A stretch of 64,000 nt of DNA from Sphagnum compactum (lineage: Eukaryota). Made by a program: the position numbers and the translations under genes. The DNA lies in contig OZ234493.1 of NCBI GenBank assembly GCA_965153455.1, positions 23,178,213-23,242,212 on the forward strand, written 5' to 3'. The notes beneath the pieces are model-generated. The model saw only the letters and a list, made by a program, of their open reading frames with translations, ran no database searches and was not told the origin of the DNA. Every line of letters starts with the position of its first letter. Position 1 is the stretch's first letter. Of this stretch, positions 1 to 64,000 are shown piece after piece.

Positions 1-749
1 ATAAAGTTGTTAATGAGCATGGTTTGAAGCTCAACATTATATTACAATGATATTAATTTATTACATAAAAATAATGTTGTTTTTCTATTTGTCCATCCAT
101 GCCATCCAAACCTACTTCTTCCAAGCCTCAATGTTGCACTCCTTTCCTTTGCACACACACTTACATAGACATAAAAAAAACACATGCTAATTTACATTTT
201 CATATCTGTGTTATATATATTAAAATAATTAAATAACCATGTCTGATAAGCTTATCTACTTGATCTCTTTCCTTTACAATTTTGAGATCTAACATAAATA
301 ATGATGAACTATAAAAAAACCATATGAAATCATAGGGGAAAAAATAGGGGGAAAAGGGGGAAGGGAACCTTTTGTTCAAATTGGAACCTTGCCCTTGCCC
401 ACCACTTGTTTTGATGAAATCACTAATGGTTTTGTGCAATACATCAATGTTGTATCACTATCTTAAGGTGGTCACTCTTTGCATCAATTGCTTGCCCTTT
501 GCGTACTTGGGCATCTTAGACATAATCGTAAACAAGATAAATGCCAATATTTATCCTTATTTATTTATACCTATGATAAATTTTGGCAACTGATAAAAGG
601 TAAACTTATTTAATGAATCAACATTTTTCACTATGTTCAAAATTCCTTTGTAATTATCAGAGTGCAATGGGTGTTAGAAACTGCACAAAACCCCCGCAGG
701 GTATCGGAGTTGATACTTGCCGTTACTTAGACATCCGGTTATGATATAT

Positions 750-1095
750 AATCATGGTTATTGAAAAATCAAAATGCCTGGTTATTACATAGTAACCATG
801 GTTCTCAGCTTTTTTAGAAGTCAGACGAGTCCCCGGAAAGCTTCCAGGTCTTTGATGGTTCTTTCATGACACCCGGTGGTTCTTTGAGAGTTTTTTTGAA
901 ATACACAGAACTGGTGGTGGTTTGGTTCCGACTTTTCAAATACCCAGACCCGACGGTTCTTTGGTTCTGAAATTTTTCAAATGCCTGCTGGAACAACGGT
1001 TCTTTTATTCTGATTTTTTTTTCAAATACGAGGAACCAACAAAAATCGAAGGACCACCTCACATTCGTAATTTATCAATGTTGGGCGGATATTAA
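750..1095. repeat. Dispersed repeat (probable non-autonomous DNA transposon), related to 41020-41251
   Basis: Reiterated GGTTCTTTG..TTCTGAA.TTTTTTCAAATACC motifs are shared with 41020-41251. CAATGTTGGGCGGATATT at ~1077 is close to the reverse complement of AATACCCGCTCAACATTG at ~41234. Boundaries are approximate. Confidence 0.5.
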
Positions 1096-1690
1096 AAATT
1101 GGCTGAAAATCGGGCAAAGTTTCAAGCCGGATTTTAGTTGAATACCTCCGAGTATTCCCGGGAGTCATACCCTGTTGGAAACCTGTTTATTGTTAGTGAG
1201 AGCCGGTCACTTGAAATCATGTCTTTACTTATTCATAATTGATACCCCATCAAAGTATGAAAAATATCAGGATCAGAGTTTTTAATTCGACCTAATATTT
1301 TGCTACATTCAATAATCATTTTAGGTGTTAAGTAAGATTATAAATTAGATCTGAAATAGTATAAATTTTTAAAACCAATATGTGAAAATTGTCTTTGAAT
1401 ATTGATGAGAGTCTGAAACGTGTGAGACCCAACACTTTGAATCCAGATGAAAATATTTTTCTCAAATTGTTGAAACCGTGCTCCAGTCTTTAGAAAAATA
1501 ATTTAAATTTTAAAAAAAAATTGGTCTTATAAACTCTTCTAAAACCTGGACCCAACGGGTCTTTTAAAAACCTGATAACCGCCCAGCGCTGGTAATTACG
1601 AAGCAAAAAAATCTCCAAATTGGGAAGTTCAGGAAATTGAAGAAGAGGTCCCCCAACGAGGTCCCAATTGGACGTCTCAAAGGACGGCAA

Positions 1691-1722
1691 AAACCCTAAC
1701 GGAAGCCCTAATAAGATGGGCT
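1691..1722 (+). promoter_or_regulatory. Telo-box (AAACCCTAA) plus site II motif (TGGGCT) upstream of the RPL37 copy
   Basis: AAACCCTAA at 1691-1699 and TGGGCT at 1717-1722, about 100 bp upstream of the ATG at 1804. This pair is typical of plant ribosomal protein gene promoters. Confidence 0.6.
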
Positions 1723-1803
1723 CTTTGTTTTCTTTCTCCCGTCTTCTGCCGCGCGGTCGTGTGCGGAGCTTCCGGGAGCTCGCTCCTCCTACCTGAAGCA
1801 ACC

Positions 1804-3698
1804 ATGGTACGCTGATCTTTTGGTTCTGTTGCGCTTTACCATCCCCCTAGGAGCCTTTCTTGTGGAGCCCGAGTGAAGTTTGAGATATTCGCAGTTTTAT
1901 GTGCTTTTTTTGGCTGTTTTTGTGACAAAGCGTAATATAAATTGAAGGAACGGGATCGTTATTCGTCTTCTGGTATGATAGAAGCTTTCATCAGCTCAAG
2001 GAATGCAACTCGGAATCGTATTCCAGCAACATGTTTTGTTTGGGGCTCCTTGTTATCTTCAGTATTTCGGTCATCTTTGTAATATTCGGAGTTTGGAGGC
2101 GAAAATTGTTAGAATTTCTCTAACACTTTTTCCGCCTTGTCATGACTCTAAAGGTCCTATTGTCAGTGTGATAATAGTTCACGAAGGTAAGGATAGTCGT
2201 GGGGAGAGAGATTGTTTCGTAGATATCTAAAAATGTGCTGATTGGTTTTGTCACGAACTCCATGCTTTGATGAGAAAATTGATACCCTAGTTTGGAAACT
2301 CTACTGTTAATCTTCGTTTCAGGTTCCATGACCATTCCTTCAAGGATTCAGTTTCGATTGCATTGCTTTACATGAGCACACCTTTTGAAGTCAAGTTGTA
2401 CGACTGCTTTTTCACCTCTGTAAATCCTAGGTCTTTAGGTAGAGTTTCTTTGATTGACTTCTTTTTGCACCTGATAATTGCTGATGCTTATTATATTCCA
2501 TTCGGATCCAGTGGACTTACGCCTCTGGGATTTCTTGTCAGCATTTTACCTGACAACATGTTGAAATTGTCTCCTGGGTACAGGGTAAAGGGACAGGTAG
2601 TTTTGGCAAGCGGCGGAATAAGTCTCATACACTCTGCAGGCGCTATGGTCATTGCAGTTTCCACATCAAGAAAAGCCGGTGCTCAGCTTGTGCTTATCCT
2701 GCCACAAGAATTCGCTCCTGTAAGTCCCTGAATTTGATGCTTGGTGTCATTACTGAACTTTAGATGTTATAGTACCTGGTCACTACCATGTATGTTCCTG
2801 TTGAAGGTCACTGAGCATTGTGTGACTGTTGCTGCTCTTGAAACTGTTCCCCTTTGTTTTTCCCTGGTTTGTATTCTCCTCCTTTTCTCCCCTTTGGTGG
2901 TATATTGTTCGATCCAAAATCTCTGCCCCCCACCATCTCTCAATTCACATTGACTTACAACATAAGTATGGAGAAGTTCACAATTAATATGAACATTTAA
3001 TTTGTTGAACTCTGAAAGAATCAGAAGGTTGTGAATGCTGTGAAGAGCACATTAATGAGTATTCTGTGAAAGGAAATGTTTTGATTTGGCTAAGGTAGAC
3101 ATTTCTAGAACCATTTGTCTGCTTGCCCTGATCTTTCCTGAGGAATCATATACTGCCCATGATGTTTGTGGAGGGCTGTCACCCATCCCCTGTGGGTGTT
3201 ACACAGAATCTAGTAGTTCATTGTGTTGAGCAAACCTCTTTGTAATTGATAGAAGTATGCTGTCTGCATCTTGACAGAATTGTTACATTTGTGAAGCACT
3301 TTCTGGATGTAGTGGTTTTCACTTAGGTTCTCTCTTTTTTTTTTGCCTTTGAGCAGACAACTGAAGTGTGAAGGCCATCCAGAGGAAGACAACAGGAACT
3401 GGTCGCATGTGGCATCTGCGTGACTTGCCCCGCCGGTTCAAGGACAATTTCAGAGAAGGTATGTGGTTTAATATTGATAGAATACCCTGCTGTGCTTGCA
3501 GGTCATTTGGAAGTAATATCTGAGTAGGTAGTGCTTGCTGAGAAACTGTGTGTGCTTGTATTTCTTCCAATTTATTTGCTCTTCAGAGTGGTATACAATT
3601 AAGCAGTGTTTTGAAGCCAATATGCACCTGCACTGAGAAGTTTCTGTACTTTTTCAGGGTCTCAGGCACCACCAAAGGTCAAAGCAGCTGCCACTTAG
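1804..3698 (+). pseudogene. RPL37: 60S ribosomal protein L37 (eL37) pseudogene with intact exon-intron structure
   Basis: Exons 1804-1806 (ATG|gtacgc), 2584-2719, 3357-3458 and 3658-3698, all GT-AG, total 282 nt. Translation: [92 protein letters not shown]. An in-frame TGA at 3362-3364 replaces the conserved Trp, and a zinc-finger Cys is changed to Tyr at 2644-2646. Confidence 0.9.
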
Positions 3699-5477
3699 GC
3701 TTGCCCACTGGATTTTTTGAAGGCTAAGGTACTGGCTGTCCAGAACAGTTCTATATTTCAATTGGCCTATATCAACCATAATTTGTGTTTATTTATTGCT
3801 GGTGCAATTGTGTCTGCTGCTCTTGTTCCTTTGAGAGGTTGCACCTGGTGATCATGTGCACACACTATGATCATTTCATGAAGTTTTATACTTTCCCATT
3901 ATTTTACATAATGCAACTGGAAACAGTGTAATCACAGGGAAACTGCTGCTGAAAAAACTAGTCTTCTGTAACTAGTTTGTTGCCCTAATTGTAAGTAATA
4001 TAGTGGTGTGTGAAGGTAGATAGCAGATATGTTGGCCATCCAGTAATTCTCTCAGCCCACAAGGACTTTACACAGATCAAACCTGGCACTCATGAAATTT
4101 CCTGGCTACTTTTCTTTATGCTGTTGGGTTACCTATGGACCTTCAATCATTCCATTTCAATATCCATGCTTCAAGTTCCTTCCAATTTGTACACATTCCC
4201 ACCCTCTTGATTCTCAGCCTCATCAATCACCTCTTCTTCCTGTTAGTCATTGGCTGTGTTTGAGGATTGCTCCAAAATTGCCTCATCAGTTTTGTCTTGT
4301 TCATCCTCAGATTCCAGTTTCTGGCCTGCAGAAATTAGCCACCTCAACCAACAGATTAAACTCTTTACAGAGTGCTGTTTTCTTGCATCATGAAGTGTAT
4401 TGGTTTAAGAATCACACACCTGACTTCCCACTGCTCATTATGTTGATTAACCAGGTGAACACCTTATGGTGGGCGGCAATGCTACAGTATTCTGCAGTAA
4501 GGTCTGAGTAGGTGGATTCAACAATTTTTTGAAAAACAAATCATCTTCAACAGACACTTTGGTCACTATCCTCAGTGTATGATCATTACCAGAAGATTAT
4601 GTCATAAAACTGGTCAAGAAAATGACAATCTCTGCCATCCGAGACCAGAATTTTCAAATGATGGGGCTCCATCTCCTACTGTTGTGGAAATTCTCTAGGT
4701 TTGCTGGACAAATTTGTGTGGAAGAATCATCAGTTGTCCACCTGGATTATGGTGACAGGTTCAACATACTGTTCTCACTTGTAGTTCTACACATATGCAC
4801 ATCCTCCAGCAGCAGCTTTTGATGACAAAAACAAACCCTATTTTAGAGCATGGACCAGGTGGCTGCAGACAGCATGTGATTTCTAAAGTCCTTGGAATCC
4901 ATTATCATTCTACATGGGCAACATAATTGCAATTAATGTGACCTCCATCACAAAGAGCTCAAGACACACACACATTGTCAGCACCATGTACTAGAAACCC
5001 AAAGGGCAATGTGACCAAAACAAGCACCCAGCAAGTTAAGGACCTCGAATTTCTTATATAAGAAAAATTAACTATTGTTTGATTACAGCCTTCAATAAAA
5101 AAGTTAGTACAAAACCCCCAAAAGTCTTTGTAAATAAACACATGGAAACCATCTCATTCTCATGTAGATTTCATTGCTGAAATTCACGGCACTAATATGG
5201 AAGTAAAATACCTACCTCTTACAATAGTTCAAATCCTTGCATGCTTGATCTAAAAGCTTGAAGACTGTGCCGTAGAATACATTGATCTTGGAGAAGAAAC
5301 ATAAGACCATGATTCCATGAGTGGTACCAGGCCACTATTCTTGACCATAAACACAGGATGGTCAAGCAGAAATTTAGAATCAAACAATTGAACCTGTGTG
5401 CCACATACAATATGGGGTCCCAAAAAGACCAAGGTGGGGGGGAGGGTATAGTGAAGGAAAAAGGTACCAGAGATAAA

Positions 5478-8400
5478 TCAAGATGTCAAGTCATCAGGGA
5501 GGTTTGGTTGATTAGTGCCCATGACACTGCCACCCACATCAGGAAATTTCTCATGTCCTGGAAGAGGCATCACCAATCCATCAACAGTCACTTGCAAAGG
5601 GTAGGGCATGAGATGGCCTTGCATGTCTGTCACCTCACTGGCTGTGTACTGCTGCCAGTTTGACTCAGCCAGGGCATTCACCCGGTGCACACACTCTGCA
5701 CTTTCTGGATCCTCAAAAGTTGGCTCCAATGTTCCAAAATGCTCTGCCCAGAGTGACATTCGGTACCCATAAACCTAACAAACACACACTCACACATATC
5801 AGGGATGTTGTGGGTTAATATTCACTTCCATTCCATCACATCAGAAGTTTCTTTAAGACCTCCAAGATAGGGATAAACTTTCTGATAAGTCAAGAACCCC
5901 CAACCAAAAGCACTCACCTGCCCACGGGGTGGTGCATGCTTAAAACTCCATGTATGATAGGGTTGATAAGCCCCCATGGCAATCTCAGTGTCCCGAGACC
6001 CATCCATTGACCTTTGATTTATGTTTGCAGAGCCCACTATCACAAACTCATCATCCACTATCATCCCCTTTGCATGAACATATATCATGAACCGTCTGTT
6101 CTTCTGGGCATGCCACTGAAAACAGACATCATAACAGAAGAGTCAGGGGAGAAGCTTTCAGTAAGTGCCAAGCTCTAGCTTAACCATAGAACTCTCACCT
6201 AAGATTCCATAATCTTTGACCAAAGACAACTAAATATGAATGAGAAATGTCCCTGAGAACGGGAAGGCGAAGGCCAAAACTTGAATTAATCTTACATGTT
6301 TTGAGTTCGGTTCTGGCTTCCGTAATGGTTCAGGCTCAAAAGACTTTTTCACCTCTCGATTCCCAAGACAGTAGAAATTCAAATAATCCCGAGGGTGCCG
6401 TTGACCAGTCAGACCACAATCCCTCAATGCTTCCGCAATCAACTTGTACATCATCTTCATTGTTTGTGACTATGTCCAACAACACCAAACAAACATGCAG
6501 ATCAATCTAGAGTACATACTGACTCTTTATGCAATGTAGCAAGTGAACCATGCAGGGCTTTGGCACTGTAGACTCTGATTGGAGATTTTGCTAGTGCAGG
6601 CTGAACAGCTGCTTAGTGTGATTGGTTCAAGAAGTCAGTGAGATGGCAAAAGAATTTTACCTGAAAGTAGAGGATTTCTTGTACTGCTGCACTCTCAGGT
6701 ACACCTTCTGGCCACATAGGCACCACAACATACACAGCAAACATCTGACCAGCTCGTATCTTGCTGCAAATCTTCAAAGCGAGCTCCATTGGGATGAGGT
6801 GGTTTGCACCTAATCCACAAAACCCGAGCCAAAGACGAATTTTTCAACCACCCAAAAAATGTGACACCTGCTGTTCTCATTACCCTAAGACAGCTGCCTA
6901 AAATGCCAAAACTGCATGAAGCCCTCCACCCTCAAAAATAGAAGACAACAGAAGTATGTGAGATAAAAATCTGAAAACATGATTTGCTTTGTTGGAATAA
7001 ATACCAGCTTTGTCATAGTCAGGCCAGTTGTAAGAAGACCCAAGGAAGTATTGGTTTTCAATGTATATGAAGTGCTGGGCAGAGCGAATGGCCTTGATGT
7101 ATGCCATTTGAATGCTTACATCAATAGCAACACTTTTCCCCCATACGAGATGCTGCTCCCAAAAACAGACGTCACACGGGTATTCAAAATCAAATCTGTG
7201 CAACACAGCAATATCTGGTTTCCAAGTCCCCTACTATTGGTAATACATTCAAATCTGCCAATTTTCTCCATGTAATGACATCCCCTCTGGCTCTGGACAA
7301 CATGACATGGCCTTACCTGCTGTTGCACCTCTTCAGCAATCTTTGGGAAGCCTTTCACTGATCCAGAATCAATCGAGCGGAAGACCTGCACCAGGCTCCC
7401 AAAGTAAAAACTCTGATTGTCAGAAGCTGCTCTATGACTGATCGCATGAAAGCCCAAAAGAGTTTGGAAGCATCCAAATAGAATTTTGATACACCATGAC
7501 ATTAACAGACAGCCTTTCAACTTGAGCTGCACATATCCACTTTTTACTGAGGAGAAATGATGACTCTAAAGATAGAAGGTCTGTGATTCCTTGAATTTGA
7601 AGGAAACAATGAGCCAGTGACCTCCTCACAAATTCTGCAGCATTGGGTTGCTTGTATTCTTTTAAATAGAAAGTAATTGGCAATAATCTTTTCATGTTGT
7701 GATGTTGCACAAGGGAACTTTAAAGTTGAAAATGTAAGAGTGGACAATTCACCTGAACATGCCAAGTCTCAGGATCATTGTCCTTAGTCACATTTAGGGA
7801 TGGGTCCCCATCGGGTGGGGCTTGATTTGAAGGAGATAGGATCCTTGGAATGCGGTTGATATCAAGGAGCTCATCATCATGTCGGTAGGTGGCCTTTCTC
7901 CATCGCTGCTCAAAGTTGGTGAGGACATCATATGCAGCATGACCATCAATCCTGCAGTGCCAATCATGCCATGGTTCTCTTGGCCCTCCCCCCTCTGCCC
8001 CAGTCTGTTACACCAGATTCTCTGTTAACTTCCTCCAATTTTCCTTTTTTCCATTAATCAAATTATATGCAGCATCAGCATACATGCAGAAACTCCCAGG
8101 AACTTGCTTTGACAAGTGCAGAATGAGACATGGGCCAACCCAAATCTTGCAGACATGTTGAACATTGTTGTTCTTGATCTTGTGAATCAACAAAAGCCAA
8201 AACTCACCGTAAAGCTCTTGTTGCGAAAATCACCCTTATGCTCATTTTGAAGACTAGAAAAGAGAAGGTGGGAGGGTGTGTCCCATCGCCCCCCTGTAAG
8301 ATCGAGGCCACCGATGAAAGAGGTAAGCTTCCGCATGTTGCTTGGGCCATCTGTGTCCACTATCACTACCTTTTGATGATGCGAATATAGTGTTCCAACC

Positions 8401-11003
8401 ACCTGGAGTCAACACATTACTTTAGTGATTAGGGCTTCTCCACAGATATTGCCAAAACCCAGTCCAGGTAGTGACCAAGTGTATTAAAAACCGGAACAGC
8501 ATAGTGCCAGGAAGACACATTTGAAAATTGTTTTGCCAATTTGAAACTCTTTAGATGGTTTTGAGAGTGCACCTTTTGCCTGACCCAGCTGACCTTGTCA
8601 TCAGCATAGCGTGGTGCCAGAATACAGCGCACCCCTGTGTTTTTGAAAAACTTCTTTGTTTCTTCGTCATGTGTGTTCATCACCCCATTCTGGAAACAGC
8701 GAACATGAAGTTGAGGAACTTAAAAAACCTTCACACCGTGAGCCTGGATATATTCCTTTAAACTTGTGATGACATCACAAAACGTAGAAAGACTATTCCA
8801 TGGTAAAGACACACAAACTTTCTAGATAGTAGCCAAAATCTAGCCTGAAAATAAATTTAAGCATGCAATGAGCTGACAAATAGTTGCAGAGCTACTAAGA
8901 ACATGAAGTCCAAAGGAGATCATTCATACTGTCTTAAGAAGACTGTAATCATTTGAAGTTCTGTCATCCCACTGTAACAGCAGAACACGGATGCCATCAG
9001 CGGACTTCTTCTTCAACAGTTCTCCCAATGTCAAATTCCCACCATCAGGGACTGGCCTGTTGTTGTCACGTACAAGCTTAATCTTGTCATAAATGGACCA
9101 CCCTGCTAGATATACCAAGTGATGTGCACCTGCAATGGCAGAACACATTTCCTCCCAACACCGATGCTGGTGATACTCAATACCACTTTCAAGCCAAATT
9201 CGTGGAAGTGTGCTGTCATAGATATGTGTGTCTTGGTAGAGAGTTAAGTCACATCCCTTTCGGAGGGGGAAATATGTGAAGGGGACCCCAAAAGAGTCTG
9301 GCCCTACCCCTTGTGTGTACAAGGGGACCTTTTCAACAGGCTGATAGGATACACGGAGGTGTAACTTTGCACCCGCATGACACAACTTGCCATTAGTATT
9401 TAGAACTTCAAACCAGTCATCAATGATGTCACCATCTAATAACTGCTCAACTGGAATCTTGACGTCCCCAATATGTTGTGAACCCAGCACATCCTGATCT
9501 TTGATTGTGAAGACCACCTCGTAAACATAATGTGCCACTGGGACTGAAAAATGTTCATTCCATTTGGGGTTTACATTGTTACTTATGACTCGAGTGCGTG
9601 CCACCCTGGCACCAGCAAGGACAACTATGACATAGGGGTCACTGGTGATCCCTGTCACATTTGCTGCAGCCTCTTTTGCTTTGGACTTTGCTCTTTGCAG
9701 TATGGATGGTAAACTGGATGTGGCTTGCCTAATCTTTTCAGAAAATATGTCCATGTTGGGCAGGTTTACAGCCTCATAGAGCACTACATCTAGAGTTCCA
9801 TGTAATAAGCAGCGCATGCTGGAGAAACCAGATCGCCTGGATGACATTGCCGTGCGTAGTGAGTCCGATTTTGTGGGGAGCATCCCTCCAGTAGGACCTG
9901 CAATATGCACATGAACATGCCTTTACTCAAAAGCATGAGAACAAAACCTCTGAGGTACTACTAGCATATTAAAAACCACACATTACCATATCAAACCATG
10001 AAGATTACAATGGGGATACCTGGATCATTGCTGTAGAGGGGTTGAGAACCATCAAACCGTTGGGACTGGAATGGCGCCTGTGGCCTTGGCATTACTTGCT
10101 CATTTTCAACAAAGGATGAAGCTGCTTACAATCCAAAGCCAACAAAGTCCCATGGGTTTTGCAGCTGTAGTCAGCTATACATGAATCTAAGAGACACCTC
10201 CAGACAGCTGGATCTTGTAACTAAAGCATGTGAAGTATTGAAAAATCTTTTGGTCCTAGCTCTCAGAGTCCAACATCTTTCATCTGGTGAGACAGATACA
10301 TTCATGGTTCAGAAGGTCAAATGATTGCAAACTTTGTGCTTGAGAATCAATTACTGTGTGGCTTGAGGCTGTGTCTGGAAGAGCAAATTTTACAGGTAGA
10401 GAAAGAAATTTGACCTGGTGATAGTCTAGGGTAAGCATCATAGCCCAAACTGTTGGAGCGGAAATCCTGTGCTGGAGCAGACTGACTGCCAATGTGAAAG
10501 CTTCCAAGGGATCCTCCAGTTCGTTGTAAATGTGGTGGCACACCAAACTGGCCTCCTAACCCTCCATCTTCATGAAACCTTGAGTTCCCAGATGGCAAGG
10601 GAGGATATGCCTGGGACTGTTGCATATAATAAGGAGATACGGGTTCAGTGACCTGGTTATAAGGATACCCTTGAAAATACAGGTTTGATGTGTTTTCCTG
10701 CGCATTCACCGGTGGATAAGGTGAAGAGTGCACATCTGGATACATTGAGCTTTCTGGAGATTGTCGAGGCTGATACCCTGCAGGGTTGTAAGAATGCACT
10801 TTAGGGTACAAAGATCCACTTTCAGATTCCCTTGCTGGTGGATACTGTGCCTCATTTGGTACAGGATAACCATAGACATTTTCGAAAAAAGAATTGGACC
10901 TCAAAGGAGGAGGGTAAGGAGGAGCTGGAGTTTGTGGTCCCCCAGGCCGCATTGGTTGATGCCCCCAGCTTCCTCCACCCCAATTTCCTGAATCTCCACT
11001 CAT
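5478..11003 (-). CDS. PLD: Phospholipase D, C2-domain type (beta/gamma/delta-like) with a Pro/Tyr/Ser-rich N-terminal extension, about 1085 aa
   Basis: 12 exons on the minus strand: 10415-11003, 10020-10121, 8930-9897, 8573-8689, 8208-8402, 7753-8004, 7317-7385, 7005-7152, 6661-6809, 6296-6469, 5918-6115, 5478-5774. All are GT-AG and total 3258 nt in frame. Motifs: C2 domain (LLHGTLDV...SDPYV...NPKWNEHF), HKD1 (HHQKVVIVD), [11 protein letters not shown]2 (HAKGMIVDD...[21 protein letters not shown]), C-terminus LPDDLTS. Confidence 0.95.
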
Positions 11004-11090
11004 GCTTCACTCATGGGAAAGCTCGCCCACTCTTACACCCTCTCTGACAAATGCTGATAATAGAAGTCACAACCTCCACCCCCACTACAT
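11000..11090 (-). promoter_or_regulatory. Two uORFs in the PLD leader (AUG-stop, and MSEA* overlapping the main ATG)
   Basis: ATGTAG at 11090-11085. ATG AGT GAA GCA TGA at 11014-11000 overlaps the main ATG (11003-11001). Both lie downstream of a likely acceptor tctcag| at 11097. Confidence 0.45.
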
Positions 11091-11394
11091 GGGGAGCCTG
11101 AGACAGAAACTCCCTGATGCCTTCCCAAGATATCGATGCAAATTCTTCCAGCAGCAAAACTCCAATATTTTTTTAAAAAATTCCGTCCACCTTCTGCAAC
11201 ACCAAGCACTTACAAATTGAAACCAAGACCTCCACACCAATAAAACAGTTCAAAGCACACAAACAGTACTGGACGATTGATTTCAGCTCCAGAAAGAAGC
11301 GGTCGGTCCTCAAACCCTAAACAGCATAAAGGAAAGCCCAATTGCGGAGCGCGCCCAGTTGTAATCAGTTGAGGCGATCACAACAGCCCACGCG

Positions 11395-11413
11395 AAGAAG
11401 AAGAAGAAGAAGA
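11395..11413 (+). repeat. (GAA)n microsatellite in the PLD 5' region
   Basis: gaagaagaagaagaagaag read directly. Confidence 0.8.
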
Positions 11414-13299
11414 AAGAGAAAACGAAACAAGAAACCCAATTCCGCAGCAAGCCTACAGCCGATCAGTAAGGGATACTCTAAAAACACAGCGCAGAAACCA
11501 AACAAGGGAAAATATTACGCCTCCAGCATGAACGACTTTAACTCCGAAGAAAACACAAAAGTCTATGGAAACACAAACCCCCACCCCTGTTTCTGTTTGA
11601 AGATTGCGCGATCAAGCTGCGATCAAGCAAGCAGCTGTATACTTGAACTATTTTTCTTTGCGGCAGCAACAACAAACAAGCCAGATCAAGAGAAGTGTGA
11701 GCCAAAAAGAAAACCAACAGCAACAAAACTGGTTTGGTGACAACACGGAACAAAAGAGGAAAGGAAACGTGGAAAAAGCAAAAAGAAACAGAGTCGGCCT
11801 ATATCACCCAACATCTTCTTAGGCATCTTCTCCGACACGTCCATTGTTGATATCTTTTTGTTGACAATGCAACGACAACGACTAGGGCGACTACCAACTT
11901 CTCGTGCAACTTCCCAGCTGCAACAACTTGACCAACCTGCATTCACCGAGATGACGTCTTTTGCAGTCTTAGCAGCAGCAATAACGTGATGCCACAATCC
12001 TGTTAAGTTCCGGTGTTTCTTTGACTGGCGAATATTCGCCAAATTTGCACCTGAAAAATATGATTCCGACCTGCACAAAGGCATTTTTCATGACCCAAAT
12101 TCGCCAGCTTTTGAAGATTTTTTTTTGCAAATCGCCAAATTTTTATGATAAGTTCCAGTAGGTAGTCAAGAATATAGAAGGATTCGGTAGGCAGGGCAGG
12201 ATCAGGGGCCTCTCAATCCGTCTTTCTTACCACGTCCCTTCTCAAAAGCCTCTAGACCAGGGTTTTGCTTTAAGGATTCCTCAAAGTAGCCTGTGTGGCG
12301 ATTCTGCATTTGAGCTAGCGCCTTAAGTGGCTACATAAAGAGGAAAAAAAAAATTTTAACCACATATGGTGATTTACCCAACCCCCAGGGCTTGTGTATT
12401 TGGCTATTGCAAGTTGCATCATGTATTTGGCTATCACAGTTTCATACATGTGAATAGTTGTTCGACTTTGACAAAGTGGGGGTTTAGATTTTAGTAAAAG
12501 AAATTTGGAAGCCTTTTGATGAGGTGTGAAAAATTGGAGTGGCAAAATTTGGTGACAAGCTCCTAATTAGAAATTAAAATTGAAACATAAGTAAAGAGAA
12601 GGATCTATCAAGAATTCCTTCCGAATTTTCGACCTCCCTTGGCTTATTGGTCTTGGGGGGTCTCAAATCTCCTATGTAAAATGTTGTCACGGCAATAAAA
12701 CTACAAAGGGACAACATTACAATGACAAGGACAGTGAAGAAGGATAGGTTGGTGGGAATGGAAGTTACTTTAACAAGTTCGAGAGTTTTTTTCAAATTGT
12801 TTAAATTATTGTTCCTACAACATCATTACAATGTTAATGAACAAGATTTCTTCAACCCATTGATGGACCAAAATATAAAAAGGAAAAAATGCAACAATTT
12901 TTATGTGAAGAAATTGAATCTTTATCTTGAAAGACATTACACACCCAATGGTAACATATGATCGTGACTTGCAAATCACATATTAGATTTGATATACAAA
13001 AACCATCAAATGCCCCTAACTATTCATATGTCAAATTGGTCAACATCATGGAAACTAGGGTTATTTCAAAATGTAAATTTTTTCATAAACTTGCACAACC
13101 AAACAACAATAAGCGTAACAAAACCAAAATGCAAGTTTAAATGCAACAAACAAATGGAAAGTTCAAAACGAGATAAATTTTATATGATTGAAAATAGTTG
13201 TCATGGATTGTAATTGCCAAATTGCCAACATAATTTATAATAACAACCATCATTTTATTTTTTAAATGTGCATTTATATAATACATATGAAGCTACAAG

Positions 13300-15050
13300 T
13301 TACAACACTACCACTGAACCAATGGTCCAAGTTTTCAAAGCAAAAGACCCTTCCATGTTTTTTCCTTGATCCATGTTGTGATGGCACAATCATAAAGAAA
13401 AGTGCCAACCATATAGAAAGGTTGTGCATACATATGAACCACCAAATCCAAATGCTTACAGAATTGATTCCAAAGTGTTGTCTTAAAAAAATTCAATATT
13501 AAAAAAATCCTTTCATCTTCCACAAAGCCTATAATTTAAATTGCAACCAACTTCGCCACCTTCATGAACTCATTGAAATAGACATGCAAAGAATAATGCA
13601 CCAAAAGAAAGTTTTTTCAAAAGCTTAGAGCAAAGGATTCAAATTCAAGGGTTGATCCATAGCCCATTACACATTAAATTTCATTATGATTTTGATAAAA
13701 AATAATTATAAATACAAAATGTTCACATCAAGATTTCAAAGATCCATGTTTGGTTTGATCCAGCTTCTTATGTTAACAATAAAACCCTTTCAATAGAGCC
13801 AAATGGATAGGGAAGGTTTCTTCACATGTGGATTTTAGCTAATAATATTAGTAGACCAGACCTAAAGCATCCATCACCTCTTGTGTAGGAAATATTTTTT
13901 GAAGTTCATCACTAAGCTTAGTTGCAACTTCCAAACACTACCATTGAACATCATTGACAATATGTTGGAATAAAACATGAATCACAGGAACATAGAAAAA
14001 TGTTCAAATGCAATGGCAATGCATCATAATGGAAATCCAACAGTGTGGAATTATAAGTTTTTCATACCTATGTTTAAATTAAATGCCACTCATGCACCAC
14101 CACATTTGATGTCCCACTTAACAAATTCCAATATTCATCAAGAACACATCATTCATCATTTAAGCAAATTGGGGATCATTGTATCAAGAATACAAATAGA
14201 TCTACTTGGCACAACTTTATAATAAAGACCAAAAAAAACATTGTCGAGATCAGGAGAACTCGATCAACTCATTCAACCTTTCAAGCATTCACATGAAACA
14301 AAAAAACCCCAACATTACCTCCAAGTCACAAAAAAGTTGAAAGTTATGGGTAGCTTGCAAAATTGTGGTAGAATCTTGATGCACCTTCAAAACCAAGGCT
14401 CTTTATTCATATTAAATTGTCTTTGCTAGGATAACATAGAAATTCATTGAATTTTAATGTTCCAAAGAATGCATTGACCATTAATTTCCATGATGTTGGC
14501 TAATTCAATAAACTTTTGGGTTCTTTTTGGATTGTGAGAAAAGTAAACATAAAGACTTTACAATATATTCTCAATCTTCCCTATAATAGATAGTTGTGAA
14601 ATGTATGCACTACCAAATTTGTGTGATGGTTCATGCAATGTATATCAACTATGAATGGAACATTTTGGTCTTTAAATTAGATTATCACCTTAGTTCTAAC
14701 ACCCTGAAACACACTAACCCCATCAGCTCCAAATGTAATATACTTTGAAGCCTTTGTTTCTTAATTCAAACCATCGTGCGAAACCATGGCATCCAATATA
14801 ATTTTTTTTTAATTATCTAAAGTGGCCCCATTAACACTCAATGCAAGGATAACAACAAAGGAGTTCTTTATCAACTTTCCACTTTTTCATCACATATGCA
14901 TAGATGGAAACCCAAGACTATTGATCCATAATTATGACTTTATCACATGAAAGGGAAACAAATTTAATTACCTAAACCAAACGGTGCAATGATAATCAAA
15001 CAAATCAAAAACCATGTCAAACAATTACCAAAACTGTTAAATTTATTACA
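13300..15050 (-). mobile_element. Highly decayed hAT-superfamily transposase relic
   Basis: Minus-strand fragments FGADGVSVFQGVRTKV (~14690-14733) and IHCMNHHTNLVV (~14608-14643) match the hAT 'DGASVM.G' and 'HCxAH.LNL' motifs. There are many stops and frameshifts, and the boundaries are approximate. Confidence 0.6.
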
Positions 15051-16656
15051 TTGTGGTGCCACTTTAATGTCATGGGAAGTTGTGTTAAATGATTAATATG
15101 AATGTTGAGGAATTCAAATAAAAAATTCATTTAAATTAATTTTGGGTTTTATTTTTAGTAAAAAGCTTTTGAACTTGAGCAATAAATTTTATTTTAGAAA
15201 TAATCAATTTTACAAAGAACTAAATTAAAGACTCTTTTGATAAATAAGTTTTGATGGGAAAAACTAAATGATCGTAATCTATTACCTACACTCTAAAAAA
15301 CACTCACAATAAAAAAATTATGGAATTTGAGATTTTTGGCAATTTAAAGTATGTTTCAATTTTTTTTTAATTTCAAAAGTCATTTACCACATGTAAATGA
15401 GGTGTAATGTAAATGAAATGCAAAAGAAAATTTTAATTTATGATGAAAAAACTAAAGTTTATAATGGTTAGCATATTTTTGGTATGATTCGAAATTATGA
15501 TCATTTTTTAAAATGAAATTAAAAATTTAAAACAAAATCTACACACTTTTAAAACCTTCATAGGTATTCAACAAATACTAACATGAAAATAACACCACGA
15601 AAATATTGATTGCTTATTGTATCTTTCCTAAGATTTGCATTAAAATGTTCATTTTTTGCATTCACATAAACATTGTTCATATAAAATTCCCCAACTTTAC
15701 ATACACTTACAATTACAACTAGAACCTTTTTCTTGCACATTTTTTCCAAAGGTTGTCCAACTTAAGGGCCAAAAGTTTTCCCCCTCTGTTTTGGAACAAA
15801 TTTTTCATTTGACCTAATGCACCTTCCCATTTAAACTCGAAATTAATTCAACCTATGAAAGTTTTGCATTCCAAATGTCTTGAAAAACCTTGTTCTATTC
15901 ATATTTTTTCCATTTTTGGTTATAAATTTTTTTAGGGTCCAAGCACATTAAATTGTACATACTTATTACCTTGTCAAGGTTAGATGAAAATAAATATTAA
16001 ATAACAATAAAACCCATAAAAAACTAATATTTCTAATTAAAAGATTCATAAAATTGTAATCTTAAATTATTATGCATTAATTTTCAACTTTCAAATAATT
16101 TCAAATACTTTTTGTTTATTTTTTTGAAATGTATGTAAATTCAAAGTCCATTTTTGTAGTGAAGGACTCATGTAAAACATGTGGGTGAATAGATTTTAAC
16201 ACTTAATTTTTTTACTTTTCATTATAACCACACCTAAAAAATATTATGATGTTTATGTCCCCAAAAATAAAGGAACAATTACAAGTAGACAAAAAGTATT
16301 CCCATTTATGAATTTACCACTCAACAAATACTTTTGGTTTACTTCTAGAATTAAAAATAAAATAAAAATTGGAAGTAAATCTTATAGTAATAATAAAGAT
16401 GCAAGAAGGTTTCAATTGTATTTCCATCCAATTTAATGTTATGTGTTTAGTTTTATATGCATGATAAAACATATAGTTAAAGAAACTCAGCTTTTGTGTT
16501 TACTTTGCCATAAGGTTTCATTGCTACATGATGTTACATCGATCATAATAGATTCATTTGTAAAAAAATCAATGAAATCTAAAGTTTTAAGGAAGGACTA
16601 AATTAAATGCCATTTTTGACAAAAGTTCAGAGCTTCAAAAAACTTTACAAGTTGTG

Positions 16657-17035
16657 ATGGTTATGCAATGAATGTAAATAGCAATGCAATAATGCAACAA
16701 ATGGTTACACAATGTTGTAATAGGTGGCGACATGATAAACAACAATGGTAGTGTCATAACAAATGGCTATATAATGAATGTATATAACATTGTAATAAAT
16801 GGCTACACAATGAATGTAGGTAGCACCACAATAGATGTTTATGCGACAAATATAAATAGGGCCACAATAAATGGTTACACAACAAACAATGATGATAACA
16901 TTATAACAATGGATATATGACAACATAAGTAACACCACAACAAATGGTTATGCAATGAATGCAAGTAGCACCACCATAACCATTTACACAATGAATGGCG
17001 ATGGTTAAATGATGAATGTAGCAAATGGTTATGTG
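16657..17035. repeat. Degenerate ~36-bp minisatellite
   Basis: About 8-10 diverged units of ATGG(T/C)TA(T/C)(G/A)CAATGAATGTA..TAGCACCACAATAA. The ORF at 16732-16920 shows 12-aa periodicity. Confidence 0.7.
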
Positions 17036-17266
17036 ATTCAAAAACTTCAAGAAAACATGACAATGAAAATGAATGAATTACTTTTAATTTTAATCTTGAA
17101 TCTTGTCTCTTCAAAATATAAATATGGATTTTGAAGTTTGGTGCAATAAGATAAGTTGCAAAATCATGATATAATTTAACAAATTTTAACCAATGTTAAT
17201 ATTTGAACATCATAACTTCATATGTAATGGAAGTCCCATTTAACTTTATGTAGGCAACAATGGTGA

Positions 17267-18158
17267 TGTCATGACCTTAGCCTTGGGCTTGCGACCAAGG
17301 CAAAGGCATGGAAAGGTGCAAGCCAAGAGTGTAACCTGGGAGTCACATTCACACTCACGGGAGTGTGAGAGAGTGTGAAAGAATGAACCCACACAATCCC
17401 AAGTGAACTCCCACTTTGGAAATTGGAGACCCTATGGACTTCTAAATTTTCAATGAGTGATTTAAGAAGTCAAAACTCATTGGATTGAAAAGTTCTTTCT
17501 ACCATTGAAAAGTTCTAAAGACGCAGATATCTAAAATGGGCTCACATGATCTATTATGACTGAAAGAAAGGCTGGAAGTCAAAGTGTAAATTTGTCTCCC
17601 GACCACTAAAAATTGAGAATCACCCTAAATTGCATGCTTGCAGGTGGCGTGCCACATATTGTTGGAAAACTCTCGACTAGGGCTACAACTTTGCATTAAA
17701 CATCACCTCAATCGGAGGTCTGCACAAGAAGTTATGGCCTTCATAGTGGCGAGAGTCCCAATTTCAAGAATTTTGAGATTCCCGACTTGGGAATCTTGGG
17801 AAAATTGGCATTTGGATGTAGCCCCCATGGCTAATCATAAAGAATACTATAAAGGGGAAGGTGATGGCTTCTTTCAAGTCCAGGCCGTGGTGAATCTTGT
17901 GAGTCCATGTATACCCGTGGTTCGTCCGTGCACTAAAAGTGCTCCAACTATGCATTAATTAACTTGTTGTTAGTTTGTGCAAGTCCATATGAATAATTGA
18001 CTCACTTGTCATTCATCCTAGTCCCCATCCCGGAGCTCCAACATGCCCCTTTTACCCCCGAAGTGTTGCGAGCTAAGGATTGTACCCCAACTCCTTTTTC
18101 TATTGTTTTCATTTTCAGACTCGCATTTGAGTTTTTCAAGGAGTTTGGAGGTGTATCA
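17267..18158. mobile_element. Old solo LTR (TG...CA), same family as 32002-32823
   Basis: Starts TGTCATGACC and ends GGTGTATCA. Flanks GGTGA and AATGA look like a decayed 5-bp TSD. It shares CTCCCGACCACTAAAA, CATTTGGATGTAG, AGAATACTATAA.GGGG..GGTG.TGGCTTC and CAAGTCC.GGCCGTGGTGA with the 32 kb element. Confidence 0.75.
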
Positions 18159-18509
18159 AATGAGAAGACCTCCTTCGCAAATGACAATAGTTGAAGACAA
18201 TGACAATGAACATGAATGGGATTTTGACGAAAAAAGAAAAAAATAATTAAGACATCAATTAATTAAGGTTAAAAAATGTTATAATTTAGTTAGTACTAAT
18301 CACAAGCTCACCATACATGGTGATGGGTTTGGGGTGTATATATAAGATGTAAACAAAAATAACTTAAACCCTAAACCCTAAATCTAACATTTATGAAATT
18401 TTGCTAAAAAAACTTTGTTTTTTAAGCTTCAAGGTATGAATTCCCTTTTTTAGGTAAAAATTTGGTGATTTCACCATTAAGAAAATGTTGTTCTAAATAA
18501 ATTTTTTTG

Positions 18510-18780
18510 TCAATTTTGTGATGTAACCAAAATGACAATGATCCACAAGAAGATTTAACCAAATTTGGCTATAAGCTAAATATGAAAGTAAACTTTTCAA
18601 AACATCCTTCTATATTTTTGGCTATATACTTGAACCATGTATAGAAATTTGGTGATTTTTCTTAAATTTTGGTAGAATTTTAATTATTGAAAATCTCAGA
18701 AAACACTTGATTTTAACATTTTAAGTTTCTTACATAACTTTTTGGCTATATATAGCGCTAGCAACAAAAGGTTGTTGGTT
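18510..18780. repeat. Dispersed AT-rich repeat family
   Basis: TTTTGTGATGTA.CCAAA.TGAC.ATGA...GATTTA.C.AAAT.TGGCTA recurs at ~20027-20170, and related sequence occurs in reverse orientation at ~45690-45830. Confidence 0.5.
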
Positions 18781-21700
18781 TTAGTCTTTACCTACTTACT
18801 AAATTATCTACATGCATCTACTTACCTAATTGCCACCTATAACCTTCCTACCTACCTACTTATCATAGAAAATTTTACTAGGGTGAAACCTAATGTTAAC
18901 TCAATTAAGATGAATTTCATCCACCTATTTCCTTTCCTACCTGTACATGTATGATACCTATTGTTTGTAACATAGGTAATAGCCTTGAAACTTGAAACTT
19001 GATTTTAATTTAGTTAGGTTTCATCCACCTATTGCTATCTTTCCTACCTATAGGACATATTCTTTACAGGATCTGTTACTAAAGTGAAACTTGATATTAA
19101 GATTATCCATAAAGTTAGGCAAATATGACACCGGAAGCTCGTGTTTACTTGACACAAAAGAAAACAAAGGGCTTTGATGAGGGGCATAACTGCTTTTTTG
19201 GCCTCAATTCAGCACTGCTTTTCATGCCAAGTTTTTTTGACCCATGCAAGAATGCGAGCCTATGTCTTTTTCTTTGTCCTTCAAAAAAAAAAAATTGGTT
19301 TTCATAATTACAATTGTTGGGAGTGTGAGCTTACATTTCCTCCTCTTTGTCCTTTGTTTGATTTCTTTTGATTTTTTTGCTTACAATTGTTGGGAGCTCT
19401 GCATCATAGCTCAATTCAAAGTGTAGAGAGAAGGGTTCAACAAGAAAATACTAGTGCAAAGGCGGCTGAATGACTGTGCAGAAGAGTTGAAGTTTGTAAA
19501 ATGCATGAAGTTTGAGTGTGAAGGAGAGTTGTGTGGCAAAGGCAGAGAATTGCATCGCCCTATTTTAGGTGAGGTTTAGTCCTAGGGTTGCGAAACTGGT
19601 GTTCATCTCTGGTGCTTCTAGTGGGAAGATGGATTGTGATGAAAAAATTCGCAAACCTTGATTTCTATTAGCCTTTATCCATAGCCAATAATTGTACCCA
19701 TAATGCCCATTGTGTAAATATTCTATAGCTAGTAGCCAATATCCATAGCCACAAGCAATCACCATAGCCAAGGGCAATAATCAATAGCCAATAACCATAA
19801 ACAATAGGCAACAACCATAGCCAAAAGCAATAGCCTTATCCATAGCTAATAACCATAACCATATTAATTATAGTGTAAATATCCATAACTAGTAGGCATA
19901 ATATCCCTCCCAATTTCTAAAAGGGAAATTCATGGATATAAGGTGCCCTCCACATACACTACAAATTTTCTCTGAGCGAACAGGATATCAATAGCCTATA
20001 CGTAGTAGCATGGTTTTTTGTAAGGATTTTGTGATGTAGCCAAAGTGACGATGAATTCTCAAAATGATTTAGCGAAATGTGGCTACATATTAAATATGAA
20101 AGTATTAGAAGAAAAAACAGAGTCCTTCTTGGCTACCTACTGGGACTTATCATAAAAATCTGGTGATTTAAAAAACAATTCTTCTTTTTTTCAAAACCCA
20201 GGACTTGGTTTTGGTTTTTTTTAATTTGAGGAGTGGTTTCTGTTCTAGTTCTAGAACCTATGATTAAACTTGGCTAGTTCCAGTTTCCGGTTCTAGAACA
20301 TACAGTTCTTGGCTCTAAACTTTAAAAAAAATCAGAAAACTCATCTAAATTTAATTTTTTTGAAAATAAAAAATCTCAAAGAATCTGGAAAACTTGGAAC
20401 ATAATCCAGAAATTAAAATCAAAATAATCAGAAAGGTAATCCAAAATCATCTGGAATTTTTTCAGATAACCGAAAATATATAGAAAAAAATAAAACCATC
20501 TTGAAAATCAGGAAAATATCAAAAAAATCTGAAAAATGAATGAAACAGTAAATAAAGAACAGGGAAATGAATTTTTTTTTCAATACTCCAATTCAGTTCC
20601 TGTTCGAATATCAATTTGGAACCGAACCCCGGGTCTGGGTCAGGGGTCAATTCTGATTACAGTCAGGGTCAGAATCAAGGTTTGGTTCCCACCCAGCTCC
20701 AGAACCTAACCAATTTAGACTAATTTGAAGCAAATTGAATCCTTGAGTTGGACCGTACCTTGGTCCCTATCCTGATTCTTGGTTCAAAATCAATTGGTTC
20801 AGATAAAAAAAAACAGTGCTGAAAGGAGAGCTCCTCCAAAACAGGTGCCATGTAGGTTCAGCCTCAATTTGCCACTTTTTGGTCTTGGACCCTCGTCTGA
20901 AAGGCCTTGGGACCAATTTAAAGCTTTCGATTGATAAGATTGTTTGAATTCATTAGTCCCTAGGTCTTGGACCCTCGTCTAAATTCGCCCTTAGTTATCA
21001 GGGATCTGGGTACCTGTTCAACACTGGTCTTATTCATTCATGTATGAATGCTTTTAGAGTTTTCTCTTAGAAGGGATCAGAGAACGTAGAGGCGGTCTGC
21101 TGGTTCCAGTTCTGAGTCGTCACCAGTGCACAAGCCGGGTGAAGCTTTTGACCAGGATATGGTAGACCCAGTCGCAGCTGCAACCTAACGACAGGGATCA
21201 CCACCTTCCTTCCTGGTTCCATAATAAGCAACTGGCTGGTTTGGGTGTCCTATTTGACCAGGACATGGTGGACCTGGTTGCAGTCCCAAGTCAGCAGATC
21301 ACAACTTTGTTAGATGGAATGGATCACTCTGTAGTAGGATGTCCTATTTAGGCACGTGTAAAGTCTTTGTAGGATTTGAATTAAAGCCAATATGAGGACA
21401 ACTTGGCATGTTTAGACATTGAGTTGAACTAGCAGACAAAATCTGCCTTTTGTCAAATGGTGGTGGTATGGGAGTAGGGTGGGCCTTTCATTTGCCACAA
21501 TTACATCTCATCTTATATAATGGAAGCATTGCAACAAAATGTGTTCTTATGCCTCAAGTGATTTCATTAGAATCATTTCATTGGAATTTGAGTGAATTTA
21601 GTAATCCCAATGAACATGACCTAATGGGGATGTACTGATTTCACCGATGGAATGAACATGATGTAATGGTGATGCAATGATTCCAATGGTCCAATGAACA

Positions 21701-22202
21701 AGGACCAATGAATTGCATTCACATTTTGTACTTGTGATGCACTAGTAGAAAATGTGGGTACAATTCATTCATTATGGGCTTTAAATATGAACTAAGTCAT
21801 TACATTTGTATGCCATGGGTGGATTTTGAAACATTCATGCCCACTTTTAGTTAAGCAACTCATTAAAGTAAGTAATAAATATGTTAAAATAATATCTTAG
21901 AATCAATTTCTTATTCTCTAAACTTATCCAAAGTTTGTGGTTTCAAGTCATTTTTGACATTATAACATTATCTTGTGCACTTTAAGAATGAATCTTTCAA
22001 GCCTAACAATCTCATTCCCTTCCCCTATCAAACTGCATGGGTGGGTGTATTCCAGGCCCCCTAAAATGTGGCATTCTATTTTTAGACGTCACATTTAGAT
22101 AATATAAGGTTTCCTGGACGTCGAAAATAAGAAGTGAATGTTTTGTCTGGAAACGTTACATAGACGTGTCATTGGAGGTGTTCTCATCGTACCTGACATA
22201 CC

Positions 22203-22835
22203 ATGTCGCGCAAAACACCATTCCAGCTCCCTCATGCTCTTGAGTTTGGCTTGCTAATCACCGGTTGTGACACGAAGTCCTTGGTCACTTCAGTGTTGTG
22301 CCGCTTCTGTGCGTGCTTCAAGCGCGCAGAACAACCAGGGGCCAAACGCCAGCGGACAGAAAACACCAAGTACTACTTGAACCCTTTCCGCCCGCAAGGA
22401 AAATTATGAAAAACACAATAGCAATCAACACCCTGTTGAATGGGAGAAATACAAAAAAGCTAGCAAGGAAGAAAAAATGGAGTTTTTTGAAACAATGAAA
22501 TATGTTTCGATCGAACGTTTCATCTACACGAGTGGCAATATCCTCGAATTCATTGTGGATTCGAAAATTGTGGAAGACATTGTTGCACAGCTGTTTTTTC
22601 GTCCTAACGACAACTTGGATGCGTTGTCCTTGGAGAAATCCATGGCGCTTTTCAAGAAAGTGCCTGACACCACGACCTCATATTGCATCACCGTAAAAAA
22701 CGTGAAACAATTCGAACTCGCTCTTGATCACACTTCTATTGGTTTGTCATTTCATCAAACATCTGCTGTTATTGATCAGCACAAAGAGGCGTTTGGGAAT
22801 GCAAAGCTGGTGGGCCCCAACGATCACATTGTCAG
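22203..22835 (+). mobile_element. Frameshifted, truncated transposase-like fragment with a BED-like zinc finger
   Basis: MSRKTPFQLPHALEFGL...CRFC...YYLNPFR continues as KENYEKHNSNQHPVEWEKY...EKMEFFE once a CCGC duplication (22388-22395) is removed, giving CxxC...HxxxxH. The fragment is a GC/CpG-rich island that ends abruptly at ~22835. Confidence 0.6.
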
Positions 22836-25447
22836 CCTATTTCTAATTAATTATTGTACATTCCGAAGATTTTTTGAAAATGATTATAAATTTTATATTT
22901 ATAAAAATGACAAACCTCCACCTTCTTTACCATTACTCTTATCAAATTTTCACATATTACATTTGGAAATTTTCACTTTCAAAATGAAGTTAAATATAAC
23001 CTTTCACATTAAAAAATCATAAATAAAAGTAAAAATATCAAGAAAATCCTTTCATATTGTCTTCTACTTTAACAATTCCAAAAGGAATGTGAAAGACCAT
23101 ATGAAGAATTTAGTGCAAAAAAAATTGACATGGTTATGCCTTTCCTTATTTTCCCATCACCAAAATTCATCATGCTTTTCAAATTCAAATTTAGATGATT
23201 TCAATAATTTCTTGATTTTTGGATTCAATCTAATTGAAATTGGTTGAGTTTGATTCAAATTTTAATTCAATTCAATTTTATGAAGATTAATCAAATTGAA
23301 ATTGAATTGAATTTGGTTGAATTGAAAATGACAATTATATTTCACCACATGTGATTAAAATTCAATTCATTTTATTTTGGATTCACTTGAAAAAATTGGT
23401 GAATTCGAATTTGAAATCCAATCCAATTCAATTTAGTTGAATCAATTTCAATTTGGTGAAATTTAATTGAATGTTATTGAATTGAATTTTGTGGGTTGAA
23501 ACAATTTCTTGAAAGTTTAGAAACCATTCACATCAAATGGTGGATTTTCTTGTTATCATGATGTCAAGAACTTTCTCATTTGTAGCAAAATGAAAGGGGC
23601 ATTTGTTTTGTTCATTTTGTCTTGAGGAAAAAAATGTGTTGACATTATGAAATGTCAACAATTTTTGTTGATGGTTATGAACTAGTTGACATTTACATTA
23701 TTTTCATGTCCATTAAGATGCTTATGATATTGACATTGGCTATGTGGTGTAAATATGATGAATGTGATAAAAAAAATTGTATGACATTGATAAAGTCCAT
23801 ATATGGTAATGAAGAAAATTTTAGCTTGGCATGTTTGTTTTCTTTTTTTGCATAAGTGCAAGATGTGTGGGAAGATAGAAAATAAGGCAAATGTCAACCA
23901 AATTAGTATGTGAGGATGTTTTTTAGGTTGTGTTGTTTTATGTGAATTGGGGGGGGTGGTTGTTTACCATCCTCAAAATGTTCCCAATAGCATCACACTT
24001 TTTATTCAATATGCTTTGCACAAAGTTGTCCTTTTTTCATCTACATAATTGGGCCAAGAAAGAGGTATTCCATACTTCTGGTCTTGAGAATAAAACCTTT
24101 TGTTTTGGGATGCTCCAAAGTTTTTCCCCTTCTTTGGTCCACAAAATTGTCGTAGAGGTCAAATGAACTCAAAACCTTTTTGACCCTACCTTGAATTGAC
24201 TACCAAGGATAACATTTAGGATGTGCCTTACATGGCCTAAACTAATGATGAGATACAATGGTGGCATAATGAATAAAACTAAATTTTCACAAAAGAAAAT
24301 TCATATTTTCATTAGTTTATCATCACTAATAGTGCAAAGCCCACATGATTTTAAAAATAGAATGATCATAAAAATAAAACTTAAATACTAATTTAACTTA
24401 AAACCTTAATTGTTAAATGATTTTGGATGTTTTTTGAAAAATGAATGAAAATCAATTCACATTTCTATTCTATTTAAACATTAAAAATGATAATGTCTTT
24501 ACCCCTATACAAATGTTTCTCCTTAAACATCTTAGTGACATTACTGTTTAATCATTATATTTTTGAATTGACACTATATAATCTTGCATTAATTTAGAAA
24601 TTTTTTGCCCGGCCACAAGGTTTTAATATTATTCAAACAATTATTTTAATCTTGGAATTTAAAAATAATTTTTCACCAATCCATATATTGCATTGCAGTA
24701 ATGATACAATTATTAGATGTTTGTATGTTGAATGTATGTAATGTTAATATATTTTATTTGATACATTACGTATAATAGATTTAATAATTAACATGTAATA
24801 ACCAATGTATTACAAATAATTATAAATAAGTGAAATATAATATTGCTTGTTGACATATCTACTATTGATTTTATAATGTAATATGAAATATTGATATCAT
24901 TTTTATTATTAATTAAGCTACACTAATGTTTTAAAATTTTATTTATTTTAGCCATAAACTATTTTGCATAAAAAATTGTTGCAACTTGTCAAAGCTTATT
25001 TCTTCATGAAAACATTCATAAGTTGTTATTAAATAATGAAATTCCAATGTGTTTTTCTTCAAACGGTTGGGAATTTTGTATGTTTATTTGTTATAAATGT
25101 GTACACCTTTGAAAAAAACTTCAAAAATGAATTCTCTTTTGTTTGGATTGAACAAAAAACGAAAAAAAATGTTAGATTTTGATTTATAAAAACATTTAGT
25201 GTAATTTTGATGTATGATCTTTAAATTTTTGTATTGTGCAATATAAAGTGGTTGTAGGTTGACAAAGACAATGAAATGTTTGAAATGTCTCAATCAAGGT
25301 TCAAACATCATTAACTATAGCCAACTGTCTGCTTCAGACCTCAATCAAATCCGACCGTTGGATCAAAACCTAGAGGCCTGTAATTGGGTCTGTCGCTCCT
25401 TAATTGGGAGCCATATTCATGATGATTTGGGTAGTTGTAAAACTGCA

Positions 25448-26848
25448 CTACAGTTGCTGAGCACAAGCGTCGTTGTCGAGTCCTCCCGGGCCACCGAAAT
25501 AGAAATAGCTTCCTGACGAAGACGACCCGGGATTATTCCCTGCTTCAAGGTTGTAGCAATTGGCATCAGTCACAGCCGCGTAGCTGAAATTGGCATCATA
25601 GAACTTGCCAGAGTAGTCGGCGTATGTGACTTGGTTGTGGTAAGCGGCAACGGGGAACCCATTTTGGGCAAAGGCACCGGATCCCATCCCTGTGGTTGTG
25701 TGCCCATTTGTCCTGTCTGACGGAGCTATTTCGCCGCCCCATTGTAGCTGATCGGCACCCGTTTGTAGAGTGGTGTAAATCGCTGAAGGCCAGTACCCAA
25801 CCCATGTGCCTTGGACATTCAACCACCAGCCAGGGGTCTGAGAGTCGTAGACTATGCTAATCCGCACCTCGTATTCGCTGTTTGCATTCTCACCCAGTGA
25901 AGTGTATGGCGCCAGGACTCCTCCTAGTACCCAAATACGGTTTACCTGAACAAACCCTGCACAATGTAGATTGTAGCAGCCCGTGCCCTGGTATGCATCC
26001 ATTGTCCAGTAGATGAAGAGATGAGGAGCTAGAGGGAAGTTGGACGGATGCAAGGCTGGGTATACGTGCCACCCAGTTTCCGCAGTGTTGAGGTCATCAT
26101 TTGCATAAGAGCCAGCAAGTACCCACACCTGTGAAAGACTGAACTCAGAATCTGGATCTCCAATGATCGGGTCGTTCACGCTGAGAGTTGTTCCCTGTCC
26201 TTTGTATGCTCCCACTTCCCTTGCCATTGAGATGATAGCATATTCATGTGCAGGTGCACCCAAAGTGTCTGGACGTGAATAATCATCTTCCGGCCGGTGG
26301 TGTTTTCTGAAAGCAATCTGTTCTGGTTCGCTTCGTTGCACTGGGATGGAACCTTCAGGACATCCCCCGTGCTCCCTGGCAAAGGCTTGTGGGTGCGGCT
26401 GATCATGATCCACCGGTGCTGAAGAAACATCAACTTCTTGTAAATGCAAAAGGTCAGACGATGGTACCATGTGGATGATGTGATTCTTGAGAGCAGGGTG
26501 ATGGGCTGCAATTTGATGTTCCACCGGGACGCAATCTACCCAGCTTCTATCTGATAGTTGGAATGACTCCACAGCAGGGCCATGCCTAGCTGCTGCAGCT
26601 GGTCCACTACTGTTGCTGCTCGGGTACAAATAAGGTTGTAATCGTTTCGAACCTCGATCATGACGCGGCAGACTTCTCGACGCTTGAGATGACTGTACAA
26701 ACAGTAGCAGCTGAATAAATGTGATCAGTACAGCAACAATCCAAAGTCTATACGCCAAATTTCTCCTTGCAGCTCCAGTCCCACCGGATAATCGACCAGA
26801 TCTTTTGAAAGTCTCCATGGAAATTCCTTCTCTCTTGATACCTTTCAT
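25448..26848 (-). CDS. Neprosin-family glutamic peptidase (propeptide plus neprosin domain), 466 aa, uninterrupted CDS
   Basis: N-terminal hydrophobic segment. Propeptide motifs DCVPVEHQIAAHHPALKNH and CPEGSIPV. Catalytic-domain motifs HEYA, EFSLSQVWV, AETGWHVYP, LFIYWTMDAY..TGCYNL.C.GFVQ, GYWP, WGGEI, HTTTGMGSG and FYFGGPG. Confidence 0.93.
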   Translation of the reverse strand: MKGIKREGISMETFKRSGRLSGGTGAARRNLAYRLWIVAVLITFIQLLLFVQSSQASRSLPRHDRGSKRLQPYLYPSSNSSGPAAAARHGPAVESFQLSDRSWVDCVPVEHQIAAHHPALKNHIIHMVPSSDLLHLQEVDVSSAPVDHDQPHPQAFAREHGGCPEGSIPVQRSEPEQIAFRKHHRPEDDYSRPDTLGAPAHEYAIISMAREVGAYKGQGTTLSVNDPIIGDPDSEFSLSQVWVLAGSYANDDLNTAETGWHVYPALHPSNFPLAPHLFIYWTMDAYQGTGCYNLHCAGFVQVNRIWVLGGVLAPYTSLGENANSEYEVRISIVYDSQTPGWWLNVQGTWVGYWPSAIYTTLQTGADQLQWGGEIAPSDRTNGHTTTGMGSGAFAQNGFPVAAYHNQVTYADYSGKFYDANFSYAAVTDANCYNLEAGNNPGSSSSGSYFYFGGPGGLDNDACAQQL

Positions 26849-27286
26849 CTACGGAGAATGACAGTGGAACTCCCTAGGGTTGCGAATGGAACCAGCTCTC
26901 TTCTGAAAACTGTAAACCGACCAGCTACACTACGCTACTCTCAACTATGCATTCAAGACTCTAAACATCGGTGTCTGCACTGTAATTTGCGGAGAAATTC
27001 TGACTGTAATTGCAATGTCGGCCTATATAATAACGTACTGTCGATCCACTGCAAGAAGTTAGAGCATCAGTTGATGATCTCCAAAATTCCTTAGCTCTCT
27101 AGGCAACTGATCTCGCCCTGGAATTCTGGTACTCTGGTAAGAAAATTTTGAACACAACATTTGACAGTTCAATGCAAAAGTGGACGCTATGATCTCCAAA
27201 GCTTTTAGAAATGCTGCAACTGCATCGATCGACAAACTGTATATTGTAAAGTGCATGCCACCATGTCATTATATATTGTTATGTAA

Positions 27287-27653
27287 GAGCATCTCCAACG
27301 ACTCTCAGTATGTGACCCTGCAATGGAAATCTTGGATGAGGTTCAATAGTTGAATCCAGTGAATCCACTTGAAGAGTGCTGCAACTCTGAACACATATAG
27401 AGCTTCCAGCGCCCTGGAAGTGCCCTGGAAAAGTCTAATAAACACAGTCAAATCGTATTTATTGACTGCTCCCTGTTTCTGATTGGCTAGATAGTTTGAT
27501 TGATCCAAGTGGGTTGCTAATAGTAGTCTCCCACCTACTTGCAGTCCCAATTTCAATTTGATGGGTGGGGTTGGAAAAAAGTTAGTAACTAAAACTTGGA
27601 TGTGAGAAACATTTTTTTGCAGGGTCACATACTAAGCGTTGGTGGAGATGCTC
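27287..27653. mobile_element. Tourist/PIF-Harbinger-like MITE
   Basis: About 37-bp imperfect TIRs: GAGCATCTCCAACGACTCTCAGTATGTGACCCTGCAA on the left and TTGCAGGGTCACATACTAAGCGTTGGTGGAGATGCTC on the right. Flanked by TAA and TTA, non-coding, 367 bp. Confidence 0.85.
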
Positions 27654-29639
27654 TTAGGAACTTAGGTCTGAATTGAACATGTCACATTCGAACGCGTCAG
27701 AAATCGTTGCCCACAACCGCGTCCCCCCGACAGCATAATTGCGGCCTAGACAGCAGTTCGCGTCTGCCACACACGGCCTTGTAGAAGATGACAAAGGGGA
27801 TCGTCATCTCGAAGCCACCTACTACTGGTTATGTCACATAACACGGCTCAAGCAGGCCGGTTACTGGAAAAAGTCTCGCCACTCTTGTGGTGAGACTTTT
27901 TCCCGTAACCGGTCTGCTCAAGCCGATTACATAGTCCAAAAGAAAATCAGCTATAAAGGCTGCACATGCATGATTTTTTCTTTAAAAATTGTGATTTCAC
28001 TGTTATTTTTGCGGGGGACACTTAGTGTAAAGTTTGAAATTTACATGTGTCAAATGATCATTTTGAGGGGTATTAGATAATTGTCCAACCTATTTATTAT
28101 CATCTTATTATTATTTAATTATAATTTATTGTTGTAGATTATTACATATTTTATATTATAATAATATTAATTATTTGAATAAAATGTACCCTATTTTAAA
28201 CCAATTAACTTATATTTTTACCCAACAACTAAAATATTGCACCTTATATTTTTACTCACATATTTTTTAATTATTTTTTACTAGTGTCCCTTGGGGATAT
28301 TTTATAGATATTTTATGAATGTTACAAGATTTAAATGGATACTTTTTTTTGTTAGGGTTTATTTTATCATGCTTTCATTTAGAAAATATTGAGGATTATG
28401 TGATTAAACACTCACCAATGCATCAATTTATGTTTCTTTTCTCTTTTCAATTTGATGATTTAACATCAATTGGGAGCATCCTAAAAAAGATCTCACAATC
28501 ATTAGCGATGAAAAGTAACTAATTCGCTCATGAATTGTCATATTAAGAGATGTTTTGAAAGGATTTCACTCAAATGACTCATGAGACACATTGTGTGATG
28601 TAAACTTTGTGGTTTCATCTATTTCAATGTAAAAAGTAAAAGGAAAAAAGAAGGAAAAGAAAAACCAGATGTATTAAATGGCCTTTTAGTAACTTCTTTA
28701 GACCCATGGCATTCCCAAACATATAGGTACTTGGAATACCCAAGGTTGAAAGAATTGGAGAGAAACACAAATTCTTTGGTTGACATTTGTAAATAAAAGC
28801 CTTTTCAAGGTACAATTGTCCATAATAAAAGAATGGCCAAAGAGATTCCTTGTCATGCCCGTATGCATGGCTTTATACATGATGGCCGGTTATGAGCATG
28901 CCAATCATGCCTTTAGGGTTATTGTATGCTATTAGGTGTTTTAGGGTTATGGTTTGTTTAGAGTTTCAGCTTGTTGATGGCTGTATAAAAGGCTAAGCTC
29001 TTCCCTTCTCTTGTTAGTTTTTCTAGAATTCTTTTATTAGGGAGAGTTTCCTCCATAGTCAGACTGGATTTCCAGATGCTCACGGTGGCTATTGGACGGC
29101 CACCGTTTACATACATTACATTTTCTTTCCTTCTTTTCAATACAATTTAATTCTAGAAAAACTGCTTTCTGTCACTTAATGTTGAAAGCGGCAAATTTTT
29201 CTTGGCTTTGAGTTTTTTTGGTTTCTTTTTGCTTGCTGGTTTCTTGTGTTTTTGAGTTGCTGCTACCTCTTCTTCTTTTTCTACTCTTGTATTATAGCTA
29301 CAACAAGAACAACCATAACTAACAACAGCATAAGCGAAGGAGAAGGGACATCGAAAAAGCCCATGATGGCTGCTACTGTAAGCTTTTGCAAGCCTAAGCT
29401 TTCGATCTCACTCACGCCTATTGAATACCTGCCGAGCATCTACGCATTGATCTACGTCCAGATTAGTTCCTCCTTTTTTTTGTGCTTTAATTTTTTGTTG
29501 CTCTAGTTTCATCTCTGTCGGCTCTCTGCACGAATGATCAAAGGAACAAGCTGCAAGATTTATTGAAAAAGCTAAGAAGAGATTTTTTTTAAAAAAATCT
29601 CTTTTCTCTTCTGCACACCATCGTTGCAGAGCTCGTGGA

Positions 29640-29820
29640 CGTGGATTGCTCTGCAGCGTTGTCGTAGTTGCCATCCGTTCTGTTTCGGTTGAGTCCGTTT
29701 CGTTCGACGTCCGTTGCCGTTTCGTCCGACATCCATCAACGTCCATCCGTTCGGTTCCGTCTGTCTGGCCCCTTCCGTCCACCAATGTCCATCCATCGCC
29801 ATTCATCTTCGTCGACGCAC
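29640..29820. repeat. Low-complexity (TCCGTT/CGTC)-rich tract upstream of the gag relic
   Basis: Reiterated ccgtt, cgtc and ccatc words forming a CpG-rich patch. Confidence 0.55.
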
Positions 29821-29905
29821 TGTATTCTTGAAACCGTATGTTGTGTTAGAACTTTGTAGCTATTGCTTTGTATTGCTACAAAATTTTGGGGCATGGGACA
29901 ACACC

Positions 29906-31700
29906 ATGTCCTTGGATGATGAGAGCACTATCGCTCAGCTAGAGCCAAGGTATCAGCTACGAAATAACACACAATTATTTGAACTGATTTCTTTGAGCTC
30001 ACGATCTTCACGACGGTACCATCAAGCATCTGTAGCGCCACTATCATCCAATACAACTCTTACCAGGAATTCAGGTTCATGTTACACTACATCAATAGTA
30101 CATCAAAGTCCATTTGGAGGTGTTAATTAGTGGGGTACGCCTGTTGCTGCAACAGCTTTCACACCATCACAGTATATTCCGTTGCAAACCGTGATCTCTA
30201 CACCCATATACACCATGGAGGTCAATAGTTCCTCAGGAAGAATTGAAAAGTTTAGCGGAAGGCCAAGTACCATTTTTTTGAGGGAATTCAAGGCAACTTT
30301 TTCAACTGTGGTTTATGAATGGAGCTTAAGTATGGCGCTAATTACACCGAGGTGTTCGCATTCAAACAACTAACCCGTTATGTGCACTATGAGGCATTAG
30401 ATGTCTACGAGCAACATTCTCCGAAGATTTTGGGCGTCACCCAAATCCCCAATCCAACTTATGCCACAGCCATCACCATCACCTCTTAAGCTGCACTGCA
30501 AGTTGCCATTACACACCATGGGACTGTGCCCAATAATCCAGATTCGGTACCTACTTCAGTAAACCTTTCTCCTCAACAATTCATTACTGCTACCGCACAC
30601 ATTCCTTCCACCATCGATGCACCAGCTTTTGCTAATCCAGTGGGGGGATTCTTTTGAGTTTTTGAGCTAGAGTTTTCGATTAAGAGTTTTGAAAAAATTC
30701 TACAACTCGTCACTTTATCTCGACAAAAGGATGAAACCGTCAAGATGCTTTACAGGAGGCTTCTCAAGCTCAAAGAGGATATTCAGAACATCACAGACCT
30801 GGAAATTGCCCATCAGTATTTTCATTTGTTGGAAAGTACTCCGACACTCCATGCGTAGGTTTTGTAACGGGTTTTTTGTAGAATTTGGAGAATCGTACAC
30901 TTTGCTGGATGTGTACAACATTTTTGAAAAGCTGGAATGGGCTCATGCACACTATGAAGCCAGTACTATGAAACCTCCATCACGTTCAAAGCCTTAGCCT
31001 CCACTAGTAGCGCCAACCAAATCATCACATTCTTCTTCAAGGGCTAAAGCAGTGCATTCGGCTGCACCCATCCTACCTTCTTACAACTATTGTGGCAATC
31101 CTGCCCACAAAGCTAGTGAGTGCAACATTCCTTTCGAGGATTTCTTTTATGATTATTATGGGAAAGAGGGACATCAGGAAGCTGTTTGTTTTGCCAAGTT
31201 TTTGGAACGGAAGTAACTCTGATTACCACGACAAAATTTGCCAACATCTTTCGCTGCCCCTCAACCAAAAGCCAAGGCACCTCAGCTTTCCACTTAGGCT
31301 TTCCCCACCAAGGGTAATTCCAGTAAGAATGCTAAGAAAAAGGAGCACAAAGCTGACAAGAGGGAGGTGCTTCGAGCCCATGCCGCTCAAACTCAAACTC
31401 TGCAAAATGAACTCGAATCATTGAGGGCCCAACTTGCTAATCTAAAAGGCAAGTCTTCCCAATTAGTTAGTCATGCCCAACCTGTATAGGGTTCAGGATC
31501 ACGAGAGGGACCTCGTAGGTCGTTCTATGGCCTCTCACACGATGCCATGGTTGGGGAGTATGTTCTTTCCAGTGCACACAATTCTAGTCTCACACCAAAA
31601 TTTGGCACTTCTTTTTGCCCTTCTTACTTCGCGACACAAGAGGCTAATGTGGCACCTAGAATTTCTACCACTAGGCAAGTAATTCAGACTGATGGATTTG
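29906..31700 (+). mobile_element. Decayed retrotransposon gag-like ORF with two degenerate CCHC zinc knuckles
   Basis: RIEKFSGRPSTIFLREFKATF resembles a gag N-terminus. YNYCGNPAHKASEC (31082-31123) and YDYYGKEGHQEAVC (31148-31189) follow CX2CX4HX4C spacing with Cys-to-Tyr changes. Multiple stops and frameshifts. Confidence 0.7.
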
Positions 31701-32001
31701 CATCTCTATTTGCTTACCCAACCATTTATCTACCTACTTACCTACTTCCTAAATGTCAACCCACCCACACGTGACCCATTTACCTACCTGCTTACCCATC
31801 AACCCACCCATTTACTTACCTACCTACCTTTTATTTCTTATCTCTTACAACTTACTTACCTCCTACCTAATGTCCTATAACTTGTCTATTATTTATTTCA
31901 TAATTTTGTAATGATATGAAATAAGCATGTGAAATAAAAAAACTTAACAAAATTTGAACACCTTTTGATGTTGTTGGTGAGGACTTTTCTTCTATGACTT
32001 G

Positions 32002-32823
32002 TGTCGCAACCCCACTTTGACCAAGTGTGGGGGTGAAGCCCAACACTTGGAAAAGTTGGAGGTTTTGGAGTCCTCCGGGACTCCCGAATGTTCAGAGCAC
32101 GACAGCAAGGGGCAAAACATCTCGGCTTGAAACGTTCTTGGTGTCATTGAAAAGGTCTTGAAACGTAAATATCGAAAATAGCCTCGCATTGGCCATTTGA
32201 ACATTTGCAGCCCAGGTTATGGGCAAAAGAAAGGCCGGGAGTCAAACTGGCAGTTTAACTCCCGACCACTAAAAGTCGGGAATCGACCCTTTCCTGACGT
32301 CGCCTCAGGGAGTGCGACATGGCGTTGCAAAGATCTCGACGAGGGCGACAACTTTGGTTCAAACCTCGTCACGATCGAACTTTGGAATCGAAAGTTATGA
32401 CCGTTCAAAGCTACGGGAGTCCCGCCGGGACAATTTCGGGACTCCATTTCGGGAGTCCCAACAAGATGTGCCATTTGGATGTAGGCTCCGTGGTGAGCTG
32501 CAGAGAATACTATAAGGGGGGAAGGTGGTGGCTTCCCCCAAGTCCGGGCCGTGGTGAGTTAAGTAGTCCAAAGTGCCCGTGGCTTGTCCCAACACCCAAG
32601 GGTGCTCCCGAATGTGAACTAACCCATTTGTGGTTGGTTTTGGATGCAGATTCGTGCTTGATCTACTAGTCCATCTTCCTAGTCTAATCCCGGGGTTCCC
32701 AACTCGACCCTCTACCCCTTTCTAAAGTTGGAAGTCGGGAGCGTGCCTTTCGATCCCAACCTTCCGCAACTTCACATTGGTGAACCCTCAAGTGAGTTCA
32801 CCCCGGGACCAAGGAGCGCGTCA
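32002..32823. mobile_element. Solo LTR, 822 bp, with perfect 5-bp TSD
   Basis: TGTCGCAACC...GGAGCGCGTCA, with ACTTG at both 31997-32001 and 32824-32828. CpG-rich, suggesting a younger copy than 17267-18158. Confidence 0.9.
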
Positions 32824-34470
32824 ACTTGTATTTAATGACTATAGGATGAAAAGTGCCATGTCAAACATTTAATAACTTATTATCCTTTGCTACTTGTCTA
32901 TTACAACTAAGGGCCTTTAGTCATATAATGTTTAGTATAATTACAAAATCAATCATATATGAAGTCATAGATTTAAGAATTTCTTTTAATATTTTCTTAT
33001 TGTAAAAATAAATCCTTTGGAGCTTTTCACCCCATTTTTAAACGCATTCACATCAATTTGTCCTACGTGACATAAAATGCAACATAGTTGCTAGGGGTTG
33101 CATTTTATAACACCACCACCATTGTGCACAACAAAAAAAATGACCAAAACCATAAATGCGATTATGGGCATGCCACTAATCATGATTAGTTATTAATGTT
33201 GACAAAACTAGTAGCCATGTTGCATCCTAGTCATGGTTAGATGCTTGTTTTGAACCTCCTTCAATCAAAACTTACAAATTCTAGATTATCATGTCCAATG
33301 GACATGTTGTTTGAAAAAAAACAAGTTAATTTGTAGATGTCATGCATCTTAAAAAAAAACCAAAAATGAGACATTGTAAAATAAAAGCAAATACTTGTTT
33401 GAAGATGACATTCTTGAAAGTGAAATCAACTAGTGATTTCTTTTTGTAATGAAATGTTGCCATTCTCTGGAAAGTATTTGAAAAAAGAATATCTTGTCTA
33501 AAATTCCCTGTTTTTGGGGGAGATCTCCAAAATTCAAAAAAAATAAAAGCAAAAATTGCCAAAATGTGCTAAAAATATGGAAAAATGCTTAAGGTTTTCT
33601 ATTTTCATATTTTGTAGGTGATTTCCACTTGAGCAATACCATTGGGAAAAAGATCACCTATTTATACTTTGAAGTTCATAGTTGATTTTGGTGAGCACTC
33701 TAATATTGAGGCCTCTAATATTGAGGCCATTAGCCATATTGTGTGGTTTTGAAAAAAAAAAAAAACTCAAGTTATCTTTTACGTAAATCACACATTCCCA
33801 AACAAACTGAATAGTTATAGAGGTCCATAGTATAGCATGATTTGATTAGGGTCCCTCACAGGAGTAAATATTTCTACCTTAGATTTTATATCACAAAAGT
33901 GCCCAAATTATTTTGCTGGCAAAGCCCATTTTTCCCACATTTCACACTGAAATTATAAATAACACATTGTTGTACACTCAAGAAGCAAACTTTTAGCGAA
34001 AATTCGCCTGAAAATCTTTAAAACCCAGAATTTCACTGGAGAAGTGATTTTGTCTTTTGCAAAAATTGTAGTTTTTTTAACCAAAAAATTTCGGAAAATC
34101 TTGGATTAATAATGTGTCATTAGTGAAAATTCGACTAAAACCCTAAGCTTATTTTTGGAAACAATGACCAAATTTTTTATATCACAAAATTGGAAAAAAT
34201 AAATAGGTAAATCCTCATCCAGAGGGCTAAAGGGATTATAGTCTGATAGTCCCAAAAGAAATCTCAGAAAAAAGAAAAAAAGAGAAAGAAAATCAAACAG
34301 AAGTTATTTGCAAAACTGCCAACAGAAGACAAAAAAAATTGTAGACGAGAATTGGGAGGGTTTGGGGGCGTGGATACATTTAGGGTTGCAACGAAGGAAG
34401 CAGACCTGTTGTTTTAGTTTTGTTTGTTTGTTTGTTTTTGTGCTTCTGCGGGAGGAGGCGTGGAGGAGGA

Positions 34471-34494
34471 GGACGACGACGACGACGACGACGA
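34471..34494 (+). repeat. (GAC)n microsatellite in the 5' region of the 34.6 kb gene
   Basis: gacgacgacgacgacgacgacga, preceded by GGA repeats. Confidence 0.8.
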
Positions 34495-34645
34495 GAAGGG
34501 CATTCGAAGTTACACCGTTGCAAAGAAAAGAATTCCAGCAGAGTTTTTTTGTTTCTCCTTAAAAAAAAAATTTGTTCTCTGGAGTACTACTTAGCCGTGA
34601 CAACAAAACTGCACGGGCATCGAGATTTGGAGTTGCGAACAAGGC

Positions 34646-36990
34646 ATGGCAGGAAGAGAAGTGAGAGAGTATACGAATTTGAGTGACCCGAAAGGTGAGT
34701 TTGCTTATTATTGCTGTTGTTTGTTGTTTTGTCACATTTTGTTGATGTCCAAATCTTGTGTTGTTTTGTCAGTTTTTTGAATGAATCGTGTGATTTGGCG
34801 TTTTGTTTTGTTTCTTTTCAATTGCTTGTTTTGCCTTCAGCAATCTGTGAGGAGGTACATTTTGATTGTGTGAAAAAGAAACTGTTGTTTCTTCATGACG
34901 TTCTCTCTCCCTCTCTCTCTCTAATGCTGCTGCTGTTTGAAATAAGGACATGCAAGCAGACAAGAAATGGAGTGCCAAGGGTGGTGGTGGCAAAGACAAG
35001 ACAGACGATGAAGATGTTGCGTTCAAGCGTATGGTAGCCAAGGTTAGTGCACCTGGGGCCTGTTGAAAGAAGATCCTAGCAGGCAAGACTGTGTCATCAG
35101 GCTCTCATAGATAGCAATATGGCGTTTACAACTTAAGTCACAGAGAGATGCAGTTTGAGCACTTATTTATGCTCTGAACTTTCACAAAATGCCTTTTTCC
35201 TGTACCTCCTATTGCAATGGGAAATGTATTTTCTGAGGGATTCTCTGTCAACATTGAAAAAAGCCTAAAGACCTAGGACCAGGCAATTCATTACAGGATT
35301 GAACTTCAAGGTAGTGGTACTGGTGATCTGATCTGATAAGGCTAATTTCTGCAGTGCCTTAGATTGTGAGAAAATCATACTACTGGACACTTTGATCTCA
35401 GGGCCTTAAAATCCTTTAAGCAGTTCAGTTGAGAGAGGGGGACAAGGTGGAGTTGAACTTTTTCCTGAGAACTGGCCCTGACAGGGAATATGGCGCGACA
35501 TCTGGGCTCGGATGGTGAAAACAGATGCAGGAAGTGGCTGGTGAACGTGGTGGCTACCTACATGGCCGAGGCGGTAACTGCTTACATTGGTCATGATGCA
35601 ATGTCCTTGTTAATGATGGTTGTGAATTGCTTGATTAGATCTCCATCCCATAGCAGAGTGTACCTGAGGAATCAGCTTGTTAATACTTTTGGTTGCATAT
35701 GAATTGCTCCACAAGAAGGGTCAAGAGAAACTTTGCAGGTTCCCCTTCAGTTTCTGCTGTGTGTGTGTGCGGGTGCCTCTCTCACTCTCTCTCTCACTAT
35801 ATGTGTGTGTGTGTGTGTGTGTCCATTTCTTGAGCTAATGACTAGGCATGATGTATGGATCAAACAGCTCTGGATAGTGATGACTTGCTGTACCTGAAGG
35901 AGCAAATGGAAGCTGAGGATGATGCAGAGCGCCTGCGGCGACGAACAGAAAAGCGGGCTTTTGCAGCCTTTAAGATATCCAGACATCTTTCTTAAGTAGT
36001 TTTGATTCACAAGACAATCAGAGTGTACCTCCTCATGAGGTTGTTTAAAATATGTCTGTACAATCAAGTGGAAGATCATGCAGAGCAAGGTGTTCAGCTG
36101 AGAGACATCAACAACATTATGAGGGGTCCTTTCAATGCTGGATTCTTTGGCTAAATTGTTGCCTTTCTCTGACATATTGTCCAATGTCTTGACCTTCATG
36201 GTATTGGTAGGTATTTCTTGAGACCATTCTGGAGTGCTAAAGCAAGCTCCACCACTCCTGGTGGAGCTTGCAATAGCACTCCAGATTGATAAAAAATGGA
36301 CTCCATCATTGTAGATGTTGGATGGGAGTTCATTGAGTTGCCAATGATGGAATGTTGCCTTAACAGAAGTTAGCACAAGGCAGCGAGCTTGGTGGATGCG
36401 GCTTCTGTACCCTCTCTTCCCCCCATCCGTGTGGAGCCCAAGCCACGAAGTGGAATTCGGTAATAACTGTTGACCAGTTTGACACTAGATACCAGTTATG
36501 TGTCATGCTTTAGTGGGAGAAGGACAGTCTCTGGTGTGCTAAGCAGGCCAAGAGAAACTGAAGGCTCTGTTTTAAGACTGATTTCTTTTATTCACACCAA
36601 CACTGCTTAAAAGTTTGACCATATGTGTGGCCAGGGTCTCTTTGTTGCTACCAAAAATGAAGTTTACTAGTGTTTGAATGGGGTTTCAGGCAACAGGTGC
36701 TGGTAAAGAACATTCTGGAGGTGAAGCCAAAGCGTCTTACCAGAGTAGCCCACAACAGCACAGGTGCCGGAACTCCTAGCACAAGCAGCCCTGTAGGACA
36801 GATGACAAACAAGCCTGATGCTGGTGGAGCTTCTCAAGAACCAGCAAAAGTGGAAGCTAAGGTTGCCACTGGTGGTCTGTTGGGGTTGGCCTATGAGAGT
36901 GAAGAAGACAGTGACCCTGAGATTGAGCAAGTGCCTGCATACACAGAAATGAAGGCACAAAGAAGGGAATCGCAGACAGACCTTTTGTGA
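34646..36990 (+). CDS. Conserved uncharacterised plant protein, 223 aa, possibly distantly FAM192A/NIP30-like
   Basis: Exons 34646-34694, 34960-35042, 35525-35573, 35868-35974, 36377-36459 and 36690-36990, total 672 nt in frame. Translation: MAGREVREYTNLSDPKDKKW...AFKRMVAKMQEVAGERGGYLHGRGALDSDDLLYLKEQMEAEDDAERLRRRTEKRAFAAFKKAASL...RVEPKPRSGIRQQVLVKNILEVKPKR...GLLGLAYESEEDSD. I recall this as a conserved land-plant family. Intron 4 is AT-AC. Confidence 0.88.
35759..35822. repeat. Compound (GT)n/(CT)n microsatellite in intron 3
   Basis: gtgtgtgtgt...ctctcactctctctctc...tgtgtgtgtgtgtgtgtgtgt read directly. Confidence 0.8.
35975..36376 (+). other. U12-type (minor spliceosome) AT-AC intron
   Basis: 5' site AAG|ATATCC, branch-point-like GCCTTAAC at 36357-36364, 3' site ...AGCAC|AAG. 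Removing it joins AFAAFK to KAASL in frame. Confidence 0.85.
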
Positions 36991-39900
36991 AAGGTACTGC
37001 AAATGGTAGAAATGTTTTAGAATTGTTTGTCCAGAATGTTTGCCAGGATGCTGATATTTGTGATCATAGTAAATATGATGAAGATGAGGATGGACTACAT
37101 TTACGACACAACACTGGGTGGAATCATGTGCCTGAGTGGTGTCTGGTTTCTTATCTAAAATTCTTCTTCCATCTTACTGAGTTGAACTGTAAACACTCAT
37201 ATTTGCAGCTTGGATTGTGTCCTTTTGACTCTTAGATCATATTGTGTGACTTGTCATTGTGAAACAGCACCTGGATAATGGAGTGCAAATGGAAGTTGGC
37301 TCCTTCAGCTCTCAACTGAGAAGGCTATTCTTACTGTAGATCAAATGCCTTCTTGCAGAACATTCTTCATGGATGTGGTTCATGAATTGTAGAGTTCTGG
37401 AAACCTAGTCTAGGATACCAATGTGCACATTTTCAAGAAACAGATACCAGCAACCAAATTTACAGCTGGCAATAGGATGGTTTCAGTTTTGTTTCAGCAA
37501 AATGGAAATGTAAGAATGACAGTCAGGTTCATAAGTCAGTAATTCAACTTGCACTAGGACTTGCACTGCAAGCATGACTCCTATTGAGACAAACTGCAAA
37601 CCCAAGCATCCTTTCTATTTTGCACCCACCTTCCTGGGATCTCTCTGCATTCACTTGCATGGGGATTTGTTCCTGCTAAAGGGACCTGACCAGTTAGATC
37701 TCTGACTGAGGGCTGCTCACAGGGAGACTGCTTTTGAAGAGCTTCAGACCCAAGGTTCCCTATGCAGGTCTTTAACTAAATATTTTGAAGTGGCAATTCC
37801 AGCAAATGTGAGAGGAGATTGCATCAGACCAGATTGTCGCCCTCTCTTTTTGTTCACAGGTGTTTGTCTCCATCAAAAGTTTCCTCTTCATCAAAGATGT
37901 TTTGCTGCGGTGTCAAGCCCATTAATCCTAGGCAGAACATTGGCAGTGAGTACTTATTTTGCTCTGCTGTTGGCCATGTGGATGGCTTATACCCTGGCAA
38001 ATACCGAAGCAATGCAGTGTGTAATCTAGTGTGCTCCATTGTTGAGTCAATTCATGTGAGACATAAGGCATGTCGTAACATTCTGGCCTCTGGGATGAGG
38101 TCGTAGGACAGCTCATGTATTTCTACCTTCATTTTGGTGTCCTGCTTGTGTTTGGTACAGTGGAGCCAGTTGGGAGTTGCTCTAGTGAGTTATCACCAGA
38201 TGGTGAGAACATGGATTGTGACAATTTGCAGAGGGAGAAGAATTCAGACCTGCCATTCTGATGGTGATTTGATCTGCTGGTGATCAAGTGCATTGAAAAG
38301 ATCCACATCTGGGTGGAAAACTGTGTGGGAATGTATGAGTGGCATGGTGTGTGACCTCTCTACCATATATCTTGGCATTTTTTTCATTTTCTGGTCAAAG
38401 TTCCAAGATAAAGCTGCATGGAATTGGATGATGCTGATGACTTGGGTGACCTGAAAAAACCATGATGAGTTACGATTTCAAATGGTGACGGGTGAGTTAA
38501 GGTTTAGGGAAGTAGACGATGTGGATCTCTAGTAACTTCTTGGATCTAGCTGTGAAACAAAGTCCTCAAGGTATATCTTATGATATCTTTGACAAATGAT
38601 TTGGTTTTTGTTTCTTGGTCCTTTGTTCTCTGTTTGTCTTTCCTTTAAAATTCTCTGTGGCTTGTTGAAGAAGTGTTAACCTTGCTTTGCTTTTTCTTAA
38701 TTGTTAGAATGGAGATTTCTTGATTCTTATGAGAGATATTTAGGTGAATGGTCAATGTGGATCATGAGTGGGGCCTGTAGTAGCGCTCAGGGCTGATTGA
38801 CTTCTGTGGAAGCTTTGCCAGCTCTATTTTGGTGTAGGTTTGGGAGTTAAAATTCATGAAATTTCAGTCCATAAGGCACAAACATTGAAAGGTGCATGTG
38901 GTCATTTGTGCCATGTACAGATGACAAAATATATGGAAGATGTTAGCTGCTGTTTCAGGTGGCTGAGATGAGTTCAGTTACATTTACAACATTTTTTAAC
39001 TGTCTCTGTATACAGACAGGGTTATAGTATTGTGCAATAATATATAGATGTTGAAAAATAGGCTTGTGTGCAGGTGTGAAGAAAAATTGTTATGGCCAAT
39101 GAAATTGCTTGATTTGGTGGTCTGAATTCTTTTCTTCGTTATCTTGTTCAATGTGTAACAGTTCAATGTGTAATAGTTCAATGTGTCATAGCTACTGTAG
39201 TACCTTGGCAACTTCAACACATGTTTGTTGAATAATTAATGCATTTTTCATTTTGACAAATAGAATATTCTGGAAGACTCAATGTTTTCCTTCACAATTT
39301 TTTGTCATTTGGTTTTTTTTTTTTGTGAAAATTTCAATATTTCTGAATATAATATAATTAGTGTCGAACCTACCAACTTCCAAGGTGGTAGTGTATTCTA
39401 TTTACAGACAAGGTTCTTGCACATTCCTTGTGCACTTTGATTTATATTATGACTTCACAACCTTCTTGACCCATCAACAAGTGGGCGCTAATGGATTGGT
39501 TGTTTATTTGTTCTGTCCTACAGAGGCATTGTGGCAACACCTTCTGAGCGGGTATAGGGGTCAAAGAAACAAAAGTTGGCTGAATGTATAAGGTTATAGA
39601 TTCATGTGTAAGTTTTTATTGGCCCAAGTTAATGGACAAGCATGTGTAGATTTTGGATGCACCCATCCAATTGATGGGTTGTTTTGAAATCTACCCATCT
39701 ACTTGTTGGGTTTCTTCTCAAAATATCAATGTTGGGTGATTGATTTAATCAAGTTTGTATATCATTCTATTTTTTGGGTTGTCATTGATTGTTTTTTTTC
39801 ACGAGGTTTCATATCACTATGAAATGTAAAAAAACAATTCATATGACTAATTTTTTAAACAAAATATGTTTGATAAACATACAAATAATTAGTTTCAATT

Positions 39901-40844
39901 CTTTTAAATCTTATTAAAATGAGATTTGAAAAATTATGCAAGAATTTTTAAAGATAAATCACATCATTTTAAAATAAACATAAAATTATATATATTATAT
40001 AATTTGATGTTATTTTAAAAACTTCAATAGGGCTTTGATGAAAATTTAATAACAAAAATCATGATGAAATTGATTTTTAATTGAATTTTTTTTGGTTGCC
40101 TTTTATGTTATAAAAATTTATTATTGCCCTAAGATAATAGACATGCATGTATGATTTTAAGTTTTAACAAGCATGCATGGGGCAAACACAACTAGTTTAT
40201 AAAGTTGGGTGGGGGTTTAGTGGGGTTTATAGCTGAAAATTTAGGGAGAGCAAAGGGGTTAAGGTATTTAATTTTTTTCCTCTCTTGTGAGTTTGTTTTT
40301 TATTATGGGGTTTCAATGGGTATAAGGAGTGGATAATTCAATTAATTGAAAGAATGACAAGTTGTAAGAAAAGGGGACGAGGGGTTAAAAGTTTTATTTT
40401 CTTTCTCAAAAGGGTTTTCTTTTGGGTGAGGAGGGGAGGAAGGGGTAATTCCACCCCTTTCCAAAGGAGGTTTTTAAGGGATTGGAATAGGTGATGGGGC
40501 TATTGAAAGAACCAAAGAAAAATCCACTTAAGTGCACATTGAGTTGAAGTGAGCTCTTAAAAAGCTGGCAGAAAGCTGATGGGGCTATTGAGCAGTGGTT
40601 GAAGTGGAGGTGAAAAACAGACAGAACAAGAAGAAAAACGGGCAGACTATGTTATATAATTCTAATAAATGGGCTCCATTTTCCAGGGAAGAGAAAAGGA
40701 AGGTACCCTCTTCAGCTGGGCTGTTTTTAGGTTTACTCCAAAGGTGTCCTTATCAAGTTCCCAATTTGTTCCCATTAGGTTCTCAAAATGTTCTCCAAGT
40801 TCTCATTGTGTTCCCTGACATATCTTATATATTAATTCAGTTAG

Positions 40845-41000
40845 TCTGTGTGTGCGTCTGTCGAGGTGCCAATTTGAGGGGCCAATTTCGAAGTACCAAT
40901 TCGAGGAGACAAAAACCCAGATCCCGTCTGTCTGTCTGTCGAGGTCGTGAAACCCAGATCCTGTCTGTCCGTCTGTCGAGGTCTTGAAACACAGATCCCA
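40845..41000. repeat. Short tandem repeat, ~37-bp unit
   Basis: GTCTGTCGAGGTC(G/T)TGAAAC(C/A)CAGATCC at ~40934 and ~40971, with partial copies at ~40857 and ~40912. Confidence 0.7.
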
Positions 41001-41019
41001 AATTGTAAAAGTAAAATAA

Positions 41020-41251
41020 CCGCCCAAAAACCTGCCTAGCTCCTCTTTTCCGGGTTTTCGTGAAACCCGGCAGTTCTGTGAGGTTTTTTTGAAATAACCA
41101 GAACCGGCAGCGGTTCTTTGATTCTGAATTTTTTTTTTCAAATACCCGGAACTTGTGATTCTTTGACTCTGAGTTTTAATGAAATAATATATATTATATT
41201 ATAACCCAGATGTGGAGGTTATTCAACATATCAAATACCCGCTCAACATTG
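41020..41251. repeat. Dispersed repeat related to 750-1095
   Basis: Shares GGTTCTTTGATTCTGAATTTTTTTTCAAATACCC motifs with the copy near 1 kb and ends CCCGCTCAACATTG. Confidence 0.5.
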
Positions 41252-43472
41252 CTTATATTGTACACAGACAGAACAACAACAAGAGTTATTAATTGGTTGA
41301 AACAATTAACGGGTACCCACTAGTCCCTAATAACACCTCATTTTTTTATCCCATATTGTTTGACCTCGGTTCAACTTCCATGTTTGGGCAGGGGGTCGGC
41401 GAGTAGGGGATTGGGGCGGGGTGGGGGGAGACAAAGGGAAGTATGACAAAATATGCTTCTATTTTGGGGAGGGAAGCATATTTAGGCTTCAATGTTGGGG
41501 AGTGCCCCATGTTCCAAAAAATTGGTGATGGGCCAATCAAATGGCTCCTTATGCAAATAAAATAAAATTCTAGTGATGATGATTCATCAAAGTTGGTTTC
41601 AGTAGGACAACTTTAGGTTCCATAAGTTGTCATACGCTAGACAATTCTAAATTGAAGTTTATTTAACCCATTCCCAAGTGAAAAGGCATGGAAATGTGTT
41701 ATTTCATATTTTTGTTTTTTCTTCCAACACCGTATTCATATGAAAAGTTTTCAATAAATTTTCCACAAATAGCGAAAACTCGCAACCACAAAAATCCAGT
41801 GATCAGGACTCATATCTCATGGATGCACAATCAGCCTTTGCTGAAATTAATGATTCCAGTGAATATTAAATCTCCTGAAATTCATTTGGTAGCTCTGAAA
41901 ATTTTGAATAGGTTAGAGCTTAGGCCTGAATTCATGTCATGCTTTTCAGCAAAACCTATGGACACGCTCTGTTGTTTACACTGTCCATATAATAGCATGT
42001 TGTTGTGGGTCGCAATGTAATAATGAGTTCATGGTTCTGAATCAGGCAACACTTGCTCGCTACAACAAAAGATGTCTCTGTACACAAACTGATTTCACCA
42101 AATTTTCAGTGTTGCAGCGAACAGGACTTAATGGAGATGGAGTGAATTGGATCCTGTTCATTCTTTTTGGCTGTTGAGATTTGGATACTACTGAAAAAAA
42201 TTAGAGTGCTGTCTGGTAATGCCCTCATCCAAGGGTGTTGCCCAAGGTAAAGATATTGCCACAAATTTTAAACAGACCAAATGATCCACCAAAAACAGAA
42301 GATCAGTTCAAAATCAGAATATCCCTCCACAAAAGGGAAGATCCTTCCCAAAACAGAAGAACGCTTGAAGGAGAAACAAAAAATTTGCTGAATGTATACC
42401 TGTCCTCCGCTAAGAGGATGCCCAGCGGCAACCGTCTGTCAGTATTTAGCACATCCAGTGTGACCTGTTTAGTTTGTCCCCTTCTCCAGCCATGAACCTG
42501 AACACATGGACTGTAAAAGATGAGAGACTATTTTACTCTCACCACATGGGCCAATCAGTGGAGATGGCCATTGAGAAACAGTCGTTTCGTGCAAGATATG
42601 TCTTCACCTGGCCATTGTGAATGTCTGCATTTATATTAGCCCAAACAAAATCCAGGGAGTTTTTCTGTAACTTTTCATGCATACAGAACAGTAAAGGCCA
42701 ATTTTACTGGGCACACTCTACCAATACACAATTTTAGCAGGTCTTTACTAGCTGTGTAAATACCATGGGTCGCTGGACTTTCCTAAAATGTGGGGGTGCA
42801 GGACTGTTACTACAGCCCTTTATTTTAGGACTCCCTCCATCCTAGCGTTTGCCTTGGGTGAACAAGCGCCCACATTGGTACTGTGGTAAACATCCCAAAA
42901 TTCATTTAAATTATTTTGACATATTACCAATATCCCTTGTGTAGAATAAATCAGTGTCTCCGAGTTCAAATCTAACATTTTTGGGGCTTAATATGGCCAC
43001 TAAGGCCCGCTTTACATTAGAAGTCAGGGCCAAAAAAACTTGGGGCCAGCTTTGAGGATTTTGGACTTGTTGTTTGGCCCCAAGTTACTAATAAATGCTA
43101 GAACATTGACCTCAAGATATTAAAAAATGCTGGAACATTGGGCCCAAGGGTTGCAAATTGGCTTCCCAAATTCGATGGTATCCTTTTTTTCAGCCTTGGG
43201 GCCAATACAAGGCCATAAAGTTCAGCATTTATTAGTAGCTTGCAGCAGATTGAAAATACTTTTTCTATTTCACCCTTCACTCCTAGTGTAAAAGCCCTTA
43301 GGGCCGATTTCAACTTTTGCACCAATAGGAATGCTTAATTTGGGTTGAACATCAACCCTGACTCCTACTGTCAACTTGGCCTAAGACGTCTCACTCAAAA
43401 AGGTCAAGGTACCAACATAGGTCCCTAGCCTTTTACCCACAAACAATCCCCATTTACCATAAGCTGTTATAA

Positions 43473-43772
43473 GAGTGTCTCCACCCCACACCTGCTAACA
43501 TCCCTTTTCATTAAACCCTGCAGCAGGATAGCTTAAATCCTGCTGCGCGCCTGTATTGATGTCCATTTTGCATTTAAAGTGGTCATTTCAACCCCTTTCA
43601 AATCTTGGATTTGGACATACAGTGACTAATACTCGTCCAGATGTAAAGACATAAATGGTCACTGGGTGTTTAAAAGGACTTTTATGACGTTTGTGGGCGG
43701 GGACAGTGATCATTAAACACTATTTTATTTTTAAGTAGAGTAGTTGTTTACGGCTTCGCGTTGGAGATGCTC
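43473..43772. mobile_element. Tourist/PIF-Harbinger-like MITE with TAA TSD
   Basis: TAA|GAGTGTCTCCA ... TGGAGATGCTC|TAA, 300 bp, with the same terminal motif as the 27287 MITE. Confidence 0.75.
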
Positions 43773-44312
43773 TAAGTGAACTGATGTCGTCTACTAAAGT
43801 CTCGTATATCTCTTGTCAAAGACACCTTAATCATAATGAAATCAAAGAAAAAATCATAACAACAAAATTCACTTGACATTTAGTCTGGAAACGAGTGTAG
43901 TACACTTTGGTGGCACAGTTCCAACATCACACATCCCAGGATACATGCAGTCTCTTTACTTCAACGGCATGGACTGAGCGTATTGGAGCTGGCTGCACTA
44001 TAAAAACAAGATTAATACACTTGCAGCTGATCATCACTAGTTATTACTTACAAACATTATATCAAGAACTCGTCAAGAAGGGGCTGCATATGATCAGCAA
44101 ATGACGTGCTGGAACAAACAAATTACGATACTAGTTGAAGATAGGTACTTTGACATGCAGATCGTGATCAACGACTGATCACCAAAGCATCTTTGAGGAC
44201 TGGGAGAAGATTGGGAACTGTAGGAATTGGGTGTTATAAATCACATGCAATGAGCGGAAGTACTTATGTTGGTGATCATCAGGTCAAGTAGTAGTGATCT
44301 ACTGCGCAATCC

Positions 44313-44636
44313 TTAGCAACTCTGACCATCACAAACTCCTCCGCCACAATCGACGTACTCGTCACTCACATAGCCAACTAAGGTGCCATCGCTAGTTAAT
44401 CCCACGTAATCCCATTGCGAATCACCGTTGACGTCTACGCCGTTAGCTATGCAGTATACGAATACTGCTGTTCCTTCCGGAATTGTGGCGATATAGTCAC
44501 AGCCGTCATAGGGACAGGCGAATGCGTTCACGTCGGCCGTGACGATGTCGCAGGTCACGTATAAAGCCGGGGTCGTCATCAGAAGAAATGCTATGACAAC
44601 CGGTAAGAGGCCGGCAGGCAGTGATGATCTGCACAT
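44313..44636 (-). CDS. Small secreted Cys-rich protein with a microbial SH3b-like domain, about 107 aa
   Basis: ATG at 44636 gives the signal-peptide-like MCRSSLPAGLLPVVIAFLLMTTPALYVTC. The mature part is DIVTADVNAFACPYDGCDYIATIPEGTAVFVYCIANGVDVNGDSQWDYVGLTSDGTLVGYVSDEYVDCGGGVCDGQSC. GC-rich and coding-like. A tgtgcag acceptor at 44630-44636 means an upstream exon cannot be excluded. Confidence 0.72.
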   Translation of the reverse strand: MCRSSLPAGLLPVVIAFLLMTTPALYVTCDIVTADVNAFACPYDGCDYIATIPEGTAVFVYCIANGVDVNGDSQWDYVGLTSDGTLVGYVSDEYVDCGGGVCDGQSC

Positions 44637-45957
44637 ATAATATCCAACCTTATTTTTTAGTTTCCAGAAGATCAAACACCCTTCAACTCTCGTATTCGCG
44701 ACAGGAAATTTCTCACCAATCGTGATTAAAGCTTGAATATGCTACATGAAAAGAAATTTTTCAAAACGAACAATGTAACAGAAACGATCACAGTTACTGA
44801 CAGTGCAGCCGGTTACAGCTGGTTTGTCTCGTGACACCGGTCTTACATGTGTCAAGCTGCAATGTTAATAGTTATGCAATGTTCATGACAACTTCAATTG
44901 AAATCTGTTTCATGCAAGGACTACCGTCATCGTTCTCTCTGCAAGTTTCAGATCGACTTGTCTGTCCAAAACGCCACAAATGCATTAGTACCCTACGCTG
45001 CACGTACACGTTTGGCAGCTATAGTCAGATTGACCCTGGTTTTGGTACTTCAGCGTTTGCTCATTCTCGAAATGTATTTAGGGGAAATACTAATCTCGAA
45101 GTCTAGTTCATGGAGATGAGTTGATGTCAAAAACACTTGTGTGAGAAACCCAGAACAACGCTCAAGCGCAACAACTTAGCAACATCACGAGCAGCTACAG
45201 TGCACAGCAGGAGATAACTAGCTAGCTGTAGTATAGAAACAGCCAGTTATGCAGCATCGACGTACTTGACTGTTGTTGTTGCCATGTTGTGGACGTCGTC
45301 TCCCGGCAGCGCTGGATATAGAACACTAAGCAGCAACAACTGAACTGCAGAAATAGAAGGAAGTGGAGTTGAGGGACGACGGAGTGAAACAGATGTTCTA
45401 CGAGCTCATGTATACGTTGCAACTTGCACACGATGCACACAGCTGCTGCTTGGAGAGCTGGTATTTGAACTAGTCCTTGAGGCTTGAAGCAGCCAGCGCC
45501 TTCAGGACTCTGCTAAACTTGTTCTTTTGTTTTTTAATTGGCGAGATTTTGCCAAAAACCGACATTACAATTTTAAATTCCGCCAAATAAGTGCTTTTGG
45601 AGATTTTCAGTCGCCAAAAGTGAGGGGGAAAAAAGGTAAAAATAAAACCATCAGGTTTACTATTATACAATTTTGGTTTTCATTGTGTAACTAGCCAAAA
45701 TATAAAGGAGGATGAAAGATTTGTATGAAATGTTCTGGTTTGTAGCCAGATTTTGACTAAATCTTTCTACCTATGATTGCCACTTTTTCTACATCTTCCT
45801 GGCGATGATCCTCACTTTGGCTACAAACAAAAAAAAAAATCCTGGAAAAACATTGAGCTGCTACATCGTCATGCAAGTTCTCAAGTAGACCAGAGTCGCC
45901 TATTTGAGGACTATCACATTATTAATTTCTTTTCAGTCTAGCCCACTTGTTCGGCCA

Positions 45958-46454
45958 CAGTGAACCAGCACCCACCCAGTGCACCATGAAGGATGAATGA
46001 TAAGTGGTCAGGAAACAGTTTTCTGTTGGGTTCCAGTTCCTTAGCTAACCATGGTGGTTAGCTCAGTTGCCTTTTTTAAGTACCTACCTACTACCAACCC
46101 ACAAGCAGGTTGTTAGTAGGTAGGTAATAAAAACAGCCCTTACCTATATATAAACCATCTACTTACCTAGTAATTACAGTTTTTCTTACCTAACTACCTA
46201 TATATGAGACCTATTTGTTATCTATTTTCCTACCTATCTACCTATATATGAGACCTATTGTTATCTATTTTCCTACCTATCTACCTATAGATGAGACCTA
46301 TTTGTTATCTACTTTCCTACCTATCTACCTATATGTGAGAACTATTTCTTACAGAATTGATTTACCAAGGTGAAACCATATACTAACTCAGTTGAGGTTC
46401 ATCCACAACTGAGTAATATCAGGCATCCAGTGGATGGTGCGTGCTGGTTCACTG
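45958..46454. mobile_element. Non-autonomous TIR element (CAG-ended, possibly hAT-type) with an internal ~41-bp tandem array
   Basis: 14-bp TIR CAGTGAACCAGCAC / GTGCTGGTTCACTG. Three to four copies of CCTATATATGAGACCTATTTGTTATCTATTTTCCTACCTATCTA at ~46197-46345. The TSD is not clean. An orphan left end lies at 46644, and related CTACCTAC-rich sequence occurs at ~18790-19100 and ~31720-31880. Confidence 0.7.
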
Positions 46455-48109
46455 TTGCCCACTTGATCCTGGCTAGGTGATTGATTAGACTAGCAGACTT
46501 GTTTCAGTTGCCGACCAGTTCCACTACAACTGTTTAAAACCAAACTCATCAATCCATATCTTGGTATGTACCCAACGTTTGTAGATCCGTTGTTATATTC
46601 GCACAGTCGGTAAAAGACTATCCTGTTCATAGTCTGCCGGCAACAGTGAACCAGCAACCCACCAGTACAACCACCGCTGGATCTGTTATGTCGTATCAGT
46701 TGTGGACGATGTCCTCAACGGGAGTCATGGTGCGCAGCTGGTGGGTGATATATAGTTCACTGATCTCATGGCCCCAGCCCATTTGTCGTCAGCTTCATTT
46801 GCAACTTGCTGCCGTGTCTCACCTGCGAAACCAACGCCATTAGTTTTCCCTTCGCCTACTCTGTTGAGAGCATCGGGACACGGTATAATCCGATCTCTTG
46901 TTCAATTTGTTCAGATTCAAGACAGTTCGTTTCGCGGTTTCATTGGCGAAGTCACTGGTATGGGCATGTATACTTGAATGCGTTTGTCAGGGTTTGTCAG
47001 CTCACTTGATTGCTTGACAGCTTGGGTGCCCAATTTGTCAACTCGGTGCCAGGAAACTGATTGAAATGTTATAGAATTTCTTATCCACGAAAGCGCGTAT
47101 CATTTACTTTCAGCAAAGTGAGATTTCATGAGTGTTAAAACTGGGGTTAGGAAATTTTCACATTCTTGAGAAACAGGTTTGATGGGTCTGGTTCTACCGA
47201 CGGTTTATATCAGGTTGGTGACTGAAGAATTAGTGGCTCGTAAGTTATTCACTTGCTCAAATCATGCTTCTTTGTCTCTTGTGCCCAAAGGGAAAGTGTA
47301 GAGAGTGTCCCTCATTGCACCATAGTTTGTCCCATATCCTTTGTTCCATATCCTTTGTCCAAGAATGTGAGCTTGTATTATATATAGTTGAATTAAAGGG
47401 GAAACTTTCCCCCATTATTGTGTTGGTAGTAAAAAGCTTCTATTAGGGGGAACGTTAAGAACAATGCCAATCAAAATCGGCCACTTAAAGTGACCCATTG
47501 AAGAAAAACAAACATTGAGCTTTGGAATGCTCTCACATTAGGATGCACAAACAACTAATAAACATGGATTGCCTAGATTATCTACCCCTAGACTACCCCT
47601 AACCCTAGACCCTATAACAAAAAACTACCTTAGATATCTTTTATTACCTTAGGTGGTTTTCAGATTTTCGGATTATTTTTTAAAAAAATGGATGGTTTCA
47701 ATCAAGTGATAACTAAAGGGGGTAATTTTCAAATATAGGTATCAAAAATGGTAATGCTTAACTATTTTCGAGGTGAAAACTAGCTTTAAAATTGAGTCAA
47801 TTTCAACTCAATTTCTAAGAACCGTCCAAGATTGGATAACACTTTCACAAGAATTGTTTTTCTTTTTTTTTCTCTCCCACACATTGTGACTATTATTTAA
47901 TTTGACTATATTTCAATCACATTTAGACATTTTTAGTTTGCAAGTAACTTGTTACACTAATTAATGATCAATATTGTTTATAGTTATAACATTCATTACA
48001 ATGTTCACTTATGACTATAATTTGAAACCTATTTCATTTTTTAATCATTTCAAAATTGTTGATTTGAAAATCGAAATAATCTTTAGTTTATTTACACAAT
48101 GCATTATAA

Positions 48110-48600
48110 TGGGTTAGTAAATTTTTTAATCATTTCTTCAATTGTTCACATGGTACATGAATTGAACCATACATTTTAACACATTAAAATCATTGTTCAT
48201 GGGTTGTACTTTACATTTACCATAATTTATTAAAACACATGTAACAATCTAAAACCTCACATTTATATTGGAATAAACTGATTTTTCACATCTTTTCAAT
48301 GTACAACATGTGTACATGAATTGAACCATTCACTTTTAATATGTTAAAACTATTATTCACAAGTTGCATCTTGGACTTATTAAAATATAATGAAACATAT
48401 GTAAATTGATGCTTTGCAATTTACTTGAATGGTTTAGTGAGTTTTTTCACATTTCTTGAACTACCAACATCTATACATGAGTTCAATCATCCACTTTGAA
48501 CCAATTGAAATCATTATTCAAATGTTGGATTTTGCATTTTTTAGTATATATTGAAACACACAACAATTTAATCCTTCACATTTATGCTTGAACATGTTAA
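48110..48600. repeat. Degenerate ~160-bp tandem repeat (3 units)
   Basis: TACATGA(A/G)TT(G/C)AA(C/T)CAT at ~48153, ~48313 and ~48474, with similar flanks. Confidence 0.55.
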
Positions 48601-49169
48601 TGGTGTTATTCAAGAATTTTATTCATAAGAAATTTAGCCATGTTTTAGCTACTCACCATACATGGAAGTATAAAATTGTTAAAATCATTTTCTATTCTAG
48701 CTACAAGTCCTACAACCTATTGTAGAATTTTTCAATTTTTATTTTAGGTTTTTTTAATTTTTGTTTTTGATTTTTTTTTAAAATGTTGTGGTCGATGGCC
48801 CCTTTTTATGTTCAAAAAATGGTGGAAATTCAAAACGAAAAAATAAAATCAATTACATCATGAATATTTTTTTTAAGTTTTCAAAATAATAATCAAATTT
48901 TGTTTCAAGGTTATCAACGTTAATGTGTCATGTTAGTCATGTCTATTTTGACACCAACATATTCCAACGTCACATCGATTCAAGGTTAACCTAGGGTCAA
49001 CTTGGGGTCAACCTAAATTAAAAAATAACTTTTCATGTAAAGGTAAAAAATTTACTCCAATGGTGACTAACAATTATAATCGCAAAAAAGTAAAAATCCA
49101 ATGCATTATATCCAACACCTAAATCAAGTTCTCAAAGTAAACAAGAAAAAACTTAATTTTTTATAAAAA

Positions 49170-50700
49170 TCTTGATTGTTGAAAAGTGACAACTAGATTT
49201 TGCTCACCATTTGAACGGTCAAGATTTCTAGTCTCAAATGATCCACACCCCAATCATAGTTCAACAACTTTAGTCCTAAGCGTAAAATAAATTGAAAAAA
49301 TTTTGATTGTTGAAAAATGTTAACTAAATTTTAATCACCATTTGAATTGCCAAGATTTTTGGTCACAATTGATCCATACACCGATTGTAATTGAATGCTT
49401 AAATTTAGTTCCAATTCGTTAAAGGGGAAAATTAGCCTTGCCCAACTTGCTTGTTTCGCTTAGTTGAAGGGGAAAATTAACCTAACTCGCTTGGCTTGTT
49501 TAACTAAAAGGAAAAATTAGTGGGACCTGTTTGGCTTACCTAGCGAAATGAGAAAATTAGCTTGACTTGCCTTGCCTAGGTGAAAAGGAAAATCAGCTTT
49601 AAATCTAATCCCAATTTGTAAAAGCGGTTTAAAATTATTTTTTGTAATACATAACTAAAAAAAAATTTGATCATCGAGAAGTGTTGACAAAATTTTGGTC
49701 ACCATATGAATAACCAAGATTTCAGTCATAACCAGACCACGAGTGTATGCACTCTAAGGTGGCTCCCTTTTTGAAAAAACAAAAGTCCACAAAAGTCCAC
49801 CATACAATTTTAAATTTTTGAATTTTTTTGGTACCATGGGTTCAATGGTAATAAAGTTCATGTATCAAAAGAAATAAAGTCCATAATAATAGGAGTCCAC
49901 CTATATATTCCAAATATATACACCTTCAGAAAAAAAAATTAATTTAAAAAAAAAACAACTATGTTAGGGATCTATAAAAATATGGTTCAATTTTAACCAT
50001 TCAAAAGTCCCTAATTAAACTTTGATTGTGATTTTTGAAGGAAAACTTTCACATAAAGGTTTATTATTTGATGTTACAACATATATTGAGTCCCTATAGA
50101 TAATTTGGAATGGAATTCAATATCAACTTTTTTAATTTTGTACCATTCCAATCTATTGACTAATCCATAGTTTTGTATTTCAAAAGTCCATTGTGAGAAG
50201 TTGGTGTGCTTTTATTGAAAAATAATTACGTAGGTATTTTTGTAATTAAGTAGTTAATCTATAATCAATTTCAGATTTTTTATTTGATAAGTTTTATTAT
50301 TTGTTATAGGTGTACAAAGAAAGGGCAATTTGCAAAAATGGTCATCATGATTCAAAAAGTGAGCCACCTTACTATGCATTCACCCCCACACCCTAATTGT
50401 AGTCTAGCAACCTAAGTCTAGTCTTGAAAGTGATAAATAAATAAACAAATAAATTGAAAAAGAAATTTGACCTTCGAAAAACATTGAATTGATTTCAGTT
50501 GTTATTTGAATGGCCAAAATTTTCAGTCAGGACCGGTCCACACCTTGGTCATTATCCAATGACTTAAATTCAATCTCAAAAAGTAAAAATAACATCTTGA
50601 CCATTGAAAAATGGCAATTAGATTCTAGTCATCTTCTAAACAATCAAAATTTTCAATCATTATAGGTTTACACTTTGATCATATTCTAGCAATCACATCC
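49170..50700. repeat. Degenerate ~130-bp repeats plus an embedded ~41-bp array
   Basis: TTGA..(G/A)TTGAAAA...TCACCATTTGAA...CAAGATTT units at ~49172, ~49303, ~49668, ~50468 and ~50597. GGAAAATTAG units recur about every 41 bp at 49425-49600. Confidence 0.55.
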
Positions 50701-51399
50701 AGTCATGAGATGATTTATTAATGATGAATTCTTATAATTAATTATGAATTTATTAATAATTAATAATTAAATTTTTACTATGGGAACGTTTCATCGACGT
50801 CATGTTTGACCTGACAAAGTTATGCATCACGATTGATGTCAATGTGACAACTGATTAAAAAAAGGCATGTCACATCATTTTTGACAACCTTGGATTGTTT
50901 AAAAACATTTAATGAAGTTTGATGTTAGAATTATTTATGAGTTAAAGGTTGGAGTTATTGAAATTATTTTTCAATTTTCATTCATTAGTTGTAATGGTTT
51001 TTTCTTTCAAATTTGTGATTTCAAACTTTTTCCAAATTAGTTTTTCTTTGAATTTGCATTATTTCCCAGTTTTCTCTATCCAACAAATATAAGAAGTAAC
51101 CTCCTTGAAGTCAAGAATCAATCTAGTCCAAAACCTTTTTTAATTAAAAATGTCATATTTTCATATGTTCAAGATAATCTCGGGATGTGTGAATTTGAAA
51201 AGATCAAATACTCATAAAGCACAAATGAAAGCTATACCAAAATACCTACAACCTAGGGAATTCTAAGTGGTTATAAAAGGTAAATTAGTTCATAAAATGT
51301 CGACAATTTGCTTTAAATTCAAATCTTAATTTAGATTATTCATGTATACATATGTTCCAAATTCAAATGTTAGTTTAAATTATTCGTGTATATAGTAGT

Positions 51400-53770
51400 G
51401 GTTGGGGTGAAAGAAAATATACCAATGTTCCAAGCATCATTAAAGCAATCTTTTCAACCACCGTATGGATATGGCTTCTCTTGTCTCATTGTTCAATAAT
51501 AGGCCTTCTTTTCAACCCATCATTGGATATCAATTTATTATGACACACCAATGGTAATGAATGCACATGGACTCATGATGTTATATGTCATGTCTTTGCA
51601 TCCATTGCAAAAGAAGCCAATTTTTGTGCATGGTTTGGGAGCAATTACATGTTCTTTCCCTTTCACGCTTCAAACATCCAAATGACACATTTACATTGTC
51701 CTTTCCAAGGATGGCATCTATATTTTCACAAACATAGCCATTGTTGACCCCTTTTGAGCAAATCTTTCGTCTCGCACAATTTCTACACATGGTTTTCCAA
51801 TTTAAAAGACAAACCAAACAAAATAAACAAAATAATAAATATCAAAACTAAGAGTGTTTATTTCCCTTAGTAATTAAAATCTTTACTTATTTACACATAC
51901 AAACTACCTAATCATTTCTTACATCTTTGTGCCACCAATGCATGGGATATGAAAGGTCCATCATTTTCATTCTTACTAATTTTATTCAAACAACAAGTTT
52001 CAGCAACTCTTCAAAAGATTCAAACCTTTACAATTTTAAGTTATGCAATAGTATTGGGGTTGGATATTTCTCAACTTCAAATGCTTGCTGAACTTTGAAC
52101 ATTTTATATGTGGTAAATTGCTAAAAAAATGTATTCTGGTTGATGTTTTGATGTTTAAATAATTTAAACATGTAAAAGTTAGTCATCCATTCAAGATCCT
52201 TTCCTTTTTCTTCACTATTTTTGTTTTTTTTTAATTTTATTTCTCTCACTTTTAATTTTTATTTGGGGAATAAAGTCTTGCATGTTTACGTTATCCTTTC
52301 ATGACATCATTGATCCCCAAACATCACACAATGTCCCAAATTGGGAAGGAAAACTTTGATATAAAGTGTTTTAGATTTCAACCAATCTTGCAACTTTCAT
52401 TAATAGTGTTTCATGTATGAAGGGCTTGCTATGAACGTATTATGCCCTAGGAATGAAGGTCCAAGCTTAGGGCCAAAGGCATTCAAGGTGTAATGCATTG
52501 ATAATAGCACAACCTTCCCTTCCTTCACAAACAAGGAGTTCCATTAGTTTTACATTTAAGATAAACCTATGTTACAAGTCATTATTCCTTGCTAGCAAAA
52601 CATCCCCACCACAAGGAAACTATGTGAAACTTCTTCACACCAACTTGGAGCAAGAAATTACATTTAGGGAGGTCTCCCCACAAACAAAGGAATTTTTGGC
52701 TCGGAGTTGACAAATAGGATATGTTCAACTCTTTCTTCAACCTCTTTTCAAGCTATCTATTGACATATTGACATAAAAAAGCTAAATACTTGGTCCTTGT
52801 TGCCTTGCATTTTGAAGGGCAATTTTATCTTTTATAATTGCCTTTTGTGTCAAGTCTCTTATAAGGGGTTAAAAAAAGGTTGTTGTCATGATGTCAAATG
52901 CATTGTTGAACACAACAAATACTTACACCTGAATGATTTTTTTGAAGCAAACACCTATAAAAACTCATTAAACTTGTAAGTGAATTGATTCATGAAAAAT
53001 CATGTATCCAAAGTTGAACATGGTTCCAAATTAAAATGGCTTGTTGGAAGAAATGTGTCAAAAGTTGAAATTTTTTTGTTGATGCAACAACATTTGATCT
53101 AGATAAAAAGTGTTCAAATAAGGTTATTGATGATGGTGTTTTTTTACCCACGAAATCTTACAAAAATGTAAGATTCACATTGTTAATTCAAATGTTTGAT
53201 TTTTGAAAGGTGATATTACTAAGATAATGATGTGATTGTTTCATCACAATTTCTGTCATGAAGATTTCCATAGTTGGAACAAGCAATTCAACACATAATG
53301 TTTGCACTAAAAGATGCCAATTATTTTGTCATATGTTTTTGTTACGGTGTATTTTTTACAATTTAAACCCCTTGACAACATGCAAGTGATATTAAACATG
53401 CCATACCTATTTAATTTCATTTGAAATAGATAAATTATTTGAAAGTATAACCACTTCTTACATTTCAAATATACAAAGGTTGTGGTTGTGTGCATTCAAA
53501 AGTAATGAGGAAAGCCATAAGGTGGGTGAGCTTGAATATTTGTGCAACGCAACGACCTGCTTTGTAATTTTGATATTTTAAATTAATTGATGGACATAAC
53601 CAACATTATGTTTATGAAACAAAATGTTTGCAATATTTAAACCCAAGTATATGGCATAGACCAACAACACAACTTTCATACCATACTTGACACACAAGGA
53701 CAATAATGATTGAAATTTTTGTTTTACACAATTATGTAGAAGTTTAATTATGTATGGAAACATTTAACTT
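51400..53770 (-). mobile_element. Possible decayed transposon coding relic(s)
   Basis: Broken coding-like minus-strand fragments (VHVHSLPLVCHNKLISNDGLKRRPII; AYLKCKKWLYF-like) within AT-rich DNA. The family could not be identified. Confidence 0.3.
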
Positions 53771-54397
53771 GTCAACTAAACATGATTAACTAGCTTTTCA
53801 TTTTAACTAAGGTTATTACCTCCCTTTGAGGAGATTGCAAATTTTTTATTCCCATAAGTGGGGCAATATGTTTGTCTAACCTTCATCAAGGGTTCAATGA
53901 CTCATTACTAAAATTGTGTCTTATTTTTTATTTTTTATCATTGAATTTTAATCGAAATAAACCCTTAGATAAGGTGACACTATTGTCAATATGAACCAAT
54001 CATTTACAAAAAACATAAAATAGCACTTTAATCATATCATATACTATAGAGTAATTAGTTGTGTCCATGTCATGTCTATTTTGACTAAAACTTGACATAA
54101 TGCTAGCTAATGTGGACTAACAAATTATTTTGTTTGTTTTGACTAAAAGTTGACATAGGTGCTAGATGATGTAGACTAATAGGTGGGATTTCATGACTAG
54201 AAATTAAAATTTGTTTATTAAAAGATTACAATTATCCAATGAGGCTAGTTGAGGATGCAAAATGTAAGATGTAGGTTTTTAGGCATCTAATTTTGTAGCC
54301 CCCTTAAACATGTAGGTGTGGGTGTCCCCTAGGCATGTAACTGTATAAGCCATTTAGGCATGGGGGATACATGTAAGCATGAAGGCATGAATAAGGT

Positions 54398-54472
54398 ATC
54401 ACAAAAGAGAATTGAACCCCTCACACTTCCATGGCCACAAGACCAATACTCTTTATCCAACTTAATTACTAG
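54398..54472 (-). pseudogene. Degenerate tRNA-like sequence (His-GTG-like pseudogene or SINE head)
   Basis: The minus strand has an A-box-like TAAGTTGGATAAAG, a TTGTGGCC anticodon-like loop and a B-box-like GGTTCAATTC. Stems are poorly paired. Confidence 0.3.
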
Positions 54473-55969
54473 AATTTCAAATCATCACAAATTGTGTAAG
54501 CACAAAAGTATAAACATGAGTCCATTTCAAGTCTTCTTACATATATCCAAACTTTGAAATGAACTTTTGTTTTCATAACTTGTTCAAATAAAACAAATGT
54601 GCACTTATTTTGGAAAAGCTTTCAAAAAAAATCTATGCATTGAGTTATACAAAATGGGTATTGAAAGAAGAAAAGACCCGTGCATAAGGGGGTGGGGGAG
54701 ATGAAATCATTGCTTCTTCTGAGCTTGGCTTTATCAAGTTCTCTCCCAAAGACTTGCAGCAGTAATTGTACTGGTTCAGTTCAGTGAGGCTTGTGAGCAA
54801 CACCACTGAACATCCTACTTCAAAAAATCTCAAAGTGTGAGGGCTGTAGGCTCTTCCTACTGCTTGCTTCTAGGTGATGTAGAAAGTCAGCTGTCTAATG
54901 TCTTCTCCATCATCAACAAATGGTTGTTACATGTACCTTGTACTATGAGAGAACCTCTTGCAGAATATAGAAAAAGAAATAGGCATCAATGACCTTTCAT
55001 CAAAGAAGCATGGACAAAACCTCGTGCAGAATCTCCATTACCTCCAGCCATATACTGTACTGTCGAGCCTCGTGTTTGACATGGAATCCACTGTCATCTC
55101 CAATTCCAAATTGACTTCAGATGAATGAGATGGAGTGCCTCAAAGTGGATTCCAGATTGTCATAGTGACAAAGGCTTTAGCATCATAGGCACAATACAGT
55201 GGCTTGTGTCACAGCTTCTGATACTGGAGTTTCTATCAGACTGTACAGATTACCATAGCAAGAATTGACACCATACAAAGCTTGACTTTGATCACTATTG
55301 AGTCTTGCAGGTATGCCATATTCTTCAATGGGAATCTTAAGAGCCATGCTAGGTACAAATCCACATCCACTGTTGTACTCATATTTCTTCTTCCGCTTGA
55401 ATCTATTTGTATTTTCTGCTCTGATGATTTGATAAAAGCATCCAAGCTCAAGAACGTTCCCAAGGCATGTGCTGCCATTCTAACTTGTCTTTCCCACTCA
55501 AAACAGTTGTGGATGTTGGCTGAGTTATGTTACCTGTTGGCATTGAGAGCAAGTAGAGACATTCTTCCATTTGCCATAAACCAACAGAATTCTATTGCAA
55601 ATCAAAGACATACTATTAACAAGTTGTTTTCCATGGTCATATTTGAACTAACAGATTTCCCAGAATTCCACTAATAAGATAGAGTATTGAACCTCCATCC
55701 ATAGTGTGATGAAAATGGAAGTGAAGCTCTGACACAAACAATATGAATCAATGACAATTCTTCTCATCGACTTCCCAAACATTCTCATGTCTTCAAATCT
55801 TCTTCTAGTTCTAGACTATTGAAGTTCCTCTACTTACCACAAGTGTGCACTACTTTACCAAAGGGTCTCCGTCATGGACACCATAAATCTTGAAATATCC
55901 GCACAAATACAACTCTGCATGCTCAAGCGAAGGAATGTGACCAAGCAATTGAAGAAAAGATTGCTGACA

Positions 55970-58900
55970 TCACCAATAATCCCTGCAAGAACAAACACCG
56001 CACTCAAAGTGATGGAAGCGATTGGCATCCCTGACAATGATTGCTCTCCCAACTAGTTTTGCAATGAACTTGGTGGAAGTGTGGCAGTCCCCACATACTC
56101 GGAGATTCTTGAAAATCCGGAGTGTAGTACCAGGAGGTGTGCTGATGAGCCCAAATGCAATAGCCAGTTTCTCACTATGGTGACACAAATGATACACCTT
56201 TTCTTCTTCCTCCACATCATGTAGCACAAATTTTGTATCTGGCACATACCCAGCCTCTTGCATCTGCCCGTACAATCGCTTCAGTTCTGCACGGATTTCT
56301 ATAATTTGGGGATGATCTTGATCATCTACTACAAATGTATGCACCTCATTATTAACTTCAATCCAGGTAGGACCAGGCTGTTTCTTCACACCCCTTTCCT
56401 TTCTCTGTGATTGAACTTTCTCACTCAGATCCGACTTGCCAGCAGCAGCATAGATGTTTGATAGCAGCACATACCCTGCAGCATTTCCAGGGTCCACTTC
56501 CAGAATGTGCTTTGCAATGCGTTCTCCCATTTCCACATTACCATGAATTCTGCAAGCACCAAGCAAGGCCATCCACACAGCCACATCTGGTTTACAGGGC
56601 ATCATCTTGATCATATCCTCTGCCTCATGCAGATGGCCGGCACGCCCAAGAAGGTCAACCATGCAGGTGTAGTGTTCCAATTTTGCAGAAATCTTGTGAA
56701 CTGTGCTCATGGAACCAAAAGAGCGCAGGCCTTCACACAACAGGCCTGCATGACTACAAGCGGACAGAAGACAAACAAAAGTGACATCATCTACCTCTAT
56801 ACCTTCTTCACACATTCTTTCAAAATGTGCCAGAGCTTCCTCACCATGCCCATGCAATGCAAATCCTCCAAGCATAGCATTCCAAGAGACCACATCTCGT
56901 GACGGCATTGTGTTAAACACTCTCCAGGCATCCTCCATGCTCCCACATTTGGCATACATGTCAATTAGACTATTACCCACAAAGACATCGGACTCACAGC
57001 TACTTTGAATGATTTGTTCATGAACACGCCTTCCCTCTTCAAGTGCCACTACACTGGCACATGCATTTAAGACCACCATGAAAGTCACAGCATTTGGTAG
57101 CACACCTTCCTGTTGCATTTGCCGAAATAGTCCCAATGCCTTCTGTCCTTGTCCACATTTCACATGCCCCAACATCATGACATTCCAAGAGACTAGATCA
57201 CGGGACACCATCTTGTCAAACACTCTGCAAGCATCATCCATGCTCCCACATTTGGCATACATGTCAATGAGGCTACTCCCTACAGATACATCTGACTCAC
57301 AGCCACTTTGAATGATCTGCTCATGAGCACATCTTCCCTCTTCAAGTGCCACTAGACTAGCACATGCATTTAGGACCCCCATGAAAGTCACAGTGTTTGG
57401 CTGCACACCCTCCTGTTGCATCTGTCGAAATAATTCCAATGCCTTAAGTCCTTGCCCATATTTCACATGTCCAAATATCATAGCAGTCCAAGAGACTACA
57501 TCCCGTGATGGCATCTTGTTGAATACTCCCCAAGCATCCTCCATGCTCCCACATTTGGTGTACATGTCAACAAGGCTACTTCCTATAGAAATATCTGATT
57601 CCCAACCATTTTGAATGATCTGTTCATGAGCACGTCTGCCCTCTTCAAGTGCCAGTACACTCGCACAGGCATTCAGGACCCCCACAAAAGTGACCAGATT
57701 TGGTTTCACACCTTCCTGTTGCATTTGTTGAAATAATTCCAATGCCTTTTGCCCCTGTCCAGATTTCACGTATCCAAATATTATGGTAGTCCAAGAGACC
57801 ACATTGCGTGAGGGCATCTCATTGAACACTCTTCGTGCATCCTCCATGCTCCCACATTTCCCATACATGTCAATAAGGCTATTCCCTACAGAGACATCAG
57901 ACTCGCAACCACTTTGAATGATCTGCTCATGAGCACACCTGCCTTCTTCAAGTGCCACCAAACTTGCACATGCATTCAGGACCCCCACAAAAGTCACAGG
58001 GTTTGGTTGCACACCTTCCTGTTGCATTTGTCGAAACAGCTCCAAGGCCTTCTGCCCTTGCCCACATCTTATATGTCCAAATATCATGACAGTCCATGAT
58101 ACCACATCACGTGAGGGCATCTGGCTGAATACTCTCATAGCATCCTCCATGCACCCACATTTGACATACATGTGAACTAGGCTACTGCCCACAAAGATAT
58201 CAGACACGCATCCACTTTGAATGGTCTGTTCATGAGCATTCCTCCCATCTTCAAGTGCTCGTAAGTTAGCACATGCATTAAGTACTTGAACAAAAGTGAA
58301 TTTGTCAGGACAAGTACCTTCTTGTTGCATCTGTTGGAAAAGCTTGATTGTGTTTTCATATTGACCAGCCTTGACAGATCTTGCAAGCCTTTTATTCCAT
58401 GAAAAACTGTCCAATTGTAAAGTCCCTGGTGCTATTGCCACCATCTCTGTTGCTACCCATGGAGGATTTTGTCGGTCCTGAAGCCAGAGTGCCTCTTGTG
58501 TCTTTTTATGCTTGAAGTCAGGGTATCTTGCATTCACCTATTACCAAAAATCCCAAAAATCCAAATCAAGCTAATCAGCCATGGCTACCTCACAGCTCAG
58601 GCAGACCATGCTGTAAGGACTGAGGAAACCATATTGACATCCTCCATCAGGAAATTGGGACAAAAATTATTCACCTTCTCTGGTCTGTTATCCCACCACT
58701 GTGAAGGATCTGAAAAGAATTTCCGCCAAAGTTTTTCTCTCTGGCCTGCATAGACTGCAGTAACCAATCAAATGCATGCAACCTCACATGGACTTTCATC
58801 ATTGCATGGCATCTACTACATTCATCTATGAGCCACAATGCTGGAGATTGCACTTCCATCAGTTGTCACATACACTATCAGTATACAATTCAATCCAGCG

Positions 58901-59676
58901 TTTAATTTCGAAAAGTTTCAGCAAGTGCAGTTGTTATGGCCTCCTCCAATTTGCACAATCCCATGGATATTTTTTAGTGAAGATCTGTGCGATATTTGTA
59001 TGTTCAGAATTGGAGACAAAAAATTACTTCAAAATTTCAGTTCAGTTTGATGTCACCCCATGCATGCAGGCCATGCTTTTTCCATCTCTGACAGATCTTG
59101 CATGGATTGTATCAGATCTTGTAGATTCAGATAAACATAGATTGTGCCAGAGAGGGTTCAAGTAAGACATTGCATAACTAGATTACTCGGCATTTATTAA
59201 CAGCGACATTCATTCAAAAACCCAAGCCTGAGAACTGACCTGCTGCAGTTGTTCCAACATCTCCACCACAAGAGGCAAGGGCCCTGTGGCCAGAACCTGT
59301 CACGTGCGATTCATATTGTCCAATGCTTCAGAGAAATCGCTCAATCCTGACTCTTTACCGAGCTATAGATTAATACGTACGCATGATGAAAGAGAAGAAT
59401 GACGCGAAGCTTGCCGAACCAAGCAGGACTCTGAGTGTCGCACTAAATCCTTAGGGCTACATGCTGCTTCAGGAGTCGGAAAACTCGCATAATGAAAAAC
59501 GACTGAACAACTCAAGACCTTGCTCAAATGTGAACTAATCGACATCACATACGGCACATCGGGACAAACAAAATTGCTGAGAATAGAACCAGAAGTAGAG
59601 GGAAAGTCTGTCACTCACGCAAGATAAGACCAAAGCGGCGGCGCGAGCCAAGGGTTATTTGTCGGCGCACTGCCAT
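55970..59676 (-). CDS. PLS-class PPR protein with E1/E2/DYW deaminase domain (C-to-U RNA editing factor), N-terminal presequence and OSB-type PDF motif, about 917 aa
   Basis: Exons on the minus strand: 59619-59676, 59240-59296, 58675-58745 and 55970-58537, all GT-AG and in frame (2754 nt). Five P-L-S triplets plus P2-L2-S2, E1, E2 and a PG box (QPGPTWIEV). HSEKLA and CGDCH are intact and the protein ends DYW. Confidence 0.93.
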
Positions 59677-61170
59677 GACATGTCACGAAGAAGAAGCCGA
59701 TACAAACCAAGCGAGAAAAAACAACCAACCTCTCCAACAGTTTTGGAATTCGCAATAACAAAGTCACCAGTGAGCAGAGCGTATCGGAAACCAAAACAGC
59801 TTCTTCAGCAGACTCTCTCAACTCACTGCTCGCTGCACAACTCCCGAGCAGATGAAATGAGTTGAGAATGTCCCTACACGACATGTTCCGTTTGAGTCTC
59901 CTCGCAGCTCTGCTCAAATCAGTGCCAGATGATTGCGCACAGGCGAGAAGCTACACCGCTACCGATCGACTTCTTGCGTGACGATAGTGTGAAGTCATGT
60001 AAGTTTTAGGGCTTGGGCCTTGAAGGATGATCCACTTCGGTTTCACTATGCTAACCACCATGTGTTTCCAATTTAGTGTGTTGAATATTTATCATCCAAA
60101 TGGATGTCATTCTCATAGGTCTTTTTTACACTGGCTAATGCTTCTCTCTCACACCTACATGTAAAGCACCCGGGAAAAATTTGTAGTGTATGTGGAGGGC
60201 ACCTTATATCCATTTATTTCCCTCTTACAAATTGGGAGGGATATTAGGCTTTACCTCTCAAGGATGGGAGGGAAATTATGCCTACTTGTAGGTGTAAGAA
60301 CCCTCCCACTATTTAGGAGTAGGCATAAGAACCCTCTCACTCATAGGCTTTGTGATCTACATAGGTTTGGTTCATGACAAATTTTGCCTTGTGCTTTGCG
60401 ATAAGTAAGCCCATGGGAGAGGAACATTCTTAAAATGTGGGGCTAGACTTTGTTTATCGTCTCATCCTAGGCTCTTTATTTTGAAAATGCCCTCTCCATA
60501 AGGTTTTACCTTTCACATAATGCACTGTAGAATTTTCACCTTTGTTATCTAACTTACCTCTAACCCATGATGGGCAATGTGGCAACTCTTGTGATTCCTT
60601 CGATTTACAAATGGCCCTTTGGGCAATTGTTCATGTCGCTTCGATTTCGATCTGCATGTCTTTTCAATTTTTTAAATGTGCATTATGTTGGTGAAGGCTT
60701 CCTCCTTCAATTCTCTCTATGTTCTTAAGCTTAAGCACACATGTGAACACCCTCATTCATTTCTACCAAGTTGTGAGGTGTTTTCAAGAGACATGCTCTA
60801 TTGACATTCTTGGTTATTAAAAAGCGTCAAACTAGTGTAGGTAGCTTGAGTGCATTAGGGTAGAACAGCCTATGAACGATCATTTAAGCATTCAGGGTAG
60901 TAGACTGGATCCAAGGAGAGGCTTCCATTGTTTCTAGTGTCCAAAAAAAATTTAACCCCTCCTATTGACGCATCTAGCACATTAAAAATCATCAAACATT
61001 ACAAAGCCAATTCCTAATTACCCAAGAAATTTCTTATATGTTGCTCTATTGCTATTAGAGTTGAAAAATGATTTGTAGAATTGAAGGTGGCACTCTTATA
61101 GCATTTTAATTTGTTTAAAATGAACAAGAAATGACAAAGTGAGAAGCTTTGAAAGGGGTCCAAAAAAAAA

Positions 61171-61190
61171 GGGGGGGGGGGGGGGGGGGG
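61171..61190 (+). repeat. Poly-G run (20 nt)
   Basis: G20 preceded by A8. Confidence 0.9.
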
Positions 61191-63232
61191 AAACACGTTG
61201 TGTGAGTTGGAAAGCTTATTTTTGTTTTTGTTTTTTTTATTACTCCTTTTCATTTGCACTTCAAAAATCATTTCTAGAGCTTGAGGTAGCTCTCCCATAA
61301 CATTTTAAATCACTCAAAATAAGACATAAATGATAAAGATGTAAAGAAATTATCGGTGATAGGGTAGTGATTGGTGATGGGCAGTTCTACCCTATTAGTA
61401 CTTAAAAAATAAGTTAGAGACATGTGTACTTATATTTTTATTAATGTTATTTTCATTATAACACAAGTTGAAGACATGTCTACTTGTATTTTTACTAATG
61501 TTATTTTCAATATAGATAGATAAATTTTTTTGGAAACCTTTTTAGAACATGATGTAAATACCAACCTGAGTGAATCAACATGGTTCTAGCCAAAATGCTT
61601 AACGAATTACCTAGAATCTACCCTCAAACTAATGAAAGCAATGGGAACAAGCCTTGTCCTATTCACTATGTTCTCCAATTGAATAACACAAGTTAATGCT
61701 TTCATTCATCCACCTTCAAACATAGTCAAGGCATCCCAAAGAAGCTTTGTCGCTTTCATTATGTTCTCCAACCGAAAAATTAAGGTTAATGCTTTCATTG
61801 ATCTACCTTCAAACATAATGAGGGCCTTAGGAAAAAACTCTCCCTTCACATCAAGGTCTAGGGTGGCATATTATGTCATTTTTTTGACCAATTTATGCAA
61901 CATAATCTTCCAAATAATCATACATTCATAATAGTGACCAAAATTTTTATTGAACATGAATTCTAAAAAGAATTGGTGAATTTGTCACCCTAAACTTTAA
62001 TGTCATGGAATGGTCTCACAATTGCCCATCATGTTCAATTTGTCACCAAACTTGCACCAATCAATTTGCTTGGCCCCTTACCCAACATAATGGGCAAGGG
62101 CTTGATTATTTTAATGTGTAGTATTTTAAATGGAAGGAGATCTAGGGTTTGCTCCTAGTCATGGTTGTTGTTTCATTTTATTTTAACTATGTGGAAATTG
62201 GAAAAAAAAACTGAAAAATTTGGAAAAAAATTGTAAAAAAAAAACTTGATCTTTGTGATGTGTAACACCCTTAAACTAGGGCATTCTATAAAATAAAGCC
62301 TTTTAATCATGCACCTTGAGAGGGCCCTTATTTTGCAATCATCTTGGTCTTCAAGTGTCACCTTACAAAAAAAATTAGACAATCTAAATTTTCACTAGCA
62401 AATCATTTTGCCAAATGGACATTATGTAGAAGTTAAAATAAATGTTGGCAAGTTTTCCAATTTGGAGTGTTAGACCAAAGGGTTTAGGTTCAAGTTCCTT
62501 TGACTTAGACCTAAACCAACCTCCTTTTAATGAAACCACCACAAGAAGAACCAAATTATGGAACTAGTCTTTTGCCAATACCATAATCAAAACTTTGAAA
62601 AAACAATTTCAAAATAGGTTTGTGTTCTTTAAGTAAGTGTTAGGCAAACTTTTTTCAAAAGTTTGCAACTAGGCTAAACGTTATAAATAATTGATCAATT
62701 TTAATTAATTCTAAACTCCATATCTATATAATCCTTGTTTTTAATTTGTTGTAAAATTATACTCATACACTATTCAATTTATGATTGTGTAACATGGTAT
62801 TAAGCCTAATTTTTGAACCATGCTCAAAAGTTTGTAAACATGAAAAAATGAACCAAAATCAAAATTGGATAAGGTTTAGAAATGTAAAAAACTAGGCTCA
62901 AACTTGCGCTCAAAGAACCTAACCAACAAACATTCAACATCAAAACCAAATTGAAAGTTTTTTTAAAAATGAAAAACTTACCAACATTGGTTAAAACATC
63001 AAAACCTCATTCACCCATGGTAGCCTAAAGTGAGAATTTCCACATGGAAAGGTTGTATATCCGCAATCCTAACAATCTCAAGTGAACAAGTAGGGTTGTT
63101 GAATATGAAAGCATACAAAACATAAAAAAAGACGCCTATTGTCTAGTCCACTACCATCAAATAAAACTACCATCTAGAAAATAAAGCCAACAATATGAAA
63201 CAAAGTAGAAAAGAACCAAAAAATGGTCATTG

Positions 63233-63386
63233 CACTACTACAAAATGTGGGTATAGTTCACTAGTCCCAATTCACTAGACTAGTGAATTCACTACTTCTT
63301 CACTGGTCCCTGTTCACTACATTTAGTGAATTCACTCAAAATCCAATGAAATCACTTGGCGTACAGGTACACCTTTTGTTGTAGTG
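63233..63386. mobile_element. Miniature CACTA (En/Spm) element with 3-bp TSD
   Basis: TTG|CACTACTACAAAATGTG ... CACCTTTTGTTGTAGTG|TTG, with internal TTCACT/AGTGAA repeats in both orientations. Degenerate relatives occur at ~21527-21770. Confidence 0.85.
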
Positions 63387-63764
63387 TTGTGATACAAGAA
63401 AATAGTTACTTTCTAACTTAAACTTTTCTTATGTATTGTAAGTTGTACCAAAAGGTGTAGATTACTTGAACATCAATTTGAGATTCTTTCCACCACTATT
63501 GTTACCTTCCATGGTTGTAGCTATTGTTTAGCAAGTAGTTGCAAACCAACAAAACTAAGTAATTATATCATGGGGAAAAAAAGATATATATATAAAATTA
63601 TAAACTAACTTCATAAAGTAATATACCATCCTACATCACCTAATGCAAGGTGTTCAACCATCTCTAAGTAAGAAAATATAAGTAAATTTATTCTCCCCAC
63701 ATTCTACAATAACCATTGAATGTTCCAAAAATTTCAATAAGTACGTTTTTGTCCCTCATAGTAA

Positions 63765-63945
63765 TATTTCTTTAACCACCTTCCATGTATTTGAGGAATC
63801 ATACAACATAAGTCTTTTTCCATTGAATTTACACGATTGTATTACTTTCCAAGCATTATACAACTTCTCCCAAGGTCTCTCCAAATCTTCCTCTAATTCT
63901 ATTAAATTAGACTAAAACAAATGGGCCATCCAAGTTTTTTCCAAC
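63765..63945 (-). mobile_element. Possible Ty3/Gypsy integrase C-terminal relic
   Basis: Broken minus-strand W-R-(G)-P-like and NGKRLMLY / HGRWLKKYY motifs resemble the gypsy integrase tail. Confidence 0.3.
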
Positions 63946-64000
63946 AAACATAAAAATAATCAAAAAACCATAAACGTAGAAAAATGAGGAACGAAAGAGG

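Follow-up and report, generated by a model that had tools for sequence, protein, structure and literature searches.

In the window, a 64-kb stretch of Sphagnum compactum DNA, a four-exon nuclear gene on the minus strand encodes a protein in which an OSB-type PDF motif precedes a PPR-DYW editing module, and we regard both the gene and this architecture as almost certainly real. From its N-terminus, the 917-aa product runs through an Arg-rich presequence, one PDF motif of ~50 aa, 18 PPR motifs, E motifs and an intact DYW deaminase. This order, pieced together from Pfam, the triplet register and PDF profiles, agrees with the original prediction of a PDF, PLS and DYW arrangement behind an Arg-rich N-terminus. 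The enzymes that edit RNA in plant organelles are DYW-type PPR proteins, which are also under development as programmable RNA editors. Judged by its domains, the window protein is very probably a PLS-class PPR-DYW factor for site-specific C-to-U RNA editing. The fuller explanation, in which it is a PLS PPR-DYW editing factor of a PDF-PPR family and the PDF motif serves as a grip on RNA, has in our estimate an even chance of being right.

Gene structure, transcripts and domains

The spliced minus-strand model (59676-55970; Table 1) consists of four exons in frame, 2754 nt in all, corresponding to 917 codons and a stop. Its introns measure 322, 494 and 137 nt, and all three have GT..AG ends. The three small upstream exons that had been proposed to splice in frame are borne out by this model and by P0304, an annotated Sphagnum magellanicum protein (CY35_08G102800, 917 aa) that is colinear with it, exon 1 included. 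P0304 and the window protein differ at 26 of 917 residues, with three differences in the 38-aa presequence and none in residues 39-91, which contain the PDF motif. The exon 2 peptide is kept in P0304 and in the paralogue models P0035, P0047 and P0016, and the N-terminal layout as a whole is repeated in paralogue models including P0034, P0023, P0035 and P0037. ORF-style gene calls of the paralogues P0056, P0059, P0064, P0070 and P0077 read through the position of intron 3. Within the window, tblastn with PDF-PPR proteins located only this one PDF-PPR gene.

Table 1. Features of the PDF-PPR-DYW gene, in window coordinates.
Feature	Position	Strand	Description
Upstream ORF, 8 codons	59655..59681	-	overlaps main ATG in a different frame; read from sequence
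Exon 1	59619..59676	-	start codon 59676-59674 and first part of Arg-rich presequence; GT donor 59618
Exon 2	59240..59296	-	remaining presequence and spacer; AG acceptor, GT donor
Exon 3	58675..58745	-	first half of PDF motif; motif start ~58740, residue 41
Intron 3	58538..58674	-	137 nt, phase 0, GT..AG; interrupts PDF motif
Exon 4	58537..55970	-	rest of PDF, PPR tract, E motifs, DYW, stop
PDF second half, exon 4 start	58451..58537	-	residues 63-91
PPR tract	56585..58408	-	residues 106-713; 18 motifs, 6 P-L-S triplets; Pfam and triplet register
E motif (Pfam E_motif), then weak E+ match	56357..56545	-	
DYW cytidine deaminase, DYW at end	55973..56251	-	Pfam and signatures; stop codon 55970-55972

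The joint between exons 3 and 4, which assembles the PDF motif, occurs in one RNA-library contig each of runs X1, X2, X4 and X13 (the X1 and X2 figures are identical and may represent one data set, and that X13 is an RNA library is a guess). In these contigs 137 nt are left out, bounded on the plus strand by CT..AC, which places the joint at 58537/58675 after the listed '+6' cut. On its shorter side the joint is covered by 46 letters in X13 and by 22 in each of X1, X2 and X4. Of the three junctions originally predicted, this is the one recovered from RNA; 59619/59296 and 59240/58745 were not found among the 15 joints listed from the RNA-library contigs, which contain 55 further joints. Because contigs cannot show absence, this says nothing against the junctions of introns 1 and 2, whose predicted positions rest on annotation.

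Contigs of the same RNA libraries also cover all three introns unspliced, and intron 3 is retained in an X4 contig as well. Annotated isoforms of the S. fallax orthologue vary at this end of the protein: P0302 skips exon 3 and is missing the whole PDF, P0297 starts downstream of the PDF, and P0298 is likewise without it. The frame of the upstream ORF is open in the S. fallax orthologue, where the exon-3-skipping isoform P0302 uses it. Given these isoforms, the gene may also give rise to PDF-less products alongside the PDF-bearing one.

Downstream of the PDF motif, the last-exon ORF matches Pfam PPR_2, PPR and PPR_1 at 385, 290 and 183 bits, and its PPR tract is made up of six 101-aa P-L-S triplets, that is, the 18 motifs originally counted. 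Extraction of the PPR code gave ordinary P/S code residues for these motifs. E_motif scores 61.5 bits (cut-off 27.3) and Eplus 18.9 bits, under its cut-off of 24. The deaminase was described as intact, and DYW_deaminase (PF14432) indeed matches over the full profile (1-93 of 93) at 144.3 bits in ORF residues 763-855; the zinc-site signatures HSE (HxE) and CGDCH (CxxCH) and the C-terminal DYW are all present in the translation. At the opposite end of the protein, the first 38 residues hold 7 R/K, 1 D/E and 6 S/T, and this composition is the sole basis for a putative targeting to mitochondria or plastids, including the mitochondrial-type presequence originally proposed. The corresponding segment is disordered in the predicted model of a paralogue.

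The PDF motif and the PDF-PPR family

Profile searches in both directions make it virtually certain that the N-terminal motif is homologous to the PDF motif of OSB proteins, as first proposed. A profile built from 12 PPR N-terminal fragments (A1) and searched against 1.84 billion proteins matched 1149 of them at E<=1e-3, 493 at <=1e-10, including the Populus nigra 'protein OSB1, mitochondrial-like' P0153 (E 3e-27) and the Populus alba 'OSB2, chloroplastic-like' P0200 (E 2.1e-21). A jackhmmer profile started from the OB region of the Populus OSB1-like protein recognised an OSB-like OB fold in 66 of 140 newly listed proteins; another 11 contain a PPR tract, and the remaining 63 contain neither. 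The reciprocal OSB-only profile, comprising 161 PDF domains from the 66 OB-fold proteins, scored 69.3 bits against residues 41-91 of the model (E 1.1e-14 scaled to 1.84e9 sequences), whereas 1000 shuffled versions of the first 120 residues reached 8.0 bits at most; the match is not due to chance. The window PDF keeps the conserved OSB residues; its identity to OSB PDFs has a median of 47% and a maximum of 64%, the latter over 50 residues of the Spirogloea muscicola OSB P0208.

The link to OSBs needed an exhaustive profile search, since word-indexed searches returned PPR-type relatives only and no named OSB. The N-terminal motif has no Pfam match; Pfam appears to lack a PDF model, which is seemingly why the motif has gone unnoticed on editing factors. 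A feature search of the ESM Atlas, started from the PDF segment of P0004, yielded nothing usable. The Pfam SSB model matched neither the last-exon ORF nor the exon-3 ORF, the OB-region profile detected no OB fold in the window protein, and only 38 residues precede its PDF; without an OB fold, the window protein is not an OSB. The available text of two papers describes the PDF only as an OSB feature, one of them confining it to green plants (PMC6963530, PMC4166229).

The original prediction took the gene for an exon-shuffled chimera, but a one-off chimera does not fit the distribution of the architecture. In one search, 98 of 99 matches were PDF+PPR proteins with one to three PDF matches N-terminal to the PPR tract, 51 of them also bearing a DYW domain and 9 being ORF-style calls in which the first half of the motif is missing. 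They come from seven Sphagnum species, Calypogeia and Diphasiastrum, and a separate search added a PDF-PPR protein of Adiantum; on the seed-plant PPR proteins matched in these searches the PDF is apparently absent. Dozens of paralogues differ in PPR code and all carry the PDF, so that a single genome has dozens of editing factors bearing it, and in nearly all Sphagnum members 13-22 residues separate its end from the detected PPR tract. An alignment of 50 family members has 16 invariant columns, 11 of them inside the PDF, and the invariant residues of the PDF include aromatic and basic ones (W, F, K, H, R) as well as D. No other segment of the family is as well conserved across the four plant lineages. 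The PDF-PPR proteins are, as far as sequence comparison tells, a large and old family of non-seed land plants. In line with the original prediction, the literature searched contained no published description of a PDF+PPR(-DYW) architecture; the original PDF paper (Zaegel et al. 2006) lies outside that search. The known range of the domain widens accordingly from OSBs to PPR proteins, and to dinoflagellate proteins with tandem PDF arrays; PDF arrays reach 13 copies.

As to origin, both PDFs of the Populus OSB1-like gene sit in a single exon with no intron inside them, so the intron that splits the window PDF is not shared with that gene. This comparison, in which the DNA of one OSB gene was read, leaves exon shuffling through a shared intron unsupported. 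A FastTree phylogeny of 309 PDF domains (52 columns) is itself unresolved: the PPR label changes 11 times on the best tree, while the starred branches force a single change, and the tree thus allows one origin of PPR-borne PDFs or several. Its 'other' class mixes PPR fragments with PDF-only proteins.

An AlphaFold2 model of the 312-aa paralogue fragment P0013, computed from a 50-row alignment, reached a mean pLDDT of 91.5 and a pTM of 0.77, and from residue 21 onwards, across PDF, linker and PPR helices, the means of its 10-residue blocks all lie in the range 81-98. This confidence, together with the short spacing of the two domains, supports a rigid coupling, and the AlphaFold2 output, which came without an inter-domain error map, suggests that the PDF is packed rigidly on the PPR tract. 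In P0035, the modelled PDF has block-mean pLDDT values of 79-90 over residues 41-100. For this model Foldseek found no relative in the PDB (best E 3.5) and VIA-align none among 48,161 chains (best Z 2.7), from which novelty of the fold does not follow.

Proposed role of the PDF motif

PPR proteins bind RNA with a known polarity, their N-terminal end lying towards the 5' end of the RNA. In the mechanism that we propose, the 18 PPR motifs would read a stretch of ~18 nucleotides that lies 5' to the C to be edited, which the DYW domain would deaminate. The PDF would be a compact folded domain that binds single-stranded nucleic acid regardless of sequence and is rigidly attached to the PPR solenoid at its N-terminal end. 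From there it could hold the RNA immediately upstream of the stretch covered by the PPR motifs, which would strengthen binding and prevent the site from folding. As such, the PDF would be a built-in helper in plants whose editing complexes are described as simple; for moss editing, a single DYW protein with few helpers is considered enough (PMC9459714). We hold a single-strand RNA grip in cis to be a tentative assignment, with a probability somewhat short of even.

The main rival to the RNA grip is that the PDF binds organellar single-stranded DNA, in transcription bubbles, R-loops or replication intermediates, which would concentrate the editing factor at nucleoids and let editing proceed co-transcriptionally. 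The OSB residues retained in the window PDF favour this, as does the biochemistry of OSBs: the PDF is the element responsible for ssDNA binding and in OSB1 is sufficient for it (PMC6963530, PMC6451138, PMC4166229), and both OSB1 and OSB2 reportedly bind ssDNA in preference to RNA (PMC4166229), a preference that weakens the RNA grip and favours a DNA tether. On the other hand, the PDF-PPR linker is short, conserved and confidently modelled, as would be expected of a joint binding surface more than of a flexible tether, and we consider tethering to nucleoid DNA unlikely, although a serious contender. The presence of the PDF on paralogues with different PPR codes is compatible with either role.

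Still less probable is a PDF that binds no nucleic acid here and instead oligomerises or recruits a partner, for example an OSB, nucleoid or editosome protein. AtOSB2 is reported to be a tetramer (PMC6963530), and PDF arrays of up to 13 copies are what interaction repeats often form, but what PMC6963530 and PMC6451138 assign to the PDF is ssDNA binding, not oligomerisation, and its invariant W, F, K, H and R are typical of nucleic-acid contacts.

It is very improbable that the PDF form is a minor or non-functional isoform, with the working protein starting downstream or skipping exon 3 and the N-terminal exons left over. The PDF-less S. fallax isoforms and the unspliced contigs would fit such a reading; against it, the exon 3/4 joint appears in contigs of four runs, the segment that would be dispensable is the best conserved of the family and unchanged relative to S. 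magellanicum, and a protein without exons 1-3 would have no presequence. That the PDF redirects the deaminase to organellar ssDNA is hardly credible, as only the co-occurrence of an ssDNA-binding motif with a cytidine deaminase speaks for it, whereas the full 18-motif PPR tract with its ordinary RNA-code residues and the E motifs form the standard apparatus for recognising RNA sites, and no observation here points to a DNA substrate.

Early land plants lack the helper proteins of seed plants, and the conserved PDF offers a concrete candidate for what gives their editing factors high affinity. A broader idea, that PDF-PPR-DYW represents an ancestral or early-land-plant editing design, whether physically coupled to nucleoid ssDNA or R-loops or equipped with an in-cis helper that takes the place of the separate accessory proteins of seed plants, seems to us doubtful at present. 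If it were true, the PDF of moss, liverwort, lycophyte and fern paralogues, set against its apparent absence from the seed-plant PPR proteins matched here, would mark a change of editosome design in evolution. The shared PDF module also links the machineries of mtDNA maintenance and RNA editing.

Comparison with known systems

With the PLS PPR-DYW editing factors of early land plants, exemplified by the PpPPR proteins of Physcomitrium patens (PMC9459714), the window protein has in common the P-L-S array, the E motifs, a complete DYW domain and a presequence. In both, the PPR-DYW part is encoded in one exon. What the window protein adds is an OSB-type PDF, placed after the presequence and ahead of the PPR tract. 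The extra domains recorded on Physcomitrium PPR proteins are RRM, LAGLIDADG, SMR, NYN, CBS and SAP, and the PDF is not listed among them in the part of the source available (PMC9459714).

The ~50-aa PDF motif is common to the window protein and OSB proteins, including Arabidopsis OSB1-4, Populus P0153 and P0200 and Spirogloea P0208, with profile matches in both directions. Unlike OSBs, the window protein is without the OB-fold (SSB-like) domain, and its PDF lies N-terminal to a PPR array, whereas that of OSBs lies C-terminal to the OB fold. A phase-0 intron falls inside the window PDF and is missing from the Populus OSB1-like gene. A parallel in design is maize PPR4, in which an RRM occupies the N-terminus (PMC9459714). 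Both proteins place a generic nucleic-acid-binding module N-terminal to the PPR tract, but in the window protein this module is a PDF rather than an RRM, and it is attached to a PLS-DYW editing factor rather than to a P-class splicing factor.

Gene model and domain content

The predicted 917-residue protein carries the domain features tested for PLS-DYW editing factors. In the exon-4 open frame, Pfam recognizes PPR families (PPR_2 at 385 bits, PPR at 290 bits), the E motif (E_motif, 61.5 bits) and DYW_deaminase over its full length (144.3 bits); an E+ match stays below threshold, and the N-terminal motif has no match. The PPR tract consists of six regular P-L-S triplets, in agreement with the 18 motifs counted in the original prediction, and the deaminase retains intact HSE and CGDCH signatures as well as its terminal DYW. 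Residues 1-38 are Arg-rich (7 R/K, 1 D/E), which fits a putative presequence for mitochondria or plastids alike. The four exons join into 2754 nt, or 917 codons and a stop; the last is an 855-codon open frame, and all three introns (322, 494 and 137 nt) have GT..AG ends.

Coordinates of the exons and of other domain-bearing frames in the window
Feature	Position	Strand	Basis
Exon 1	59676-59619	-	in-frame join read from sequence
Exon 2	59296-59240	-	in-frame join read from sequence
Exon 3	58745-58675	-	in-frame join read from sequence
Exon 4	58537-55970	-	in-frame join read from sequence
Neprosin activation peptide and neprosin domain, 466-codon open frame	25451-26848	-	domain match
C2 domain, 332-codon open frame	8927-9922	-	domain match

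Neprosins are a plant family of glutamic-type prolyl endopeptidases. Long frames at 10350-11006, 22381-23019, 35750-36484, 36670-37173 and 4047-4508 of the window have no Pfam match.

The RNA check proposed with the original prediction bears out one of its three junctions: the 58675/58537 joint, which assembles the PDF motif from exons 3 and 4, occurs in contigs of four public sequencing runs, and the 59619/59296 and 59240/58745 joints of introns 1 and 2 are absent among the joints listed (15 of 70). In these contigs the 137-nt intron 3 is skipped exactly, with canonical ends. Three of the runs (X1, X2 and X4) are moss or plant metatranscriptomes in which the shorter side of the joint spans 22 letters, the figures for X1 and X2 being identical, such that these may be one data set; it spans 46 letters in the fourth, X13, which is only guessed to be RNA. 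Contigs of the same libraries also pass unspliced through introns 1-3, and therefore pre-mRNA or DNA is present too. Across these introns (window 58538-59618, minus strand) unspliced metatranscriptome contigs have a depth of ~16-32, and adjoining exon contigs ~41-59; the unspliced contigs could be pre-mRNA, DNA carry-over or sequence of a related species.

Independent annotation supports the whole predicted exon structure. The spliced product has a colinear counterpart in the Sphagnum magellanicum protein P0304 (CY35_08G102800, 917 aa), from which it differs at 26 residues, three in the 38-residue presequence and none in residues 39-91. In paralogue models the presequence is likewise followed by spacer and motif. 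Some ORF-style paralogue calls (P0056, P0059, P0064, P0070, P0077) run into intron sequence directly past the first motif half and others (P0001, P0002, P0005) begin at the second half; the calls thus break at the same point, and the intron position is therefore common to the family. As counter-evidence, two annotated isoforms of the S. fallax orthologue BDL97_08G104700 depart from this structure: P0302 (895 aa) skips exon 3 with another start and frame, and P0297 (824 aa) starts past the PDF. An 8-codon upstream ORF (window 59655-59681, minus strand) runs across the main start codon in a different frame; this upstream frame is also open in S. fallax, where P0302 uses it.

Identity and distribution of the PDF motif

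By its sequence, the N-terminal motif qualifies as the PDF motif of the organellar ssDNA-binding (OSB) proteins. A profile of 12 short N-terminal PPR-protein fragments without PPR repeats, searched exhaustively against 1.84 billion representative proteins, gave 1149 matches at E<=1e-3, of which 493 reach <=1e-10 and 63 reach <=1e-30; many are 330-700 aa long and match the profile in 2-13 stretches. Among them are P0153, a Populus nigra 'protein OSB1, mitochondrial-like' (E 3e-27), and P0200, a Populus alba 'OSB2, chloroplastic-like' (E 2.1e-21), each with two C-terminal PDFs and weak upstream Pfam SSB matches. For 140 of the best 150 of the 1149 matches a class was assigned: 66 have an OB fold of the Populus OSB1-like type, 11 have a PPR tract, and 63, with neither, are fragments or PDF-only arrays. 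The OSB profile test called for by the original prediction came out in its favor: a reciprocal profile of 161 PDF domains, drawn only from the 66 OB-fold proteins, albeit originally collected by the PPR-derived profile, gives residues 41-91 of the protein a score of 69.3 bits (E 1.1e-14 after scaling to 1.84e9 sequences), versus 8.0 bits for the best of 1000 shuffles. The closest OSB PDF among the matches listed, P0208 from the zygnematophyte alga Spirogloea muscicola, is 64% identical over 50 residues.

The protein is one member of a family and not a one-off chimera. When the PDF region of the Diphasiastrum protein P0004 was searched against proteins 430-1371 aa long, 99 matches emerged from 103 candidates; by local classification, 98 of the 99 carry one to three PDF matches on the N-terminal side of a PPR tract, the exception being a Rhodiola kirilowii protein with four PDFs and no PPR tract. 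A DYW domain is also present in 51 of the 98; two or three PDFs occur in 11, all from Diphasiastrum, and nine rows with only the second motif half are ORF-style calls. The sources named for the matches comprise seven species of Sphagnum, a leafy liverwort (Calypogeia fissa, 5 rows) and a lycophyte (Diphasiastrum complanatum), with ~10 distinct PDF-PPR loci in S. magellanicum, more in S. fallax and ~25 in Diphasiastrum. The profile search adds a fern protein with two PDFs and a PPR tract (Adiantum capillus-veneris P0123); no seed-plant PDF-PPR protein appeared among the best 150 of its 1149 matches or in one word-indexed search. Of the 16 columns that are invariant across 50 aligned family members, 11 fall inside the PDF, making it the segment of these proteins under the strongest constraint.

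PDF copy number varies across these proteins. Sphagnum and Calypogeia PDF-PPR members seen have one PDF in every case, and those of Diphasiastrum (P0318-P0328, P0129, P0132, P0091) often have two or three before the PPR tract, paralleling the increase in PDF copies that the available part of PMC13393729 describes for OSB group III of seed plants. Two dinoflagellates, Effrenium voratum and Cladocopium sp., have tandem PDF-only proteins with neither OB fold nor PPR tract (P0083 with nine PDFs, P0088 with six, and P0081 and P0082). Three composite models (group P0080, P0111, P0101) combine an OB fold with 13 PDFs (Kingdonia uniflora), with three PDFs and a kinesin motor (Coptis chinensis), or with three PDFs and a long tail (Striga, 1063 aa, under the name of an ICR protein). 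Annotation may have merged neighboring genes in these models.

Predicted structure and possible role of the PDF

AlphaFold2 models the N-terminal fragment of the family protein P0035 (117 aa, 28-row alignment) as a disordered presequence followed by a confident small domain of helix, two short strands and helix (block-mean pLDDT 79-90 over residues 41-100), for which solved structures offer no fold relative (best Foldseek E 3.5, best VIA-align Z 2.7). In a paralogue fragment, P0013 (312 aa, 50-row alignment; mean pLDDT 91.5, pTM 0.77), block-mean pLDDT is 81-98 from residue 21 to the end, across PDF, linker and PPR helices. In Sphagnum members few residues separate the PDF from the detected PPR tract, and their number hardly varies. 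Taken together, the two observations suggest that the PDF is mounted firmly at the N-terminal end of the solenoid and does not hang loose.

From what is established for the family, we take the PPR-E-DYW part to be a site-specific C-to-U RNA editing factor. PPR motifs bind RNA in parallel, with the N-terminus toward the 5′ end, and the C deaminated by the DYW domain lies a few nucleotides beyond the last motif on the 3′ side. In OSB proteins ssDNA binding is attributed to the PDF motif, which in OSB1 suffices for it (PMC6963530, PMC6451138 and PMC4166229), and moss editing is thought to rely on a single DYW protein with few helpers (available part of PMC9459714). Our preferred reading, held tentatively, is that the PDF would grip the single strand without sequence preference, extending the RNA-binding surface on its 5′ side. 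Its main rival, in which the PDF would tether the editing factor to nucleoids through single-stranded organellar DNA, is favored by the preference of OSB1 and OSB2 for ssDNA over dsDNA or RNA, as reported in the available text of PMC4166229, and we consider it rather unlikely. A protein-interaction role of the PDF is improbable. That the gene yields mainly a PDF-less product is very improbable, and DNA deamination by the protein is the least credible reading.

Novelty, origin and relation to OSB proteins

We found no published description of the PDF-PPR/DYW architecture, the original 2006 PDF paper and supplements lying outside the search. The PDF motif together with 'pentatricopeptide' returned one general review only, no paper among the best 15 of 411 matches contains both 'PDF domain' and 'DYW', and literature searches with motif strings gave nothing relevant. 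The two Sphagnum PPR/DYW papers among the matches listed concern other subjects by their titles and abstracts, and the available part of the 2026 OSB family survey (PMC13393729) never mentions PPR. The genes themselves are already public, labeled 'hypothetical' or 'PPR' proteins; the finding is relevant to the RNA-editing and organelle-genome fields.

The intron comparison with OSB genes proposed alongside the exon-shuffling claim, made for one gene, does not link the two structures: in the Populus OSB1-like gene, read from a metagenome contig, both PDFs (residues 209-371) lie in the last of four coding exons and neither contains an intron, and the phase-0 intron that splits the Sphagnum PDF is therefore not inherited from such a gene structure. 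A PDF-domain tree gives no resolution, so neither the direction of fusion nor the number of events can be stated. The window's protein has the PDF in common with the OSB family but lacks the family's OB fold, and therefore shares a domain with the OSBs without itself being one.
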